Program-made: the position numbers and the translations under genes | Notes under the pieces: model-generated | Database searches by the model: none | Told to the model about the DNA's origin: nothing | The model's input: the letters and a program-made list of their open reading frames with translations, nothing else | DNA from: a virus | Lineage: Duplodnaviria; Caudoviricetes | Reading direction: 5' to 3' (one strand) | Virus record (IMG/VR): IMGVR_UViG_3300049201_000008 | Coordinates: 1-64,000 of that record | Length of the DNA stretch: 64,000 nucleotides | In this document: one piece after another, positions 1 through 64,000 of the stretch | Numbering within the stretch: position 1 is the stretch's first letter | How the letters are laid out: the number at the start of each line of letters is the position of its first letter

Positions 1-76
1 CGGTTTGGGAGGAGGAAGCCCGCCGACGCACTCCGGCTACGGAACGAGGCAATCCGCAGCCGAAGCTGCGAACTGC

Positions 77-340
77 TTAGGTGATAGCAGTCGGGGCAGC
101 GACCGTAGCGGCAGAGCCGGAGACAGACGCGACCTGGTAGATTTTCCACTTCGGGCCAGTGGTGGCGACGACGAATACAGGGTCGCCAACTCGCATGCCC
201 TTGTCGACGCCGTCCGAGAAGTAGCCGGCACCCACGATAGTGGCGTCGGCGTCGGAGGCCGTGGTGTAGTGGAATGTCCGATGGAGCGAAGCGCTCATCG
301 GGCAGTGCTCGACAGTGAGGTTTGCAGGTACATAAGCCAT
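77..340 (-). CDS. Capsid cement/decoration protein (BPP-1 Bbp16-like position)
   Basis: 87 aa, Ala/Thr/Val-rich with motif GYFSDG..KGMRVGD, directly downstream of the major capsid gene. Confidence 0.65.
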   Translation of the reverse strand: MAYVPANLTVEHCPMSASLHRTFHYTTASDADATIVGAGYFSDGVDKGMRVGDPVFVVATTGPKWKIYQVASVSGSAATVAAPTAIT

Positions 341-353
341 GGTTCAGACCTCC

Positions 354-1199
354 TTATGCCGTGGCCGCGAAGGCAGAGCCGTCGTGACGGATCTTGACAA
401 CGCCTGCGTTCTGGAGAAGGGCCGAGCCCATGAAGAGCGTCGTACGTGCCCAGGAGTAGTCGTCTTCCTCGTCGTAGCCGACCTTTGCCACCATCTCGTT
501 GGTATTGGCCGCATGACCAATGGCGTTGCGGTGATAGGCGAAGCAGACTTCCGAAGACGTGCCCTTGTTGGGCAGGTTGCCGTTGACGATCACGTTGAAA
601 CCGCAGAAGCGCGTGTAACGGCGCATCGGGCCAACGAGCGGCTGGACATCGACGTAATCACGGCTCGACCATTCAGGGGCCTGAATGATGTACGAGTAGA
701 AACCCGGCGTGATCACGAAGAAGAGGTTGCTAATGTCCTCGGTATCGATGTCATTGTTGCCGAGGAGCGCCAGCGCATAGGCGAAGGTCGAAACCGACGC
801 TGGCAACGCTGTCGTTCCAGCAAACTGTGTCGCGGTTGCCAGGCAGGTGATGATATCGCTGTCGATCTTCCGATTCATCACCTTCATGGTGGTGTCCTGC
901 ATGATCCGCTTACCGTCGCCTTGGGAGGCGAAGATATTGAAGCCCGTCTTCTTGGGCTTGTCGTGCCACTCAACCAGCGTTGCCGTGGAGGTGGTGAGGT
1001 TGTCGGCGCGGGACGGGATGTTGCCGTTGATGCCGCGCGTTACGGCAGTCGCGCCGCCGCTGTCGGCAACCAGAAACCGAGCCTGGTTGCCTTTGATTTC
1101 CGCCTCAGTAACCACTGTGGAGCGGAGGTACGATTGACCTTGCTCAAAGCCAGCGATTGCCTCTTGGCGGTACTGAATTTGAAATGCGCTATCAGCCAT
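354..1199 (-). CDS. Major capsid protein
   Basis: 281 aa; N-terminus QIQYRQEAIAGFEQGQS and C-terminus GSALLQNAGVVKI typical of this podophage capsid family; follows the scaffold gene. Confidence 0.85.
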   Translation of the reverse strand: MADSAFQIQYRQEAIAGFEQGQSYLRSTVVTEAEIKGNQARFLVADSGGATAVTRGINGNIPSRADNLTTSTATLVEWHDKPKKTGFNIFASQGDGKRIMQDTTMKVMNRKIDSDIITCLATATQFAGTTALPASVSTFAYALALLGNNDIDTEDISNLFFVITPGFYSYIIQAPEWSSRDYVDVQPLVGPMRRYTRFCGFNVIVNGNLPNKGTSSEVCFAYHRNAIGHAANTNEMVAKVGYDEEDDYSWARTTLFMGSALLQNAGVVKIRHDGSAFAATA

Positions 1200-1397
1200 T
1201 TCATGTACCTTTCAGGAGTTGATCTTGGGTTTGGGCCGGATCGAGAAAGGGAGGCCTGAGCGCATAGCGGGGCCGCCGGAGCGGGGAAACCGTTCACGTT
1301 CAAGAGCTTGTCGATTGGCGTGTTGGGGTAGTGTTTGCTTCCTATGGAGCCGGTTACGGGGAGGCCATTGTCTGCAAATGATCAGCGGGATACACCG

Positions 1398-2405
1398 CTA
1401 TTTCTTCGCGCGCTTTTCCTCGCGTTCGAGGAGCGCCGCATATTTCTTATCGTAACCGTCGCGGAAGTAGCGCGCGCGATCGGTCTTGAGGATGTTTTCG
1501 ATTTCAGCCTTCTCCGAGTTGTGGTTCTTTTCGCTGTCGGGATTGGCGAAGACGGAGTCTCCGAACCGTTCCCGGCCTTGATCAGACGCCCACTTTAGGA
1601 ACTCAGGATTTGAGCCGAGCAGCCGGCCGGTAGCATCACGCAACCCTGCCCATCCATCGACGCCGAGCGGGCTTTCATTGAGAAAGCGCTTGGCAAGCGT
1701 CATGTTGCCCTTGAACTCGCCCTGCCAGTCAAGGCGAAGCGCGTCTTCAGTCTCTTCGCGATGGCCGCTATCGGCTTCCGTCTGTTGCTCCATGGCCGCG
1801 GCTTGCTGCTGCACATACCATTCCGAGGCGATCGAGACGACATCCGGACGGGCACCCTTCGCGTGGGCAAATTCGGTGAAATTGGCGAGTACCGGCTTGT
1901 CGGCATCGGTGAGATGTTTGGTGACCTCATCCGGCAGCTTGTAGTCTTCCGGCTTGTCCGGAATGCCTTCCTGTTTCTTCCACTCAGCCATCGCCTTGGC
2001 GTCGGACTCGTCCGGCTTGCCGCGCTGGAACTTGCCTTGGGCTACGGCTTGCTTGAGATCGTATAGCGCCTTGACAACACCAGAGCGCGAGCCGTAGCGA
2101 CTGAGAAGCTTCAGGTATTCGTCGTTCTCGCCGGCATCTTCTTCGCGCCAGTTTGCGGTGGCTTTTTCGCCATCAGCCTTCTTGCCAGTGCCGTCCGCAG
2201 CCTTGTCGGCGTCCTTGCCCGGCTTGTCGTCCGCCGCGCTCTGTGAGCCCTTATCGGCGGCCTGTGCACCGGTCTCAGTTCCGTCCTTGCCAGCACCGGC
2301 CGCAGTGTTGCCATTGGCGGCTTCCGTTGTCGGGGTCGTCTCAGCGCCGGCTTCCGTGGTGCTGTCACCATCGTCCGCCAGCAGTGCCGTTACTGCATCA
2401 GCCAT
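1398..2405 (-). CDS. Capsid assembly scaffolding protein
   Basis: 335 aa with acidic low-complexity N-terminus and helical C-terminus (GIPDKPEDYKLP), between portal region and capsid. Confidence 0.75.
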   Translation of the reverse strand: MADAVTALLADDGDSTTEAGAETTPTTEAANGNTAAGAGKDGTETGAQAADKGSQSAADDKPGKDADKAADGTGKKADGEKATANWREEDAGENDEYLKLLSRYGSRSGVVKALYDLKQAVAQGKFQRGKPDESDAKAMAEWKKQEGIPDKPEDYKLPDEVTKHLTDADKPVLANFTEFAHAKGARPDVVSIASEWYVQQQAAAMEQQTEADSGHREETEDALRLDWQGEFKGNMTLAKRFLNESPLGVDGWAGLRDATGRLLGSNPEFLKWASDQGRERFGDSVFANPDSEKNHNSEKAEIENILKTDRARYFRDGYDKKYAALLEREEKRAKK

Positions 2406-2685
2406 TTTCTTTTGCCTCGTTCGATTTCGTCTGTTGCCTCTTCGCTATGCGCCGGCCGACTTCCGCCGATGCGAGCGGGACCAGCGATTGAGCAACCGCC
2501 AGCCGTCCAAGATTGAAATCCGTCTCACGGCGCCCATCCTCGCCAGGGACGAATGAGTTTTCACCCACGCCACAGGCCTTCCGCCAGATTAGTTCGATTG
2601 CCTTCTGGTGGGCCGGATCGCGCAATAGGGAGCGGATCAGCAAGGCCTCGTCATCGGTCCAGTTGATTGCTAGGCGCTTGATCAT
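2398..2685 (-). CDS. Bbp19-like phage protein
   Basis: 95 aa; SFVPGEDGRRETDFNLGRLAV motif; conserved position upstream of scaffold. Confidence 0.6.
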   Translation of the reverse strand: MIKRLAINWTDDEALLIRSLLRDPAHQKAIELIWRKACGVGENSFVPGEDGRRETDFNLGRLAVAQSLVPLASAEVGRRIAKRQQTKSNEAKENG

Positions 2686-2689
2686 GTGG

Positions 2690-2968
2690 TTACTGCTTCA
2701 CAAGCGCCGGCATCAGGATCGCCGGAGCACCGCTCATCTGCAGTTGCTGGTCAATGCCGGTTTCCATGTTGGCATCCACGGCCTGCTTGACGACACGGCG
2801 GTTATTGCGGCCCTCGATATGGCCGATCGCCCTGCCCGTCATGTAGCCCAGGCAAATCACGATCTGCTCCACGCTCATTGGTGTATGTGTCGTGAACTGC
2901 TGGATTGTTTGGTTGAGGGCCTTCATCAGTTGCTTTGAGCCCTGATCAGCTTCAATTCTGTTGTTCAT
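2690..2968 (-). CDS. Hypothetical protein (start re-assigned to MNNRIEADQ)
   Basis: GAGG RBS upstream of ATG at 2968; 92 aa. Confidence 0.55.
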   Translation of the reverse strand: MNNRIEADQGSKQLMKALNQTIQQFTTHTPMSVEQIVICLGYMTGRAIGHIEGRNNRRVVKQAVDANMETGIDQQLQMSGAPAILMPALVKQ

Positions 2969-2970
2969 GG

Positions 2971-3159
2971 TCACACCCACCTCGAATAGCTGATCTGGAA
3001 CCATGCCCAGCGAGCCCACCATATCGTTTCGCCGTTGGCCTTGGCGCATGCTGTGAGGTTCTTCTTGTGGACGAACCGAGGTTTCAGCCAAAACCCGAAG
3101 GGGTTTAGTGACAGGCTGATCCGAACGGCGCGGAGCGGGTAGGGGATAGGATTGCGCAT
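2971..3159 (-). CDS. Hypothetical Trp-rich small protein
   Basis: MRNPIPYP... ~62 aa fills the gap between neighbours on the same strand; start overlaps the upstream stop region. Confidence 0.45.
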   Translation of the reverse strand: MRNPIPYPLRAVRISLSLNPFGFWLKPRFVHKKNLTACAKANGETIWWARWAWFQISYSRWV

Positions 3160-3161
3160 AG

Positions 3162-3899
3162 TTAGAACTTCCGTTCCGCTTCCATGCGGCGGAGGCATTG
3201 CTCCGGAGTTTCATTAGGGCGAAGCCCATAACTGCAACCGGTGCAGCCACCCTTCCAAGAGCCGGAGCGCTCACCAACCTCATCGCTGAAATTGACAGCG
3301 ATCGTCCGCTGGACATTGGCAAAGACGCCAGTCCACTTCAGCCAGTGTTGCCGCCATTCACGCTCCTCGACATTGACCATCGCGGTGCGCTCTTGGACCT
3401 CGCCGGAGCGAAGGACATAGCGATATGGATACTCAGCCCGCCATTCGTTCTCATCGATGAACCGGCGGCGCTCCTCTTGAGCGGCCCAGCGGGCCTCGGA
3501 ATTGGCAAGCCTTTCGCTGCTAAACTCATGCGACCACGTGCCGTCCTTGAGCAGATTGCTAGAACGAACGCATGTTCCGGACGCCCACGGCATGTCGATG
3601 ATCTTGGTTCGAGCGCCCCAATTGAAATGCACGGAACGATCGACTACCGAGAAGCCCCACGACAGATGCGGCGCATCCCAGGACTTTGGCTTATGCCGGC
3701 GGATTGGCAGTTTGACGAAAATATTGGGCCACCCGAGATGGATATTGAGCCCATAGCGAGAACCCTCGTCACCGTAATGATAGGCGCTCAGCCCAAGGCC
3801 GGGACGCCAACTCAGTTCGACATTGCGGCTACGCAGTCCTTCCCGACTGAACTCGAATATCCCGAACCAGCGGTATGCATATGTTGAAATGAACGACAT
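3162..3899 (-). CDS. Hypothetical phage protein
   Basis: 245 aa, aromatic-rich, same strand as operon, between portal and scaffold. Confidence 0.7.
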   Translation of the reverse strand: MSFISTYAYRWFGIFEFSREGLRSRNVELSWRPGLGLSAYHYGDEGSRYGLNIHLGWPNIFVKLPIRRHKPKSWDAPHLSWGFSVVDRSVHFNWGARTKIIDMPWASGTCVRSSNLLKDGTWSHEFSSERLANSEARWAAQEERRRFIDENEWRAEYPYRYVLRSGEVQERTAMVNVEEREWRQHWLKWTGVFANVQRTIAVNFSDEVGERSGSWKGGCTGCSYGLRPNETPEQCLRRMEAERKF

Positions 3900-3921
3900 C
3901 TGGGACGCCTCTTTCCCGTTG

Positions 3922-5574
3922 TTAACCTAAGCCTGCCTGCGATATCCCTGCCTGCTGCAGCGCAAGAGCACCCTCACCGATGTTCTTCGCTGTGGTGGCG
4001 CCTGCATTGGCAATCGCCGCAGCCTGGACGAGATCGGCCTGTTCCGCGTTCTGCTGGTCGATCTCAGCCTGTGCGTCGTCATCGACAAACCAGTCAGGTT
4101 TGCCGCCGGCACCGCGGACGGCGTCTTTCGTGGCCTTCTTGAAGTCGAAACCCTGAACGATGCTCTGATCCTGTGTCGCGCTGACGCCAGCCGCCACGAT
4201 CTGGACGGATTCCTGAAACGCCGAGACCGTCTGCCGGCCTTCGAGCGTGTTCAGCGGGCCTTCGAACTGGAATGTGAGATCACGCTCCCTCAATGCATCC
4301 GGCGGTGGATCGAACGATTTGTTTGCCAGCATGAGATCAAACGTGACCTCAAGCATCTTGAGGTGATATTCGCTCTCGATCGGCCCGAAGAACGGGAGTG
4401 CCGCCCTGCGGTATTCGTCAAGCCGGACCTGCGTTTCAAACGCCGTCATCTCGCGGGCATTCGGCAGCATCAGCTTGTTGATGAGGAACGATTCCGCGAT
4501 CAGATTGCGGATATCCTGCCGCATTTCAACGCCGAACCCGACATTGCCGCCCTCGTTGAGGACTTGCATGACGTCCTGGAGTTTCTCTCCGTTCAGATCC
4601 ACCATCGTGAAGCCGCCGGCATAGAGATTGATGTCGTTCTTGAAGACGTCGCCGGAGCCGACAGTCGGCGGATCGACGGCCTTTTCCCCCTGTTCGAGGA
4701 GGATTCGCGCCATCTCCTGCAGCATCCGTCCATCAGCGAGACAATTGATAGAGGCCGGGGAAAACCCGATCGAGATGTTCGACAGCGAGCGCCACCGCGG
4801 CACGATGTAATTGAATACCGGGGTGCCGCCTTGGCCGAGAATTGTATTGTGCTCGCAGGCCACATAGAGCGAGACGATCTTGTTGCGGCCGAACTTGCGC
4901 CGCATCGCCTTGTCGTCGTTGTACATGTCCTCGACAGGCATCAGGATATGGCGGAGCTTGAACTGTTTGTCCGGCTCCTTCTCGCAGCAGTTCTTGATTT
5001 CCTGCGGGCAGGTTGTCGGCCACCGCTTCTTGATGTTTCGCGCCGACATCATCAGATTGCGTTGGTGGTGGTCGATCTGGCCGTCAGCGTCCATCATCCA
5101 GGCATTGTCGCGTGGATGCCATGCCTTGTAGAGCAGCCCGTTGCGGTCCTTGTTTTCCTCGACGGAGACCACTGGGTTGCCAACAGACACCCAGTCGTGA
5201 TCGGCCTCGATGGTGCAATTCACAAAGTTGGCGCGCGGGCTGTACATCCCCTTGCGCATCTTGTGCTTGGCGCTGTCGAACCAAGCCATGTTCGACGGGT
5301 CTTCGTCTGTCTCCTCATCGCCAGTGGAGACCTTGAACCAGTCACCTTGACGAAGGACGGCGTGCGGCATGTTGCCGAGGGTTTCGCGGGCCTGCACCAT
5401 GAACGAGTCCATGAGGTTGCCCTGGAAATCCTCACCGGGCGAAAGCGTCGTGGTGTAGTCGGCTCGAAGCGGATGGCAGAGCTCGCATATCTCCTGCCGC
5501 AGATCGTTCCACGGCTGAAGCTTTGAGAAAAGGCCGTCGCCGATCCGCACAAGTTCCTTGGCTCTGCTGTCCAT
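3922..5574 (-). CDS. Portal (head-tail connector) protein, T7 gp8/Bbp21-like
   Basis: 550 aa; motifs PRW..S...GFSPA...LAD.RMLQ, KAVDPP, MTAFE...R.DE typical of podophage portals. Confidence 0.9.
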   Translation of the reverse strand: MDSRAKELVRIGDGLFSKLQPWNDLRQEICELCHPLRADYTTTLSPGEDFQGNLMDSFMVQARETLGNMPHAVLRQGDWFKVSTGDEETDEDPSNMAWFDSAKHKMRKGMYSPRANFVNCTIEADHDWVSVGNPVVSVEENKDRNGLLYKAWHPRDNAWMMDADGQIDHHQRNLMMSARNIKKRWPTTCPQEIKNCCEKEPDKQFKLRHILMPVEDMYNDDKAMRRKFGRNKIVSLYVACEHNTILGQGGTPVFNYIVPRWRSLSNISIGFSPASINCLADGRMLQEMARILLEQGEKAVDPPTVGSGDVFKNDINLYAGGFTMVDLNGEKLQDVMQVLNEGGNVGFGVEMRQDIRNLIAESFLINKLMLPNAREMTAFETQVRLDEYRRAALPFFGPIESEYHLKMLEVTFDLMLANKSFDPPPDALRERDLTFQFEGPLNTLEGRQTVSAFQESVQIVAAGVSATQDQSIVQGFDFKKATKDAVRGAGGKPDWFVDDDAQAEIDQQNAEQADLVQAAAIANAGATTAKNIGEGALALQQAGISQAGLG

Positions 5575-5575
5575 A

Positions 5576-5806
5576 TCAGCCGAAAATCCTGTGCCAGACG
5601 GCCTTTAATCCGCCCACCGGCTTGGGAGCATCATCGACATAGATGATTGCGCGCGGGTCATACGGAGGCCCGGCCATGGCGATGGCCTTCTCGAAAGCCG
5701 ATCGCTGTGACGCCGGAACGTACATCTTCACAGCGGGCTCATGACTTGCCTGAATAGCCTTCCAACTCACCGTGCCGGTGAGATAGGTCACGCGATACGG
5801 CTCCAT
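5576..5806 (-). CDS. Hypothetical protein
   Basis: 76 aa, tightly coupled to neighbours. Confidence 0.6.
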   Translation of the reverse strand: MEPYRVTYLTGTVSWKAIQASHEPAVKMYVPASQRSAFEKAIAMAGPPYDPRAIIYVDDAPKPVGGLKAVWHRIFG

Positions 5807-6018
5807 CAGCTTTGGCCCAGCAAACTATTCTTGTATGCATTCCCGCCGCCGCCATTGTAGTTCTGGCTCGGGCGGGTGAGGATCGTGCTGTCACGGCCGG
5901 TACGGGAGAGTGCAGCGCGACGGGCTTGTTCTGCGGCTGCCCTGACTGCAGGATCGTTCGCGTCTGCCGGCATGCGGGCCGGAGGCGTGACTTTTGGTTT
6001 CGAGAACAGACCGCCCAC
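5806..6018 (-). CDS. Small virion-associated protein preceding portal (MGGLFSKPK...)
   Basis: GTG start at 6018 after GGAAGGA; MGGLF N-terminus and RTGRDSTILT motif typical of pre-portal proteins. Confidence 0.7.
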   Translation of the reverse strand: MGGLFSKPKVTPPARMPADANDPAVRAAAEQARRAALSRTGRDSTILTRPSQNYNGGGGNAYKNSLLGQS

Positions 6019-6019
6019 T

Positions 6020-6217
6020 CTACTGATCCTTCCATGCTTTCCACGCGTCGATAAGTGCCGCCCGCTGCGCTTCAAGGCCAGCCGGATCGATCGATATCTT
6101 GACCGTGTTGGAATTGGTGATGACGTTGAATGTGTCGGGCTGCATCTTTGGAGAAACCGCCACGATCTGATCCAGGTCGATGATCATGCCGTTTGAGAGT
6201 TCGTAGAAACGATCCAT
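6020..6217 (-). CDS. Hypothetical protein
   Basis: MDRFYELSNG, 65 aa, directly after terL. Confidence 0.6.
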   Translation of the reverse strand: MDRFYELSNGMIIDLDQIVAVSPKMQPDTFNVITNSNTVKISIDPAGLEAQRAALIDAWKAWKDQ

Positions 6218-6218
6218 C

Positions 6219-7574
6219 TCAGTGCCGCATCCGTTTCTTGAGGGCCGCATGGCCCAAATTCACCTTTGGTGGCATGCGGGCCATTTCCCCGAAATCGCGC
6301 TTTGTCATACCGGGGAAGAGCGAAGCCAGTCCCCAGATCATTGCGTCTGCCCGATCAGGCGATTTCGTGCCGATGTAGCCGGCCGTTGTCATCGCTTCGA
6401 GTTGGGCTTCAAGTTTCTCAAAGCGGCCGACAAGCGAGACTTTTTGCTGCTCGAATAGCGCCGCGATCGGTTCGGCGCGGGCTATCTTGCCACGGCTCGC
6501 CTTTACCTCCCTGAATGGGACCGGCGTTTGAATGAGCCGATCGCTATCCGAAGCAGCGGAGCGGACGATTTCAGCAACCATCGCGCCGCCGAAGTTGGTC
6601 TCCGCCACCACAGCATCGGCCTGATGCCGGTCAAAGGCAGCAACGACCGCTTTGCCCCACATAGCCGGAGCCATGCGTCCCGAGAGGTCTTCGAGGATAT
6701 ACCCCCTGCCATCTTTACCCAAGCCGCAAACGATAATCCCGACTTCGTCCGATCTGGTGTCTTCCTCGCCAGCCACGCCAGAAGGATCAACAGCAATAAC
6801 GATGCGAACCATCTCAGGCACTTCGCCATCAAGGATTCGCTGCTGGTCGAGCAGTTCAAGAGACCAGAGCGCGCTTTCAGACGTGTCCGCGAACTGACCG
6901 AGCCAGAACCGGCGGCGCTGGGCCTCTGGGAGATTTTGAAGCTCCTCTAGCGTTTCCTTCGGCAGGTTTTCCTCGTTATCCTGCGGGTTCATCAGGATAG
7001 CGTTGTAATTGAACGGGTTCGGAATTTGCGTCTTGCGGTCAGGATCGCGCTTGTTGAGGAAAAGCTGATATGTCCAATGCGCCATCCCCGGAGGGTTGGC
7101 GTCGTAGTACATTTTCAGCCTAAGCGGCGTCTTCTGCGCAAGGCGCGTCACCGCCATGTTGCGCGATGCCCACGGGATTTGCGAGCACTCGTTCAGATAG
7201 ATGGTGGCATATTCCTGCCCGAGAATTTTTTCCGTCCGCTCCTTGTCGTCCAGTCCGCCAAACCAGATTTCCGACCCGTTCGGAAGCGTCAGATACCAGT
7301 CCGTTTTGTCCAGTTTCGACTTCTCGGCTACGCCAGGGAAACATAGTTCCATGACCTTCGGCAGCGTGTCGAGGATGACGGACGATTTGATATGGTTGAA
7401 CCGATAGCGTAGCGCGGCATGACGGCTCTTGTGGGCCAAGCCACGAATGATCAGTGCCCGCATAAAGCCGAACGTCTTGCCGGAGCGGGCGCCGCCGTAA
7501 GCCATGATGTGCGTTGCGTCAGAGCCGCAGAGTTCAACCTGCTTCTGCTGGCGCTTCGTCAGACTGAACGTCAT
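6219..7574 (-). CDS. terL: Terminase large subunit
   Basis: 451 aa; Walker A GGARSGKT, Walker B-like IYLNE, nuclease AVDPS...DEVG and PDRADA. Confidence 0.95.
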   Translation of the reverse strand: MTFSLTKRQQKQVELCGSDATHIMAYGGARSGKTFGFMRALIIRGLAHKSRHAALRYRFNHIKSSVILDTLPKVMELCFPGVAEKSKLDKTDWYLTLPNGSEIWFGGLDDKERTEKILGQEYATIYLNECSQIPWASRNMAVTRLAQKTPLRLKMYYDANPPGMAHWTYQLFLNKRDPDRKTQIPNPFNYNAILMNPQDNEENLPKETLEELQNLPEAQRRRFWLGQFADTSESALWSLELLDQQRILDGEVPEMVRIVIAVDPSGVAGEEDTRSDEVGIIVCGLGKDGRGYILEDLSGRMAPAMWGKAVVAAFDRHQADAVVAETNFGGAMVAEIVRSAASDSDRLIQTPVPFREVKASRGKIARAEPIAALFEQQKVSLVGRFEKLEAQLEAMTTAGYIGTKSPDRADAMIWGLASLFPGMTKRDFGEMARMPPKVNLGHAALKKRMRH

Positions 7575-8149
7575 AGGAGATTGGCGTCGTCACTGCTGAA
7601 AGTCAGGTTGACGTTGCCTGTGTGCTCATGCTTCTCGACAAACATTCCGAGGTGCTTGCCAATATCCACCAAGGCGGCGCGTTTGTCGTGAAACTTGATC
7701 TTCATACCGCCATTCGCGTTTTGGCTGATCTCGCTGATTGCGGCGGCCGTTTCGTCATCAATATCCTCAGACGCGACGATCTCTACTTGGTTGGTGACTA
7801 TTCGCTTAATCACCGCAACGTCGCCGCCGTCTGGATTGTCCTCTTCTGTGGTTAGGGCGGAATGCCATTTAACCGCTTTGCGGATGTCACTGAAGCCGAT
7901 CTTGGCGAGTTCCTGAAGGACGCGATCAGCTGTGATTTCGGTGCGGTCAGCCCGAATTTTCATTGCGGCCGAGACTGCGCGCTCGATTTCAACATTCTTC
8001 AACAGTCGCTCGCCTTGGGAATACGCCGTCTTGGCGCTGTATCCCGCCCGAATTGCGGCCTGTGTGGCGCTCAGATCGATGAGATATTCACGAACGAAGG
8101 CGCGCTGCTTCGGCGTCAGTTCGTTTTCCCAATCACCGGCGGCGGCCAA
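7571..8149 (-). CDS. terS: Terminase small subunit
   Basis: LTPKQRAFVREYLIDLSATQAAIRAGYS signature; overlaps terL start. Confidence 0.95.
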   Translation of the reverse strand: MAAAGDWENELTPKQRAFVREYLIDLSATQAAIRAGYSAKTAYSQGERLLKNVEIERAVSAAMKIRADRTEITADRVLQELAKIGFSDIRKAVKWHSALTTEEDNPDGGDVAVIKRIVTNQVEIVASEDIDDETAAAISEISQNANGGMKIKFHDKRAALVDIGKHLGMFVEKHEHTGNVNLTFSSDDANLL

Positions 8150-8153
8150 CGTG

Positions 8154-8444
8154 TCAGCCCTCTACCTTCGCCTTGCCGTTCAGGACGAAGGAGGCGAGAG
8201 CGTCGGCGGCGTCGATGGCATGCTTTGCGCTTGAGATATGAGCGACGCTCATATGCTTGGCAACCAACCCGACACACGCCATGCGGACGTCTTGTGCGCT
8301 CATGCCATCCTGCGGCGGCTCTGCATTTGAGACGGCCAATCCCTTCACCAACTCCTCCAGGGCGGCGATCTTAGCGTCTTGCTCGCGGATGCGTATGAGA
8401 CCGTCTCGCTCGCGAAAGGGATCATCGTAATTGAAGTTTGCCAT
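8154..8444 (-). CDS. Hypothetical protein
   Basis: 96 aa, immediately upstream of terS. Confidence 0.6.
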   Translation of the reverse strand: MANFNYDDPFRERDGLIRIREQDAKIAALEELVKGLAVSNAEPPQDGMSAQDVRMACVGLVAKHMSVAHISSAKHAIDAADALASFVLNGKAKVEG

Positions 8445-8493
8445 GTTTGCCCCATTCTGCCTTTCGGCGGTGCCTTGTTGAAATTACATCCAA

Positions 8494-8538
8494 TTCACTT
8501 GTACGCAATACAGTCTTCTTGTATATTCAAGCAAGTGA
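8494..8538 (+). promoter_or_regulatory. Sigma70-like promoter (TTGTAC-17-TATATT) within inverted repeat TTCACTTG/CAAGTGAA
   Basis: -35 at 8499-8504, -10 at 8522-8527; 8-bp inverted repeat flanks it; AT-rich. Confidence 0.55.
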
Positions 8539-8558
8539 AAATCATACAAGGATTCGAT

Positions 8559-8750
8559 ATGCCACCAGAAGCTTTCATGCGCTGGCTTGCGGAGATGAAA
8601 GCCGCCGGCCTCGCTAAATCAGATGCGGAATGCGGACGTCTTCTTGGCGTCTCTGCGAACGCTATTGTTCAAATGAAAAAGACAGGAACCGATCGCCGCA
8701 CTGACCTTGCGTGCCGCGCTCTACTTCACCGAATGGAGCCCTATAAATGA
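8559..8750 (+). CDS. Small HTH DNA-binding protein
   Basis: MPPEAFMRWL...CGRLLGVSANAIVQM; 63 aa; AAGGA upstream. Confidence 0.7.
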   Translation: MPPEAFMRWLAEMKAAGLAKSDAECGRLLGVSANAIVQMKKTGTDRRTDLACRALLHRMEPYK

Positions 8751-9178
8751 CCGAGTACGTCTACTTTGTCACACGCAAAGGCCGCAATGACGAACCCATC
8801 AAGATTGGCTGGTCATATGACATCGCCGCGAGAATATCGCAGTTGGAGCGCCCATTGCCGTTTAGTCTCGAATGCGTCGAGTACATCGAGGTGGTTGACG
8901 GTGGCGCGTGGGTCATTGAATCTGCCCTTCACCGCCACTTCAAGTCAAAGCGAATAAAGGGCGAATGGTTTGACATCCGCAAGGATGAAATCTTTCCAGC
9001 CGCCGAGATAGTGAGCGCTGATCTTGGCTGTGGCGTGATTGAAGCCTTTGATCACAAGGGGATTTTGCCCCCTCCAGGGAGAGAGAAGGCATCGACAGAT
9101 GTTACTCCTGCGCGATTAGTAATTGAAAAGGACTTCGGTACGCGTGTGCGGACCATACTTGCAAAGGCCGATCAATAA
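8747..9178 (+). CDS. T5orf172/GIY-YIG-like nuclease domain protein
   Basis: YVYF...IKIGWS..IAARISQL...ESALHRHF...RIKGEWF. Confidence 0.85.
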   Translation: MTEYVYFVTRKGRNDEPIKIGWSYDIAARISQLERPLPFSLECVEYIEVVDGGAWVIESALHRHFKSKRIKGEWFDIRKDEIFPAAEIVSADLGCGVIEAFDHKGILPPPGREKASTDVTPARLVIEKDFGTRVRTILAKADQ

Positions 9179-9204
9179 CTCCGCGCAGATGGTTGAGGCG
9201 GCAG

Positions 9205-9402
9205 CTATCGCAGGAGCCGCGCTCGTTCACGCCAAATCATCTGCACCTTCTGCGCCGTCGAAAGTTCCTGGCTCACGAGCAAATGAGGAGGGACGACAAA
9301 CGACCGTCTGATATCCTCTCTCGCCTGCTCAACAAATTCGATGAAACTCATCAGATCGGATGACACCGCCGGCAAGTGGATGAGTTCAGCGCCTTGGCTC
9401 AT
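9205..9402 (-). CDS. Hypothetical protein
   Basis: 65 aa; IRRSFVVPPHLL; overlaps upstream gene. Confidence 0.55.
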   Translation of the reverse strand: MSQGAELIHLPAVSSDLMSFIEFVEQAREDIRRSFVVPPHLLVSQELSTAQKVQMIWRERARLLR

Positions 9403-9701
9403 TTGCTTGCCCGTTTCTTCGCCCTTGGGGCGCGGGGTGGCTTTGCAATGGCAACCGGCTCGGGGACATCAACCTCTTCACCAACATCGTCATGGACGAC
9501 GGCGACGGCGTCCCTGAATTCACTCACGAGCATGCCAAGTTCCGCCGCCTGCGTTTCCAGCCCTGCCATTTGACCGGCCAGGCCCTCGATCTCGCCAGCC
9601 AGTTCGCGCAACTCCCTGTCACGCTTGAGCAGTTCGTCGCGCTTGGCGTCGATTTCAGATGAGAGCGACTTGCCCTTTTCGATGATGGATTCGAGTTTCA
9701 T
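9399..9701 (-). CDS. Coiled-coil hypothetical protein
   Basis: 100 aa heptad-rich with basic tail; GAGG RBS. Confidence 0.65.
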   Translation of the reverse strand: MKLESIIEKGKSLSSEIDAKRDELLKRDRELRELAGEIEGLAGQMAGLETQAAELGMLVSEFRDAVAVVHDDVGEEVDVPEPVAIAKPPRAPRAKKRASK

Positions 9702-9869
9702 GACGATTTGCCTCTTGTCATGTTGGTGGATATCCGGCGCGTGTCAATTCCTGCGTATGATGGCCGGGGGACTAGAACGGCAGGTGGCCGCAGAGCTTCT
9801 TAGGCGCGCGATCGACAGCATTGACCTTCCCCGCCGGGGAGAAAGGAGGAGTTTCCGCCACCCGACCAA

Positions 9870-10325
9870 TTACGCGTTCGTAAGGGCCGAAGACATGACG
9901 AAGCGGCCGTTCGGCAGTCTAAGCCCAAGGAATGCCGCTTCTGTGCCAGTGTCCGTCCATGTGAGATCGATGTCGCCATCTGCTTCTGACGTGGCGATGA
10001 AATACTTCTTCGCGACAACAGTGAGCAGCGCGCCATCCGTGCCGATCGCGATGCCCGTCGAGCCGCCAGTCACCACAAACGCCAGCCTGTCAGCAGTCAG
10101 GAACATCATGATCTCAACCGTCTCGACATAGTCGATGTCGTTGCCGGCGGCGTCCTTGAGTTGGATCGTGATCGTACGAACATTCGTGTCTTCTGCGCTG
10201 ACCGAAATCGATGCATCAACGCACGGCCGGGTGATCTGAAAACCGTTCGACTTCAGTTCGTTGTATGCGCCGATCCGCAGCCGCCGGCCATGGACGGAAA
10301 TTTCCGATCGTGCTTGAGTGGTCAT
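9870..10325 (-). CDS. Putative virion structural/decoration protein
   Basis: 151 aa beta-rich, Thr/Gly/Ala-rich; AAAGGA RBS; adjacent to spike-base-like gene. Confidence 0.5.
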   Translation of the reverse strand: MTTQARSEISVHGRRLRIGAYNELKSNGFQITRPCVDASISVSAEDTNVRTITIQLKDAAGNDIDYVETVEIMMFLTADRLAFVVTGGSTGIAIGTDGALLTVVAKKYFIATSEADGDIDLTWTDTGTEAAFLGLRLPNGRFVMSSALTNA

Positions 10326-10374
10326 CGTCGTTATCCTTTGCTGTTGCTATGACGATTTGTCGGGAGGGCGAAGT

Positions 10375-10647
10375 CTAATACCCGGCATACAGCCCCATGG
10401 ACGCCGTCGTGCCGCTGTTGCGGACAATCTTGACATTCCATGGGTAATCTTGGCCGGCATTCATGTAGCGGGTGACGTCGGCACTGCCACCTTCAAGGCG
10501 CATGACAACGGTTCCGGAGACGTTGCAGCCCAAAGAGCGAGAAACTCTCGCTAGAGTCACGTCGCCACCGCTGTAATCAATGGCGATCATGTCCTGAATT
10601 CCAGCCAAGAATTCCACCGAGCTGCGAGAGGTCTTGTTGGCAACCAT
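10375..10647 (-). CDS. Head-spike base protein, RcGTA Rcc01079-like
   Basis: 90 aa; pattern SRSLGCNVSGTVVMRL...AGQDYPWNVKIVRNSGTTA resembles the spike-base family. Confidence 0.6.
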   Translation of the reverse strand: MVANKTSRSSVEFLAGIQDMIAIDYSGGDVTLARVSRSLGCNVSGTVVMRLEGGSADVTRYMNAGQDYPWNVKIVRNSGTTASMGLYAGY

Positions 10648-10721
10648 GTCTCAATCCTTGTCTGCAGGTTTGATTGGCTTGGGGCGGCCGTAGAACCATG
10701 GCCCAAGCCACCCAGGCTTAT

Positions 10722-11036
10722 TCATCTCGCCAAAGCCTCTGCAACGGCGGCATACGGACAGCGCAGCAGGGCGCCGATTTTCTCAATCGTGAGGCCTTTA
10801 GCTGCGAGGCGCTTCACCTCGGCCACCGGAGCTCTGATTTCAGGCTCTACCTTTGCGTTTGGCTTTGATGTCATCTCCACGATATCGCCTCTGCGGACAC
10901 CGTGAGTATGAACCAGGCTGCTGACATTGTGCCGTGTGATCTCGTATTTTTCGGCAATGTCAGCGACCTTCATTCCTTCGGCGAATGCCTGCAGGACGAG
11001 ATCGGTTTTGGGGCTCCTGACGTTGCTCACTTGCAT
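10722..11036 (-). CDS. HTH-containing hypothetical protein
   Basis: GMKVADIAEKYEITRHNV and GLTIEKIGALL, two HTH-like segments. Confidence 0.6.
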   Translation of the reverse strand: MQVSNVRSPKTDLVLQAFAEGMKVADIAEKYEITRHNVSSLVHTHGVRRGDIVEMTSKPNAKVEPEIRAPVAEVKRLAAKGLTIEKIGALLRCPYAAVAEALAR

Positions 11037-11284
11037 CTTTCCCAGATCGTAAACAGCCCGACGTATTGCTTGCGCCCGTCTGGATACATCAGGAGGCGGT
11101 AGCGTGTGGTGCCTTCCAAGCAGAGCGGCTTTGCCTTATCGCGCTCCTTGGCGATCTGTGGGCGAATAGATAGTGGTTCAGCGTCGGGGCGAACAGCAGC
11201 GTGAGACGGCGTAACGTACGCAAGGATCAGAAGTCCAAGCGCGAACAGCAACAGCAAGCCCCAAAGCAACCGGTTCAAGCGCAA
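11027..11284 (-). CDS. Secreted/membrane hypothetical protein
   Basis: N-terminal hydrophobic signal ending HAA; 85 aa. Confidence 0.6.
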   Translation of the reverse strand: MRLNRLLWGLLLLFALGLLILAYVTPSHAAVRPDAEPLSIRPQIAKERDKAKPLCLEGTTRYRLLMYPDGRKQYVGLFTIWERCK

Positions 11285-11517
11285 TAATCCTCGTAACTCT
11301 CATAAACCATGACGCCGTCCACCATCTTCCGGCGGGGCTTTGGCCAGCCCATTTCGCCACGGACGAAGCTTTCACGCTGTAGGCGGTGCATTTCGTCCAG
11401 TTCGGCTTGGGGCATGGCGGCAACGCGGGCTTTGGCTGCGGCGAATAGTTTGGTGAGGCCATCCCGTTCCGTTCCCTGCCTCATCAGCACGTTGCCGTCT
11501 ACGTTGTGCGGGATCAT
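11275..11517 (-). CDS. Hypothetical protein
   Basis: 80 aa, coupled overlaps. Confidence 0.6.
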   Translation of the reverse strand: MIPHNVDGNVLMRQGTERDGLTKLFAAAKARVAAMPQAELDEMHRLQRESFVRGEMGWPKPRRKMVDGVMVYESYEDYCA

Positions 11518-11828
11518 CGCGGCGAACCAATCTGCGCAGGCCGCGCCTTGAGGATGTCCACACGTTTGCCAAGTTCGATCATTGCCGCTGTCATCCGGTT
11601 TTGCGACTGCAGGCGCTCATATTGGACAAAGGCTTGCGCCAGGGTAATGGCGATGAACACGAGCATGATCAAGCCCAACCAACGCTGCAGGAGCGCTGCG
11701 AACGCCTCGATTACCGCCACGAAACGCCATTTACGGCGACCAAAATGACAGTCATTGATCACCACATTTTCAGAGTGATCGATCACGACGCCCGGAAGCG
11801 ATGCAAAGTCATGATTGCGCAATATCAC
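11514..11828 (-). CDS. Membrane hypothetical protein
   Basis: 104 aa with one TM segment (WLGLIMLVFIAITLA). Confidence 0.6.
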   Translation of the reverse strand: MILRNHDFASLPGVVIDHSENVVINDCHFGRRKWRFVAVIEAFAALLQRWLGLIMLVFIAITLAQAFVQYERLQSQNRMTAAMIELGKRVDILKARPAQIGSPR

Positions 11829-12007
11829 GCCACCACCTCATAGCCCACGATCCGGGCCAAGCCCTTTTCGTGCCAATGCCACCAATCCCGGGAACCGCAG
11901 AACCAATCCCGGGCTTTGCCGACGATCGGCTCCTCCCAGACATTCACCTTGACGCGGACAATGGTTTCACCGTCCACAGGGCATTTGCCGCCGTTCCAAG
12001 TCTTCAT
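11825..12007 (-). CDS. Hypothetical phage protein
   Basis: WNGGKCPVDGETIVRVK...W motif common in phage small proteins. Confidence 0.65.
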   Translation of the reverse strand: MKTWNGGKCPVDGETIVRVKVNVWEEPIVGKARDWFCGSRDWWHWHEKGLARIVGYEVVA

Positions 12008-12103
12008 CTGTCACCTGTTTTGGGGTGATGCCCTGCAGGGGGTAAAAGTACCCGGGGAACCGAGATTTTCAGGCTCTCCGGGGTGATGCCCAATCGGACA
12101 TTT

Positions 12104-12253
12104 TCAGGCCGCTTCGGTGAAATCCAGATAGTACTGTTTGCCGGGCTCAAATTGGATTGCAGCGCTCGGATTGTCGACCGTCATCCGAAGCTCGCCCCAT
12201 GGCAGGGCATACTGCGAAGCGCTGATCCTATACCCGGCAACACAGCGCACCAT
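12104..12253 (-). pseudogene. Short or degraded conserved phage ORF (49 aa)
   Basis: Not in ORF track; C-terminus PWGELRMTVDNPSAAIQFEPGKQYYLDFTEAA resembles a common phage small protein; N-terminus looks shortened. Confidence 0.5.
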
Positions 12254-12310
12254 TCCAAACTATAAACTGGCACTCTCACCTTATAGGGAAAGGCCGGTTT
12301 GCTATAAGGT

Positions 12311-12407
12311 TGGAGCGGGAGCCGGCATTTGCAGCCACCATTGTCGAGATGCCGAGAAGGGTGATCAAGTCCAACCGAGCATTCGTTATGCGCGTCTAGC
12401 GCCCCGC
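12311..12407 (-). ncRNA. Degenerate tRNA-like element
   Basis: GCGGGG...CTCCCGC-T-CCA acceptor-like stem, TGGC-TGCAAAT-GCCG T-arm-like hairpin, TCGG-CATC-TCGA variable-arm-like hairpin; anticodon arm non-canonical. Confidence 0.3.
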
Positions 12408-12850
12408 GAATTCTGTGCGAGTACTTTCCTCACTGTCACCAACCCGCCTTGGTTTCGCCTGCCGCTCGGTCGCGAACCGAGATCATGACGACGGGGACGA
12501 AGGAGCCGAAGGACGGCCTTTGGTACAATCCCGTTCTCTTTGCCCGTTAGGGCGATTGGCGCGGCCTACACGCCGCGAAACTGGTCTGGTGGCTATCGTC
12601 ATCGGCTATTGTCGGCGGTTAACCCTATCGTTGCCAACTATTGTCGCCTGGCCGCCTACCCCAGGTGCCTGCATGGAACCACCATACCGCCCGCCCAGAG
12701 TGCGCACCCCAGATATCGTTGCCCAATCGGGCGAAACTTAGGGCTCTCAGCCGCAAACACGTTAGCGCGCCTCGCCCCGTCCAGACACTTAAGCCTCTTC
12801 ATGATGGCGGTTCTGGCGTACCATCAGGCGTGATAGGCTCTGAGAAATAA

Positions 12851-12900
12851 GCGGGCGCCGTCTCCGGCCTTACCTTTCGGCGATCTTGCGACCCACCCGC
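12851..12900 (-). ncRNA. Four-way-junction RNA structure with three GNRA tetraloops
   Basis: GCGGGT G GGTC-GCAA-GATC GCC-GAAA-GGT AAG GCCG-GAGA-CGGC GCCCGC. Confidence 0.55.
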
Positions 12901-12971
12901 GAAATCAATCCCAAACTATGCACAGAATGCCGAAAACGGCAGTAGGTTATGCACGGCCATGGGCACTGTTG

Positions 12972-13709
12972 TTATGCCGCCTGCTGCTCTTTGCGCTTTC
13001 GTTCGCGAGCGCGGCGCTGATCGTTTCTCATCTTGTCCGGGTTGAACCGGCTTGCCTTCCAGAACTCGCCCGTGAAGTAGTTCGGATCGCTCCAACTAAA
13101 TTCGCGCTGTTCGTCTAGGATGTCCTCTTTATCGCCGAAATCAGGGTACTCTTGCAAGGTGCAAGATTGCAGCTTTCGTATATCTGCCAACGTGTTGCGA
13201 AGAAAAATTGCTTCGATGCATGAAATGGCGACATCTTTTCTGATCGCCCCGGTGTTTCGGTGGATGCCTTCGACATCCTTGCACCACCTGCTAAACGAGA
13301 TACGCTTCATCACCGTCTCCATGGAGAACAGTTCGCAAATCTTGCCCTTATGGTTGGCCTGCGAATTGAATCTAGTCTCGACTGCCTTCGCGGTCCGCAA
13401 GACTTTGGCCTCCGACATAGCCCACGCCCACAGGCAGCGGCGATCTCGTTCGCGCGGCACGAAGGTCATCAACTCGTTGCATAGTTCCCATTGAGAGATT
13501 TCGGCCTTGCGGAGGCGGGTAGTGCGATGAGACAAGAAGTCGGCGCGCTCTTCCTGATAGCGTTCCGCTCCCCATCCGTTGACGTCGATCTCGCTGTGGT
13601 AATAGGGGACAGCTTGCGCTTTCAGTCGAGCCGGCCTTGCTGTGTCTGGCAGGCGCGCGTCTGTTTCCGCAGCGGAAATAAATAGCTCTTCGATCTGTTC
13701 CGGGGTCAC
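12972..13709 (-). CDS. Putative late transcriptional regulator (Q-like position; DUF6362-like N-terminus)
   Basis: 245 aa; IEELFISAAETDARLPD N-terminus; last early-middle gene before a ~700-nt leader and the late genes. Confidence 0.5.
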   Translation of the reverse strand: MTPEQIEELFISAAETDARLPDTARPARLKAQAVPYYHSEIDVNGWGAERYQEERADFLSHRTTRLRKAEISQWELCNELMTFVPRERDRRCLWAWAMSEAKVLRTAKAVETRFNSQANHKGKICELFSMETVMKRISFSRWCKDVEGIHRNTGAIRKDVAISCIEAIFLRNTLADIRKLQSCTLQEYPDFGDKEDILDEQREFSWSDPNYFTGEFWKASRFNPDKMRNDQRRARERKRKEQQAA

Positions 13710-13712
13710 GTC

Positions 13713-14132
13713 TCAAGCCTCCAAGAGTTCTGGCTGGCCATATACGCGGCGAAGCCGTTCATAAACCATTCCACTCAGCGCGTCCCGCCGCTTCACTGTG
13801 CCGCGAAGACCCTGTGAGACATAATGTAGGTATCCCACGGGTATTTTGTCCCACACAGAAAGCCACAGGCTCGCATCACGCTCGATTTCGTCTCGGAATG
13901 CCATCACCATGTCCGAGCACATCCAAAGGCCAATTTCATCGACAACAGCCTTATTGTTGGAGGTATCCGCCAACGTCCGAAGCACTAATCTCATATGTTC
14001 TTCACCGTATCGATCGATAATCCGGCGGATGGTGTTGATTGCGCGCGTCTGCCCGAGACGGGGATAGGCTGTGCCTTCGATGGCTTCTATCCCCACCTCT
14101 GCACATAGGGCCGAGACACGCGGATCAATCAC
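13713..14132 (-). CDS. Conserved hypothetical protein of rhizobial phages
   Basis: GTG start after GAGGGAG; MIDPRVSALC...GQTRAINTIRRII; 139 aa. Confidence 0.7.
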   Translation of the reverse strand: MIDPRVSALCAEVGIEAIEGTAYPRLGQTRAINTIRRIIDRYGEEHMRLVLRTLADTSNNKAVVDEIGLWMCSDMVMAFRDEIERDASLWLSVWDKIPVGYLHYVSQGLRGTVKRRDALSGMVYERLRRVYGQPELLEA

Positions 14133-14145
14133 GCTTTCGGCTCCC

Positions 14146-14679
14146 TCACGTGTCGATAGACTCAAATCGCTTCGGCTGCTCTTCCTGCTGCGGCTTGTCG
14201 GGCAACACCTTGGGCTGAGGAAGGGCGTAGAACTCCGGCGGTTTTTTCTTGTCCCAGCTAAATTCGAACGGCGGCATTTTGAGCCGGAGATCGCCCTTTT
14301 TCCCGTTCTGCTGTTCGTCAAGAAGCTCTTGGAGTTTGTCCGACATCTTCTTATCCCAAGGAAGCCGGTAATGTCGGGGGACGTCGCCGGTATCCAGCAG
14401 CACGTAGATTCCCTCGTTGACAACCATCTTGGAGCCGATCACCTGCCAGTCGCCGGGAGGGGCATTGAGGCCGGCAATCAATGGAACCGGCCATCCCAAG
14501 GTAAACGACAGGGCGGCGACAACAACAGGAGCGGCCACGAGGAACCCCGCCACAGAAATCCATCGTGTCTTTGTCTCCCGCCTTGACCAGATGGCAAACA
14601 TTGCCAGCAGCCCACAGACGAAGATGAGGATCATTGCCGGGGCAAACACTTCATTCGGAACCATATTCATCATGTGCAT
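14146..14679 (-). CDS. Membrane protein with Pro/Lys-rich C-terminus (third subunit of ExbB-like module)
   Basis: Two N-terminal TM helices, soluble domain, PPEFYALPQPKVLPDKP tail; coupled to upstream gene. Confidence 0.75.
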   Translation of the reverse strand: MHMMNMVPNEVFAPAMILIFVCGLLAMFAIWSRRETKTRWISVAGFLVAAPVVVAALSFTLGWPVPLIAGLNAPPGDWQVIGSKMVVNEGIYVLLDTGDVPRHYRLPWDKKMSDKLQELLDEQQNGKKGDLRLKMPPFEFSWDKKKPPEFYALPQPKVLPDKPQQEEQPKRFESIDT

Positions 14680-15284
14680 TACCCCTTCTTTGCCGAGCGC
14701 AGCGGGCGGTAGATTGAATTGAGAGAGGCGTCATCGATCTTGCCGCCAGCGTCGATCTTGAACGAAACGGCGGTGCGTTCCTGCCCCGGCTTGGACAGCA
14801 CAACCCTTGTCGTCAGAAGGATTTTGGTGGCGGATTTGTTATCCTTCTCGCCCGTGCCTGGGTTGATCGAGACCTCAACGTCGACGGGAACCGGGAATAC
14901 CTTGCAGGAATAGCAGTGCAGATTCAGCCAGTAAGTCCCCGGCACAATGCCGCGCGTGTATGCGTTCTCGAAGTTGAATTTCATGGCGTCTGGCCAGTTG
15001 CCGAGATCATCGCGCAATAGGTTCCAGAGGACGCCGCCTTTGTTAGAATAGCCTATAGGAACAGGCTCGCCCGGACCCGTCACCCACAAGTCGACGTCGG
15101 TGTTTCCCTCCGGCCACGTCACGTTGACCATGAGGTTGCCGGGAGGCTCCGCTTGGGCTGTGGCCTTGGCTGTCTCCACTTTGATCAGCAGAAAGACGAT
15201 AACGACCATGAAGACAAGGCCGATGATCGTGTTCATCAGGATGTCGCGATAGGCGACGGAATTGACTTCGTCGGCGCTCTTCAT
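14679..15284 (-). CDS. MotB/ExbD-like single-TM protein with YfaP/DUF2135-like periplasmic domain
   Basis: AYRDILMNTIIGLVFMVVIVFLLI (Asp at TM start); VTWP..NTDVDLWVTGP...RDD...NFEN. Confidence 0.7.
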   Translation of the reverse strand: MKSADEVNSVAYRDILMNTIIGLVFMVVIVFLLIKVETAKATAQAEPPGNLMVNVTWPEGNTDVDLWVTGPGEPVPIGYSNKGGVLWNLLRDDLGNWPDAMKFNFENAYTRGIVPGTYWLNLHCYSCKVFPVPVDVEVSINPGTGEKDNKSATKILLTTRVVLSKPGQERTAVSFKIDAGGKIDDASLNSIYRPLRSAKKG

Positions 15285-15286
15285 GG

Positions 15287-15832
15287 CTATTCACCCGCGA
15301 CCGCATGCCAGACATTCGCCGTTTCGGCGTCTCTTTCGAGCAGAGATGTCGCCGTTGTCAAAATCCGATAGTTGATTAACACCCAAAGTCCAAGTGCCGT
15401 GCCAATAAGGGTGTTGTTGAAGGCAAATTTCATCCCCGTCATCATCCCGCCGATCGCGAGCATCGCCTGATCCGCTCCGCCGGACAGATCGATCTTGGAT
15501 ACTGCCATGGTGAAACCGACGATATTGCCGATCAGCCCCAAGGTGACCAGCCAACTGCCGATGTCTCCGATATGGGCGTTCTTGATGGCGATCTTGGATG
15601 CGTCGAAAGTGCCATCTCTCTTAAGCGTATTGAGGCCCTTGCTGACCTTCGATGCTCGAATGAACGTAGATACCAGCCCGACCGCAAACAGCGCCAGCAT
15701 CGCCAACGGCAGTTCCATGGCACTGTTGTCGAGAAGCTTTTGAACGTAGCCCGATGCAAATCCCCACGCAACCAGCGCGAAGGCGAGCGCGTTCAGGATC
15801 ATCAGGCGATAGAGGAGCAAATTCTTGAGCAT
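15287..15832 (-). CDS. MotA/TolQ/ExbB proton-channel family protein
   Basis: 181 aa, about 4 TM; LGLIGNIVGF and GMKFAFNNTLIG match the ExbB channel helices; AAGGAG 7 nt upstream of ATG. Confidence 0.8.
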   Translation of the reverse strand: MLKNLLLYRLMILNALAFALVAWGFASGYVQKLLDNSAMELPLAMLALFAVGLVSTFIRASKVSKGLNTLKRDGTFDASKIAIKNAHIGDIGSWLVTLGLIGNIVGFTMAVSKIDLSGGADQAMLAIGGMMTGMKFAFNNTLIGTALGLWVLINYRILTTATSLLERDAETANVWHAVAGE

Positions 15833-15913
15833 GCGCATTCTCCTTTTCCTATGGCCTGTTGATCTCAACCGCCGCCCAGCAGGTCCGCCCTGGGTAAGTG
15901 GCTACTCGTTTAC

Positions 15914-16285
15914 TTAAATTCCGGCCGCCCTCTCGATTGCCTGCCGTTTGCAGCGCGCCCACAGGATACCGTCTGCGGCGTCGATCCTGTTCAGCCGCGC
16001 CCCATCGCTGGTCCTTTTCTCCATACTCCGCAGCCTTGCCCGCCGCCGCTTTAATGCCCGTGGCACAAGTCTCCAATGGTCCTCACAGAGCCATTCCATG
16101 CCGAGTCGAAGGAGATCACCCTTGCGGTCACCCCGCGTGCGGCGGCACAGAGGGACGACACAAGCAATCCGTCGTTCTTCCTCGATCACCGTCGCAACGC
16201 CGCATCCATCGCATTGATAGGTGTATAGCCATGGTGTGCGCCGGAAATGGCCGCGATGGCAAAGGCCGCAGATGTGATCGGTCAT
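15914..16285 (-). CDS. Cys-rich (Zn-binding) hypothetical protein
   Basis: CGLC, CDGC, C..PLC, CEDHW motifs. Confidence 0.6.
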   Translation of the reverse strand: MTDHICGLCHRGHFRRTPWLYTYQCDGCGVATVIEEERRIACVVPLCRRTRGDRKGDLLRLGMEWLCEDHWRLVPRALKRRRARLRSMEKRTSDGARLNRIDAADGILWARCKRQAIERAAGI

Positions 16286-16548
16286 TGCCGCAGTCCTGGT
16301 GCGTCCATAATGTTGGACTTCTCATCAACGACGAGCATGATACCGTCCTTCGTCATCGCCGATTTCACAACGCATTGACGAGCGTGATCCGCGTCGGTGA
16401 TGAGGGCTGAGCCGCCCAGCCGCACCAACAAGCCGGCGATGACGCGCTGCATGAACTCTGGAAGCTGCATAAGTTCGTTTAGTTCGTTGCCAGTCGGCTC
16501 ACGGCGCATGTTGCTTGCCACGGCTCTACGATCCTTCCTGTTTGTCAT
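16282..16548 (-). CDS. Hypothetical protein
   Basis: MTNRKDRR, 88 aa; AAGGA RBS. Confidence 0.6.
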   Translation of the reverse strand: MTNRKDRRAVASNMRREPTGNELNELMQLPEFMQRVIAGLLVRLGGSALITDADHARQCVVKSAMTKDGIMLVVDEKSNIMDAPGLRQ

Positions 16549-16829
16549 TGCCCTGTCCTTTCGATTGATACCTTCGCGAAACTCGCCTCTCCAGCCCATC
16601 CACTATCGCCGCCGCTGCTCTCGTAGAGCGCATAGGCTTCGGGAAGGTATTGATCGGCCCATGAACGGCCATTGCCGAGCGAGGTGCCGAGAAAGGCGTT
16701 ATCGTCCAACATCGCCAGAGTCTCCGCTATCGGCAGCAGCTTGGCGCGCTCTGCATCGGTGAAGGATTCGACTGGTCGCCATCCTTCTGCGGGTTTGGGA
16801 ATGCGGTAGCCGGGAGGGCGGCGCGTCAT
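16545..16829 (-). CDS. Hypothetical protein
   Basis: 94 aa, coupled overlaps. Confidence 0.55.
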   Translation of the reverse strand: MTRRPPGYRIPKPAEGWRPVESFTDAERAKLLPIAETLAMLDDNAFLGTSLGNGRSWADQYLPEAYALYESSGGDSGWAGEASFAKVSIERTGQ

Positions 16830-17308
16830 TGGCTGGACCTCTTCGTCTCAACCTGTCGGACAGCCCATAAACAAGTAGTATGGTCGCGACCGCCAAACAT
16901 CCGCCCCAACTGCGGAAAACTGACATGTGGAAATTTCTGTTTGATTTCCCAGATCAGCAGTTGGCGAGCGGCGACTACGCTCCGGCCACGGTATGGCCCA
17001 ACCATATCCTGATAGGTGAACCCGAGTTCCTTCGCCCGACGCTTCAAGTACCGCACTGGCGATGTTTGCTGTCGCTGCTCCGCATGCCACGCATCGATGT
17101 GGGCGGTGAATTCGATATCGCCACGCTTCCATAGCGGCATTGGGGTGGGCTTGGGCCGTTCGATAATGCGAGCCACGACGATGACAGGCTCCGCAGGCGG
17201 TGGGGCGTCCGTTGCTGGCACCTTTACGCCCATTAGCCTTCTACGGCATTCTGCATGGGCTGCCCGCTGTGCTGCTTCGATAGGGCCGATGGGTTGGGGA
17301 TGGATCAT
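16826..17308 (-). CDS. DnaA C-terminal-like HTH domain protein
   Basis: RSVVAARQLLIW....PHVSFPQLGRMFGGRDHTTCLWAVR. Confidence 0.85.
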   Translation of the reverse strand: MIHPQPIGPIEAAQRAAHAECRRRLMGVKVPATDAPPPAEPVIVVARIIERPKPTPMPLWKRGDIEFTAHIDAWHAEQRQQTSPVRYLKRRAKELGFTYQDMVGPYRGRSVVAARQLLIWEIKQKFPHVSFPQLGRMFGGRDHTTCLWAVRQVETKRSSQ

Positions 17309-18117
17309 TTGCGTCCGCCTTTCTTCCGCGCCGGAACTTCAAGGCCAGCCTCAATCATTGCGGTCCTCATCCGATCGGCCCCGTCTTCGATAACGGCCAA
17401 GATGTTTGCAGGCCCATGCCAGGATTCCGCCAAGTTCAGGGAGTGGGCGACTTTGACGGCCTTGATGATCCGATCCGTCTCGTACGAATAGAGCCGATCG
17501 CCGAAGTTCTCCCTGATGGCGTCGATCAGCTTCGTTGCGCCGTCGCGGAATTCCCGCTTGTCGTTGATGCGGCGCTCGACTTCCTGCTCAATGCCCTTGT
17601 CCCAATCGGCTTTAGCTGCCCGCACAGCGTTGCTGATGGCGGCGGCGTCCTGTTCACCGGCTCGACGCACCAACGCAGCCACAAAGCCAGCCGTGAGCGG
17701 TTCTGGCGTCAATAGCGCCGGGTTCTTCCTGCATCTGAGAGCGCCGTCCTTGAATTCGTACAAGCCCCAAGTCACCGGCAGTTCGTCGGCCTTCACCATT
17801 CCAGCCGGAGCCGCCAGTGACCAGCGGTGGCAATGCTTGTATATGGGCAGAGACTTCGCTGGATTCTTCATCTCATTGAGGAAATCGCCGCGCGAAACCT
17901 TCACCTCGAATCCATGGACTTCATGCCCGGTGGATGGCCAGACGCCGATAGTCACGGCATCGGCATAGGTTTTGATTTTGAAACCGGTATCGTTCGAGAC
18001 TTCGAAGAATGTCTGATAGGCCGGCGCGTCGAAGAGACGCTTGATGGCGCGTTTGATATCGGCGGATGTCACCTTCGCGGGAGGCGATTCTGAGATTTTG
18101 GCTTCGATGGTGTTCAT
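17305..18117 (-). CDS. MmcB-like PD-(D/E)XK nuclease domain protein
   Basis: FFEVS...YADAV..GVWPS...VHGFEVKVSRGDFLNE; 270 aa from MNTIEAK. Confidence 0.7.
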   Translation of the reverse strand: MNTIEAKISESPPAKVTSADIKRAIKRLFDAPAYQTFFEVSNDTGFKIKTYADAVTIGVWPSTGHEVHGFEVKVSRGDFLNEMKNPAKSLPIYKHCHRWSLAAPAGMVKADELPVTWGLYEFKDGALRCRKNPALLTPEPLTAGFVAALVRRAGEQDAAAISNAVRAAKADWDKGIEQEVERRINDKREFRDGATKLIDAIRENFGDRLYSYETDRIIKAVKVAHSLNLAESWHGPANILAVIEDGADRMRTAMIEAGLEVPARKKGGRK

Positions 18118-18629
18118 GCTTCCGCCCTCGCTTCGGCTGCGTCGAAGTTTGGCCGCAGGCAGCAATCCAATTCCGCGCGCGTCGTGGCAAAATCCTTATG
18201 CAGGATCGCAACCCCGCCTTCCTTCTGCCAGCACGTCGTATTCCGTTCGAAATCATCAATCAGGACGTCGCCAGGTGCATGCATGAACAGCGGCTTGTTG
18301 TGTCCGCCCATGACAGGGAGAACGATGCATTTGGTGGATAGATGCTCTCGCACCCATGCCCGTTTCTGACGCGCTGCATTGGCGTAATTCGTCCGTGGGC
18401 AGGCGGTGAGGATGATCGGATCAAGCCATGATATCCCGTCGAAGAACACCTTGGCCCCCTCGCATGGCGGCATGTCGCGGAAATAGGACGGATGGGAATT
18501 GATCTGCACCCACATGTCATCATCGGCAAGGGACTTGTGATCAAGGCCGAAGACTGCCGGGAAATGAGCATCGAAGTCGGCCATGACGCCGTCCAAGTCC
18601 AGATAGAGTTTGGGGAAATTCGTTGTCAT
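18114..18629 (-). CDS. HAD-family 5'(3')-deoxyribonucleotidase
   Basis: LYLDLDGVMADF motif I, ILTACP motif II, VLIDDF motif IV. Confidence 0.85.
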   Translation of the reverse strand: MTTNFPKLYLDLDGVMADFDAHFPAVFGLDHKSLADDDMWVQINSHPSYFRDMPPCEGAKVFFDGISWLDPIILTACPRTNYANAARQKRAWVREHLSTKCIVLPVMGGHNKPLFMHAPGDVLIDDFERNTTCWQKEGGVAILHKDFATTRAELDCCLRPNFDAAEARAEA

Positions 18630-18934
18630 GCACTTATCCTCGCTACTCGCTCAAACCTCTTCTTCGCCTGCACGATCAATCCCCGATCTGTCTTCGGCTT
18701 TACCTCCAGCCAGAACTGATCCGGCAGCGGATCGATATAGACTGCATCGGCACGCTCCATTGCCGCTACCAGAGCCTCCAGGGCTGCTACACGCGCATCC
18801 TTGGGGCTGGGATATGTGATGGGGCGTCCGCAGTGGTCGCAGAGCCTGTGGGGATGCTTCTCACCCGAGAGATGATACTCGGCACCCCATCCTTTCGACG
18901 TGGGGATGGCGCGGGCGATGGATTCGGTGATCAT
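18626..18934 (-). CDS. Hypothetical protein
   Basis: 102 aa with CDHC; coupled. Confidence 0.55.
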   Translation of the reverse strand: MITESIARAIPTSKGWGAEYHLSGEKHPHRLCDHCGRPITYPSPKDARVAALEALVAAMERADAVYIDPLPDQFWLEVKPKTDRGLIVQAKKRFERVARISA

Positions 18935-20466
18935 GCCGCGATGTCCTTCATGATTTCCTCAACCATCTCGATCCTGCGGCCTATCCACCTCATCACGTTG
19001 ACAGCCATGGAATTACCAAGAGCCTTATACTGGGGGCCATCGGGAGCTTCTGGCTTGCCGCGCCAAGGGATGTTGCAAAAGCCGTCCCTGAAGCCCTGTA
19101 GGCGGTGGCATTCGGTGGGGGTTAGGCGGCGGACTGCCCAGGCGGACTGTACGGCTTGCACTTCTTGGCGAGCCTCTAGGGTGTAGGCGATGTCCTTCTG
19201 AACGCCGACGCCATCTGGGCCGCTGAGCGGATTTTCGCGTGTCGCACCTGCTTGGATCGCGATTGCGCCGACGCCAATTCCAGCCCGGCCACCATTCGGT
19301 GTGAGAACAGCGTTAGCCGTCCCGTCCTGCCGCCATTCGATGTCAGGTTGCCCGTCGCGGCCACGGATGGCGAGTGTCATGGGATGAACCGGTACTAGGG
19401 GCGTCCCGCGCCCGGTTCCGTCTTCGCTGGCGTCAAATCCTTCGCCACGCAGGCTATGGGCAACGAGCAGTCCTTCGCGGCTCTCGTGGTCGCCGTATGG
19501 ATTGCTGGTGATGGATGGCGCTACTCCATGAGCAACTAAACTATCGCAGGTATCCACATCGGTCCCATAAGGCCGATCGCCGCCGGTTTGATTGCCGCCC
19601 GCGCGCATCGTGGGTGCTGTATGTGCGACGAAGTTCTCCGTCTCCCAATCCAGCCGTTGGGCATAGCCCGCTGTGTCACAGCGGGCTGCATCATCGGCGA
19701 TCAATCCTCCATCAAGATCGAAATCGGTTCCGAGTCCGCCACCGCCTGTAGGGCGCGAGCTAATTGTGGGGGCAACGTTTTGCCACGCTTCTCGGCGCGG
19801 CGCAGTATCCCCGCGCATGCTTTCGCGCTCAAGTAATACCGCTGCGGCACGTCGCCAATCTCCAAGATATCCGACAACGAACACACGCCGTCGTCTCTGA
19901 GGGACAGCCCGCCCAAATCCGTCCACTCGGATATATTGAGCGTCAAGCACTCGCCATGTGAGGCCGTATGCGCGGTGGTAGCCTGGGACAACTCCCGCAT
20001 TTCCCCAGCCGTTGATGGGGACTTCGATCCGTCTTCCGGAGAGCAGTCCCAGAAAGCTTGCAAAGTCTCGTCCACCATTGATCGAAAGGACGCCGGGGAC
20101 GTTTTCCCACGCCACCCATCGGGGCCGATATCTCCGAGCAATTGCAGCATAGGTGAGCGTGAGGCTACCACGGATGCCATCCATTCCCGCCCTGAGGCCC
20201 GCGATCGAATAGTCCTGGCAGGGGGTGCCTCCGACAAGAAGGTCAATTGCATAGTCTGGCCACTCCTCGAATTTCGTCATGTCGCCAAGGTTCGGAACGC
20301 CGTTCGATGTCGGCGCTTCGCCCGGCATATTGCTGCCGTAGTGGTAAGCGAGGACGGCAGAGGGGAATTTCTCAATCTCGCTGAAGAATGCTGGCGTCCA
20401 GCCGAGCGGATGCCAAGCATGCGTTGCCGCCTCGATGCCGGAGCACACGGAACCGTACCGCATCAA
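18931..20466 (-). CDS. DNA (cytosine-5) methyltransferase
   Basis: Motifs I SVCSGIEA, IV GTPCQ, VI ENV, VIII QRRRRVF, IX RRLTPTECHRLQGF, X YKALGNSM; long variable region. Confidence 0.95.
   Translation of the reverse strand: MMRYGSVCSGIEAATHAWHPLGWTPAFFSEIEKFPSAVLAYHYGSNMPGEAPTSNGVPNLGDMTKFEEWPDYAIDLLVGGTPCQDYSIAGLRAGMDGIRGSLTLTYAAIARRYRPRWVAWENVPGVLSINGGRDFASFLGLLSGRRIEVPINGWGNAGVVPGYHRAYGLTWRVLDAQYIRVDGFGRAVPQRRRRVFVVGYLGDWRRAAAVLLERESMRGDTAPRREAWQNVAPTISSRPTGGGGLGTDFDLDGGLIADDAARCDTAGYAQRLDWETENFVAHTAPTMRAGGNQTGGDRPYGTDVDTCDSLVAHGVAPSITSNPYGDHESREGLLVAHSLRGEGFDASEDGTGRGTPLVPVHPMTLAIRGRDGQPDIEWRQDGTANAVLTPNGGRAGIGVGAIAIQAGATRENPLSGPDGVGVQKDIAYTLEARQEVQAVQSAWAVRRLTPTECHRLQGFRDGFCNIPWRGKPEAPDGPQYKALGNSMAVNVMRWIGRRIEMVEEIMKDIAA
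19701..20252 (-). CDS. Nested +1-frame ORF; M.EcoHK31I beta-polypeptide-like subunit
   Basis: 183 aa; GAGGAG 10 nt upstream of ATG; GECLTLNISEW...CSLSDILE...YYLSAKACAGILRRAEKRGKTLPPQL. Confidence 0.7.
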   Translation of the reverse strand: MQLTFLSEAPPARTIRSRASGREWMASVVASRSPMLQLLGDIGPDGWRGKTSPASFRSMVDETLQAFWDCSPEDGSKSPSTAGEMRELSQATTAHTASHGECLTLNISEWTDLGGLSLRDDGVCSLSDILEIGDVPQRYYLSAKACAGILRRAEKRGKTLPPQLARALQAVADSEPISILMED

Positions 20467-20585
20467 AACAGCCCCCGCTCGTCAATCGCCACATAGAACC
20501 GCTCTGGACGATGGGCCAGTTGGTAAAAGCCTATCCATCCTGTGCTGATGTGGATGGCGCCGGTTTCGTAGCGGGAGGCGTTCAT
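20463..20585 (-). CDS. Small hypothetical protein (40 aa)
   Basis: MNASRYETG..., start and stop overlap both neighbours. Confidence 0.5.
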   Translation of the reverse strand: MNASRYETGAIHISTGWIGFYQLAHRPERFYVAIDERGLF

Positions 20586-20827
20586 GTGGCCTTCCTCTCG
20601 CGCTCTAATCGCAGGCCGTGAGCCTTTATGCCGTGGATTATGGTGTGGTGATCGCGCCTGAACTTGCGGCTGATCTCCGACAACGAGATATCGTACCGTT
20701 CCTGCCTAATTTGATGCCAGATATGATGGCGCGCACGGCATATCTCCGCCTTTCGGACGTCACCAAGCACCTGCTGCATCGTAATTCCTGGGTGCTCGCG
20801 TAGCACTTCGGCCGCGATCTCCGTCAT
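20582..20827 (-). CDS. Second DnaA C-terminal-like HTH protein (start uncertain)
   Basis: ICRARHHIW...ISLSEISRKFRRDHHTIIHGI. Confidence 0.75.
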   Translation of the reverse strand: MTEIAAEVLREHPGITMQQVLGDVRKAEICRARHHIWHQIRQERYDISLSEISRKFRRDHHTIIHGIKAHGLRLERERKAT

Positions 20828-20943
20828 AAGCCTGCGAACTGGAAAGGCGATTACGAAGTTTGCGTCCAAGCCTTCCGCTCTGAGAGTCCTTTGTGTGGAC
20901 CTCAACTCAAACTCCGCGCTGATCGAAAAGGTTGAAATATCAA

Positions 20944-21456
20944 TCACGACGCCGGCCCCCAAACTTCAAAAAGGCTCCAGAACCATGTCGACTTCGCCGG
21001 CAGCATGCGCCGCGTGGCCATGGAAACGAACGTCGGCTGATCGACATGTTCCGCGAGCATCCGAAACCCCTGCCCCGCCAATTCCCGTGTCCGCTCGCGA
21101 TGAGCAATGCGCCAGTCAATCCATGGCCGGCTCTCGGCGCGATAGGTGATTTCTTTTGGCCTGTTGACAGCGTCGAGACGGGATTGCTCGTCACGGACGT
21201 ATGTTGCCAGCTCTGGAGACGTCGGGCAGAACCGGAGCGATGCGCCCTTGATCTTGCCTTCGCGAAGATAGTCGATCGTGTTCGATATCGCTTCCGGACT
21301 GTAGCTGCGGAGCGCGTAGCAATAGGCATCGAGGATGGCCATCTGGCGTTCACGCGGATCGTGCTCTTCTTCGTTGCCCTTTGGGGCATTGAGTGGCAGC
21401 GCAACCCACAGAGCCTTTAGGCTATCGATCACAGGGGGGCGAAAATGGGCTGACAT
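20944..21456 (-). CDS. Putative replication accessory protein (helicase loader/inhibitor-like)
   Basis: YCYALRSYSPEAI...FCPTSPEL pattern; follows the O-like gene. Confidence 0.45.
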   Translation of the reverse strand: MSAHFRPPVIDSLKALWVALPLNAPKGNEEEHDPRERQMAILDAYCYALRSYSPEAISNTIDYLREGKIKGASLRFCPTSPELATYVRDEQSRLDAVNRPKEITYRAESRPWIDWRIAHRERTRELAGQGFRMLAEHVDQPTFVSMATRRMLPAKSTWFWSLFEVWGPAS

Positions 21457-21470
21457 CTATCTGCCTCCCG

Positions 21471-21818
21471 TCAATGCGAAATGCGTTCGCGGTAGCGGCC
21501 CATGACTTCGCCTGCGAAATCGGCCATATCGTTCGAGCGCTTCGGCTGGTTGCGGGCGTCCTTGCGGATTTCGTTCTCATACCAGCTAGCGAAAAAACCT
21601 CGCCATGAGTGAGCTATCTGCATCTCCGCCGCCGCGCGCGCGTTGCCTGTCTTGAGATATTCCTTGACGAGCAGCTTGGCCGCATATTCGGTGATCGGCT
21701 CTTTCTTCACGTCATCACGAAGCTCAATTACGGCTGCCGCCAGTTCCTCGCCAAGAACGGGAATAAGGATAGGAAGGACTTTGGCCGCGTCCGTCCGTTT
21801 CGTTGAAGCTCTTGCCAT
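21471..21818 (-). CDS. Putative replication-initiator C-terminal-like protein
   Basis: IELRDDVKKEPITEYAAKLL...SWRGFFASW resembles C-termini of phage O-like proteins; no N-terminal HTH. Confidence 0.45.
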   Translation of the reverse strand: MARASTKRTDAAKVLPILIPVLGEELAAAVIELRDDVKKEPITEYAAKLLVKEYLKTGNARAAAEMQIAHSWRGFFASWYENEIRKDARNQPKRSNDMADFAGEVMGRYRERISH

Positions 21819-21969
21819 TTTGCTTCCTTTCGTCTTGGGGGATTTCGTCGTGTCTGTTTTCGATAAGCGCCGCTATGAGCGCGTCTGCGTCGGCTTCGTT
21901 GTCGGGAAGCCGGACGATCGGCGCGTGCTTGACATGGGGCGAGCGCTGGGCGGATGATTTGGGCATCAA
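21724..21969 (-). CDS. Hypothetical protein
   Basis: Coupled to upstream endonuclease gene; 3' end overlaps next gene by 95 nt. Confidence 0.4.
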   Translation of the reverse strand: MMPKSSAQRSPHVKHAPIVRLPDNEADADALIAALIENRHDEIPQDERKQNGKSFNETDGRGQSPSYPYSRSWRGTGGSRN

Positions 21970-22346
21970 ACCTCCACGATCTTGATGGCGGGGAAGAGCG
22001 CTTCAACGAGCGCCTTCTTCAGCTTATATTCTTTGGTGCGGAAGCCTTTGGCGTCTTCGATGACGCGCTTTTCGCCGTCGAAATAGGCGAAGTCGGCCTT
22101 GTAATAGGCTTGCCGGCCGCTGTCGTATTTCACGGGATTGCCACGAACCTCGAAATTGAACCGCGGCTGCCTTTCGAGGTGCGATATCTTGCCAGCACGC
22201 TCCAATGCGCGAAGTTCACACCAGCGATCGGCTTCCTTTTTCGAATCGAAAACCTGGCCGTCGACAACGGTTCGCTTCGCGCCGAACTTATTCTTCGGCT
22301 TCGCTTCCGCCAGAGCGGCGCGGTATTGTTCGGCTGCCTTGCTCAT
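21966..22346 (-). CDS. DUF1064-family endonuclease
   Basis: KNKFGAKRT.VDGQVFDSKKEA...LERQPRF...YKADF.Y...IEDAKG. Confidence 0.9.
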   Translation of the reverse strand: MSKAAEQYRAALAEAKPKNKFGAKRTVVDGQVFDSKKEADRWCELRALERAGKISHLERQPRFNFEVRGNPVKYDSGRQAYYKADFAYFDGEKRVIEDAKGFRTKEYKLKKALVEALFPAIKIVEV

Positions 22347-23632
22347 GCTGCGCTCCCAGCAAAAAGTGGCCCGTGATCAGCGACGACTTGCTTGCGCGGG
22401 ATTCTCCACTCGGTTTCGATCCGTCGCCGCGCGATCTCGACATAGTCAGGGTTCAGTTCGATAAGTTCGGCCTGGCGTCCATGCCTCAGAGCCACGAGGG
22501 CCGTTGTTCCGGCGCCGCCGAATGGATCAAGGACAACGCCGCCTTTAGGGCAGCCAGCCAGAATGCAACGTTCCGCTAGTTGAGGAGGAAATGTAGCGAA
22601 GTGCGCGTCTGAAAAAGCCTGTGTCGCCATCTCCCACACAGTCAAAGGAGCGGGTTCATAATTGCGCAGATAGCGGCCGTTAGAGCACTGCTCTTCCTTT
22701 TCCATCAGATCCCAGCGATCGTTAAAGCCAGCGTGTCGGCGGCTGTGGCCTCGCTGCTTGTCGATCGTCTTGCCAGCCTCGCGGCCATTCCTGTGATGCG
22801 AACCGTGTCCACCGGCCCCTGTGTCCCAGCCATCAGGCATTTTGATGCGCTTGTTGCCGGTGACAGCACGCCTTCTAGGCTCGCCACCGACATAGGAGCC
22901 ACCGCGATACGTCATCGCGTCTTCGTCGGAAGTTCTGCCCTGCCTGACAATTTCAGCGTCAAAGTAGGCGCCCATTCGAATCCAGCGGTGACCTTCACGT
23001 GATGGATCGGTAATGAGTGCGCAGCGCTCCGAAAGATCTGGATTAAAGGAAATTTCGCCCGAGTCGCGAGCGCGCCAAACATCAGCATCGTCGCTCTTGG
23101 TGAGCATGAAGATTTTCTCATGCGAGGTGGATGGGCGATAAGCGCCGGAGCTGTCTGGCATGGGGTTCGTCTTGCCCCAGATAATCTCGGATCGAACCCA
23201 CCAGCCTGCGTCCTGCAAGGCAATGGCGAGCCGGTTAGGGATCATGCACAAGTCCTTTGCTTTGAGCGTCCCGCCGATGGTAGAGAATGGCTTATCCCGG
23301 AAGGTTCGATCGTCCAGCCCTTCGGCCTTGTATTCTGCGGCTGACTTGTGGTTCGGCGTCGTCGCGTAGCAATCGCCATAGTTTATCCAGCAAGTGCCTG
23401 TCGGTTTGAGGATGCGGCGGACTTCCTCGAAAACCTGCACCATAACCGCAAGGTGTTCGGCTAATGTTGGCTCAAGCCCCATCTGGCCAGCAACACCATA
23501 ATCTCGCAGCCTCCAATATGGCGGGCTACAGACTGCGCAGTCCACGGAATCGGACGGCATGCTACGCATCACCTCAAGGCAATCGCCAATGTGGATCACG
23601 CATCTTCCGTCCAAGATTGAAACTGCCGCCAT
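22343..23632 (-). CDS. DNA N4-cytosine/N6-adenine methyltransferase (beta class)
   Basis: CSPPYW catalytic motif, HFATFPPQL, VLDPFGGAGTT SAM-binding motif. Confidence 0.93.
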   Translation of the reverse strand: MAAVSILDGRCVIHIGDCLEVMRSMPSDSVDCAVCSPPYWRLRDYGVAGQMGLEPTLAEHLAVMVQVFEEVRRILKPTGTCWINYGDCYATTPNHKSAAEYKAEGLDDRTFRDKPFSTIGGTLKAKDLCMIPNRLAIALQDAGWWVRSEIIWGKTNPMPDSSGAYRPSTSHEKIFMLTKSDDADVWRARDSGEISFNPDLSERCALITDPSREGHRWIRMGAYFDAEIVRQGRTSDEDAMTYRGGSYVGGEPRRRAVTGNKRIKMPDGWDTGAGGHGSHHRNGREAGKTIDKQRGHSRRHAGFNDRWDLMEKEEQCSNGRYLRNYEPAPLTVWEMATQAFSDAHFATFPPQLAERCILAGCPKGGVVLDPFGGAGTTALVALRHGRQAELIELNPDYVEIARRRIETEWRIPRKQVVADHGPLFAGSAA

Positions 23633-23723
23633 TCGCTATCCGCCTGTTTCGGGAGAAAGAACCTCCGACATTCGCGTCGGAGGGAGGTGGGGCCGCTGGG
23701 AGGGGTGCGCGGCCGGGTGACTG

Positions 23724-24353
23724 TTACTTCCCGCCAGCCGCGCGCTGGCGCAGATCGTCGCTGAACTGCTCCACCTTGCCCGTGGATGCATAGTTGGCCG
23801 TCCGCATGGAAAGCCCCTTCATAGCGGCGTCATAGTTCCCGGCGGCCATATTGAGCGTCTGGCCGGCGGCATTGCCGAGAGACGCGCCCTGTCCGAATGC
23901 ATCGAAGTCAGCACCGAGGAAGACGACATCAAAGCCCTTGGCTCGCATCTCGTCCAGCATGGCCTTGGCGGCTTCCTTCTTGATTTCGCGGCTGTCGTTC
24001 TCCTGGCCGTCCGTGATGATGACGATCGCGGCCTTGGAAGGGTTGGCTGTGCGGATGGTATCCACAAGCCTGCCGATGGCGTCATAGAGCGGCGTGGATG
24101 CCCGTGGAGCGATTTCGCTGGCGGCGATGGCCTTCCACTCGTCCGCGCGCATTGAAGAGCGCATGACGGTAAATGGATCGGCGCTGTCGAATGCCGCGAC
24201 GGTAACGAGCGCCTTCTTTGTCGCCTTCTCGCCCGCCAGTCCTTCGACATAGGCATTGAGCGAGCCGATGGTTTCCGCCCAATGGGTTGCCATCGATCCC
24301 GATCTGTCGAGTAGGATGTAGGCGTTAATGTCTGCTGCTGCTTTCTCTGTCAT
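23724..24353 (-). CDS. von Willebrand factor A domain protein
   Basis: ILLDRSGSM (MIDAS), TPLYDAIG, IITDGQENDS. Confidence 0.9.
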   Translation of the reverse strand: MTEKAAADINAYILLDRSGSMATHWAETIGSLNAYVEGLAGEKATKKALVTVAAFDSADPFTVMRSSMRADEWKAIAASEIAPRASTPLYDAIGRLVDTIRTANPSKAAIVIITDGQENDSREIKKEAAKAMLDEMRAKGFDVVFLGADFDAFGQGASLGNAAGQTLNMAAGNYDAAMKGLSMRTANYASTGKVEQFSDDLRQRAAGGK

Positions 24354-24532
24354 CGATCGTCCTTTCCTTGATCAATTTCCTCAATCCAATCGGCCCAATC
24401 AGCGAGACGGTGAGCCTTGTCCGCGTGTTTGTTGGCGGATCGCCTCCATCTGCGGGCCAAAAAACTCCTCATCGGTTCTGGCAAGGCGCGCATCCAACGA
24501 AGCCAGACGGGCACGTAGATTGTTGCTTTCAC
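24350..24532 (-). CDS. Hypothetical protein overlapping the CII-like gene
   Basis: GTG at 24532 after GGAGG; stop overlaps vWA start. Confidence 0.4.
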   Translation of the reverse strand: MKATIYVPVWLRWMRALPEPMRSFLARRWRRSANKHADKAHRLADWADWIEEIDQGKDDR

Positions 24533-24785
24533 TGCGGCTTTCCTCCCGTTTGAGCTTTGCCATCTCGGCAGCTTGGGCCAGTTCAAGCATCTGCCAGAAC
24601 TCAACCTTTCGGCATTCATTGTTCCACCAGGCCCGCAAGCGACGGTGTGTCCACTGCTTTTCCGGCTCGTCCTTGTGCTTGAAATTTTCCCGTAAGAAAT
24701 TGTGTGCGCCAGTGAGCATCGCCTTCACCTTGTCGGTGCCGGCGATCTCCTGAACAAAAACCCTAGCGAGTGCTACGTCAGACAT
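24399..24785 (-). CDS. Putative CII-like regulator (start 24785 or 24839)
   Basis: WTHRRLRAWW...ARLASLDARLARTDEEFFGP; position in the cro operon. Confidence 0.55.
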   Translation of the reverse strand: MSDVALARVFVQEIAGTDKVKAMLTGAHNFLRENFKHKDEPEKQWTHRRLRAWWNNECRKVEFWQMLELAQAAEMAKLKREESRSESNNLRARLASLDARLARTDEEFFGPQMEAIRQQTRGQGSPSR

Positions 24786-25233
24786 TCTCTTTCGCCCTAG
24801 TTGAATTCGCTGTTCCAAATATTCGGGTGAGATTCCCATGATTTTCGACGCCCTTCTGTGTGAGTGTTGTTTCGTCAACACCGACACCGGGCCGCTTAGG
24901 AGAAAGGCTGAGCAGGTATCCCCGCCGCATCCCTTGTTTTGCCGAGTAAGTTCTGCGTCCGGTTCGGGCTGAGGATGATAGTTCCCCGTCATCCTCAGCC
25001 CTGTCCGCCACGCAAAGCCATCGGCGGTAGAAAATTCACTGGCAAATGACGGCGGTCGCCAAACCATGGCCGTCATCGCCACATTCCATTTCAGTCGGTG
25101 AAAACCGGCATGCGTCCAAAAATCAAAAGGAAGGCGATCAGCCACAGCAAGAGAATGCCGGCGACCACCGCCACCGGAGGCCAAACCAACCGAAAAACCT
25201 GAGCCGCGTACCAGAAGAGAGAATAAGCCCACA

Positions 25234-25440
25234 TCATTTCGCCGTCCTCAGTTCCGAGATTTGCTGGCGCTCGGCTTCACGTGCCTCATGCAGCCACTTG
25301 TAGACTGTCGCCTCTGACTTGCCTTTGAAGGCTGCTATCTCGAAAGTGGAATAGCCCATGCGAAAGAGCGCCAATGTAGGAAGCTTTCGAAGCTCTGGAT
25401 TGCGGGCGAATTCGTTTGGGACGAGGCGATCAGCGTTCAT
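25234..25440 (-). CDS. HTH protein
   Basis: MGYSTFEIAAFKGKSEATVYKWL. Confidence 0.75.
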   Translation of the reverse strand: MNADRLVPNEFARNPELRKLPTLALFRMGYSTFEIAAFKGKSEATVYKWLHEAREAERQQISELRTAK

Positions 25441-25592
25441 CCGCGCCTCCCATACTGATCGGAACCGAGTCCGTTGGTGGGATCGCGCTCGCTGCCAGCC
25501 GAGATTTCAGCATGACTATTGCGGCGAAAACCTATGAAGCCGACAAAACCGCCAAGCAGGAATGAAATGATGAGCCAAAGAACGAACGCCAT
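25437..25592 (-). CDS. Small membrane protein
   Basis: MAFVLWLIISFLLGGFVGFIGF, 51 aa. Confidence 0.55.
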   Translation of the reverse strand: MAFVLWLIISFLLGGFVGFIGFRRNSHAEISAGSERDPTNGLGSDQYGRRG

Positions 25593-25593
25593 G

Positions 25594-25920
25594 TCAGTTC
25601 TCCTCATAGCCGCTGAAATCGAACAGATGCGCTTCCTCATGTCTTGGGAAGATGAGAGCCGCTTCGCTATCCGAAAGCCCCATGCCGCGGCGCTCTGCGT
25701 TGTTGCGGCGGATCGCATGGTTGTAGACTTCGACGGACTGCTTTTGAGCGATGGACGTACCGTTGAAATGACGGCCATGTTTCAGGCCGAATGCCCGAAC
25801 CGCATCACCGCTCGGGGCGCCGAGACACACAGCGATTTGCTTGCTCGTCATTCGGCACTCGTTGCCGCCATCGATTTGGGCAAGCTTTTGTTCGGTTGTG
25901 GAAGTCTGCCAGAAGGACAT
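25594..25920 (-). CDS. GcrA-like/HTH hypothetical protein
   Basis: MTSKQIAVCLGAPSGDAVRAF. Confidence 0.5.
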   Translation of the reverse strand: MSFWQTSTTEQKLAQIDGGNECRMTSKQIAVCLGAPSGDAVRAFGLKHGRHFNGTSIAQKQSVEVYNHAIRRNNAERRGMGLSDSEAALIFPRHEEAHLFDFSGYEEN

Positions 25921-25923
25921 TGT

Positions 25924-26100
25924 TCAGCCGCCCTTCCGCACGCATTCATGGGAGCCACCAACAGTGGTTTTCCACTCGCTGCCTGCCTTTACGCATTCGG
26001 TGGCGATTTTCGCTTCCTTGGTGTTTTCTGCGATCGCCATGACAACCATGAAGGCCATGAACGCACAGCACATAATCACCAGTCCCAATCCTTCATTCAT
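25924..26100 (-). CDS. Small membrane protein (58 aa, not in ORF track)
   Basis: MNEGLGLVIMCCAFMAFMVVMAIA...; GAGG RBS; start overlaps upstream stop. Confidence 0.55.
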   Translation of the reverse strand: MNEGLGLVIMCCAFMAFMVVMAIAENTKEAKIATECVKAGSEWKTTVGGSHECVRKGG

Positions 26101-26318
26101 GTCCCGCTCCTCGAAGGTGCTGGATGAGCAGCGCGCCTCTTCCTATTCAAGGCCAGCGAGGCGCAATGCTTGATCCATGCGTATTCGTTGAGTTCCGCAA
26201 GTATTTCGGATATCGTGATCGGAACGCCGTCCTTGAGGATTGCCGCCCCATCAGCGCAGACGCCCTCTGTGTAGGTTGGTTCGACTTCAATCTTTTGAGC
26301 TTCAAGCCAATCGGACAT
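26097..26318 (-). CDS. Hypothetical protein
   Basis: YTEGVCADGAAILKDGVPITISEIL motif. Confidence 0.65.
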   Translation of the reverse strand: MSDWLEAQKIEVEPTYTEGVCADGAAILKDGVPITISEILAELNEYAWIKHCASLALNRKRRAAHPAPSRSGT

Positions 26319-26321
26319 TGC

Positions 26322-27191
26322 TCACGCCTCCCCTTTGCGGATGGCGGTGGCGATGTGGCTCGCTGTGAACGATTTGCCATACTGGATAAACGTCGCCTTC
26401 TCAGGATCCCCCCATTCCAGCGACCCAGCCGCGGCGTCCTGACTGTTCTTCATTCGCTGATCTGCCTCAGCATCGGCGATCTTGGCGCACTTCTCGCGCT
26501 CTTCCATGACGCCCTTGGCCATCATCTCAATGAGCAAAGCATCACGACGCCAGCCCACGAACGAAGCCAGTTCCAAGCAGCGTTTCCAAATTGCCACTGG
26601 GATCGTTTCAGGACGATCGTCTTCGTTGACAGGCTTGGGCGCGGAGCGGATAGCATTCTTCAGTTCGATGTCAGCAATCTCATCTCGGATGCCGTTGGCT
26701 GCTCGTTCGATCGAGTGGTTGTATTCGTGATACGCGCCGACATTGTCGGGTATCATTTTCGAATGTGGCTTCTGGCTGATCGCGGCATGGAGCGCGTGGA
26801 CATGCGCCTTGATGCCCGTGAGATCGCTCTTAGGTGGCGTGTTGACGAACTCCCGATCGCCGACAACCCGCATCACTGCATCCACCTGCCATTCGGTGAG
26901 CGTGCGTTCGCCCTTGTAGCCTTCTCCAGCGTTGCCGGGATCGGATATGGCGAAGGAGATTTGCTTGCGGAGATCAGTCACGGCGCAAAATCCTCCCTGC
27001 GCTTCATCTGGGGAATGCGATTGAGCGCCCATTGCCTTCTCGTAGGAGAGCCGCAACAGCCTCAGCGGAACGGTGACCGGGTAATCGTCGTCCATCGGCA
27101 CGTAGCCGCCGACTTTCATTGCTGTGTCGTGCTCTTCCCAATGGGCGACGTACAGGCCAGCCAATTCTGCTATGATGTCTCTGGCGTCCAT
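26322..27191 (-). CDS. Hypothetical mosaic protein
   Basis: 289 aa; GV.EEREKCAKIAD and IATAIRKG segments typical of phage early proteins. Confidence 0.7.
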   Translation of the reverse strand: MDARDIIAELAGLYVAHWEEHDTAMKVGGYVPMDDDYPVTVPLRLLRLSYEKAMGAQSHSPDEAQGGFCAVTDLRKQISFAISDPGNAGEGYKGERTLTEWQVDAVMRVVGDREFVNTPPKSDLTGIKAHVHALHAAISQKPHSKMIPDNVGAYHEYNHSIERAANGIRDEIADIELKNAIRSAPKPVNEDDRPETIPVAIWKRCLELASFVGWRRDALLIEMMAKGVMEEREKCAKIADAEADQRMKNSQDAAAGSLEWGDPEKATFIQYGKSFTASHIATAIRKGEA

Positions 27192-27626
27192 CTACGCGGC
27201 CCTCGCCTTGAGCGTAGCCATGATTGCCCGAGCGTCTTCGAGCGCGTTATGCGGCACTGCGGACGGCAGGAATTCCATGTCTGGCAACAGCACTGCGGTG
27301 CACGGGATATGGAAGCTTTCCGTATGATCCCTGCCGGCGAAAACCTGGAAGAAGTGGACGAGATCGGTGTACCAATCGGCGACGATGGTGATGTCCTCAC
27401 CCTCTTCAAGGAACTGCCGGAGGTAGAGATTGAACAGGTGCCGGAAGACTTCCTTGCTCACGTCGCCCTGCCCGAGAACTGGGCAGACGTGCTCGTTCAC
27501 CCACGGATCGATAATGTCGGGCCGTGGCAGGACGAGGTAAAATTCCCGCCCGTCCTCAGCGACGAGCGCCATGGAGATAAGCTCTCCACCAAAGCCGTTG
27601 AATTCGCAGTCGAGAGCGATGCGCAT
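27192..27626 (-). CDS. DEDD-family 3'-5' exoribonuclease-like protein
   Basis: IALDCEFNG..GELISMALV, ADW..D, PHNALEDARA. Confidence 0.85.
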   Translation of the reverse strand: MRIALDCEFNGFGGELISMALVAEDGREFYLVLPRPDIIDPWVNEHVCPVLGQGDVSKEVFRHLFNLYLRQFLEEGEDITIVADWYTDLVHFFQVFAGRDHTESFHIPCTAVLLPDMEFLPSAVPHNALEDARAIMATLKARAA

Positions 27627-28139
27627 TCAGGCCTCCTCGCCATTGTAGGTCGGGAAGTCCGACTTGTTGTATTTCGGATGGGCCACGCTCCGGCGGATGG
27701 ACTTGGCGGCATAGCGCTCGCCAGCGACGAAGCCCTTTGCGTGCTCATTTTCCGGAGATGGATTTTCGCGATCCTCAAGGCTCTCGCATTGGACGACGAA
27801 CTGGCTCCACACCTTGTCGACTTCGGAGCGAAGGGCGGCTTCCGTGGCATTCGAGATGCGGCCGAAAATTCGGCGATGGTGCTGGATAAGTTCCAACTCG
27901 TCGTCGCTCAGAATGGGCTGCGAAATGTCCTGGCCGAGCAAAGTGTTGATGCTGGTATTAAGTGCCGACGCGACAGAAAGCAGCATGGTTATCGTCGGGT
28001 TGACGGAATTGCCCTTTTCCAAATCCCAGATGTGGGACTTGCTCGTGCCAGCGCGGCGGGCAACCTCCTCAAGGCTGATATCCAGTTCCTTGCGGCGCTT
28101 GGCTATGGCGGGGCCTATCTTGCGGACGATGTCACTCAT
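27627..28139 (-). CDS. XRE-family HTH protein with C-terminal extension
   Basis: ISLEEVARRAGTSKSHIWDLEKG...PT. Confidence 0.85.
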   Translation of the reverse strand: MSDIVRKIGPAIAKRRKELDISLEEVARRAGTSKSHIWDLEKGNSVNPTITMLLSVASALNTSINTLLGQDISQPILSDDELELIQHHRRIFGRISNATEAALRSEVDKVWSQFVVQCESLEDRENPSPENEHAKGFVAGERYAAKSIRRSVAHPKYNKSDFPTYNGEEA

Positions 28140-29119
28140 GTGCCGCCTGCCTTGCTCTGGAAACCAGCAGCATTGCGATGCCCGCCGCCGCCAAATTTTG
28201 AGGCGATTTCAGAAACATCAACTCGGCTATCTTCTGAGCGGAGCGACCATTGAATAAAGCCATCGGCTCGACGGAACCAACATGCAGCGAATGGCGCGTC
28301 TGGATATGTGTTCAGGAGTTCGTGCGCGGTATCGCTGGCATAGTGGTATGGCGCGTTGACAACGGGAACAGAGTAGCCGCCGACGTCTTCGAAATACGTC
28401 TCCGCCATCAGTTTCTTGATGTTCGAGCGATGGGCGCGGAGGATAACCTCGCCTTCACCAATCAGTCGGTGCGGGTTCCTGGCTATGTCCGTCCAGACGT
28501 CGAAGTCCATCGGATAAGTGCGAAGCGATGCCGAGAACTGCCTTGTCCTGTCCTCATAGGCAAACCGCCACAAGTCGCGATCCTCGATAAGCTGAAGCAT
28601 CGTAGGCGGATCTTCGTTGTGCGGGATGCCGTGGGCAAATTCCCATGCCAGCACCGCGCCGGAACGGCTCTGATCGAAGAAGGCGATGATAGGCGGCCGT
28701 TCCAGTTCGTAGAGCTTGCCGAGCATGCCGCCGATCTTTTCGGGCATGTCGTTCAAATCGCAAACGCCATCGGCCCGAACGAAAATGAACGGAGCGAGAT
28801 CGGCTTCCGCCGTCTTGTGGTGATCGATGATGACGATGGACTTGGCGAATTGTGCCATGGCGTCGATGCCGGCGCGCTTGGCAGAAAAGTCCACGAACAG
28901 GACATTCTCGCCCGCAACGTCAGGCAAATCCTTACCGTAGAAGCCAGCTACGAATTCACAGTCTGGCCAGCGCTTCCATACCGCCCAAGCGGCTCCGAAG
29001 CCGTCGTCGCAGTTCCCATGATAAATGCAGATATCTGGTTTCCAGTTGCTCACTGCATTCTCCCTGTCGGCATGGGGTGGCTTGGTGCATTGGGGATAGG
29101 AGGAGAGGTTGAGCGTCAT
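28136..29119 (-). CDS. DHH/DHHA1 phosphoesterase
   Basis: YHGNCDDG, FVDFS, IIDHH, IEDRDLW, GGGGHRNAAGF. Confidence 0.92.
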   Translation of the reverse strand: MTLNLSSYPQCTKPPHADRENAVSNWKPDICIYHGNCDDGFGAAWAVWKRWPDCEFVAGFYGKDLPDVAGENVLFVDFSAKRAGIDAMAQFAKSIVIIDHHKTAEADLAPFIFVRADGVCDLNDMPEKIGGMLGKLYELERPPIIAFFDQSRSGAVLAWEFAHGIPHNEDPPTMLQLIEDRDLWRFAYEDRTRQFSASLRTYPMDFDVWTDIARNPHRLIGEGEVILRAHRSNIKKLMAETYFEDVGGYSVPVVNAPYHYASDTAHELLNTYPDAPFAACWFRRADGFIQWSLRSEDSRVDVSEIASKFGGGGHRNAAGFQSKAGGT

Positions 29120-29721
29120 GCTGGTTCACCCCTCTTGACGTTGGGGCGTTCATGACGCGTCTCGCCTTCGACGGAAGCCATTATAAAGGCGTCGATCTCG
29201 TCAATCGGTGCCACGAGTTTCAGCGTCTCGTATGCCCAGTAAACCATGCCGTGCCGGCCCCAATTGTCGTGCCGATGGTTTTCGTGCTGCTCAAGGAAGG
29301 CAAGCGATCCGCCGAAAAGCCCAACTGGGCAGCGCTTCGGGCAACCTGCATCCAAATCTCGCTGATCTGGCATATTGCTGCGATGCAGGAAGAGCAGCCA
29401 GACAGGCCGCGACGACGTTTCCTGAACCTGCTTGTAATCTTCGTAGTGATTGAGATCGATGCCGGTGCACCAGCAAGCCGTCTTGCGATGCCACGAGAAC
29501 ACCGTCTTGTGTTTTGCCTCGATCCAATTCATCGCCGGCATGACGAACATATCTGGCGCTGCGAAACGGCCACGCGGCGTGAAAAACCGTGGGCCTTTGC
29601 CGGTATCAATTTCCTTCTCATAAACCGGCAAGACGCTATTGCCGCGAGACATGCACCATTTCGCAATGATGCTCTCGCCAAGTTGGCCGTGTGCAAGCTG
29701 CTGATCGAAGGAGGACATCAA
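29116..29721 (-). CDS. Putative PD-(D/E)XK nuclease
   Basis: GQLGE...APDMFV...WIEAKHK arrangement. Confidence 0.5.
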   Translation of the reverse strand: MMSSFDQQLAHGQLGESIIAKWCMSRGNSVLPVYEKEIDTGKGPRFFTPRGRFAAPDMFVMPAMNWIEAKHKTVFSWHRKTACWCTGIDLNHYEDYKQVQETSSRPVWLLFLHRSNMPDQRDLDAGCPKRCPVGLFGGSLAFLEQHENHRHDNWGRHGMVYWAYETLKLVAPIDEIDAFIMASVEGETRHERPNVKRGEPA

Positions 29722-30732
29722 TCAAGCCTCCAATCCATGACGGACGACGACGAAACCAACTTCACCGAACACATCCGCGAAGATATCGACTTCGGTGCCG
29801 AAGTAGAAAAACGCCTGCCCCTGGGTCGGAGCGGCAACCTCGCCAGATGGCGACACAAACTTGACGCGGCCTCGCGTGAAGCAAATTGCAGCGGCGGAAC
29901 GCGCAAGCTTCTGAAACCACGCCGTATCGGTGTAGTTGTGCGTCAGCGCGATAGCCGCTGTCAGCCGCTCGCTTTCCCATTCGGCTACGAGTTTGTCGGC
30001 GAAGTAGGAGATTTCCGGCTGCGCATACGGAGGATTCAGCCAGACATTGCCCGCCCATTCCTGTTCAAGACCATTGGTTTCGGCGCTGAAAAAGCGCTCT
30101 GCTTTCACTGCCCGATTGGCGACGTGGCTGGAGGCAGGATCAAGGTCGATGCTGCCGAGAGCCTTGCGCGCCAACTCAATATGTTCGTCTGGGGTATACC
30201 ACTCGTTTTCGCCGGTTCCAGTAGTGCCGCGAACTCCAGCCTCTATGAGGTTGACAGTGACGCGCTTATTCTCGGTCTCAATACGATCTCGCCGGTCAGC
30301 GAGGATGGCCTCGAATTCCTTCTCGGGAACAGCGGCATACTTTCGAGCTCGGTCGGCAAGGTGCTTATCGATGCCATTTTCAGCCAATGTCGGCAGTCTT
30401 TCGGCAGCAATCACCGGGTCCGATTTGGACCCGGTGGTTTTGTATTGTTCGCCGCCTTTTGCGAGTCCAACGCTTCCAGACTGCATCGCCATCAATTCGC
30501 CAAGCCTGCGTTCCGCACGGAAGCGGATTTCAGAGGCGTCAATTTCAAGCTGCTTGTTCTTTGCCTGCTTGGCGTAGGCGCGGACGGCCTCTGCCTGATC
30601 GCGGAAGTCCTTCACTTCGTCAATCGAATTGGCTTCGGCGACAGCTTTGCAAGCTGCATCATAGCGGAGAAGCCCACCTGTGGGTGCCGGAGCAATAGTC
30701 GCGACAGCAGTGTTTTGGCCGAACTGAATCAT
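29722..30732 (-). CDS. DNA N6-adenine methyltransferase (phage Dam-like) with N-terminal helical domain
   Basis: EWYTP, IDLDPAS, VWLNPPY, RGRVKF; start MIQFGQN. Confidence 0.9.
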   Translation of the reverse strand: MIQFGQNTAVATIAPAPTGGLLRYDAACKAVAEANSIDEVKDFRDQAEAVRAYAKQAKNKQLEIDASEIRFRAERRLGELMAMQSGSVGLAKGGEQYKTTGSKSDPVIAAERLPTLAENGIDKHLADRARKYAAVPEKEFEAILADRRDRIETENKRVTVNLIEAGVRGTTGTGENEWYTPDEHIELARKALGSIDLDPASSHVANRAVKAERFFSAETNGLEQEWAGNVWLNPPYAQPEISYFADKLVAEWESERLTAAIALTHNYTDTAWFQKLARSAAAICFTRGRVKFVSPSGEVAAPTQGQAFFYFGTEVDIFADVFGEVGFVVVRHGLEA

Positions 30733-30734
30733 GC

Positions 30735-30956
30735 TCACTCTGCGGCCTCCGGCGTTGCCGGGGCGTCCGCCACTTCGAAGATGTCTGGCCGCAAAACTTC
30801 CATGGGAATGCCAGTCGCAATGCTGACGTCCTTCATGCGTTCGGCTGGGACCTTGTCCCATTGTGCGATTGCCCCCCGAGTGACGCCGATCCGGCGGGCC
30901 AGCCAAGACAGCGGCATCCTTTCTCGAACAGCGTCCATTCCAGTCAGCTTCTGCAC
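30735..30956 (-). CDS. cro: Cro-like repressor (YdaS/Cro)
   Basis: LARRIGVTRGAIAQWDKVPAER...TGIPMEVLRPDIF; divergent from cI. Confidence 0.9.
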   Translation of the reverse strand: MQKLTGMDAVRERMPLSWLARRIGVTRGAIAQWDKVPAERMKDVSIATGIPMEVLRPDIFEVADAPATPEAAE

Positions 30957-30988
30957 TTTTCAAACTCCGTTTTAAGGGTAGTTCGATC

Positions 30989-31017
30989 TATGTACAGTTT
31001 AACTAACTCGCCGTCAA
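30989..31017 (-). promoter_or_regulatory. pR-like promoter/operator
   Basis: TTGACG-17-TACATA containing GTTAG-N5-CTGTA. Confidence 0.7.
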
Positions 31018-31064
31018 GGGAGTCTATCGAAGATTATGACGCGAATGTCGATTATCAAGGGCGC

Positions 31065-31703
31065 ATGGAATTAAACGCCCGAATCCATAAAGCTAGGATC
31101 GACGCCCGGATGACGCAGGATCAACTTGCGGACGCCGTGGGCAAGACGCGCGGCGCTGTATCACAATGGGAAAGTGGAGAAGTAAGGCCGCGACACTCCA
31201 CCCTAAAAGCGATTGCTAATGCAACTGGAAAGCCTTTAACATGGCTGGAGAGCGGCATCGGTAAGGATGCCACAGGACTCATGGTCGTCGGCGAAGTCGC
31301 TGGCGGAGTCTGGTTGGAGGGTAGCGTGGAGTACATTCCCCGTGGAGTGCCGGTAGCGCCCCACCCAGACTACGCCCCGGAAGCACAAAGACTATATCAA
31401 GTCCGCGGTACGTCGATAAACAAGCGTATTGCCGATGGCGAGTATGCCCATTGTGTCAACCTGAAGAGCGGAGCGATTACACTTCTCAATGGTGATCTGG
31501 TTATTGTTTGCCGGTCTAACCATGGCCTGGTTGAGTACACGGCAAAGCGGTACGTGGTTGAGGACGGAAAGAAAATCTTGCGGCCTGAAAGTGATGACCC
31601 GGCATGGCAAGAGGACATTGTGATTGCCGGTGATGGTGGAATCCAGATCGAGATTATCGATGTCGTGATCGCAAAGTGGTCGCCGCTCAGGCGTGGATTC
31701 TAA
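31065..31703 (+). CDS. cI: CI-like repressor (XRE HTH + S24 peptidase domain)
   Basis: MTQDQLADAVGKTRGAVSQWESG; VRGTSIN (Ser) and YTAKRY (Lys). Confidence 0.92.
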   Translation: MELNARIHKARIDARMTQDQLADAVGKTRGAVSQWESGEVRPRHSTLKAIANATGKPLTWLESGIGKDATGLMVVGEVAGGVWLEGSVEYIPRGVPVAPHPDYAPEAQRLYQVRGTSINKRIADGEYAHCVNLKSGAITLLNGDLVIVCRSNHGLVEYTAKRYVVEDGKKILRPESDDPAWQEDIVIAGDGGIQIEIIDVVIAKWSPLRRGF

Positions 31704-31811
31704 AAAACGTTCCCGGTAAAATAATATTTCTCTTCCCTTATTGTTAATGAACCTTACTAAACCCTCTATTCTCTAGGTCCTGAACCAGAGAGAGGGAGGG
31801 AGAGAGGCAAA

Positions 31812-32009
31812 GCTCCCCCTACCCCTCAAGGTAAGTCCTTGAAAGGCAGAGGGAAGCTGTCTGAACCGTCGATTGATCGGTCGGTCAGCAGAGGGGCCAT
31901 TCGCTCGCCCTCGTCCTGATTTTCTGGCAGCGCACTTAAGGACTTTCGCTCCCCGCGCCACGGGCTTACCCAGCTAGGGAATTGCACCCCGTTACCCGTA
32001 CCTGACGCC
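31812..32009 (-). ncRNA. Candidate structured RNA between pL and the cI 3' end
   Basis: Several hairpins; terminal ~19-bp helix 31812-31857 pairs only on the minus strand (G-U pairs); promoter-like TTGACG-17-TAGTTT at 32038-32010. Confidence 0.45.
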
Positions 32010-32046
32010 GAAACTATCCGCGCCGTCATAATCCGTCAACATCTCC

Positions 32047-32061
32047 GTTAGTTATTCTAAC
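32047..32061. promoter_or_regulatory. Putative repressor operator, perfect GTTAG-N5-CTAAC
   Basis: GTTAGTTATTCTAAC; half-site shared with pL and pR. Confidence 0.6.
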
Positions 32062-32079
32062 TTTTTTTCGTCACCCCTA

Positions 32080-32108
32080 TTGCGGGGGCGTTAGTTCTAC
32101 TGTACATA
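32080..32108 (+). promoter_or_regulatory. pL-like promoter/operator
   Basis: TTGCGG-17-TACATA; 18/20 identity with the pR segment GTTAGTTNNACTGTACATAG. Confidence 0.7.
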
Positions 32109-32157
32109 GTTAGTCATCAGCCGCCGAACAGCAATGCGAAGCGGCAGCCACCCCACC

Positions 32158-32175
32158 AAGGAGGCAGCCATGTAA
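32158..32175 (+). other. Start-stop minigene (AAGGAGG-N5-ATG TAA)
   Basis: Consensus SD followed directly by ATG TAA, ~60 nt after the pL -10. Confidence 0.55.
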
Positions 32176-32469
32176 ACCGCACGCGGGGCGCAGAGCTAAG
32201 GACGGAAACAAGAGATTTCGAAACTTCTTTGATCACCGATCACTCGAACCCAGGAGATGGAAATGCGGCGAAGTCCGAATTTCATCATGAGCTTTATCAA
32301 TCTGATCTGATCGACGGCCGGCGCCAGGTGCGCAGGAAACTCTAACCACAACCGGGACAACCCCACCAATCTCAGGCGATGCCGAGATGCAGTTACGAGC
32401 CTCTGTTCGGCAAAAAGGCTCAACAATCGCACACCCTACCAAGCGGGAGGGGTGAACTGGGGAACGAAG

Positions 32470-32793
32470 ATGACAAAACACTACACACGAAAGATCGAAG
32501 TTCCTGCAAACAAGCGCGATGGCTTGGCGAACTTCGTCCAGATCATCATCAACCAAATTGAAGCGGGCGACATCGAAAACGCTTTGCTCTCGGCCGTAGA
32601 TCTCCACGAAGACATCGTTTGCGGCATCTACGACGACGCGATGCAGGACGCCAAGGGTAGCCTCGCAATCATCCGAGAAATGGAAGCCAAGCACACAGCG
32701 GACATTATCGCCGCCGCAGAGCGCGGCCGTGAGGACGGCATTCGTGACGAGAAGGCGCGCATGGCTGCTGCTCTCGGACTCATCGCAGCCTGA
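32470..32793 (+). CDS. Hypothetical early protein
   Basis: MTKHYTRK, 107 aa. Confidence 0.7.
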   Translation: MTKHYTRKIEVPANKRDGLANFVQIIINQIEAGDIENALLSAVDLHEDIVCGIYDDAMQDAKGSLAIIREMEAKHTADIIAAAERGREDGIRDEKARMAAALGLIAA

Positions 32794-32851
32794 CGTTTTT
32801 GGCATCCGGCCATCCGTGCCGGATTTCAAATCTGTCGATTGGAACACCACG

Positions 32852-33211
32852 ATGCTCAAGCAAATCATGAAAACCGCCTGGAACATCTTCCGCGCCAACC
32901 GTGATCACCTGACGTTTGCCGAAGCCCTCAAGATGGCATGGCTCACCGTCCAGAAGGATGCGGAATACATCGTGACGGTTTCGACTGATGGCGGACACAA
33001 GATGTACGCCTGCATGTCGAGCGAGGGCGCGCACCGGGTTCGCAAGGAGATAACGCTGTTCTGGAAAGAACGCGGCCTCCGAGTTTTCGGCGCGGATATC
33101 ACCCGTGTCGCCCACCATCTCGCAGCCGTCGAAGTCAGCACCGCAGCCGAAACGAAGCGTGTTCCGGCTCGTGCGGTTCGCGATGTCCAGCCGCATGGAC
33201 TGACGGCTTAA
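32852..33211 (+). CDS. Hypothetical early protein
   Basis: IMKTAW......FAEALKMAW motif common in phages. Confidence 0.7.
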   Translation: MLKQIMKTAWNIFRANRDHLTFAEALKMAWLTVQKDAEYIVTVSTDGGHKMYACMSSEGAHRVRKEITLFWKERGLRVFGADITRVAHHLAAVEVSTAAETKRVPARAVRDVQPHGLTA

Positions 33212-33224
33212 TCCAGACAGGGGA

Positions 33225-33503
33225 ATGACGGAAATGGCAATCGAACTCACCAAGGACGAACTGATTTTCGCTCAAAGGATGTTGCCACATTTCATGGCTG
33301 GCAAGTCGGCTTTGGAAGCCGCGCAAGCGGTCATGGATGATGACGCAAGGCTGTTCACTGCTTTCTGCGACCGCGCTCACGATTTCATCGTTGGAAGCTA
33401 CAGCGACCACACGGGACGGTCACAGCGCACCCGCGATGGTAAGGGCGATCTGATCGCGTCTGAAATTTCCCGCACCGTTTACGAACGGCTTCGCGCCGCC
33501 TGA
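33225..33503 (+). CDS. Hypothetical protein
   Basis: 92 aa. Confidence 0.65.
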   Translation: MTEMAIELTKDELIFAQRMLPHFMAGKSALEAAQAVMDDDARLFTAFCDRAHDFIVGSYSDHTGRSQRTRDGKGDLIASEISRTVYERLRAA

Positions 33504-33553
33504 CATCCCCCGCATTGGCCTTCGGGCCAGCCCAAACTTAAGGACGGAGTGAG

Positions 33554-33790
33554 ATGCACAGGACATATTCAAGCAAGTCAGCAGCCAAAGCCGCCATCAA
33601 GAAACAAGGGCTTCAACTCATGCCGCATACCATCGAAGCGATCGGCTTCGACAGATGGAAGCCCATCTTCACGCCTGAAATCATGGAAGACGTCGAGGAA
33701 ATCGAGCGCCGCGGTTTCCGTGCGAAGCTTTCCCCGCCTCCGCCCGCAAGTGCTTCGACTGCGACGACGGCTCTCAGTCCCGCCACATGA
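33554..33790 (+). CDS. Hypothetical protein
   Basis: 78 aa; GGAG RBS. Confidence 0.6.
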   Translation: MHRTYSSKSAAKAAIKKQGLQLMPHTIEAIGFDRWKPIFTPEIMEDVEEIERRGFRAKLSPPPPASASTATTALSPAT

Positions 33791-33831
33791 ACTGCGGGCC
33801 AACCGCATAACCAATCCACAGGAACACGACA

Positions 33832-34113
33832 ATGCACAGCGCATCAGACTTTGGATATCAGCCCGGAACCCCAGCCTGCATCGCCTGCGGCAAGACGGAA
33901 CTATTTTGCTGCGATGGCGCCGGTACGCCGCTCCCAGAAGCCGTAAAGCTTTTGATGCAGGTGAAAAGCACCCTTGAGCATCATCGCCGCTTCGGCGTCG
34001 ACAGCCTCAACGAGCACAGGCGGAAACTCTCCGCAGTCGAAGGCGACATCGAAGAGTGGCTTATCGCCGCCGGTTTTCAGAAAAGCGAATTTCAAGACGA
34101 GCCAGCCGCATAG
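33832..34113 (+). CDS. Cys-containing hypothetical protein
   Basis: CIACGKTELFCC; CAGGA RBS. Confidence 0.6.
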   Translation: MHSASDFGYQPGTPACIACGKTELFCCDGAGTPLPEAVKLLMQVKSTLEHHRRFGVDSLNEHRRKLSAVEGDIEEWLIAAGFQKSEFQDEPAA

Positions 34114-34146
34114 CCACCCACCCAACTCCCTTGGAGGAAGACGGAA

Positions 34147-34893
34147 ATGCCACAAATCAGCGAAGCAGTTTTGAAGGTTCTGGACGCCGGCCAGTACGAC
34201 GGTTCGAAGTTCGTCCTCGTCGGGCAGTTGGATCGCAAGCTCTACACCGACACGAACAAGGTTCTCGAAGCCGCAGGCGGTAAATGGAACCGCAGCGCCA
34301 AGGCTCATGTCTTCGACGGCGCGGCGATCGACGCTCTTGAGCCTATCATTCTGACGGGCGCGTACAGCCGCACGAAGCAGGATTTCGGGCAGTTCGATAC
34401 GCCGGAAGATTTGGCGGCGGAAGTCGTTGCTATCGCCGGCATAGAGCCGAGAATGAACGTTCTGGAGCCGAGTGCCGGCGTAGGCAATCTCGTTGATGCA
34501 ATCGTTTCTGCCGGTGGCATCGTTCATGCTTTCGAGATTGACGACAAGCGCCGCGCCGTCCTTCAAGCATCGGGACTCATGCGGTTCCCGGTGGCATCTG
34601 GCGATTTCTTGACGTTCGAGGCGTCACCAACTTTCGAGCGCGTCGTCATGAACCCGCCTTTTGCCGCGCAGGCGGATATACGGCACGTCATGCACGCCTT
34701 CAAGTTCCTGAAGTCCGGCGGCAAGCTGGTTTCGATCATGTCGTCTGGCGTCATGTTCCGAGACAACAAGCTCACCGCCGATTTCCGAGACTTCGTCTAC
34801 GCCCACGACGGCTCGATTGAGCGGCTTCCCGAAGATTCATTCAAGGCATCCGGCACGGCGGTGAACACCTGCGTCGTGACGATGCACGCCTGA
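34147..34893 (+). CDS. Amino-methyltransferase (NPPF class, probably DNA N6-adenine)
   Basis: QFDTP, VLEPSAGVGNL, VVMNPPF, PEDSFKASGT. Confidence 0.88.
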   Translation: MPQISEAVLKVLDAGQYDGSKFVLVGQLDRKLYTDTNKVLEAAGGKWNRSAKAHVFDGAAIDALEPIILTGAYSRTKQDFGQFDTPEDLAAEVVAIAGIEPRMNVLEPSAGVGNLVDAIVSAGGIVHAFEIDDKRRAVLQASGLMRFPVASGDFLTFEASPTFERVVMNPPFAAQADIRHVMHAFKFLKSGGKLVSIMSSGVMFRDNKLTADFRDFVYAHDGSIERLPEDSFKASGTAVNTCVVTMHA

Positions 34894-35138
34894 CTACCCC
34901 AGAGGCTTACGGGCGGTGCCTCGTTCAAACCGCCCACAACCAGAAAGGACGAAGCCATGCAGCGAAGTTTGCGCTCCAAGCTGTTTTTTAACGTGATCTG
35001 ATTGGCCGTCGGCGCCTGGAAATGAAGCCGCAACTAACTAGCCAAGCCACCAAACGGACAGGTGGTCAGACATGGCAAGGGTCCGAGGCGGGGCGCGGCC
35101 AAACAGCGCCAATCAATCGAAACGAGAGGAACGGGACG

Positions 35139-35291
35139 ATGGGTCCGAATTGGTACGACAAGGAAATGGAGCGGATCGAGGAAGATTACGCCGCAGCGCA
35201 GATCGATCGCGCCAGGAACCATTTTGCCGCCGATCCGTCCGCCACGCGCGAAGTCATCCGCACCGCGGCACGAGATTTGGCGAGAGCCTAA
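35139..35291 (+). CDS. Small hypothetical protein (50 aa)
   Basis: MGPNWYDKE; GAGG RBS. Confidence 0.45.
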   Translation: MGPNWYDKEMERIEEDYAAAQIDRARNHFAADPSATREVIRTAARDLARA

Positions 35292-35372
35292 CGAACTACC
35301 CCGGCTGTCGGGCGCAGCCTCATCAAATGCCCAAGAAATTCAACGCCGCTTGAGGCGGATGGAGGAATAGAA

Positions 35373-35774
35373 ATGCCCAAGAAAATCGCAGCCGCATTGC
35401 TCGCCCTGTCCGTTCTGGCTTCATGCTCCGACGCGGATATCGCCTCGCAAAACCTTTCGCGCGCCGCCGATCAGTTCGAAATCCAGCGCCGCGTGGTGTT
35501 CTACAACGGCATTACTGGCGGCTACATGCTGTCGATTGAGGGGCTCTGCTCTCTCGGCAACAACGACAAGGCCCGCGAAGTCACGATCACCTGCAAGACG
35601 GGGCCGGGAGCCTTCAAGAAGCACTTCCTGGGCTTGTCCGACAATGTCACCTTTTTCGTTGAGCAGTTGGAAGCGAAGGACGTTTCAACCTACCATTACC
35701 GCGTGGTGTTCAAGCCTCAGACGATCATTCCCGACGTGGATTTCCGCGGCGACATGAACGAACTGGTGAATTGA
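35373..35774 (+). CDS. Phage lipoprotein (beta-sandwich type)
   Basis: Lipobox LASC; ADIASQNLSRAADQFEIQRRVVFYNGITG. Confidence 0.85.
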   Translation: MPKKIAAALLALSVLASCSDADIASQNLSRAADQFEIQRRVVFYNGITGGYMLSIEGLCSLGNNDKAREVTITCKTGPGAFKKHFLGLSDNVTFFVEQLEAKDVSTYHYRVVFKPQTIIPDVDFRGDMNELVN

Positions 35775-35782
35775 GGCCCGCC

Positions 35783-36013
35783 ATGCTCGACACACCCAAG
35801 CCAGATCGCACCAACGACAGCGCTATCTACCGCGCTCAGTACGCCGCCAGCCAAGCCGCTGATCAGCTTCTCCTTGCTGCCTATTCGGAACACGCAATCA
35901 CCAGGGACATGCGCCTGTCGGCCACCGTCGAGTATCTGCGCACCGTTGCGGCTGAACTGGAAGCGCTCGGGTATCGGGCCGATGCCGTAGAGAAGGAGCC
36001 AGAGCATGGCTGA
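35783..36013 (+). CDS. Hypothetical protein
   Basis: 76 aa, GAGG RBS. Confidence 0.55.
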   Translation: MLDTPKPDRTNDSAIYRAQYAASQAADQLLLAAYSEHAITRDMRLSATVEYLRTVAAELEALGYRADAVEKEPEHG

Positions 36014-36494
36014 CATCGTCAACGACTACTTCAAGCTCTTCTACCCGCCGCAGGAGCTTCGCGACACTGTCGAGGCCAGATACAGCGATTGCGGCTTTAC
36101 GCAGCGTGTCGACGGATATTCCAACGTCTTCCCGGCCATGAAGATGGCTGATGGTCTCGAACTCAGCGTTCAGGGACATTGGGGCGCCTATTCTTGGCCG
36201 CGTGACGATTGGGCCGAAGAATATCTCATGGTTGAAATCATGGGGCCACCGAAGGCCGACGAGTTGCTGTCACCTTATGAGCGCGAATGCAACGCCGTTG
36301 GCGACGAGATGATCTACCCGTCCGTCCCAGTCCATGTCGTCCTACGGATCATCGAAAAGCACGGCGGCTTGGTCGAGGCCTCTCCTGCCGAGCTTTGTTC
36401 AGACTGCCCTCCGCATGGATATCCAACCGATGAAACTCGGTGCGATCCATGCCCGCGTCGAACTACCTCTATCGAGGAGGCGGTCAATGTCTGA
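36006..36494 (+). CDS. Hypothetical protein
   Basis: MADGLELSVQ...YS.PR motif and C-terminal CSDCPP...CDPCPRR. Confidence 0.7.
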   Translation: MADIVNDYFKLFYPPQELRDTVEARYSDCGFTQRVDGYSNVFPAMKMADGLELSVQGHWGAYSWPRDDWAEEYLMVEIMGPPKADELLSPYERECNAVGDEMIYPSVPVHVVLRIIEKHGGLVEASPAELCSDCPPHGYPTDETRCDPCPRRTTSIEEAVNV

Positions 36495-36828
36495 ACAGGG
36501 CAAAAACGGCGAGTTCTACACCAAGGGAAACGTCGTCTGGAAATCTCCTATCGTTCGTCGCAACGAAGCCAACAACGGCGACAGCGTTGAGGTCGGTTTT
36601 GCGGTTTGCACCGCGTCCGAATGGATCAAGGCTGAAACACTTGCTGGCGTCTTCACTGAGCACACCACGCTGGCGGCTCGGGTTGCGGAACTGGAGGCGG
36701 AGAACGAACGGCAGATTGCCATCATCCGCGAAAATTGGGCCAGCCAATATTGGAAGGGCGTCAACGCCGAGATGGCCGAGCGCGTCAACGCTGTTCTCAC
36801 CAATAAGGAGGCCGTCTCCCATGACTAA
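36487..36828 (+). CDS. Hypothetical protein
   Basis: MSEQGK, GAGGAGG RBS. Confidence 0.7.
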   Translation: MSEQGKNGEFYTKGNVVWKSPIVRRNEANNGDSVEVGFAVCTASEWIKAETLAGVFTEHTTLAARVAELEAENERQIAIIRENWASQYWKGVNAEMAERVNAVLTNKEAVSHD

Positions 36829-37105
36829 ATTCACCGCCAGAGTCATCATCGACGTTGAAATCACGCTTGATGAAGCCAAGTTCGATGAAGCCTTCATGTC
36901 CGAGTTCCGGCGGAGCTTCTACCAGTTCCACGACATCGAAGAGCATGCCGAGCATCTTGCTCAACTGCAGGCTCGCGGGCTGCTGGATTTCTTCACCGAA
37001 GGCTACGGCGAAATCAAGGCCATGGGCATCGACGGCAAGGAAATAGCCGTCACTGTCGAGGATTTGACACGCGTCGGGGCGAAGGAGGTCGTCTCCCATG
37101 ACTGA
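36821..37105 (+). CDS. Hypothetical acidic protein
   Basis: MTKFTAR, AAGGAGG RBS. Confidence 0.7.
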   Translation: MTKFTARVIIDVEITLDEAKFDEAFMSEFRRSFYQFHDIEEHAEHLAQLQARGLLDFFTEGYGEIKAMGIDGKEIAVTVEDLTRVGAKEVVSHD

Positions 37106-37421
37106 GCAATTCACCTTCGCCCAATCCAACACCGACGAAGATTTCAAGGCCCTGAACGCCTGCGAAACAACCCTGCACATTGCCGGTTTCTCTGTCGGCT
37201 CATGGCAACGCGGCGCACCATGCGGCGCTCTCTATGGCGGCTACATCATCAGCAAATGGCGCGGGATGTCAGAAGCCGAGCGGGATGCTCTCCACGCTTC
37301 ATTCGAAGGCGACGGCCGCAACGGTCCGATCATTCTCACCATACACGACACTTGCCCGGCAGAGGGTAGAGCAGCGCTTGAAATTGCCGCTCGGGAACGG
37401 ACGGAGAAAGCCCATGCGTGA
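37098..37421 (+). CDS. Hypothetical protein
   Basis: 107 aa, AAGGAGG RBS; ISKWRGM motif. Confidence 0.7.
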   Translation: MTEQFTFAQSNTDEDFKALNACETTLHIAGFSVGSWQRGAPCGALYGGYIISKWRGMSEAERDALHASFEGDGRNGPIILTIHDTCPAEGRAALEIAARERTEKAHA

Positions 37422-37638
37422 ACCGTGTCCTCAGTCCGTTTATGGCGGCTGCGATCCTGCAACATGCGATCGCCAGTGTTCCGCGACAATCAACATCCCG
37501 CCGCCGATAGAGGCTGGTTACGATCGTCTCGTCTGCACTTTGGTTGCAGCCATCATCATCATTTCAGCCTGTGGTGTCGCCGGAGCGGTTGTTGCCGCCG
37601 AACGCGTGAACCGGGCTTACAGCCTAGAGAGGGTTTAG
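37414..37638 (+). CDS. Small membrane protein
   Basis: Cys-rich N-terminus and one TM. Confidence 0.55.
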   Translation: MREPCPQSVYGGCDPATCDRQCSATINIPPPIEAGYDRLVCTLVAAIIIISACGVAGAVVAAERVNRAYSLERV

Positions 37639-37640
37639 CC

Positions 37641-38807
37641 ATGAATGAAGTCGCATCCACCGATCTCATAATCAAGCTGCCGGCGGTTATGACTGCCGAG
37701 ACATTCACCGACGATAAGGAATTTGAAAAGCTCTACTCGAAGGTCAAGGAGGCGGTTGACAAGCATGTTCCGGATGTGTCGACGCAGTCCGGCCGCGATG
37801 CGATTGCGTCCCTCGCCTACAAGGTCGCCCGCACGAAAACGACACTGATCAACCAGGGCAAGAAGCTAACGGAAAGCTGGCGAGATCAGACGAAGAAGGT
37901 CAACGCCGCCTGCAATACGATCGAGGAGCGGCTTGACACGCTGAAAGAGGAAGTTCGCAAGCCGCTAACCGCTTGGGAGACCACCGAGAAAGCGCGCGTC
38001 GAAGGCCATCAGTCTCGCCTTGCCGATCTCATCGCCATGTCCAAGGTCGGATTTGGTCGCCCGTCATCCGAGATGCGCGAACTGCTCGCCAAGGCCGAAT
38101 CCGTATCGGCTAGCAAAGATGTTTGGGAGGAGTTCACGGCTCAAGCCGGCGTTGCTCGCGAGGAAGCGGTCGACACGCTCAAGCGCCTGCTTGCCACCGC
38201 CGAAAAGCAGGAGCGGGAAGCCGCCGAACTTGAACAGCTTCGCGCCGAAAAGGCCGAACGCGATAGGATCGAGGCGGAGCGACTTGCCGCCGAGCGTGCC
38301 GCCCAGGAAGCCGCGGAGCGGGCGGAGCGCGAACGGCTCGCCGAGGAGAAGCGCCAGGCCGAACTGATTGCCGCTGCCGAGGAAGCTGCCCGACGCGTCG
38401 AGCGCGAAGCGCAGGAAAAGATCGAAGCCGCCAATCGAGCCGCCGCCGAAGCTGAAGAGCGTCACACCAAGGCCATTCGCGAAGCCGAGGAAGCCCGCCA
38501 GCGCGAAATCGAGGACGCCAAGCGCCGGGAGGCGGAAGCGGCGGAACGCCTCACACGAGAGATTGCAGAGGCGAGAGCGCAGGCTGAGCGCGATGCTGTC
38601 GCCGAGCGCAAGCGCATCGCCGATGCAGAGGCTGCCGAGGTTGCCGCCCAGAAAGCGCGCGATGCCGACAGAGAGCACCGCAGGGCCGTCAACACGTCCA
38701 TCGCCAAGGAACTGATGGACTGCGCAAAAATCACCAAGGCCCAAGCCGAGAAGATCGTTGTGCACATCCACAGCGGCTTTGTCCCCAACGTCACCCTGAA
38801 ATATTGA
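37641..38807 (+). CDS. Coiled-coil protein of the recombination module
   Basis: 388 aa; GRDAIASLAYKVARTKT N-terminus, long Glu/Ala/Arg coiled coil, GFVPNVTLKY end. Confidence 0.8.
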   Translation: MNEVASTDLIIKLPAVMTAETFTDDKEFEKLYSKVKEAVDKHVPDVSTQSGRDAIASLAYKVARTKTTLINQGKKLTESWRDQTKKVNAACNTIEERLDTLKEEVRKPLTAWETTEKARVEGHQSRLADLIAMSKVGFGRPSSEMRELLAKAESVSASKDVWEEFTAQAGVAREEAVDTLKRLLATAEKQEREAAELEQLRAEKAERDRIEAERLAAERAAQEAAERAERERLAEEKRQAELIAAAEEAARRVEREAQEKIEAANRAAAEAEERHTKAIREAEEARQREIEDAKRREAEAAERLTREIAEARAQAERDAVAERKRIADAEAAEVAAQKARDADREHRRAVNTSIAKELMDCAKITKAQAEKIVVHIHSGFVPNVTLKY

Positions 38808-38817
38808 GGATGCTGCT

Positions 38818-39810
38818 ATGAATGAAGCCGTTCCCATTGGTGATCTCGTTTCCAAGATCGTAGACGACACAGCCGAGAAGGCGGGTTTTACCGAGCATGC
38901 CGATGGCATTTATTTCGGAATGTCCGACGCGGTTTACCATGCCGATACCGCGCTGGGCTCCACCAGCCTCAAGAAGTTAGTCAGCAACGCGCCTGACTAT
39001 TGGTGGGACAGCCCGTTAAATCCAGCAAGACCAGATGACGACGACACGCCCGCCAAGATTTTCGGCAGGCAATTGCATCAATGCGTCCTCGAAGGCGTGG
39101 AGAAGTTTCGGGCTGGACACGCGCCGCAGTACAACCCCGGCAACGTCAAAGCCGGGATGGCCGAGATCGCCGACATCAAGGCCGCCGGCAAGGTGCCCGT
39201 CAAGTTCAAGGAATGGAGCAAGATTCTCGCTGCTTCCGCCTTCATCAAAGCGAACAAGACGCTGGCAACCGCCTTCGCGAATGGACAGCCGGAAGTCTCA
39301 GTATTCTGGACGGCGGATGGCATGCGCTTCAAAGCGCGCTTCGACTATCTGAAGATGAACGCCATCACGGACTTGAAATCCCTCTCCAATCCCTACGGCA
39401 AGGAATTCGAACGGGCATGCCGGGATGCGATCGGTGGTTATGACTATCTAGTCTCGGCCGAGCACTATTCAGAAGGCCGCAGGCAAATGAAGCGGCTGTT
39501 CGACGCCGGAGCCGTTTTTGGTGACGTTGACCGAGAGTGGGTCGGCAAGGTTGCCGCCAATGAGGTTTTCGCCTTTGTCTTTGTCTTTTGGCAGAAGGAC
39601 GGCGCTCCGATCTCACACGGGATCAAACTCTCCCCTGGAAACCCTCTTTTCGGTCACGCGCGCAATCTCATTACCAGGGCCATCGATAACTACAACCTGT
39701 TCATGGCTGAGTTTGGGGCCACTGCGGCGTGGGTTCCATCCACTGAACTCAAGGAATTGGACGAGACGGATTTGCCCGTCTGGTACCAGCAAAAATTGAT
39801 CGGAGCTTGA
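38818..39810 (+). CDS. RecE/exonuclease VIII-like PD-(D/E)XK nuclease (DUF3799-like)
   Basis: YHAD.ALGSTSLK, FGRQLH..VLE, KARFDYL...ITDLKS. Confidence 0.85.
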   Translation: MNEAVPIGDLVSKIVDDTAEKAGFTEHADGIYFGMSDAVYHADTALGSTSLKKLVSNAPDYWWDSPLNPARPDDDDTPAKIFGRQLHQCVLEGVEKFRAGHAPQYNPGNVKAGMAEIADIKAAGKVPVKFKEWSKILAASAFIKANKTLATAFANGQPEVSVFWTADGMRFKARFDYLKMNAITDLKSLSNPYGKEFERACRDAIGGYDYLVSAEHYSEGRRQMKRLFDAGAVFGDVDREWVGKVAANEVFAFVFVFWQKDGAPISHGIKLSPGNPLFGHARNLITRAIDNYNLFMAEFGATAAWVPSTELKELDETDLPVWYQQKLIGA

Positions 39811-39814
39811 TCCA

Positions 39815-41152
39815 ATGAACCATGAAATTATCACCGCAGACGGCGAAGTTATCGACGGGTTCGGCACGTCATCCAGCATGGCCGTCCAGTTGCAAAAGGC
39901 TGAGATCGACCAGCTTATCACGACAGCGCGGGCCTATCCTCGCTCCATGAAGCGCGTCCAGAGCGCGATCATGAACATGGCCACCTTGGACGAGGAGAGC
40001 GCGGAAGAATGCATGTACGCCCTTCCCCGTGGCGGGAAACCCATCAAAGGCCCGTCGATCCGGTTTGCTGAAATCCTCAAGCAGTCTTTCGGCAACTGCC
40101 GAGCCGGCGCCCGTGTTGTCGACGTCGATCGGGTTGAAATGTTCGTGGAGGCGGAAGGCGTCTTCCACGATCTGGAAACCAACGCTTCTACCACCGCTCG
40201 GGTCCGCCGCCGCATCAGCGACAAGAATGGGCGCCTGTTCAAAGATGATATGATTATCGTCACGGGCAATGCAGCCTGTTCGATCGCCATGCGCAACGCC
40301 ATCCTGGCCGGCGTCCCGAAGCCTCTGTGGCGCAAGGCCTACGACAGCGTCCAGGCGACGATTACCGGGGACATCACCACGCTGTCGGAAAACCGCGAGA
40401 AGGCCTTGAAGGCGCTCGCTGCGTTCGGCGTGAAGCCTGAACAGATATTCGGTTCGCTCGGCAAGGAAGGACTCGAAGACATCACCGTTGACGATATCGG
40501 CCTGCTACGCGGCATGTACGCGGCGCTCAAGAACGGCGAGGCCACAGTCGAGGAAATGTTCTTCGGCACCGTGCGCGCCGCATCGCAGCACGAGAAGGTC
40601 GTTGATCCGCTTTCCGACGAGCCGATCAAGACGGAAACGAAGTCGTCCGAATCTGTCGAGTTCGAAACGACTGACAACGAAACAACAATCAACTCCAATT
40701 CCGGCGCGGACACCCCCTCCTCTGCTGCCGGTGAAGACGAGAGCGAAGCCAACACCGCCTCGTCACAAGAACCGACTGATCAGATCTCCTCCCCTGACAG
40801 CGGTTCAACGGAAGAGTCCGCAGCACCCAACGAGGCCCCCACCGCGGCTGCGGACTCTCCTTCCTCTATCCCTGAACGGGAATTGCCAGTTCTTCGTCGG
40901 TTCGCGAAAGACGTTTTAAACATGGCGGCTAAGCCTGACACATCCGGCGACCTCATGTCGAAGGTCATTCGCCGCTGGTCGAATGGCGATTTGGCCAATC
41001 TGTCGGTCGAAGGCAAGGCGGCTTCCAAGAGCATCAACTTAAGCGTGAAGGCGCTCATGGAAGGTAATACGAGCCTTGAGCCGGCTATCGAGTTTTTCTC
41101 TGAAATGCTCGGCTGCGAGCCGGCGGAACTCATGGTGAGCGACAATGGCTGA
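39815..41152 (+). CDS. Putative single-strand annealing recombinase
   Basis: AEIDQLITTARAYPR...GKPIKGPSIRFAE domain right after the exonuclease; acidic linker. Confidence 0.55.
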   Translation: MNHEIITADGEVIDGFGTSSSMAVQLQKAEIDQLITTARAYPRSMKRVQSAIMNMATLDEESAEECMYALPRGGKPIKGPSIRFAEILKQSFGNCRAGARVVDVDRVEMFVEAEGVFHDLETNASTTARVRRRISDKNGRLFKDDMIIVTGNAACSIAMRNAILAGVPKPLWRKAYDSVQATITGDITTLSENREKALKALAAFGVKPEQIFGSLGKEGLEDITVDDIGLLRGMYAALKNGEATVEEMFFGTVRAASQHEKVVDPLSDEPIKTETKSSESVEFETTDNETTINSNSGADTPSSAAGEDESEANTASSQEPTDQISSPDSGSTEESAAPNEAPTAAADSPSSIPERELPVLRRFAKDVLNMAAKPDTSGDLMSKVIRRWSNGDLANLSVEGKAASKSINLSVKALMEGNTSLEPAIEFFSEMLGCEPAELMVSDNG

Positions 41153-41306
41153 TCTGGGCAGCAAGCTCAAGAATATCCGTGAGCAGAACAGCTTTTCGCA
41201 ACGCGAGGTGGCCGATCATTTAGGCGTCACTGTCCAAGCCGTTTCACAATGGGAAGCCGGGAAGTCGGCTCGGCTTTATGGATTTGTGTGGGCGCACATG
41301 GCTTGA
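41145..41306 (+). CDS. XRE HTH protein, short (53 aa; possibly frameshifted with next ORF)
   Basis: LKNIREQNSFSQREVADHLGVTVQAVSQWEAG; not in ORF track. Confidence 0.65.
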   Translation: MADLGSKLKNIREQNSFSQREVADHLGVTVQAVSQWEAGKSARLYGFVWAHMA

Positions 41307-41637
41307 TGACGCCTCTGAAAATCAGGAGCGCAAACTTGCCCGTGAGCACGATAAGTTCCTGTTGCGCTTTCCAGACGGTGCCAGAGACGCGATAGCCGCC
41401 TCCGCGAAGGCTAACCGGCGATCCATGAACGCCGAAATCAACGCCCGTCTGTTCGGTGCGGTCGACACGGAAAGCCCTCGCGACAAGATCGCAATAGCTG
41501 CGCTTACCGGACTTCTCTCCTGTCAAAACCACGACGGTTCCGACTTCCTTCATGATCTTGGGCCGGGCGCTGCGGCCATGTGGGCATATCGGTTCGCCGA
41601 CGCCATGCTTGCCGCCCGGAAAGGCGGTGCGTCATGA
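41278..41637 (+). CDS. Arc-family DNA-binding protein
   Basis: DKFLLRFPDG.RDAIAASAKANRRSMNAEINARL. Confidence 0.85.
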   Translation: MDLCGRTWLDDASENQERKLAREHDKFLLRFPDGARDAIAASAKANRRSMNAEINARLFGAVDTESPRDKIAIAALTGLLSCQNHDGSDFLHDLGPGAAAMWAYRFADAMLAARKGGAS

Positions 41638-41816
41638 GCAGGAACTCCAAGCCGTCCACAATCACGGTTCGCCTAACGCAAGAGCAGCGGGATCGCCTTG
41701 ACGCCGCCGCCACGATCGGCCCGTACCGGGTGAATCTGACGGAAATCATCGCGCGCGGGATTGAACTCGCAGCGCAAGAGCTTGAACAAATGGCCGCTCG
41801 GAAAGGTGGTGCGTGA
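41634..41816 (+). CDS. Ribbon-helix-helix protein
   Basis: TITVRLTQEQRDRLDAAA...NLTEIIARGIE. Confidence 0.7.
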   Translation: MSRNSKPSTITVRLTQEQRDRLDAAATIGPYRVNLTEIIARGIELAAQELEQMAARKGGA

Positions 41817-42226
41817 TGGCAAAGCAAGAAAAAGCCAAGGGTAGTGCCGCCAGTCGTTTCCGCGACGAACTTGTGAAAATCATGCCCGGCTATTCGTGGA
41901 CGGTGCACGAGTCCTCGACTGATGCACATCTTAAGGCCACAGGCACACAGAGTAGCGGCTTCAACCGGCTCTCCACTCTATCCGTCATCCGCACTGAACG
42001 TGATGGCGAAGTGGAATACGAATCCAAGTCTGCCGGCTATGGACTGCGTGCCAAGTGGCTGCACCGAAGCACTGACAGTACGCTGGCAAGGTCTCTTCGC
42101 GGGCTGCAGGACCATTACGAATACGCCGCAAACACGTATCGCGGGCACGCTGCTTCCCTCCAAGCTGGCAGGCAGTCAGTCGCGACGATCAAGCAGAACA
42201 TCGATCAGATCGGCGGTGCGTCATGA
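41813..42226 (+). CDS. Hypothetical protein
   Basis: 137 aa, coupled. Confidence 0.7.
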   Translation: MMAKQEKAKGSAASRFRDELVKIMPGYSWTVHESSTDAHLKATGTQSSGFNRLSTLSVIRTERDGEVEYESKSAGYGLRAKWLHRSTDSTLARSLRGLQDHYEYAANTYRGHAASLQAGRQSVATIKQNIDQIGGAS

Positions 42227-42423
42227 GCCCCAACGAAATCGACGCCCTCCGCAATCTCATAGCCAAGGCCAGAGCCGAACTGCGCAAGAAGCGCAGACGC
42301 GCGCCTATCCTAGCCACCACCGAGCGCCTTCGCGCCGAGATACGGCTTGAGCAAAGCCTGAAACGGGATGCTGTGCTGATGCGGGAGTTAGCCGGCTCGC
42401 TGGAGGGGCTTTGCTATGCTTGA
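42223..42423 (+). CDS. Hypothetical protein
   Basis: 66 aa, coupled. Confidence 0.55.
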   Translation: MSPNEIDALRNLIAKARAELRKKRRRAPILATTERLRAEIRLEQSLKRDAVLMRELAGSLEGLCYA

Positions 42424-42970
42424 TCTTCTAGGCGATGCACCGCGCTCTAGCGCTACGTTCATAGGCCGAAACCGCATCGAACTATATCGCGAGTGGGGCT
42501 CCGGCCCTACGGCGTGCGTCATAGGCTGCAATCCGTCCACAGCCGACGGCCAGAAGGACGACGCAACGTCACGATGGTGGCGGCAATGGTTTGAGCGCGC
42601 CGGCTTTGGCCGGTACCGCGCAGTCAACCTCTATCCTTTCTGCACGTCCAGTCCGAAGGAATGCAAGCGCATTGTCGAGACGATCGACTGCGGTGCTTGG
42701 GATATTCGTGACGATCTCCATTTCGTCAACCTTCCCCATGTCGTCGCCAAGGCAAAGGCTGCGGACAAGGTATTCGTTTGCTGGGGCAATATCGCATGGG
42801 ATGACGAGTGGATTGAGCACGTCGTGGAGCAAATCCAGTCCGGCGAAGCACCCTATCCCGATCTTTGGTGCTGGGGGAAAACGAACTCTGGTGCGCCAAA
42901 GCATCCTATGGCCCGCGGAAAGCACCGCATTCCTGTCGATCAGCCGGCGATTTTGTGGAGGGCTGCGTGA
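42416..42970 (+). CDS. DUF1643 family protein
   Basis: IGCNPSTAD...DDAT, VNLYPF, WGN, PKHPM. Confidence 0.88.
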   Translation: MLDLLGDAPRSSATFIGRNRIELYREWGSGPTACVIGCNPSTADGQKDDATSRWWRQWFERAGFGRYRAVNLYPFCTSSPKECKRIVETIDCGAWDIRDDLHFVNLPHVVAKAKAADKVFVCWGNIAWDDEWIEHVVEQIQSGEAPYPDLWCWGKTNSGAPKHPMARGKHRIPVDQPAILWRAA

Positions 42971-43365
42971 TGGCAGGTTTTGCAATCCGCCGTCCAGCAA
43001 CGGCATTCTCCCAAGACCCGTCCGACAAGGGACAGCGCCGGATCAAGGACGACGCGCACCTCGCTTTCATCCGCTCCCTGCCGAGTGTCCTGTCTGGCGC
43101 CTTCGGCTGCGAAGCCTGTCACATCCGCTACGGCGATCCGACGTACCGGAAAAAGCACACGGGCAAAGCGCAAAAGCCAGATGACGCGTGGGTACTTCCC
43201 CTCACACCCGCTGAGCACCGTGATCAGCATGACGGCAACGAACGGGAATGGTGGATGTCCAAGGGCATCGATCCCATGCCGATCGCGCTGGAGCTTTACG
43301 CCAACAGCGGCAATCGAGAGGCGGCGCTTGCCATCCTAGCCAGAAAATCGAGGAAGCAGCCATGA
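42970..43365 (+). CDS. DUF968-like (HNH-related) protein
   Basis: HLAFIRSLP...EACHIR...KPDDAWVLPLTPAEHRDQH. Confidence 0.8.
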   Translation: MAGFAIRRPATAFSQDPSDKGQRRIKDDAHLAFIRSLPSVLSGAFGCEACHIRYGDPTYRKKHTGKAQKPDDAWVLPLTPAEHRDQHDGNEREWWMSKGIDPMPIALELYANSGNREAALAILARKSRKQP

Positions 43366-43928
43366 AGATTTCCACGCTCATCCGCCTCTTGGAAAAATGC
43401 GAAGGGCCTGACAGCAACCTTGACGCTGAAATCGCCGTCCAGTTGGACATTCGGCCTCAGTGGTTAACTGGAGCCGTTGGCGAACTCTGGTTCTGCAAGG
43501 AAGAGCATGCCGTCCTTTGGAGAGACGAACGCATGCGTCGAGGCAGGGGCAACCCAACGGCCTGGAACACGCTATATTCCGGCGAAAACAAAATCCCATC
43601 CTTCACGGGCTCGGTAGACGTCGCCATTGCGCTCTGCGAGCGAGTATTGCCCGGATGGGGCTACTGTCTCGGAACCTGCTGGGTTTCGGACGATGCTAGG
43701 GTTTTCCCCGACTACAACAGCCCTACCCACGGCCAGCAGTTAAAGGAACGATTTGCGGTAAAGGTCGGCGCAGAGCCAGAGAAGTGGGCAGAGGAAGTCG
43801 AGTGGGTGGATTTCACTGACATAGCATTGTCGCCGCCGCGCGGACTGGCGATTGCACTTTGCCTGTCGATACTGATCGCCGTCCGGAAGATTGAAGAACT
43901 GGAGGCTATCAGTGTCCCTGCCGTATGA
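43362..43928 (+). CDS. Hypothetical protein
   Basis: LEKCEGPDSNLDAEI...FTGSVDVAIALCERVLPGW motif. Confidence 0.75.
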   Translation: MKISTLIRLLEKCEGPDSNLDAEIAVQLDIRPQWLTGAVGELWFCKEEHAVLWRDERMRRGRGNPTAWNTLYSGENKIPSFTGSVDVAIALCERVLPGWGYCLGTCWVSDDARVFPDYNSPTHGQQLKERFAVKVGAEPEKWAEEVEWVDFTDIALSPPRGLAIALCLSILIAVRKIEELEAISVPAV

Positions 43929-44358
43929 GCGAGCCACCAGCGGGAAGGCCGCCCTTGGGGATATCCAGAAAATCCTCAAGGAGTTCGGCGCGAAGTCGTT
44001 CGGCTCCATGGAAGATTTCGAGACTGGTGATCTGCTCATCCAGTTCGAATGGCGAGAGCGAAAGGTATCGCTCAAGGCGAGCGCTAAAGGCTATGCGGCG
44101 GCATATTTGAAACACCATCCGTGGTCATCGCGCATGCGATCCACCCGCGTCGACTATGAGCGCAAGGCTTTGGACCAGGGAATGATCGCCGTCTATTCGA
44201 TCCTGCGGGATTGGATCAAGGGGCAGATCACCGCAGTGGAGACGGGGATTCTCTCGTTCGAAGGTGCGTTCCTTGGCCAGATTTTGCTCGCCAGCGGCCG
44301 AACGGTCCTTGAGGAAGCCGAAGATACCATTCTCAAATTGGGAGGGCCGAAGCCGTGA
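43912..44358 (+). CDS. Conserved hypothetical phage protein
   Basis: LPYERATSG...ILRDWIKGQITAVETGILSFEGAFL; GGAGG RBS before GTG. Confidence 0.75.
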   Translation: MSLPYERATSGKAALGDIQKILKEFGAKSFGSMEDFETGDLLIQFEWRERKVSLKASAKGYAAAYLKHHPWSSRMRSTRVDYERKALDQGMIAVYSILRDWIKGQITAVETGILSFEGAFLGQILLASGRTVLEEAEDTILKLGGPKP

Positions 44359-44495
44359 GCATGCGCGCCATCCACAAGCGCCGCAAGCGGCATCAACAAA
44401 AGCAGGCCCTGAAGTTCGGCCCGAAGGCGAAACCTCGCCACACCCTTAAATCTGGGCGAACAGGCAACGTTCACGACAGGAAGATGAAGCCATGA
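44355..44495 (+). CDS. Small basic protein (46 aa)
   Basis: Lys/Arg-rich; start and stop overlap neighbours. Confidence 0.45.
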   Translation: MSMRAIHKRRKRHQQKQALKFGPKAKPRHTLKSGRTGNVHDRKMKP

Positions 44496-44755
44496 GAGAA
44501 CGCCAGCCCATCAACTGGCTACCACTTACCGACGACGAATTCGTCAAGACGGCGGAAACCCAGATTTGGCTGTCTGCCTTTGCCAACAACAACCCGCGCG
44601 CCCCTGCTCATAAGGAAACCGACGCTGCCTTTGCAGAAGCAAGGCGCCGGGAGAAGCCATGGCTCTATCAGCGAGCATGGAACAAAGCCTATCTGTCGTG
44701 TGGGCATCAGCCGAGCGATGCAGAGATTGAGGCAGCAAGGGAGCCGACGTCATGA
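44492..44755 (+). CDS. Hypothetical protein
   Basis: 87 aa, coupled. Confidence 0.65.
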   Translation: MRERQPINWLPLTDDEFVKTAETQIWLSAFANNNPRAPAHKETDAAFAEARRREKPWLYQRAWNKAYLSCGHQPSDAEIEAAREPTS

Positions 44756-45309
44756 CCAGCGACCTCCCCCACCGCCTCCGCATCGCATGCTCGTCAGAGA
44801 GCCCGTTGGGAAGGCTTTGCTCTGAGGCGGCGGATGCACTGGAAGCTGCAAGAGACGACAATCTTCGTCTCGCAGGCCAACTGCTTCGCTATAAATCGGA
44901 TCGTCAATACATCCTTGGCTTCAATGATGGATGGGAAGCCGCCGGTGAGGCGCCCGCAGCCCCTCATGGGGCAGAGGTAGCCGTCGATATCGCCAACGCC
45001 CCCGCCTTCAAACCATCCATCATTGAATACCCAGATGCAGGCCATACCGAAATGCTGCTGGAGGATTGCCCCACAATCGTCGGGCAGGAAATGACGGTGC
45101 GGCCACTGAAGCGGATGAGCGACGATCCTGACAAGCGGGACATCGTCGGTTTCCAGTGGGATTCGCCGTACTCAAAGCTGGATGAGCCGCAACATGCCGA
45201 CAATTTGCGCCACGGCCTCCAGAACGTCGCCGATAGCCTGAAATCCAGGCCGCCAGAATTGCGCGGGCCGTTTGTGAGCAGCGCGACGAAGCGAGGTGAC
45301 GAGCAATGA
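44752..45309 (+). CDS. Hypothetical protein
   Basis: 185 aa; LCSEAADALE motif. Confidence 0.65.
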   Translation: MTSDLPHRLRIACSSESPLGRLCSEAADALEAARDDNLRLAGQLLRYKSDRQYILGFNDGWEAAGEAPAAPHGAEVAVDIANAPAFKPSIIEYPDAGHTEMLLEDCPTIVGQEMTVRPLKRMSDDPDKRDIVGFQWDSPYSKLDEPQHADNLRHGLQNVADSLKSRPPELRGPFVSSATKRGDEQ

Positions 45310-45509
45310 ACCTTCCCAGCGTCACCGTCATCACTCTGGAAATAGACGGACGGAAGCACACCTTCGCCGCCCCTATCGGCGATCGCGATCCTATGGAAGT
45401 CACCTTGGGTGAATGGATGGCGTGTCCGCTCCTGTCGGCGGACGCTATGGTGGATCAGCTTTTCAGAGAGCATCGCGATGCTCGCCAGTCGAACGGAGAT
45501 CAGCCATGA
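45306..45509 (+). CDS. Hypothetical protein
   Basis: 67 aa, coupled. Confidence 0.55.
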   Translation: MNLPSVTVITLEIDGRKHTFAAPIGDRDPMEVTLGEWMACPLLSADAMVDQLFREHRDARQSNGDQP

Positions 45510-45814
45510 GCGAGACGGATATCGTGGAACGGCTGCGCAAAGCTGCAAGTGACTTCGAAGCGATGCGCGTCCACTCCGCCAACATGGAAGATAGCGATTG
45601 CGAGCCGCATTGGTCCGATCAGTTGGAGATGGACGACGCCAGCAAGGCAGCCTTTGAAGCCGCCGATCTCATCGCCAGCCTCCGCCAAGAGCGAGACGCC
45701 ATCAGGGAGGCAACGATTAACGAAGCCATGGCATTGACGGAACGGCTCTGGCCGGAAGCGGACGATCTGCTTGATGAATTCCGAGCCCTATCGACTGCAG
45801 AGGTGAAGCCGTGA
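45506..45814 (+). CDS. Hypothetical protein
   Basis: DIVERLRK...EAADLIASLR motif. Confidence 0.65.
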   Translation: MSETDIVERLRKAASDFEAMRVHSANMEDSDCEPHWSDQLEMDDASKAAFEAADLIASLRQERDAIREATINEAMALTERLWPEADDLLDEFRALSTAEVKP

Positions 45815-46005
45815 CCGAACTCGTCTCCGAGCTAAAAATCGCCGCTCGCGAACTCCTCGACTCCGTCTCCTTTGACGAGAACGGCGAACTCATCGGCGGC
45901 AAATGGATGGGCGGTCACGGTGGCCTGATATCCCAGAAGACGCACCAAAAGGCCGACACGTTGCGGCGGGTGCTCAGCAGGTTCGAGGAAGGGCAGAAGC
46001 CATGA
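45811..46005 (+). CDS. Hypothetical protein
   Basis: 64 aa, coupled. Confidence 0.6.
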   Translation: MTELVSELKIAARELLDSVSFDENGELIGGKWMGGHGGLISQKTHQKADTLRRVLSRFEEGQKP

Positions 46006-46232
46006 GCTACGCCTACGATCCCACCTCACCCATTCACAAGCTCTGGCAGGACGACAAAGGCCATGTCCGCGTTATCTGCGAGCCCGCCCAAGGCTATGTG
46101 ATGGCGAGGCGGCCTGGTGCCATGCCGTTCGTCATCAGCGTCTCCGATCTCCTGTCAGGCAAGCGATACCAGCCGGTTATCAGGCCCAAAGCGAAGTCGG
46201 TTCGGGATGCATTGGAAGGAGCGAAATCATGA
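46002..46232 (+). CDS. Hypothetical protein
   Basis: GYVMARRPGAMPFV motif. Confidence 0.65.
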   Translation: MSYAYDPTSPIHKLWQDDKGHVRVICEPAQGYVMARRPGAMPFVISVSDLLSGKRYQPVIRPKAKSVRDALEGAKS

Positions 46233-46459
46233 ACCTTGGCAAACGGGAGCGAGAAATTTTAGTGCGCCTACGTGATGCGGAGAACTCCACATCATCAGCA
46301 TTTCTGCTGCGCTGCACCCCAGCCGCGCTTTGGGACTTAGAGTTCAAGAAGTTGGTGAAGCCTATTGGCGGGGCCGGTAGCGCAGCTTTCCCGCGTCATC
46401 GGGACTGGCAGATCACCGACGCCGGCCGGGATGCAATCAGGGAGGCGGAATCCAAATGA
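46229..46459 (+). CDS. Winged-helix-like hypothetical protein
   Basis: WQITDAGR C-terminal motif. Confidence 0.6.
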   Translation: MNLGKREREILVRLRDAENSTSSAFLLRCTPAALWDLEFKKLVKPIGGAGSAAFPRHRDWQITDAGRDAIREAESK

Positions 46460-46797
46460 CAGAAACCCTCCCCGCAGTCAAAACCATCTTCACCGACGAT
46501 CTAATCCGCCGCATTGCCATGGATATCGGCAAGGAGGTGGTTGCGCATATCGAGCACGCATACCCTGACATGTTCAGGGCGGTTGCCGCCAATTCGGCAA
46601 AACTCTCAATCCGCAACGCCACTTATAGCGCAGTCTATGCAGCCGTCAGGGCCGCAGACGAAGGGCGGATTGAGGAAGCCCTGAAAGCTCACGATGAGCA
46701 CCGTCGCAAGATGCGCAGGCTTCGGAAGGCCAGCAATGTGGCCGACGTGGTGCGCGACACTGCAAGCGGCAGGGAGCGGGACGGAGGTGGAGGATGA
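46456..46797 (+). CDS. Hypothetical protein
   Basis: IAMDIGKEVVAHIEHAYP motif. Confidence 0.65.
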   Translation: MTETLPAVKTIFTDDLIRRIAMDIGKEVVAHIEHAYPDMFRAVAANSAKLSIRNATYSAVYAAVRAADEGRIEEALKAHDEHRRKMRRLRKASNVADVVRDTASGRERDGGGG

Positions 46798-47279
46798 CGG
46801 CGCCTGCAGCTATTCGCCAGTCGGAAATCAAACGTGTCTCATATGCGCAGCGGGTACGCTTTGAAAGCGATTCCGATGGTGAGGTTGGATACGTCTATTT
46901 TATCCGGCCTGCCAACGAACCATTTTTCAAGATCGGTTGGGCTAAGGACTTCAACAAGCGTCTGAACGAACTTCAAGTCGGCAACCATTGCCCTCTATCT
47001 GTTTGCTTCGCTGCCCGGACGTTCGCCAAGTCCGAAAAGCTGATCCATGCCGCCTTTAAGCCTTTGAGGACGAACGGCGAATGGTTTCAATCTCATGGCG
47101 CAATCTTTGAACTAATGGATGAACTCGAATGCGCAGCGCTTGTGGCGCTCATTCATGCGCATCAGGATTTGCCCCAGCCAATCAAATACACCGACCTCGA
47201 AGACATTCCGCTACCTCCATTGCTTGTCCTTGGCATTCTGGACGAATTGGAGGATGTGGATAGCGGGGAGAAACCCTGA
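46794..47279 (+). CDS. T5orf172/GIY-YIG-like protein (second copy)
   Basis: GYVYFI...FKIGWAKD..KRL.ELQVGN...EKLIH..F...RTNGEWF. Confidence 0.85.
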   Translation: MTAPAAIRQSEIKRVSYAQRVRFESDSDGEVGYVYFIRPANEPFFKIGWAKDFNKRLNELQVGNHCPLSVCFAARTFAKSEKLIHAAFKPLRTNGEWFQSHGAIFELMDELECAALVALIHAHQDLPQPIKYTDLEDIPLPPLLVLGILDELEDVDSGEKP

Positions 47280-47611
47280 TGGATAATGTTTTTACCCCCG
47301 CCACGCTGGCGGAACGCTGGGATTGCTCCGAACGTCACGTCCGCAATCTCATCAACAAAGGAAAGCTTGGATGCTTCAAGCTCGGTGGTAAACTGGTGCG
47401 CATCCGGCAAAGCGACGTGGAGAAATTCGAATGTCAGAGTGGCGGGTTACCAGACTTAACGGAGAATTCTGCCTCACCTGGGACGAAACCAGTCCTGACG
47501 GACATCCGGTCCGAAGGCGCTATCGTCTTGGAACTTCCGACGCGCGAGAGGCGCAAGCCCGTGCCGCGGCTCGATATTCGGAAATCACCAGGCCAGCCGG
47601 AAAAACCGTAA
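47279..47611 (+). CDS. xis: Excisionase (HTH_17/MerR-like)
   Basis: FTPATLAERWDCSERHVRNLINKGKLGCFKLGGKLVRIR; upstream of and overlapping integrase. Confidence 0.85.
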   Translation: MDNVFTPATLAERWDCSERHVRNLINKGKLGCFKLGGKLVRIRQSDVEKFECQSGGLPDLTENSASPGTKPVLTDIRSEGAIVLELPTRERRKPVPRLDIRKSPGQPEKP

Positions 47612-48438
47612 AGGCACTTTGGGACGGCTATTGCAAGGACAAGGCCGGGCAATCCGTCATCACCACCATGGGATATACGTGGAAGGCATTGGAGCCTGTC
47701 TTCGGCCATCTGGACGGCGATGCGATCACATTGGAGGATTGCCGCAGCTACACAAAGATGCGCCGCGCCGCCAAGAAATCGGACGGTTCGATCTGGACGG
47801 AACTTGGCCACCTTCGTTCTGTGCTCGTATGGGCGAAGAATAACAAGATCATCGCCGAGGCACCGAAAATCGAACGCCCGACGAAGCCCGAGCCGAAGGA
47901 TAGATATCTGACACGGGAGGAAATTGCCCGCCTCATGGATCATGCGAAAGTCCCGCATATCCGCTTGGCCATCCTTTTGCTGATATCCACGGGCGCGAGA
48001 TCGGCCGCAGCTCTCGAACTGACTTGGGATCGCGTCGACTTCGAAAGGGGAATTATCCAACTCCGGAATCGCTTTGACGGCAGTCGCCGGAAGGGGCGCG
48101 CGACAGTTCCGATGAATGACGGTTTGCGCGCCGAATTGGAAATAGCCAAGAAAGCCGCCTTGACGAACTATGTCATCGAATGGGCTGGCGACAAGGTGAA
48201 GTCGATCAGAAAGGGAATTGAATCAGCCGCGAAAGCCGCGGGCCTTGACGAGGTGTCACCTCACGTCTTCCGGCATAGCGCTGCTGTCTGGCTTGTCGAA
48301 GACGGGCATTCGTTTGAGGAGGTGGCGCAATATCTGGGCCACAACGACGTGAAAATCACCTTCAAAGTGTACGGAAGATTTTCTCCGACGCATCTTCGGA
48401 GCCTTGCAAACACCTTGGAAATCAAACGCGGCGCATAG
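47431..48438 (+). CDS. int: Tyrosine integrase
   Basis: STGAR, HVFRH, LGH, Y catalytic residues; 335 aa. Confidence 0.95.
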   Translation: MSEWRVTRLNGEFCLTWDETSPDGHPVRRRYRLGTSDAREAQARAAARYSEITRPAGKTVKALWDGYCKDKAGQSVITTMGYTWKALEPVFGHLDGDAITLEDCRSYTKMRRAAKKSDGSIWTELGHLRSVLVWAKNNKIIAEAPKIERPTKPEPKDRYLTREEIARLMDHAKVPHIRLAILLLISTGARSAAALELTWDRVDFERGIIQLRNRFDGSRRKGRATVPMNDGLRAELEIAKKAALTNYVIEWAGDKVKSIRKGIESAAKAAGLDEVSPHVFRHSAAVWLVEDGHSFEEVAQYLGHNDVKITFKVYGRFSPTHLRSLANTLEIKRGA

Positions 48439-48463
48439 GCCAAAGTTTGGAAGAACCTGTGGA

Positions 48464-48694
48464 GCACTTCGTAAAATTATGGTAGAAATCGCTGAAAGTA
48501 CTGGAAATCTCGGGATTAGCTGGTGGGCGATGACGGACTCGAACCGCCGACATCTTCGGTGTAAACGAAGCGTCGTTCACGGAATGCGGTGGAACTGCGG
48601 GAAACGCACCCTTCGTATTCGGCCATTTCAGGCATTATGTGCTTCCTATGTTCCGTTTTCCAGGTTCAGCGAACCGGAGCGCACTTCGTAAAAT
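48464..48694 (+). repeat. 14-bp direct repeat GCACTTCGTAAAAT (48464-48477, 48681-48694) flanking the att core; candidate arm-type sites
   Basis: Two exact copies seen, one on each side of the tRNA fragment. Confidence 0.6.
48521..48571 (-). other. attP core: 3' part of tRNA-Val(UAC), anticodon arm to CCA
   Basis: Minus strand CTTCG-TTTACAC-CGAAG...GGCGGTTCGAGTCCGTCATCGCCCACCA; no 5' acceptor or D-arm half; directly after int. Confidence 0.88.
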
Positions 48695-48790
48695 GGAAAC
48701 CATCACCACCGCAGCAATCCGTGTCGGCGGCATCGTGTTCTTCGCCCCGCGCCCTGCCCGTCACCATGATGTGCTGTGGTTGATGGGACG
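48693..48790 (+). pseudogene. N-terminal remnant of a conserved phage gene
   Basis: METITTAAIRVGGIVFFAPRPARHHDVLW, then runs into the antisense of the next gene. Confidence 0.45.
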
Positions 48791-48805
48791 GGGCTTTGGT
48801 CGAAC

Positions 48806-49282
48806 TCACTCGCCCTGCGTCTTTTTGGTCTTCTCACGTCGCTTCAGTTCCCGTTCGATCGCGGCGCGTATCAGGTCGAGCCGAACCTCGTCAGGCTCTA
48901 GGACTGAATCGATCCTCTCCGTCGTGCCTTCGGCCAACGGTAGTTGGATACGCTCGGTCCATTGCTTCTTTCGCCCCACTACTCGCTTGGCCTGTTCGCC
49001 ACCCCCTGACAGATTTGCAGCCGTGTCTACTGCATCTCTTGCCTGCTGCAAAGTCACATCAAACCATTCTCCCTGACGCATGAAATCCTTCAGAAGGAAA
49101 TGAGCATGCCCCTCAACATTCGAAGCTATGGCGATAGGAACGTCGCGCGAGTAGAGAACTTTGAGTTTGCGAAGCCCAGCCCGCGCGAGTGCGGAGCATC
49201 GTTTGCTAGGTGTGGCCGAGATGCCAACCTTCTTCACTCCTGCCGCCGCTCTGTTGCCAATCACATAAATCATCGTGCGCAT
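48806..49282 (-). CDS. T5orf172/GIY-YIG-like domain fused to ribbon-helix-helix-like C-terminus
   Basis: IYVIG...KKVGIS..PSKR...EGHAH...RQGEWF plus RIQLPLAEGTTERIDSVL...IRAAIERELKRR. Confidence 0.8.
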   Translation of the reverse strand: MRTMIYVIGNRAAAGVKKVGISATPSKRCSALARAGLRKLKVLYSRDVPIAIASNVEGHAHFLLKDFMRQGEWFDVTLQQARDAVDTAANLSGGGEQAKRVVGRKKQWTERIQLPLAEGTTERIDSVLEPDEVRLDLIRAAIERELKRREKTKKTQGE

Positions 49283-49307
49283 AATCAGGCTTCTCCAGTT
49301 TTTTCAC

Positions 49308-49364
49308 ATACACGATTGACGTAGTATCATATACACGTTATATCGTCAATCAGATACACGATTG
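49308..49364. promoter_or_regulatory. Divergent control region with three ATACACG repeats at 23-bp period and TTGACG/CGTCAA inverted repeat
   Basis: ATACACG at 49308, 49331, 49354. Confidence 0.65.
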
Positions 49365-49375
49365 GAGGTAACAAA

Positions 49376-49753
49376 ATGGACTTTCATTACACGGTAAAAG
49401 GCGGATGGCCTTTCCCGCTCGACATGCTACGGCGCGATATGGCCGTTGCGGCAACGCCTGAAGACCAGGCTGAGATCGATCGGCTCTCCGCCCCGTATGC
49501 GCCTGACAGGGATGCCATTCGGATCGATAGGACGATCAATCTGATAATCCAGGACGCGGGCCGCTGGAGGCCAAACACCGCCCGCTGGAGAAGCTTCGGA
49601 TGGGACGTTCCCGACGATGAAGAATTCAAAATGCTCTCTGAGGATCGCGCTCGACGCGCCAGGATGGAAACCCTTCGTCGATCGGCAATGGCCAAGCTGA
49701 CGGCAGAGGAGAGAGAGGCGCTTGAGTGGTTCAGACCAGAGTTCCAGGGGTGA
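49376..49753 (+). CDS. Hypothetical protein
   Basis: YTVKGGWPFPLDMLRRD...PNTARWRSFGW; GGAGG RBS. Confidence 0.75.
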   Translation: MDFHYTVKGGWPFPLDMLRRDMAVAATPEDQAEIDRLSAPYAPDRDAIRIDRTINLIIQDAGRWRPNTARWRSFGWDVPDDEEFKMLSEDRARRARMETLRRSAMAKLTAEEREALEWFRPEFQG

Positions 49754-49757
49754 GGCG

Positions 49758-49988
49758 ATGATCTACGCGATTCGCTACATGAACGGCCGACACACCCTGA
49801 TGGAGTTCGACAGCCAAGCGGCTGTCTCTCGGTACACAGCGGTTGTGCCTACCGCCACCGGGGTCGTCATGCGCCACGTCGATACGGCAACCGCCCGAAA
49901 GTGGGTGATCGACGGCAAGGAGCACGAGACTGGCCTGTTCATCAATGACGACGGCAGCGTCGAGTATGCCCCTGCTGAAGGGGAGTGA
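49758..49988 (+). CDS. Hypothetical protein
   Basis: MIYAIRY, GAGG RBS. Confidence 0.65.
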   Translation: MIYAIRYMNGRHTLMEFDSQAAVSRYTAVVPTATGVVMRHVDTATARKWVIDGKEHETGLFINDDGSVEYAPAEGE

Positions 49989-50141
49989 CATAGGCCGTTT
50001 GCCCGATCCGCTCCGAGCTGTGAGTCCACTCCACGGACCGGGCAAACTACCGTCAGAGCAAGGAGCTTATCCCTTGAATGTGAGGAGCTGGGATACTCGA
50101 CATGATCAACTCTTATCCCACGGATTCGAGGGATACCCGTA

Positions 50142-50282
50142 ATGCCTCGCTTCAAAATCCTTAAGCATCGCCTGCCTATCGTCCCGCGGTTCGCCCATCA
50201 CGTCGCCGGCCGCAAGCAGTTCGACACTCGTTATTCCCCTGCCATAAGGGCAATGTGGGGCATTGGAGATTACGGGATATGA
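50142..50282 (+). CDS. Small hypothetical protein (46 aa)
   Basis: GAGGGA RBS; stop overlaps next start. Confidence 0.4.
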   Translation: MPRFKILKHRLPIVPRFAHHVAGRKQFDTRYSPAIRAMWGIGDYGI

Positions 50283-50494
50283 AGTGGGAAGACATCAAGC
50301 GCGTGGGTGATGATGCCCGCGTCTCCATCGCCGCCAATTCCGATCACCATTGGGATCGATCGTTTGCCAGCGGGGAATTTCTTGAGCCCGAACTATGGGA
50401 AGCGCTCCGCCTCGAAATGCAGCGGCGGTACCGCCGGGCAACAGGTGAGGAATTGGCAGTCCTGACAATCGTGAACAATCCGGAGGCAAAATGA
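50279..50494 (+). CDS. Hypothetical protein
   Basis: MKWEDIK, coupled. Confidence 0.55.
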   Translation: MKWEDIKRVGDDARVSIAANSDHHWDRSFASGEFLEPELWEALRLEMQRRYRRATGEELAVLTIVNNPEAK

Positions 50495-50742
50495 AAAAGG
50501 TCCGCAACTACCTCAAGCGCCGCGACGGAACGCCATGGACGCATGGCAGCGTGCTCATGCATGTTGCTGATCGCATTGATGTCGCCAGCCGGGAAGGCAA
50601 AGGGCTCCACTTGTCGGCGGAGGAGGTGCTGGCGCTAGATTGGGCGGTGATCCGCGAGCACGGTTATGGGCTCAGTCCGGAGGAGAATTGGCGATCGATG
50701 TCAGCTCGTGAAGCCGCCGACGAGAAAGGCGAGGAGCCATGA
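50491..50742 (+). CDS. Hypothetical protein
   Basis: 83 aa, GGAGG RBS. Confidence 0.65.
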   Translation: MKKVRNYLKRRDGTPWTHGSVLMHVADRIDVASREGKGLHLSAEEVLALDWAVIREHGYGLSPEENWRSMSAREAADEKGEEP

Positions 50743-51110
50743 CCATCCCCGATGCAATGGTAACAGCCGGCGCTATTGCTGGTGATGTTACAGACGATAA
50801 AGCACGGCAGATAATCGAGGCGGCTCTTGCTGCTGAACCGGAAGTCAAGATCATGCCGAGAGGTGGCGTTGAGCGCGACTGGTGGACGGAATATCAATTG
50901 CTGTTGCGGCGGTTCAAGAAACTCGCCAAAGCTGCCCGTCAGTGCGTCGATGAAGTCGATGCCAATCTCACCAAAGATGACTGGCCGGTAAAGTACCGGG
51001 CTCCGTTCGGCGCGCTGATAAAACTGCGGGAGGCTCTTCCTAAAACTTATGAGGAGTTCAAGGTGCGGAAAGCCTCCCTCTCCCCGTCTCCAGTACAGGA
51101 GGTGAAGTAG
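50739..51110 (+). CDS. Hypothetical protein
   Basis: 123 aa, GAGGAG RBS. Confidence 0.65.
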   Translation: MTIPDAMVTAGAIAGDVTDDKARQIIEAALAAEPEVKIMPRGGVERDWWTEYQLLLRRFKKLAKAARQCVDEVDANLTKDDWPVKYRAPFGALIKLREALPKTYEEFKVRKASLSPSPVQEVK

Positions 51111-51356
51111 ATGTTCGACGTTGTCATTTATGACGCTGATACGGATGAGGAGATTATCCCGTCGTTGAAAATGGACATCAAGCCATCGGTAGGCGAGTCA
51201 GTCCACTATTGGGTTACGCATTTCCCGCGGCCCGATGGAGAGAAAATCGACATCGAGATTATCCGCTTGAGGCACGATATCCGCCATGCCCCAGACGAAC
51301 GCCGGCTGGAAGATAAGTTCATTCACAGTTTGGAAATTTGGGGAAGACGGATATGA
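51111..51356 (+). CDS. Hypothetical protein
   Basis: 81 aa, AGGAGG RBS. Confidence 0.65.
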   Translation: MFDVVIYDADTDEEIIPSLKMDIKPSVGESVHYWVTHFPRPDGEKIDIEIIRLRHDIRHAPDERRLEDKFIHSLEIWGRRI

Positions 51357-51709
51357 GCGAGCGGCAGGAGTGCTTCGTATTTGGCAGCAACGCCGCGGGA
51401 CGCCATGGCAAAGGTGCCGCCCTCTACGCCAAACAGCACCATGGAGCCATATATGGCCAAGGAGAAGGCTTGCAGGGCAACAGCTATGCGATCCCCACCA
51501 AGGACGCCAAGCTGCGTGTGCGTTCGCTGGACGATATCGCCGCCAGTATAGCCATCTTCCTCGAATTTGCGCTTTCACACCCGGAAATGAAATTCTTGGT
51601 TACGCCTGTGGGCTGTGGCCTCGCGGGATATCGGCAGGAAGAAATCAAACCGTTCTTTGATTTGCCGCTGCCGGCGAACTGCAGGTACAGCAAGGAGTGG
51701 GAGATTTAG
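51353..51709 (+). CDS. A1S_2505-family phage non-structural protein (macrodomain-like)
   Basis: FVFGSNAAGRHGKGAAL...GQGEGLQGNSYAIPTK...FLVTPVGCGLAG. Confidence 0.8.
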   Translation: MSERQECFVFGSNAAGRHGKGAALYAKQHHGAIYGQGEGLQGNSYAIPTKDAKLRVRSLDDIAASIAIFLEFALSHPEMKFLVTPVGCGLAGYRQEEIKPFFDLPLPANCRYSKEWEI

Positions 51710-51712
51710 ACG

Positions 51713-52036
51713 ATGCCCTGCCCCGTCTGCCGAAAGCTTCTCAGCGATGGATTGGACTTATGTGTCAGGGCGAGGAAGATGGACGCCATCGATAGGCGCG
51801 AAAGCACATTGGCTGCCTCGAAATGCCGTGATGAGTGGGAAGGGAGCGCCCTTTTCGAAGAGTATGTAGCCGAGCATAATGCTGATCCGGAGTTCTGGTA
51901 CAAGCAAATCGAAACCCGCAGCCTGACAATCCCAATCTGGTTTCAGGATCAATACGAAAAGGATCTGGCGATATGGGAGCAGGAGTCGAGGAAGCATCTC
52001 TTGGCCGGCTGTGAAAACGGAGAGACTTTGCGATGA
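51713..52036 (+). CDS. Hypothetical protein
   Basis: 107 aa, N-terminal CPVC. Confidence 0.6.
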   Translation: MPCPVCRKLLSDGLDLCVRARKMDAIDRRESTLAASKCRDEWEGSALFEEYVAEHNADPEFWYKQIETRSLTIPIWFQDQYEKDLAIWEQESRKHLLAGCENGETLR

Positions 52037-52140
52037 GGTTCCGCAACGACTCCGAAATCATCTGGAAAATCGTCATCTTCACCGCACCTATTGTGGTTTT
52101 GGTTGCGATCGTCGGTAAGATGCTTGGGTGGGATCAGTGA
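52033..52140 (+). CDS. Small single-TM peptide (35 aa)
   Basis: IIWKIVIFTAPIVVLVAIVGKML; overlaps both neighbours. Confidence 0.5.
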   Translation: MRFRNDSEIIWKIVIFTAPIVVLVAIVGKMLGWDQ

Positions 52141-52364
52141 GCGACGTTTATTCACCCGGCTATGTCCAATTCCTCCGTGGCCGGAAGATGCGCCGCGATG
52201 GGCTGCCCTGCCCTCCAAAGGCTGACGAAGAGATCGATCCTCAAGCACAGTCGCCAGAAGCAATGTTGTGGATCGGCTACCGGATCGAGATGTGGCAAGA
52301 GTGGGACGAGAGGAAAAGGATAGCCGAGATGCTCGGCATGCCAGAACCGGAGTGGAGAGAATGA
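52137..52364 (+). CDS. Hypothetical protein
   Basis: GTG start, 75 aa. Confidence 0.55.
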   Translation: MSDVYSPGYVQFLRGRKMRRDGLPCPPKADEEIDPQAQSPEAMLWIGYRIEMWQEWDERKRIAEMLGMPEPEWRE

Positions 52365-52744
52365 CGCGCGTGCTTGTTTGCGGCGGACGAAACTTCTCAG
52401 ATCGCGAACTGCTTCGAAAGACGCTGGACGATTTGAAGCCGTCCCTCATAATCGAAGGCGGCGCCCGTGGAGCAGATTGGATGGCGATGACGTGGGCGAT
52501 TGATTGCGCTGTTCCGCGGATGCGCTTCGATGCGGAGTGGGGCGATATCAGTCATCCAGACGCCCGTATCAAGACAGACAAAAGCGGCTACCGTTACGAC
52601 GCCAATGCAGGGCCGCGACGTAACCAGCGCATGATCGATGAAGGAAAGCCGGATCTGGTGCTGGCCTTCGCCGGAGGCTCAGGGACCGCGGATTGTGTCC
52701 GCCGCGCCAAGCGGGCCGGTATCGAGGTTATGGAAATCAATTAG
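52361..52744 (+). CDS. SLOG-family protein (DUF2493/YspA-like)
   Basis: VLVCGGRNF, IIEGGARGAD, AGPRRNQRM, LAFAGGSGT. Confidence 0.9.
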   Translation: MTRVLVCGGRNFSDRELLRKTLDDLKPSLIIEGGARGADWMAMTWAIDCAVPRMRFDAEWGDISHPDARIKTDKSGYRYDANAGPRRNQRMIDEGKPDLVLAFAGGSGTADCVRRAKRAGIEVMEIN

Positions 52745-52784
52745 TGGAAGAGATCGGCGTGAAGCCGTGGAAGGCTGGTTGGGA

Positions 52785-53132
52785 ATGAGCTACCGCAAGA
52801 TCACTGTCGACGGGCAGACATACGAATATATGATCGGCAAATCCAACCTGAAGGTTCAAGGATTCCCGGCGGTGGACTTTTCGACTCTCACCGGCTGGAC
52901 TTGGGGTGCGATCGAAAAAGCCCAATGGAAGCGCAGCTTCAGCATCAAGCCGGCTGAAGTTGCTGACTTCATTCGAAGCGCAATCAAACGCCGCGAACAG
53001 ATGCTCGACATCATGCGCTCCGCAGTGGAGAATACCGCCAAAAGGCCGCCGGGCTGTCGCGGACCCTACGTAATCCCCGATGAACAGTTGCAGATGCCGT
53101 GGAAGGAGGCTGAAGATGTCGACAATGGTTGA
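52785..53132 (+). CDS. Hypothetical protein
   Basis: RKITVDGQTYEYMIG motif. Confidence 0.65.
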   Translation: MSYRKITVDGQTYEYMIGKSNLKVQGFPAVDFSTLTGWTWGAIEKAQWKRSFSIKPAEVADFIRSAIKRREQMLDIMRSAVENTAKRPPGCRGPYVIPDEQLQMPWKEAEDVDNG

Positions 53133-53364
53133 GCGAGTAGCCGCGAGTATCTTGGCCAAAGTGCCAGATGGCTACGGCATGACGAAACAGGAAGCTATGG
53201 AATATGCCGTCACGGCAATCGGCGCCATGAGAAACCATACGAGCGCAATGGATTCCGCTGGCTACGACGCCTATCCTTCGTCCGTCATCCGAACCGGCGT
53301 TGACCATCTCGACATATACCGGGCAATGATCGACGCAGCCCTGAACGAGAAGCAGTCGCCATGA
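53116..53364 (+). CDS. Hypothetical protein
   Basis: MVERVA...YRAMIDAAL motif. Confidence 0.7.
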   Translation: MSTMVERVAASILAKVPDGYGMTKQEAMEYAVTAIGAMRNHTSAMDSAGYDAYPSSVIRTGVDHLDIYRAMIDAALNEKQSP

Positions 53365-53708
53365 CATCCGAACCCGATCCCACCCTCTCCCGCTTCATCG
53401 CCCTCCTGAAGGAACTAGGAGGCGCTCGGCTTGCATCTGGCGAGCATCCAAACAAAGAGCTTGTCGAAGATGTCCAGCGGCTGATTGGGGAACTGAAGGG
53501 GATGTTCCCGCAATGGGAGCCGATAGAGACGGCTCCGCGTGACGGGACTCGCGTACTCGCTTATGTCCCTGAATACAGCGATATCCCCATTGTGGCGGCC
53601 TATAGCCTTGAAGATCAGGTGTGGATGACGACGCATTTTGAATGGCTGACGTGGGCGCCCACGCATTGGATGCCTCTTCCCGAAGGGCCGAAAGGAGAGC
53701 AGAAATGA
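53361..53708 (+). CDS. DUF551-like protein
   Basis: WEPIETAPRDGT...PTHWMPLP. Confidence 0.8.
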   Translation: MTSEPDPTLSRFIALLKELGGARLASGEHPNKELVEDVQRLIGELKGMFPQWEPIETAPRDGTRVLAYVPEYSDIPIVAAYSLEDQVWMTTHFEWLTWAPTHWMPLPEGPKGEQK

Positions 53709-54022
53709 AAGCAACATCGCTTGAACAATCATATGTCATGAACATGCGCCGCCAGCGTGCGGAAGCATTGTCGCATCTGACAATGCAGAAAATTCAGGAG
53801 TTCATCCATCCTGACGATCGAAAACATGCTCACTATGCGCTCTTGAATTTGTTCATGGATAAAGGCTTTGACGTCGTAACTGACGAGATGCGAGAGAGGG
53901 CCGGGCTGGAGCCGCGTGGCGAATTGGGATGGACCGAGCGGGAGTTGCATGTCATCGAAAACGTGAGGATTCTCGAAATGCTCAAGCCGGCATCCGCAAC
54001 ACTTCCATTATCTGGGCTATGA
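53705..54022 (+). CDS. Hypothetical protein
   Basis: 105 aa, coupled. Confidence 0.65.
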   Translation: MKATSLEQSYVMNMRRQRAEALSHLTMQKIQEFIHPDDRKHAHYALLNLFMDKGFDVVTDEMRERAGLEPRGELGWTERELHVIENVRILEMLKPASATLPLSGL

Positions 54023-54273
54023 CCCGAGAGCGCCAACTCAAATACGAATGGCGTCGTACCTGGGAGGATCAGCCACACGATTTCACAGGCTGGGACGGCG
54101 ATTGGCAGATCGGCCGCGTCCACCGTCACCACATGAAGAACTGGATATGGACTATGTGGTTTGACGCCGGAGGCCCCGTAGAGGTGAGCAGCAACGGCAC
54201 CCATGAGGATAAGATTGGCGCATGCAAAGAGGTTGAGGCGGCATACGATGCCGAGAAAGGGAAACGAAAATGA
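54019..54273 (+). CDS. Trp-rich hypothetical protein
   Basis: WRRTW...DFTGWDG...IGRV...W.W. Confidence 0.65.
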   Translation: MTRERQLKYEWRRTWEDQPHDFTGWDGDWQIGRVHRHHMKNWIWTMWFDAGGPVEVSSNGTHEDKIGACKEVEAAYDAEKGKRK

Positions 54274-54593
54274 AACCGCCAAAGAGAGTGGAAGTTCGTA
54301 ACACTGAGTCTGAACAAGGATTTACCTTGCCATTGAAGGATTTTGTAGAGCAACTTCGGCTAGATCTCGAATCCGTGCCGCCAGAGCATAGAGACGCTGC
54401 TTGGGTCAGCTTCAACCCTTTTGTTCAGGGTTACGATGCCGCCGGATCGCGGATATCGGTATTTTACGAACGGCCCCGCACTGCGGAAGAAATAGCCGAA
54501 GAACAGCGGGCTAACGACGCTCGGAAGGCGCAGATGCTGGCAAACGCGAAAGAAAGTTACGAGAAGCTGAGGGAAGAGGTTGAAGGCGGCTGA
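54270..54593 (+). CDS. Hypothetical protein
   Basis: YERPRTAEE motif; last plus-strand gene. Confidence 0.65.
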   Translation: MKPPKRVEVRNTESEQGFTLPLKDFVEQLRLDLESVPPEHRDAAWVSFNPFVQGYDAAGSRISVFYERPRTAEEIAEEQRANDARKAQMLANAKESYEKLREEVEGG

Positions 54594-54599
54594 ACGACG

Positions 54600-54634
54600 A
54601 AAAAGCCCCGCCAACCACAAAGGGTCAGCGGGGC
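54600..54634 (-). terminator. Rho-independent terminator ending the late/lysis transcript
   Basis: GCCCCGCTGACC-loop-GGTTGGCGGGGC followed by a T-tract; lies between convergent genes. Confidence 0.8.
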
Positions 54635-54680
54635 GATAGTTGATGAGGCAGCGTCTAACTGCTGTGGGAGGCGAGAGTTC

Positions 54681-55205
54681 CTACCCGAACCGAGTGCCGG
54701 CGACGAACGCTATAATCATACCGAACACCACAAGGACGACTTTCCAGAAGCCGCCAGGAAACCGCGGACTGAGGATTTCATCGCTCGGGCTGGTGGCCAC
54801 GCGGAAGGCTCCTTTGGCGATCATGAACGCCCCAAGTGACGAATACCAAGTCAGGCTCCATGTTGCCGGCTGCCCGAAGTGATCCCAGATGAGACGATAC
54901 ATGCCGGTATAGAGCAGCCCGAGCCCGAGTTCGCAGGTTCCAAGAATCGCATGATGGGCACCGTATTTCCCCCGCTCCTGCCTCCACAGGATATCCCACG
55001 TCTTGCTGGCATATCGGAGGAACATGTAGCCGCCGGCCATGAGAAGCAGGATAGCAACGACCTTGAACACATATGGTTTTGGAGTGACTACCCCGATCCC
55101 GACATAGGCTCCGTAGACGATGAGGAGCGTCAGGAGCAGCCAGTTCCCGCGAAGATGGCTCATGATTCCCACCGTCCTTGTATCATTCGGTTTGCGTTTT
55201 CCCAC
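54681..55205 (-). CDS. Multi-pass membrane protein
   Basis: About 4-5 hydrophobic helices; end of lysis cassette. Confidence 0.7.
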   Translation of the reverse strand: MGKRKPNDTRTVGIMSHLRGNWLLLTLLIVYGAYVGIGVVTPKPYVFKVVAILLLMAGGYMFLRYASKTWDILWRQERGKYGAHHAILGTCELGLGLLYTGMYRLIWDHFGQPATWSLTWYSSLGAFMIAKGAFRVATSPSDEILSPRFPGGFWKVVLVVFGMIIAFVAGTRFG

Positions 55206-55363
55206 GTCAGCATGACGCGATCCCCGGCGCTCAAGCGCTGCACCGACTGGAGGAATTCACCTCGCTCCTGCTGGAGCAGACGGTGAGATGCTTCCTGTTC
55301 GGCGATCATTTCCGGCGTCGGCTTGATGTCGCCTACGAGCCATTTGCGCAGCAACCGCATCAT
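55160..55363 (-). CDS. Hypothetical protein (lysis cassette)
   Basis: 67 aa; overlaps upstream stop. Confidence 0.55.
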   Translation of the reverse strand: MMRLLRKWLVGDIKPTPEMIAEQEASHRLLQQERGEFLQSVQRLSAGDRVMLTWENANRMIQGRWES

Positions 55364-55656
55364 GCGTTCTTCCTCAGAACTTCCCGGATGGTGGTTTGCA
55401 TTTCCTTGACACTGTCCTGCAGTCCTTCGACGGACTTCGTGACATGCGCCATATTGCGGTAATCCTCACGCTGTTCAGCCCTCGTCTTGTCGTGGGCTTC
55501 CCGTTCCGATTTGAAATCTTCTTTCAACTCTTTGATGATCCCGCCGTAGAAGCGGCTCTGCCAGACGATCGCGATGAGAAGCAGGATGATGACGCCGCCC
55601 AGGACGGGGCTCGCATCAGTGAATCCCTTTATCGCTGTCCCGATGCTTTCTTCCAT
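55360..55656 (-). CDS. Single-TM coiled-coil protein (holin/hemolysin-like)
   Basis: VLGGVIILLLIAIVW followed by heptads. Confidence 0.6.
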   Translation of the reverse strand: MEESIGTAIKGFTDASPVLGGVIILLLIAIVWQSRFYGGIIKELKEDFKSEREAHDKTRAEQREDYRNMAHVTKSVEGLQDSVKEMQTTIREVLRKNA

Positions 55657-55679
55657 GCTTGCGCCGCTTAATTGCTAAA

Positions 55680-56135
55680 TCAAAGAGTATGACGAGGGCT
55701 ATGAAGACGAGAATAGAAACGATGAAAACGACTTCCCTCATGCCTTCCCACCGTATCGATGATGCCGGTTCCGGCTATGGAGAGAAGCGCTCCGGCGTTG
55801 CAGGCCTCTAGGAGCGCGGCATATACCCAATCCTCTTGGATAGCCCCGCCGATACGAAGCACGCTCGAAAACACCGAGGCAAGGAAGCCGATGGCGATCC
55901 CGAGTTCCCAATCCTCGCGATAGGAACTGATGACGAGAACGCACACCAGCGCGTCACAACTGAACGTGAGGATCGGATGCATTTCAGGATGATCGCCATA
56001 GTCCAGAAACAGCGTCGTGACGAAGAATGAAGCCCCGCCCGCAGCTATCCACCACCAGGCCCTAGGAACGCGCCAGGAGAGCGCCATGGCGATCAGAGCA
56101 AGGAAGATAAGCGAGTATGTCCACGGGCTGCTCAT
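55680..56135 (-). CDS. Multi-pass membrane protein
   Basis: About 5 TM, 151 aa. Confidence 0.7.
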   Translation of the reverse strand: MSSPWTYSLIFLALIAMALSWRVPRAWWWIAAGGASFFVTTLFLDYGDHPEMHPILTFSCDALVCVLVISSYREDWELGIAIGFLASVFSSVLRIGGAIQEDWVYAALLEACNAGALLSIAGTGIIDTVGRHEGSRFHRFYSRLHSPRHTL

Positions 56136-56162
56136 TGTCGTTCCCCTCGAATCTGGAGTTGG

Positions 56163-56501
56163 CTAGCGTCCACCACCCTCTGTATGAACACCACCGATCG
56201 GAATGCCGCCAGCAGTGGTGACGCTGCCGAGATCGGCGCCCGCGGCAATGCATGCATCCGTCTGCTTGCGATGGAGTTCGGAAAAAAGGAGTGCCGAAGA
56301 TGCGACAGAACCTTGGGCTTGGCGCGCTTCTGCAATGATGCTTTTCGCGGCGATGCCCTGCACCATGCCGAGCTTGATGCCGGATTCGGTGATCTTGGTG
56401 AGTTTGCCGGCCCATTCGTAGGCTTTCGCCAGGTGTTTATCGAGTTGGGCCTGAGCCTCAACGCCAGCAGTTACGACGCCTTCAATGGTATCCAGTGCCA
56501 T
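56163..56501 (-). CDS. Hypothetical protein
   Basis: 112 aa Ala/Gly-rich; AAAGGA RBS. Confidence 0.6.
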   Translation of the reverse strand: MALDTIEGVVTAGVEAQAQLDKHLAKAYEWAGKLTKITESGIKLGMVQGIAAKSIIAEARQAQGSVASSALLFSELHRKQTDACIAAGADLGSVTTAGGIPIGGVHTEGGGR

Positions 56502-56525
56502 GGTGACTGTCCTTTTGTGCGCGGG

Positions 56526-56894
56526 TTATTTGGCCGATGGCGGCACGACAATGTTGGGCTGGCTGTCAGGAGTCTGGATCACAACGGGCGCGCTCGCTGG
56601 GATTTGCTTGTCGACTTCCTTGGCAACTGCCGCCGCCTTGTCTGAGCTGGACTTAGTCATCGTCGCATAGATAGGCGCGATGAGAGCAACAAGTCCCGCG
56701 ATGGCCGCAATCAGTTCAGGTAGCCGTCCGCTGATCTTATCGACTACCTCAGTAATGCGAGCCACTTGCTCCGGCGTGAGAGCGCCAATGGTGGCGAGGA
56801 TGAAAACCAGCGAGCCGACAATCGTCGTGATGTAGCGGATAGCTACGCTAGGCGCTGTGGCGGATGTGAATAGGTTTGTGATGCCCTTGAGCAT
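56526..56894 (-). CDS. Putative holin
   Basis: Two TM segments, directly after endolysin; GAGGA RBS. Confidence 0.6.
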   Translation of the reverse strand: MLKGITNLFTSATAPSVAIRYITTIVGSLVFILATIGALTPEQVARITEVVDKISGRLPELIAAIAGLVALIAPIYATMTKSSSDKAAAVAKEVDKQIPASAPVVIQTPDSQPNIVVPPSAK

Positions 56895-56919
56895 GGTGGA
56901 GTCCTCTGTGGTGAGAAAT

Positions 56920-57651
56920 TTAAGCTGCGAGCTTGGCCAGCGTCTTCGGCCCTGCGATGCCATCGGCAACCAATCCCGCCGATTTTTGATAGGCGATCAG
57001 CGCCGCCTCAGTGCCGTAACCGAACACGCCATCCGGCTTGCCCGGCTGAAATCCGCACCGGATGAGATCGCGCTGGAGATTGGCAACCGCCTCGCCACGT
57101 TCGCCGCGCCTCAAGACACCATCTGACATAGCGTCATCTGGAGGCATGGAAACGCTTCCGCCTGACGCATACTTGCCCGTGGAGAGCAATCGGGCTTCAT
57201 CTGCCCTGCGGCTCACAAGGCCAGCCAAACGCTTTCCTTGAGCGGTAATGGCCGTGTTCTTCAGCTTTTCAGCGGCGCCCGCATAGTCGCCTGCCTTGGC
57301 GAGTTGAGCCCACTGCCAGGTAAGCGCCCCTGCCCCACAGTTGAACACCATCGATGTCATCGCGTCGAAAACATTCTGAGCCACGGGCTTACCGAGGAAC
57401 TTGTTCACCGCCGCACCGTATTCGCCATCGGCAAGGGCTACGAGCGCGTCATCGGCTTCAGCCCTTGTCATGGTGGCGCCCGGCGCAAAAGCCTGTCCTG
57501 GGCGATGTGCGTCCCACCATTTCTTGAAGGACGATGATCGCATAGTGAAGCCGACACCAATCGTAGCGATTCCGACAGGATCGCTATACCAGTGATCAAC
57601 GAAGCCCTCGTGCAGACGGATATCCGCTGCGCCCTGTGCTGACAGTCGCAT
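56920..57651 (-). CDS. Endolysin: GH24 lysozyme + peptidoglycan-binding domain
   Basis: HEG...YSDPVGIATIGVG, FNCG, GLVSRRADE; C-terminal LRRGERG..V..LQ...DGVFG..T. Confidence 0.93.
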   Translation of the reverse strand: MRLSAQGAADIRLHEGFVDHWYSDPVGIATIGVGFTMRSSSFKKWWDAHRPGQAFAPGATMTRAEADDALVALADGEYGAAVNKFLGKPVAQNVFDAMTSMVFNCGAGALTWQWAQLAKAGDYAGAAEKLKNTAITAQGKRLAGLVSRRADEARLLSTGKYASGGSVSMPPDDAMSDGVLRRGERGEAVANLQRDLIRCGFQPGKPDGVFGYGTEAALIAYQKSAGLVADGIAGPKTLAKLAA

Positions 57652-57683
57652 GACAATGTTTCCTGATTTTAGGTTGGATTAAT

Positions 57684-58454
57684 TCACGCGCCGACTGCGC
57701 TCATCCACTGAGTAACGATCGTGTTGAGGGCGGCATGCTGCGGCGAAGTCAGTGCCGCTCCGAATGCGGCAAACGAAATCTGCGACGAGCTGAAGCCGAC
57801 TGCATTGGCAGCGCCTATCCAGATCGAGGCGTTGCTCATTGACGTGGATGTCGCTGTGGGGGTGTTCACGCTGACACCAGCGACATATCGGTTGAAGTTG
57901 GCAGAGCCGAGGCGGCGTGCGGCAAACAGTCCTGTCTTGGTCACCCCGATATCGAAGGTCGAGGATGAGCCATCATTGACTTTTCCGGCAAACAGGGTGC
58001 CTGTGCCCGGTAGCCCGATATATGCTTGGGCATTACCCATGACCGGCCTGTTTGACCCGCCAGTGGCAACTCGTTGATAAAGAGCCAGGGTTACGTTGTC
58101 CTGTGTGAACTTTGGGGCTATCGCCGTGGTCGGGTTGAACCCGGTATCGAGATAACTCGTTGATTGATCGCCGGTATACCCTCGATCCGCGACAAATGCT
58201 GGGGAATTGACACCGGAGAGATTATATTGGTCGGCAATCCAATTGCGGGTAGCGGCCTGGCTGTCAGCCGCGGCAGTAAAATACAGCCCATCAAGCAGAG
58301 GCCATATCCCCGCCGCCTTTAGCGAGCGTATCGTCTGGTTGATGAGTTTTGCCCTCGTGTCTGTGGGCACCGTTGAGAACCGCGCAAAGAGCGCCAGCGT
58401 TTCCCGCAGATAGCCGCCACCCGAGAGTGCTGCCCCTAATGCTCCATTAAACAC
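57684..58454 (-). CDS. Virion fibre/adhesin-like protein
   Basis: 256 aa, Gly/Ser/Thr-rich lectin-like C-terminal region. Confidence 0.55.
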   Translation of the reverse strand: MFNGALGAALSGGGYLRETLALFARFSTVPTDTRAKLINQTIRSLKAAGIWPLLDGLYFTAAADSQAATRNWIADQYNLSGVNSPAFVADRGYTGDQSTSYLDTGFNPTTAIAPKFTQDNVTLALYQRVATGGSNRPVMGNAQAYIGLPGTGTLFAGKVNDGSSSTFDIGVTKTGLFAARRLGSANFNRYVAGVSVNTPTATSTSMSNASIWIGAANAVGFSSSQISFAAFGAALTSPQHAALNTIVTQWMSAVGA

Positions 58455-59106
58455 GGCCTTGGAACCCCTTGAGGAGCGGAATGATCGTGGTAGAATTGGC
58501 AGACGGCGTAAAACCTGAAGCGCTGATCACCTTGTATTGCACCCACAATGTTTTTGCCCCGATTGCAGGCGGAATCACAACGACTCCCAAAGGAGTGTTG
58601 TCGCCATCAACCGGCCGGCATATTGCCTTGCCTCCATCCGAGAAAGCCACGAACGTGCCACGGAAGCGAGCGCGGGAGCCTGCCTTCTTGTTCGAGAACG
58701 CAGCGTTATCTCCGCCACCCACGCCGCTGTTCGCCGTTGGATCCGAGTTATAAACGAAAACATCTACGGTGATCCCGGCGGCGAGACCCGTATCGTTGGT
58801 GTCCAGTTCTATTTCGGTCAGCGCGACCGGAGCATCATTGATATCCGAAACCGTCACCGGCAGTGCTGTCACGCTGCCAGCGGTGGCGTTGTCGGAGATA
58901 CTGTCACCGGCTGCATACGCCGTGGTGTTTGCCGGCCTCGTCAATGTCGTGCCTAGCACGGAAATCATGCGATCCGCGCCGATCGCTCCATGGTTCCCAC
59001 TTGAATCGACAACTATGTGTTCCGGGTAAAGGACGCTGCCGATATCCTTCGCCGCGATGGTGACCGGCGCATTCGTGCGGTCGGCAATGCCTACATTGTC
59101 TGTCAT
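58447..59106 (-). CDS. Virion structural (fibre/decoration-like) protein
   Basis: TLTRPANTTAYAAGD motif; beta-rich. Confidence 0.55.
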   Translation of the reverse strand: MTDNVGIADRTNAPVTIAAKDIGSVLYPEHIVVDSSGNHGAIGADRMISVLGTTLTRPANTTAYAAGDSISDNATAGSVTALPVTVSDINDAPVALTEIELDTNDTGLAAGITVDVFVYNSDPTANSGVGGGDNAAFSNKKAGSRARFRGTFVAFSDGGKAICRPVDGDNTPLGVVVIPPAIGAKTLWVQYKVISASGFTPSANSTTIIPLLKGFQGRV

Positions 59107-59118
59107 CGATCAGTCCTT

Positions 59119-59241
59119 TCAGAACAGCAGCAGAATGTATTGGGAATTGATGGGCCGGCTGAAAATGAAGCCGTTAGGCCCTGCCGACATCTCGACGGCG
59201 GAAGAGCCCAGGGCGACCCCGAGCATCAAGTTGATTGTCAT
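59119..59241 (-). CDS. Small structural-type peptide (40 aa)
   Basis: MTINLMLGVALGSS...; AAAGG RBS. Confidence 0.45.
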   Translation of the reverse strand: MTINLMLGVALGSSAVEMSAGPNGFIFSRPINSQYILLLF

Positions 59242-59260
59242 GAGAAGACCTTTCCTTTGG

Positions 59261-59290
59261 AAAAGAAAAAGGCCCGCCAGAGCGAGCCTT
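59261..59290 (-). terminator. Rho-independent terminator after the GT61/MTase cassette
   Basis: AAGGCTCGC-TCTG-GCGGGCCTT followed by a T-rich tract. Confidence 0.75.
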
Positions 59291-59314
59291 AATGTCTGTC
59301 ATTCCATGTGTTCT

Positions 59315-59494
59315 TCAGCGCGTTGCGGTTGCCAGATGATCCACGCGCTGGATTTCAATCCGGTAAGTCGGAAAGCGTAATTTTTCGAGGAGCTGAGCGA
59401 GCAGCCCGCCTTCATCGCTTGCTTCGATGGTAAAGACTCGCGTTGCTATTGATTGGTTTTGCGTGTCTTCGTAAAGGGTAACCAACCACCTCAT
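59315..59494 (-). CDS. Hypothetical protein (59 aa, not in ORF track)
   Basis: MRWLVTLYED...; ATGA-coupled to the MTase stop. Confidence 0.5.
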   Translation of the reverse strand: MRWLVTLYEDTQNQSIATRVFTIEASDEGGLLAQLLEKLRFPTYRIEIQRVDHLATATR

Positions 59495-60171
59495 GACTTG
59501 GTGGCTACGACGCGAGCCAGCACGTCGTCCAGGCTGGCGAACCTGAATGATTGTTTTGATAGCAGCATAGCGTCAAATGATAGCCCGCCGATCGAGGATG
59601 CCTGCCGCTCAGGCACTTGCTGACGCGTCTCGCGCCAAACGACTGTCTGAGGCTGACTGCCCGATTCGACGGTTGCGTAGGACCACTGTTGGAAAAAGGC
59701 CTCGATAAAGTAGACGAGTTTGTAGACGTCACCCATCCACGCCCTGTCTGTAAGGCCAAGCTCCTTACGAACCTTCGCCGTGCGCCCGAAATCCCTCAGG
59801 GAAGCATGAAAGGAATCTGGCATCACATCGTCAATCAGGATGACGCCGCCCGCGTTAAGCCTCTCGATCGAACTGGTGAAGTCTTTGAGCGTTTGTTCGA
59901 AGGTATGCAGTCCGTCGAGAAAAATGAGATCGAATTTTTCGACAAGGTTCGGATTTCCGAAATACTCATCGCTCGGCACCTCGTGAAACGAGCAGTGGGT
60001 ATGTTCTTTTGCTGCGCCCTGCCAATCGAACATGAACGTTGGATCGACCGCCACCTTGCGCCCCGCCTTCGCCGCCAGGAAGGTAACTCCGGTTTGAACG
60101 CCGACTTCCAGATACGAAGGATTTGGGCCAAGTTCTGCTAGAATAGCGTTGACCACATCCACGCGCGCCAT
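59491..60171 (-). CDS. Class I SAM-dependent methyltransferase (Methyltransf_24-like, non-DNA)
   Basis: YLEVGVQTG, VAVDP, FDLIFLDGLHTFE, GGVILIDDV. Confidence 0.88.
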   Translation of the reverse strand: MARVDVVNAILAELGPNPSYLEVGVQTGVTFLAAKAGRKVAVDPTFMFDWQGAAKEHTHCSFHEVPSDEYFGNPNLVEKFDLIFLDGLHTFEQTLKDFTSSIERLNAGGVILIDDVMPDSFHASLRDFGRTAKVRKELGLTDRAWMGDVYKLVYFIEAFFQQWSYATVESGSQPQTVVWRETRQQVPERQASSIGGLSFDAMLLSKQSFRFASLDDVLARVVATKS

Positions 60172-60193
60172 ATTTTCCCTCCACGACTAAAGA

Positions 60194-61369
60194 TCAGACA
60201 GCCATTCTGTCTTCTTTCAGCATCTCTTTAGCGCGTGGCACCCATGACGCAAACCCTGATTTCTCCAATGTCGAATAAATGAGATCGCGCGAGTCAGGCA
60301 GCTTTGACGACGGATCATGACTGGTCCTTCTCAACCACACCATGAGATCGTTAACAATCTCGGCGTCGTAGGCCTGCTGATCCCAGTGATCTTTAATCGG
60401 GATTCCTCGGCTTTCCAAGGCACTTAGAACCCTCTCCATCTGCATAAAACTGATGCCAACCGCTTGCGCTTGATTCCCCGCTTCCGTGAGGCCATAAACC
60501 ATTCCACCGACCATGTTGAGGTATTCAAGAGACTTAGCGCGCGGTTTCAGGAACACCTTTGCAAGGCGGCCTCCCCGCCTCCTATTGATGATTGTTATGT
60601 CACCAAGGGAACGGCCCAAGAGTTGCATTCCGTGGAGGGCGGAGCCCTCAGCGACGATCAATCGTTCTGCGGACGCGAACACCCGCAGTTGCTCTGCGAG
60701 AGGAGACGTCTCGGGGCGGAATATAGAAACGCCTGCTGCCTTCATCGCCGCCTCGAAAGCGACTTCGCCAGCGAACTTGCCGGCAATCCCGGCCCGCGAG
60801 ACATAAACCGTGTCCTGCTTTCCTTCGGTCGAAAAGTGTCGCGCGGTCACTTCGTCCAGAATGTCAAGATAATCCTCTGTCGGGCCGACGGTGCTGTTCT
60901 GCTCTGCTTGCGGGACGACATGCAAAGTCTCGAACAGCGTCGGTTCGGCGACGAAATGGATACGCTCTGGCGGGACTTGGAACCATTCCAGAAGCATCTG
61001 CTCAAACCATTTCGGCGCATCGTCCAAGCCGGCGACCAACTGTCGCTTCTCGCTGGAGAACACAAGTTTTGCGTTCTCGTTTTGGCGCAGGGACTCGGCT
61101 ATTCGGGTAGAATAGTCGACAATCCCATGCCCAAAATGCGAGTGGACCGGCCCTCCCCAGAACCAATCACCGCCGCTGATCCTGACTGCCGGTTCCACAT
61201 CGTCTGGCCGGGTATCGGATGGCGTTCCGTTTCGATTGAACCGAGCCTCAATCTGATTATCCCAATCCGGCCAGATCGGGCCTCCCTTGTGGTCATGCCC
61301 GCCGTGCAGACTCTGAAGCAGGCCGTCAAAAGGAACAACGGTGACATTAGAGAATGTGATCATGTGCAA
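60194..61369 (-). CDS. Glycosyltransferase family 61 (DUF563) protein
   Basis: GGPVHSHFGH, VYVSR, PETSPLAEQLRVF..AE.LIVAEGSALH. Confidence 0.85.
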   Translation of the reverse strand: MHMITFSNVTVVPFDGLLQSLHGGHDHKGGPIWPDWDNQIEARFNRNGTPSDTRPDDVEPAVRISGGDWFWGGPVHSHFGHGIVDYSTRIAESLRQNENAKLVFSSEKRQLVAGLDDAPKWFEQMLLEWFQVPPERIHFVAEPTLFETLHVVPQAEQNSTVGPTEDYLDILDEVTARHFSTEGKQDTVYVSRAGIAGKFAGEVAFEAAMKAAGVSIFRPETSPLAEQLRVFASAERLIVAEGSALHGMQLLGRSLGDITIINRRRGGRLAKVFLKPRAKSLEYLNMVGGMVYGLTEAGNQAQAVGISFMQMERVLSALESRGIPIKDHWDQQAYDAEIVNDLMVWLRRTSHDPSSKLPDSRDLIYSTLEKSGFASWVPRAKEMLKEDRMAV

Positions 61370-61419
61370 CGCCTCATTGAAGAGGTCGTTTTAGTGCCTC
61401 ACCCTGTCCTTGCCAACCC

Positions 61420-64000
61420 CTATAGCTCGCCTGAGACCGTGATCGTTGCCACCGTAACAGACGCGCTACTCGTCACAACGTCGCATCCGATCGTATTTTC
61501 GTTAGTGACGGCGGGGCTGTTGCTGCCTGACACGTTCACCGTCACGGGCTTCCGCAGAGGCGGCCTAAAGGCCACGTACCGAGACACGTTGTTGGCGTTG
61601 ACGCCGAGCGACTGGTAGAAGGCTTGACACCGCAGCAATTCCTCGACTACGCCACGCCGCCGCAACAGAGGCCTATCGAACCCTGGGTAAAGGTCCGCAG
61701 CGATCCTGAGGTAACCGTTCTGTGCCAATGCGGTCTCAGTCCAGAAGACTACCGCAAGGTTGGCGCACGAGCTTCCCACGTGTCCGAACAGCGCCGCGAT
61801 GTTGGTTAAGGTCGTCGCCGTGAGGGTCGTTGCGTCTATCGCGAGGACGTTGTAGTTCGCCGCGAAGAAGTTCCCGGCTGTATACGTCGTGGATGCCCAG
61901 TTGTTGATGACATCTCGCGTGGGCGCGTTGGCCGTAGAGGCCCACTCAAGGACGGCATAACGGATCGATATGCCCGCCGAACAGTAGAGTTTGGAGACCA
62001 TGGAGAGCAGACGCCCTATGTGAGCCTTGCTGTCAGTGGTGTCTACGAAGGCCACCGCGCCTAGCTTCTTGGCCGTAGCGTCTGGTTGGAGGTATTGCCC
62101 CATGAAGGGAACACTGTCAGCGGGAGCAGTGCTGACCGAGAAGGTAACGTTCGAAGTGTCACCCGCCTCACACAGCGCCACCCAACCGTCCGCCCCATAA
62201 GCGCCATCGGCAACCGTGATGCCATTACCGCGCTGGATGACGCCAGAGAAAGGATTGAGCAGAAGCCCTTGATGGCTGAAGCCAAAATCCTCCCAGTCGA
62301 TCGCTTCGTCTTTTAGGGAGGATACCGACCCCGTCCGACTGAAGACTGTCGTAAACTTGCATTGCCGAAGCCTGGCAGACTTGCACGCCCCATAACGCAG
62401 GGAATAGCTGGCAAGTTCTTGGGCGTCTTCAACAACGATATTGTACCGGCCTTCCGTCTCGTGACCGCTAAGGATCGTTGCTGATTGTGGGGAACAGAAC
62501 ACGCGGGGGTTCTTCACGCCGCGAATGAGAACGTCCGTATCATTACCCTTCTGAGTCTCGCCTCGATAGAAGATGGCTTGGAAACGCGGTGTAGAGCCGT
62601 TCAACTCACCTGCAGGGTTGATGATCTTGCCCGGATCGATGGTGATGCGCCCACCAGTTACGACATGATTAGGAACATTCGCCGCGGTCGTCGGCGCGCC
62701 GTAGTAGACTAGGTTGATCGTGTTGTTGCTGTCGGCGCCGATCAGTTCGATAATATCCGGTTTGAGGATCACGCAATCCGGCTGCACGATGTCTCGACCG
62801 TAACCGGCGCCGCTATTGTTGAAGGTGTCGAACAGGCCGAACTTCATAAGTTCGACTGTGTGGCCGGTCTCGATCTCATTGCTGTAGTCGTAGATCGTGA
62901 TCGTCCCGCCGATGATTGCCGCGGTGCCTCCCCATTCAGGCAGATCTTGCCGCATGTTCATGCAGCGAGGTGTCTCTGACGAACCGGCGCCACCAGAACC
63001 GAGATGGAAATGGCAGTCAATGGCGCGGATGTTCGAACCCGCGCAGTGGATCAGGTTCGGATTGTTCATGTTCCGGTGGCCAAGGACGCAATTGTATAGG
63101 TCCATGTATTCGATCCAGTGGCCGCCAGCGCCATCGGGGAGTACACAGTCGCGGACTGTTACATATTTCGAGCCCGTCGCGTCGATGTCCCTCCGATTGC
63201 CGCCACCGCCACACCGCAGATAGTTTACAACAGTGCAATAGCCGCTGTTGAACGCATACTGGGTCGATTGATCTCCGAGGCCAAATACGTTGCAGTCCTC
63301 CCACGTCAATTTTGAAGCATTAAAGCCAACGAACCCCTGCTGAATATTCTGTCCGGATTCGTTGAAGATTATGACATTCTTCACGAGCGTATTGGGCCGG
63401 CTGATCGCCACCACGCGGCTCATTCCGGAGCTGCTGCCCGAAATCACACGGACGCGGAAATTACCAAAGAAATGCTGCTCGCGAATTCGGCGGCGCTGGC
63501 AAGTCGCCGCCGAAAACGGCATGGTGAACGTCCTGGCCATGGGAACGTCAAGATTTCCCAACTCGTCGACGATGGTGAACGTTTCCCCCTTGGCGTCGCC
63601 CCCGCCACCACTGGACCGCAGCAGGAAAACCTGATCGGTGGCCAAAAGATAATATTGCCAGCCCTTATTCGCGTCACTCGCGAGGGCTGGAATTTTCCGT
63701 GAGCCTTTGCGAAGCCCGGTTGTCCATGTGTTGATCGTCGCGAGACTGACGGTGTTGTCGATGTCGTCGGCCAAGGAATCGTTGCCGATGACATTGTGAG
63801 ACTGCCCGCTGTTGGGGACGGTAAATTCACATCCGCAACCGTCGAAAGGAACCTTTAACGTCAGCATGAGCGCCGAAGAACAGACGTACGTCACGCCCTT
63901 CGTGCCGCGAGCCTCAAGCCCAAGCGTGTTGCACGCGCTCACCCATGCGGCAAGGACGGCGTCGTCATTGGCACCTTCACCTATCCGGTTGCCGCCGACT
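61420..64000 (-). CDS. Tailspike/tail fibre with predicted beta-helix (5' truncated at window edge)
   Basis: Frame open to the edge; GANDDAVLAA pectate-lyase-like motif, Gly/Asn-rich repeats, C-terminal NGFE-like/ELLRCQAFYQ segment; over 840 aa. Confidence 0.85.
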   Translation of the reverse strand, partial: VGGNRIGEGANDDAVLAAWVSACNTLGLEARGTKGVTYVCSSALMLTLKVPFDGCGCEFTVPNSGQSHNVIGNDSLADDIDNTVSLATINTWTTGLRKGSRKIPALASDANKGWQYYLLATDQVFLLRSSGGGGDAKGETFTIVDELGNLDVPMARTFTMPFSAATCQRRRIREQHFFGNFRVRVISGSSSGMSRVVAISRPNTLVKNVIIFNESGQNIQQGFVGFNASKLTWEDCNVFGLGDQSTQYAFNSGYCTVVNYLRCGGGGNRRDIDATGSKYVTVRDCVLPDGAGGHWIEYMDLYNCVLGHRNMNNPNLIHCAGSNIRAIDCHFHLGSGGAGSSETPRCMNMRQDLPEWGGTAAIIGGTITIYDYSNEIETGHTVELMKFGLFDTFNNSGAGYGRDIVQPDCVILKPDIIELIGADSNNTINLVYYGAPTTAANVPNHVVTGGRITIDPGKIINPAGELNGSTPRFQAIFYRGETQKGNDTDVLIRGVKNPRVFCSPQSATILSGHETEGRYNIVVEDAQELASYSLRYGACKSARLRQCKFTTVFSRTGSVSSLKDEAIDWEDFGFSHQGLLLNPFSGVIQRGNGITVADGAYGADGWVALCEAGDTSNVTFSVSTAPADSVPFMGQYLQPDATAKKLGAVAFVDTTDSKAHIGRLLSMVSKLYCSAGISIRYAVLEWASTANAPTRDVINNWASTTYTAGNFFAANYNVLAIDATTLTATTLTNIAALFGHVGSSCANLAVVFWTETALAQNGYLRIAADLYPGFDRPLLRRRGVVEELLRCQAFYQSLGVNANNVSRYVAFRPPLRKPVTVNVSGSNSPAVTNENTIGCDVVTSSASVTVATITVSGEL

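Follow-up and report, generated by a model that had tools for sequence, protein, structure and literature searches.

Ion-driven motors of the MotA/ExbB/TolQ kind power flagella, the Ton and Tol systems, gliding and Zorya. The question raised by the locus studied here is whether three adjacent membrane-protein genes of a viral genome, called A, B and C in the following, encode a further machine of this kind and, if so, which task it serves. A preliminary description had proposed a phage-encoded motor module lying in a lytic early-middle operon, for which it knew of no function described in phages, and our literature search likewise returned no paper describing the trio. According to our reading, to which we assign a probability of roughly 0.6, the three products make up a single ion-driven complex in the inner membrane, which is of the MotA/ExbB/TolQ kind and takes a minimal, previously undescribed form.

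The window, by which we mean the whole 64,000-nucleotide stretch that was analysed, is part of an IMG/VR viral record of 80,023 b, in which large terminase, portal/adaptor and integrase genes are present. All three open reading frames of the proposed set of coupled membrane genes were confirmed, as follows:

15287..15838, minus strand: gene A, MotA/ExbB/TolQ-family ring protein of 181-183 aa
14679..15284, minus strand: gene B, 201 aa, single membrane helix and periplasmic beta-sandwich
14146..14679, minus strand: gene C, 177 aa, helical hairpin, periplasmic domain and Pro/Lys-rich tail

Inspection of the sequence showed a 2 nt gap between the stop of A and the start of B, and a 1-nt overlap between B and C, which reads TAATG. 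At the start of A, an AAGGAG box is followed by two in-frame ATGs (15838 and 15832), and the stop of C is separated by 15 nt containing GGGAG from the following gene, which starts with GTG. The trio is located inside a long leftward operon, with DNA-metabolism genes on one side and late and packaging genes on the other. A scan around the trio returned no promoter-like site, and the terminator-like matches were not above chance. Early or middle expression agrees with a position between DNA-metabolism and packaging genes, and the trio is probably expressed during lytic growth. To this extent the proposed early-middle operon is consistent with the gene order, but the integrase in the record makes the phage temperate and not purely lytic. 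No match was obtained when the region was compared by Megablast with 50,697 phage records.

Homologous loci were found in viral contigs, in cultured rhizobiophages such as 16-3 and at ordinary chromosomal sites. In 158 of 165 such loci the order A-B-C is kept on one strand, mostly with overlapping or abutting genes, which bears out the co-occurrence of the three genes; no fourth conserved neighbour was found across the 165 loci. B is present in 53 of the 401 alphaproteobacterial genomes sampled (~13%, about one in eight), and its family amounts to 2305 cluster representatives (50% identity) in 1.84 billion proteins. The chromosomal trios, whose contexts were read from called genes, lie in non-phage, housekeeping surroundings. 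The initial description as a phage-encoded device is thus incomplete: the trio is found in many phages, but it is also an ordinary chromosomal operon. On the B tree, the phage/chromosome label changes 7 times, compared to 50.8 in shuffles, and the two groups are largely separate; in our view, the phage copies are old lineages peculiar to phages, within a module that many Alphaproteobacteria also carry on the chromosome.

Among cultured temperate rhizobiophages, the trio is carried by Rhizobium phage 16-3 (p038, p040 and p042), Sinorhizobium NV1.1.1, AP-16-3, Rhizobium RHph_X2_25 and RHph_TM3_3_14B, and the rhizobiophage genes are all labelled hypothetical. Cultivable Azospirillum species carry it as well. 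The 16-3-type rhizobiophages resemble the window phage in the equivalent early-region position of the trio and in B (36-43% identical), but their A is smaller (about 138 aa), their three genes are separated by small additional ORFs or homing endonucleases, and a trypsin-like periplasmic protease gene is found just upstream; no such gene was found beside the window trio in 12972-18165. One lineage with small genomes has a gene for a lipoprotein directly after C.

Hydropathy and loop charges predict four membrane helices in the gene A product, together with a basic cytoplasmic loop of ~30 residues, absent altogether in some phage copies, and no large cytoplasmic domain. Residues 84-165 pass the threshold of the Pfam MotA_ExbB model (PF01618) by a margin of 0.6 bits (23.5 bits, cut-off 22.9), and this match was also recovered by a search of the whole record. 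When the family profile was compared with PDB sequences, MotA (8gqy, 1.1e-7), ZorA (2e-6) and TolQ (7e-5) were matched, in addition to PomA and ExbB, with the PomA match covering A 17-155, that is, all four helices. These matches to solved proteins provide independent support beside the narrow Pfam margin. Moreover, hhalign of A with E. coli TolQ (Prob 78%, E 1.8e-5) covered the final two helices and, within them, both Thr positions of the pore ring. By sequence comparison, A is a member of the MotA/ExbB/TolQ family, and the ExbB/MotA-type channel helices recognised at the outset are confirmed.

In the solved TolQRA structure, TolQ Thr145 and Thr178 ring the essential TolR Asp23 (PMC12215075). 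The positions of A found opposite these two residues are encoded as follows:

15524..15526, minus strand: codon of A Asn103 (LGLIG-N), which aligns with TolQ pore-ring Thr145
15410..15412, minus strand: codon of A Thr141, which aligns with TolQ pore-ring Thr178 and is retained

Asn occupies position 103 in 27/75 viral loci and 0/80 genome loci, Thr being found there in 77 of the 80 genome copies. Thr141 is common to both sets (67/75 viral and 77/80 genome loci), and both Asn residues of AFNNTLIG fall on variable positions. Consequently, of the two motifs in which Asn had been suggested to replace a pore Thr, LGLIGN does show the replacement, at N103, while in AFNNTLIG the ring residue T141 is kept. 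Many phage copies, including that of the window, thus have Asn for a pore-ring Thr.

In the gene B product, AYRD stands ahead of a single hydrophobic helix. The protein has one N-terminal membrane helix with a near-invariant Arg-Asp pair (Arg13-Asp14), followed by a short linker and a periplasmic beta-sandwich. In the predicted structure (pLDDT 78), the helix spans residues 4-43 and the strands residues 50-189. Two features are relevant here:

15243..15245, minus strand: codon of B Asp14, candidate ion-binding carboxylate
14715..15149, minus strand: periplasmic beta-sandwich of B (residues 46-190), which resembles DUF2135/YfaP and TerD

Asp14 is present in 80/80 genome loci and in 65 of the 74 informative viral loci, in agreement with the proposal that AYRD, heading a single membrane helix, carries a conserved counterpart of the MotB/ExbD Asp. 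As for the domain, neither OmpA nor ExbD was found by Pfam search, the lack of an OmpA domain having already been pointed out, and hhalign of B with E. coli TolR (E 0.034 over 25 columns) revealed no detectable similarity. No Pfam, PHROG, NCBIfam or PADLOC family reached threshold for B, nor did its profile give anything meaningful against PDB sequences. Foldseek returned nothing below E 0.001 in the PDB and nothing clear in BFVD, and the exhaustive structure-comparison lists, for B as for C, were filled by long-helix matches.

A YfaP/DUF2135-like domain had nonetheless been suggested for B, and profile comparison argues for it: hhalign of the B family with the YfaP family gave Prob 73% and E 3e-5 over 72 columns, placing B 46-127 opposite YfaP 138-213. 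Weak DUF2135 matches occur in 7 of 72 B members (best E 0.003), with the window protein below the Pfam threshold, and the Pfam model has zero matches in 151 alphaproteobacterial genomes. Two Atlas searches support the likeness, with a TM of 0.46 for the DUF2135 cluster. B shares the W...TD.DL.V..P.GE core with YfaP (PF09906), which in E. coli belongs to the yfaA-yfaP alpha-2-macroglobulin operon; YfaP, however, is neither fused to a MotB-like helix nor found beside a MotA-like gene. To our knowledge DUF2135 has no known function, and the literature search found no paper naming it. The fold comparison also pointed to TerD, a calcium-binding sandwich with paired acidic sites (3ibz, Z 7.4, rmsd 3.9, 128 aligned; 2kxt, Z 6.2), all fold matches having Z <8, and one of 72 B members has a weak Pfam TerD match. 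On this sequence evidence, the B periplasmic domain is likely a distant relative of DUF2135/YfaP that falls outside Pfam's membership rule.

Several acidic and Asn residues of the domain are invariant (D63, D65, D92, D93, D99, N104 and E106), and the sandwich is probably cation-binding. A CxxC pair (C124, C127) is invariant in close relatives, but it is present in only 6/80 chromosomal copies and was dropped as a defining feature of B. Weak MotB_plug matches were obtained in 2 of 72 B members, and the model has no plug-like segment between helix and domain.

A comparison of A and B across the loci revealed a relocation of the carboxylate. All nine viral loci in which B Asp14 is replaced by Gly, Ala or Thr carry a Glu at A position 137, in the core of helix 4 (9/9), and they belong to a single lineage that counts as one evolutionary event. 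By contrast, positions 134-151 of A are free of acidic residues in all the Asp-bearing trios (n=145). In L219, a separate lineage without the Asp, a Glu is found at A position 135, while the Asp-less lineages L216 and L218 have no compensating acid in A, which suggests that some members may not conduct ions classically. The pairing of B Asp loss with A helix-4 Glu gain in one phage clade is new here, and it supports, at the level of sequence, an ion path shared by A and B. An association between A Asn103 and B Asn18 was also considered (raw counts 19/28 vs 7/121) and was unsupported after correction for relatedness (independent pairs, median p 1).

The same features could also be accommodated by a gated ion leak in place of a motor that performs work. 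The A/B channel would then admit protons and lower or sense the membrane potential, for instance in lysis timing or in a takeover of host energetics, with the periplasmic domains of B and C acting as gate or sensor. A has no cytoplasmic domain to push against, the stretch between the B helix and its domain lacks a plug, the Thr103 to Asn change in the pore ring is specific to phage copies, and a carboxylate moved onto A would mean one site per ring subunit; all this suits a leak. On the other hand, a constitutive leak would be costly in the housekeeping contexts of the chromosomal trios, the very strong conservation of the B periplasmic domain suggests a specific partner or ligand over a simple gate, and no recognisable lysis genes adjoin the trio in the window. 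We therefore consider a leak unlikely, although it is the alternative that survives best.

The gene C product was modelled with a pLDDT of 90.6, with two helices at residues 9-30 and 37-60, followed by a barrel:

14500..14655, minus strand: hairpin of two helices in C (residues 9-60), whose basic loop reads W-x-R-R (consensus W.RR)
14215..14472, minus strand: OB-fold-like barrel of C in the periplasm (residues 70-155), built as strand-strand-strand-helix-strand-strand

By the positive-inside rule, both ends of the hairpin would face the periplasm. The best fold matches of the barrel are OB folds, namely the eIF5A C-domain (Z 6.7, rmsd 3.4, 74 aligned), HIN and Shiga toxin B, all with Z <8. The tail, of ~30 residues and packed on the barrel in the model, is rich in Pro, Lys and Gln and has a partly conserved P.F...PQP..P.K motif, so that the two membrane helices and Pro/Lys-rich tail attributed to C at first sight are both recovered. 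No Pfam, PHROG, NCBIfam or PADLOC family reached threshold for C; its profile gave nothing meaningful against PDB sequences, and Foldseek gave nothing below E 0.001 in the PDB. Weak matches to DUF4131, the N-terminal domain of ComEC, were seen in 16 of 50 C members (best E 0.0066, below cut-off), and hhalign of C with DUF4131 (E 0.002) aligned 27 columns of the hairpin only. Since the OB part is unaligned, we rejected C as a ComEC relative: the two share a hairpin-then-OB-fold architecture, but nothing points to common descent or to DNA binding. A prediction of the complex between the B and C periplasmic domains scored 0.01 against a mark of 0.32, a value that says nothing either way.

Three adjacent membrane genes with a Pro-rich third product recall TolQ-TolR-TolA and ExbB-ExbD-TonB, and C could accordingly be seen as a TolA or TonB that connects the motor with a partner in the outer membrane or the peptidoglycan and that, in a phage, might compete with the Tol/Ton systems of the host. 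Of the solved proteins, TolQ is one of those most closely related to A; B resembles TolR and ExbD in its single helix with an essential-looking Asp (PMC12215075); and the lipoprotein gene of the small-genome lineage recalls Pal. Nevertheless, all three proteins show differences. The four helices of A follow a MotA-like arrangement and the cytoplasmic domain is missing, the B domain is DUF2135/TerD-like and unlike that of ExbD or TolR, and C combines two helices with an OB-like barrel. The C helices contain no His and hence no SHLS-type helix, no Pfam match to a TonB_C or TolA domain was found in 50 C members, hhalign with TolA gave E 0.19, and the C tail is too short to cross the periplasm. 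In addition, no Pal/TolB or TonB-dependent receptor is linked to the trio. A Tol/Ton-like transducer thus appears improbable. Even less credible is a Zorya-like role in defence or counter-defence, in which the trio would sense envelope perturbation from the membrane or divert the ZorAB of the host as a decoy: A is a MotA/ExbB-type ring protein in a phage-related setting and its weak ZorA matches (PADLOC E 4.5e-5; NCBIfam 26 bits vs a cut-off of 100) are the only ones to defence models, but A, at 181 aa, lacks the long ZorA tail, B carries no wall-binding domain of the ZorB type, neither B nor C has a PADLOC match, none of the 165 loci has a ZorC/ZorD-like gene or another effector gene along with the trio, and the chromosomal copies have housekeeping neighbours and stand outside defence islands.

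We return, then, to the preferred reading of one ion-driven inner-membrane complex. With the flagellar stators MotA-MotB and PomA-PomB, the trio shares the best solved match of the A profile, which is MotA, the four-helix match to PomA, and an Asp at the cytoplasmic end of the B helix. It differs from them in that A has no cytoplasmic torque-generating domain, B has no OmpA-like peptidoglycan-binding domain, a third protein is obligatory, and there is no linkage to flagellar genes. In the proposed mechanism, A would form a ring around the membrane helix of B, with five A around two B by analogy with known motors; this stoichiometry, like the rotation, the type of ion and the binding of C, we infer. 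The ion path would run between Asp14 of B and a polar ring in A, formed by position 103 (Asn here, Thr in chromosomal copies) and Thr141. As A is nearly devoid of a cytoplasmic domain, the work would be delivered in the periplasm or in the membrane. The DUF2135/TerD-like sandwich of B, held near the membrane on its short linker, may transmit the output, in which the obligatory C, with its two-helix anchor and OB-fold-like barrel, would share. As to the biological role, the functions put forward at the outset, among them superinfection exclusion, PMF modulation and interference with Ton/Tol/Zorya, found no direct support in these data. Our best guess is that the trio acts on the host envelope during infection in a PMF-dependent way, for example by excluding or handling material in transit through the periplasm or by stabilising the envelope until lysis. 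The old phage lineages and the altered pore residues, taken together, point to a role in infection.

A broader proposal, which we put forward tentatively and with the odds against it, is that the trio represents a third, so far unrecognised branch of ion-driven 5:2 machines with a wholly periplasmic output, composed of a DUF2135-like cation-binding sandwich on the axle and a membrane-anchored OB-fold partner. Temperate alphaproteobacterial phages would have kept and retuned it for an envelope task peculiar to phage infection, for instance shutting out the DNA of rival phages or keeping the envelope together until the cell lyses.

In conclusion, these data describe a widespread member of the motor family without any of the known output parts, namely a cytoplasmic domain, a wall-binding domain, TonB or TolA. 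Its presence in Sinorhizobium meliloti phage 16-3 and in Azospirillum opens the trio to bench work, and the natural B/A carboxylate swap offers a test case for the coupling of ion binding to movement. If the proposal is true, the B-to-A carboxylate variants would mean that in such motors either partner can carry the coupling site.

Three open reading frames, A, B and C, lie in close succession on the minus strand of the window, which represents the initial 64 kb of an IMG/VR virus record of 80,023 b.

Position of the trio and of the genes that define its surroundings
3922-5574, minus strand, portal/adaptor
6219-7574, minus strand, large terminase
14146-14679, minus strand, gene C (ORF)
14679-15284, minus strand, gene B (ORF)
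15287-15838, minus strand, gene A (ORF; additional in-frame ATG at 15832)
16826-17308, minus strand, DnaA-type HTH protein of 160 aa (Bac_DnaA_C, E 9e-13)
47431-48438, plus strand, tyrosine integrase

As read directly from the sequence, the stop codon of A is followed after 2 nt by the ATG of B, the TAA of B and the ATG of C overlap in TAATG, and the TGA of C is followed by 15 nt, including GGGAG, and by the GTG of the next gene; AAGGAG precedes A. A scan around the trio revealed no promoter-like site, and the five terminator-like matches were not above the count in shuffled sequence. Therefore, we conclude that the trio is embedded within a long leftward operon, whose start side carries DNA methyltransferases, a deoxyribonucleotidase and the DnaA-type HTH gene (~1 kb upstream of the trio, with three small ORFs intervening), and which runs toward the terminase and portal/adaptor genes. 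The tyrosine integrase indicates that the phage is temperate, the record being a temperate phage or an excised prophage.

With B as the sole query, we collected 76 viral contigs, 80 species genomes (the best of at least 588) and a few other loci, in which A, B and C were then located with iterated profiles. In 158 of these 165 loci the three genes share one strand and follow one another as A-B-C, the majority of exceptions lying at contig ends; thus, the synteny called for in the preliminary description holds in both phages and chromosomes. No fourth gene conserved across the 165 loci was found. In genomes the three genes overlap or abut, and in phages they are often separated by small ORFs or by homing endonucleases. 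Specifically, in several phages HNH or Seg-like endonuclease genes inserted between B and C break the usual overlap (L002:10606-11106, L183:4068-4610, H2). On one metagenome contig (L005:5164-7020), gene calling joined A to a CitMHS/TrkA_C transporter in a single 618-aa product; the related locus L006 has a free-standing 184-aa A, so this fusion is probably an artefact of the calling.

The product of A had been proposed to be an ExbB/MotA-type channel protein, and this assignment is borne out. It narrowly passes the Pfam MotA_ExbB cut-off (23.5 bits against 22.9), and a profile of the A family alignment A2, built from 42 homologues, matches the solved structures of MotA (1.1e-7), ZorA (2e-6), TolQ (7e-5), PomA (2e-3, a match that extends over all four helices) and ExbB (8e-3). 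Hydropathy and loop charges predict a MotA-like topology of four helices, with a basic loop of ~30 residues at the site of the MotA torque domain, and even this loop is absent from some phage copies. The hhalign comparison with E. coli TolQ (Prob 78%, E 1.8e-5) pairs A positions 103, 141 and 136 with Thr145, Thr178 and Glu173. In the solved TolQRA complex, Thr145 and Thr178 form a polar ring beside the essential TolR Asp23 (PMC12215075). Asn had been suggested to replace the usual pore Thr at two places in A: this is correct for LGLIG-N103, at the Thr145 position, but not for AFNNTLIG, where the ring residue Thr141 is kept. The Asn103 substitution is phage-specific (27/75 viral loci vs 0/80 genome loci), and position 103 changed several times on the tree.

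No Pfam, PHROG, NCBIfam or PADLOC family matched B at threshold. Nevertheless its family is large: there are 553 matches at 90% clustering and, among 1.84 billion proteins clustered at 50%, 2,305 representatives, almost all of them 180-215 aa long. In the model (pLDDT 78), a long helix spans residues 4-43 and is joined through a short linker to a beta-sandwich (50-189). The transmembrane Asp noticed earlier in AYRD is conserved: all 80 genome loci have Arg13-Asp14 at the helix's cytoplasmic end, and 65/74 viral loci have Asp14. In the nine remaining viral loci, one clade of IMG/VR contigs (L027, L031-L035, L037, L044 and L067), Asp14 is replaced by Gly, Ala or Thr (FR-G/A/T-Y), with C still present. 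In 9/9 of these loci A carries Glu137, one turn from Thr141 and beside the position equivalent to TolQ Glu173, while none of 145 Asp-bearing trios has an acidic residue at A positions 134-151. Among further Asp-less B proteins, drawn from the 50% representatives, the distant trio L219 has a Glu at A position 135, and L216 and L218 have no comparable Glu in A. Counting the Glu137 clade as a single event, two lineages show the relocated carboxylate and two do not. The carboxylate is conserved and transferable, and its relocation argues for an ion path shared by A and B. At L219:1828-3783, on a 65.7-kb NCBI contig (GCA_043756865.1), the trio has a ComEC gene (DUF4131 + Competence) directly upstream, and directly downstream two protease genes, one trypsin-like and one of the NfeD/S49 type.

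Mean column identity reaches 42-53% in B but 30% in A and 28% in C, the periplasmic domain of B being by far the most conserved; its invariant residues are D63, D65, R91, D92, D93, D99, N104 and E106. The proposal of a YfaP/DUF2135-like domain stands in part. Window B has no DUF2135 Pfam match, but DUF2135 is the commonest weak match among 72 B relatives (7 members, best E 0.003), DUF2135 clusters are the top named neighbours of B in two Atlas searches (TM 0.46, feature score 0.89), and the B profile matches a single YfaP at E 0.0026 and a 26-protein YfaP profile with Prob 73% and E 3e-5 over 72 columns. The domain is therefore likely a distant relative of YfaP/DUF2135. Among solved structures, the closest folds are calcium-binding sandwiches of the TerD type (3ibz, Z 7.4, rmsd 3.9, 128 aligned), a likeness that, with Z below 8, is suggestive only.

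The two transmembrane helices and the Pro/Lys-rich tail previously described for C are both present. Its confident model (pLDDT 90.6) shows helices 9-30 and 37-60 with a basic W-x-R-R loop between, followed by a strand-strand-strand-helix-strand-strand arrangement; in this model the tail, whose motif is partly conserved, packs against the barrel. For residues 70-155 every top structural match is an OB fold (eIF5A C-domain, Z 6.7; HIN domains; Shiga toxin B). Comparisons of B with TolR and of C with TolA gave no similarity. ComEC DUF4131 was weakly matched by 16/50 C members, yet the profile comparison aligns the hairpin alone, so we regard this as an architectural likeness and not as kinship. 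The sandwich of B and the OB fold of C are both placed in the periplasm.

B occurs in 53/401 sampled genomes of Azospirillum's class, mostly as a single copy. The called genes around the copies of Azospirillum tabaci, of a Geminicoccaceae MAG and of a 212-kb metagenome contig show ordinary chromosomal surroundings free of phage genes; Mesorhizobium copies sit in prophages. Among cultured phages, carriers are for instance the temperate Rhizobium phage 16-3 (p038, p040, p042) and a number of others from Sinorhizobium and Rhizobium, with the genes annotated as hypothetical throughout. On the B tree, viral and genomic sequences are largely separate (7 label changes vs 50.8 in shuffles) and window B falls in an all-viral clade of 18; therefore, the phage trio is no recent capture.

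Several neighbourhoods deserve mention. A trypsin-like serine protease gene (Trypsin_2, E 2.9e-18), its product probably periplasmic, lies directly upstream of the trio in 27/76 viral loci (for example L182:2163-3062, which is phage 16-3 p036, L183:2110-2757 and L023:2981-3688); none was found within 12972-18165 of the window. Azospirillum tabaci (L178, L179, L180) has two B copies 23 kb apart on a single contig (G001:C34:335998-336606 and 359344-359928), one with C and the other with A by a crude ORF call, the better-read copy adjoining genes for a wall amidase (Amidase_3) and a BON-domain protein. In five small genomes (L173-L177, 1.4-2.1 Mb), C is directly followed by a conserved predicted lipoprotein of ~240 aa (for example L174:8192-8983 and L176:8828-9616), with lipobox L-x-G/A-C and no Pfam family, which may be a lineage-specific fourth component; an APH-type kinase follows in L176 and L177, and also RNase H in L176.

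Literature searches found no published description of the trio, in agreement with the earlier statement that no function was described for it in phages; in a 2025 survey, non-flagellar relatives are classed together as 'generic ion transporters' (PMC12505986). The likeness of the trio to known motors in the way they work is confined to the A/B core: in contrast with Mot it has neither torque nor OmpA domain, in contrast with Tol/Ton neither the TolR/ExbD domain nor TolA/TonB, and in contrast with Zorya neither the ZorA tail nor effectors. As A has no cytoplasmic domain and the B and C domains are periplasmic and membrane-proximal, the output of the trio would have to be periplasmic. The data show the family membership of A, the fixed unit of three genes, the carboxylate and its transfer, and the fold classes and periplasmic position of the B and C domains; the 5:2 stoichiometry, rotation, proton use, the contacts of C and the biological role are inferred.

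In conclusion, this temperate phage carries a real, conserved and previously undescribed variant of the MotA/ExbB kind of motor.
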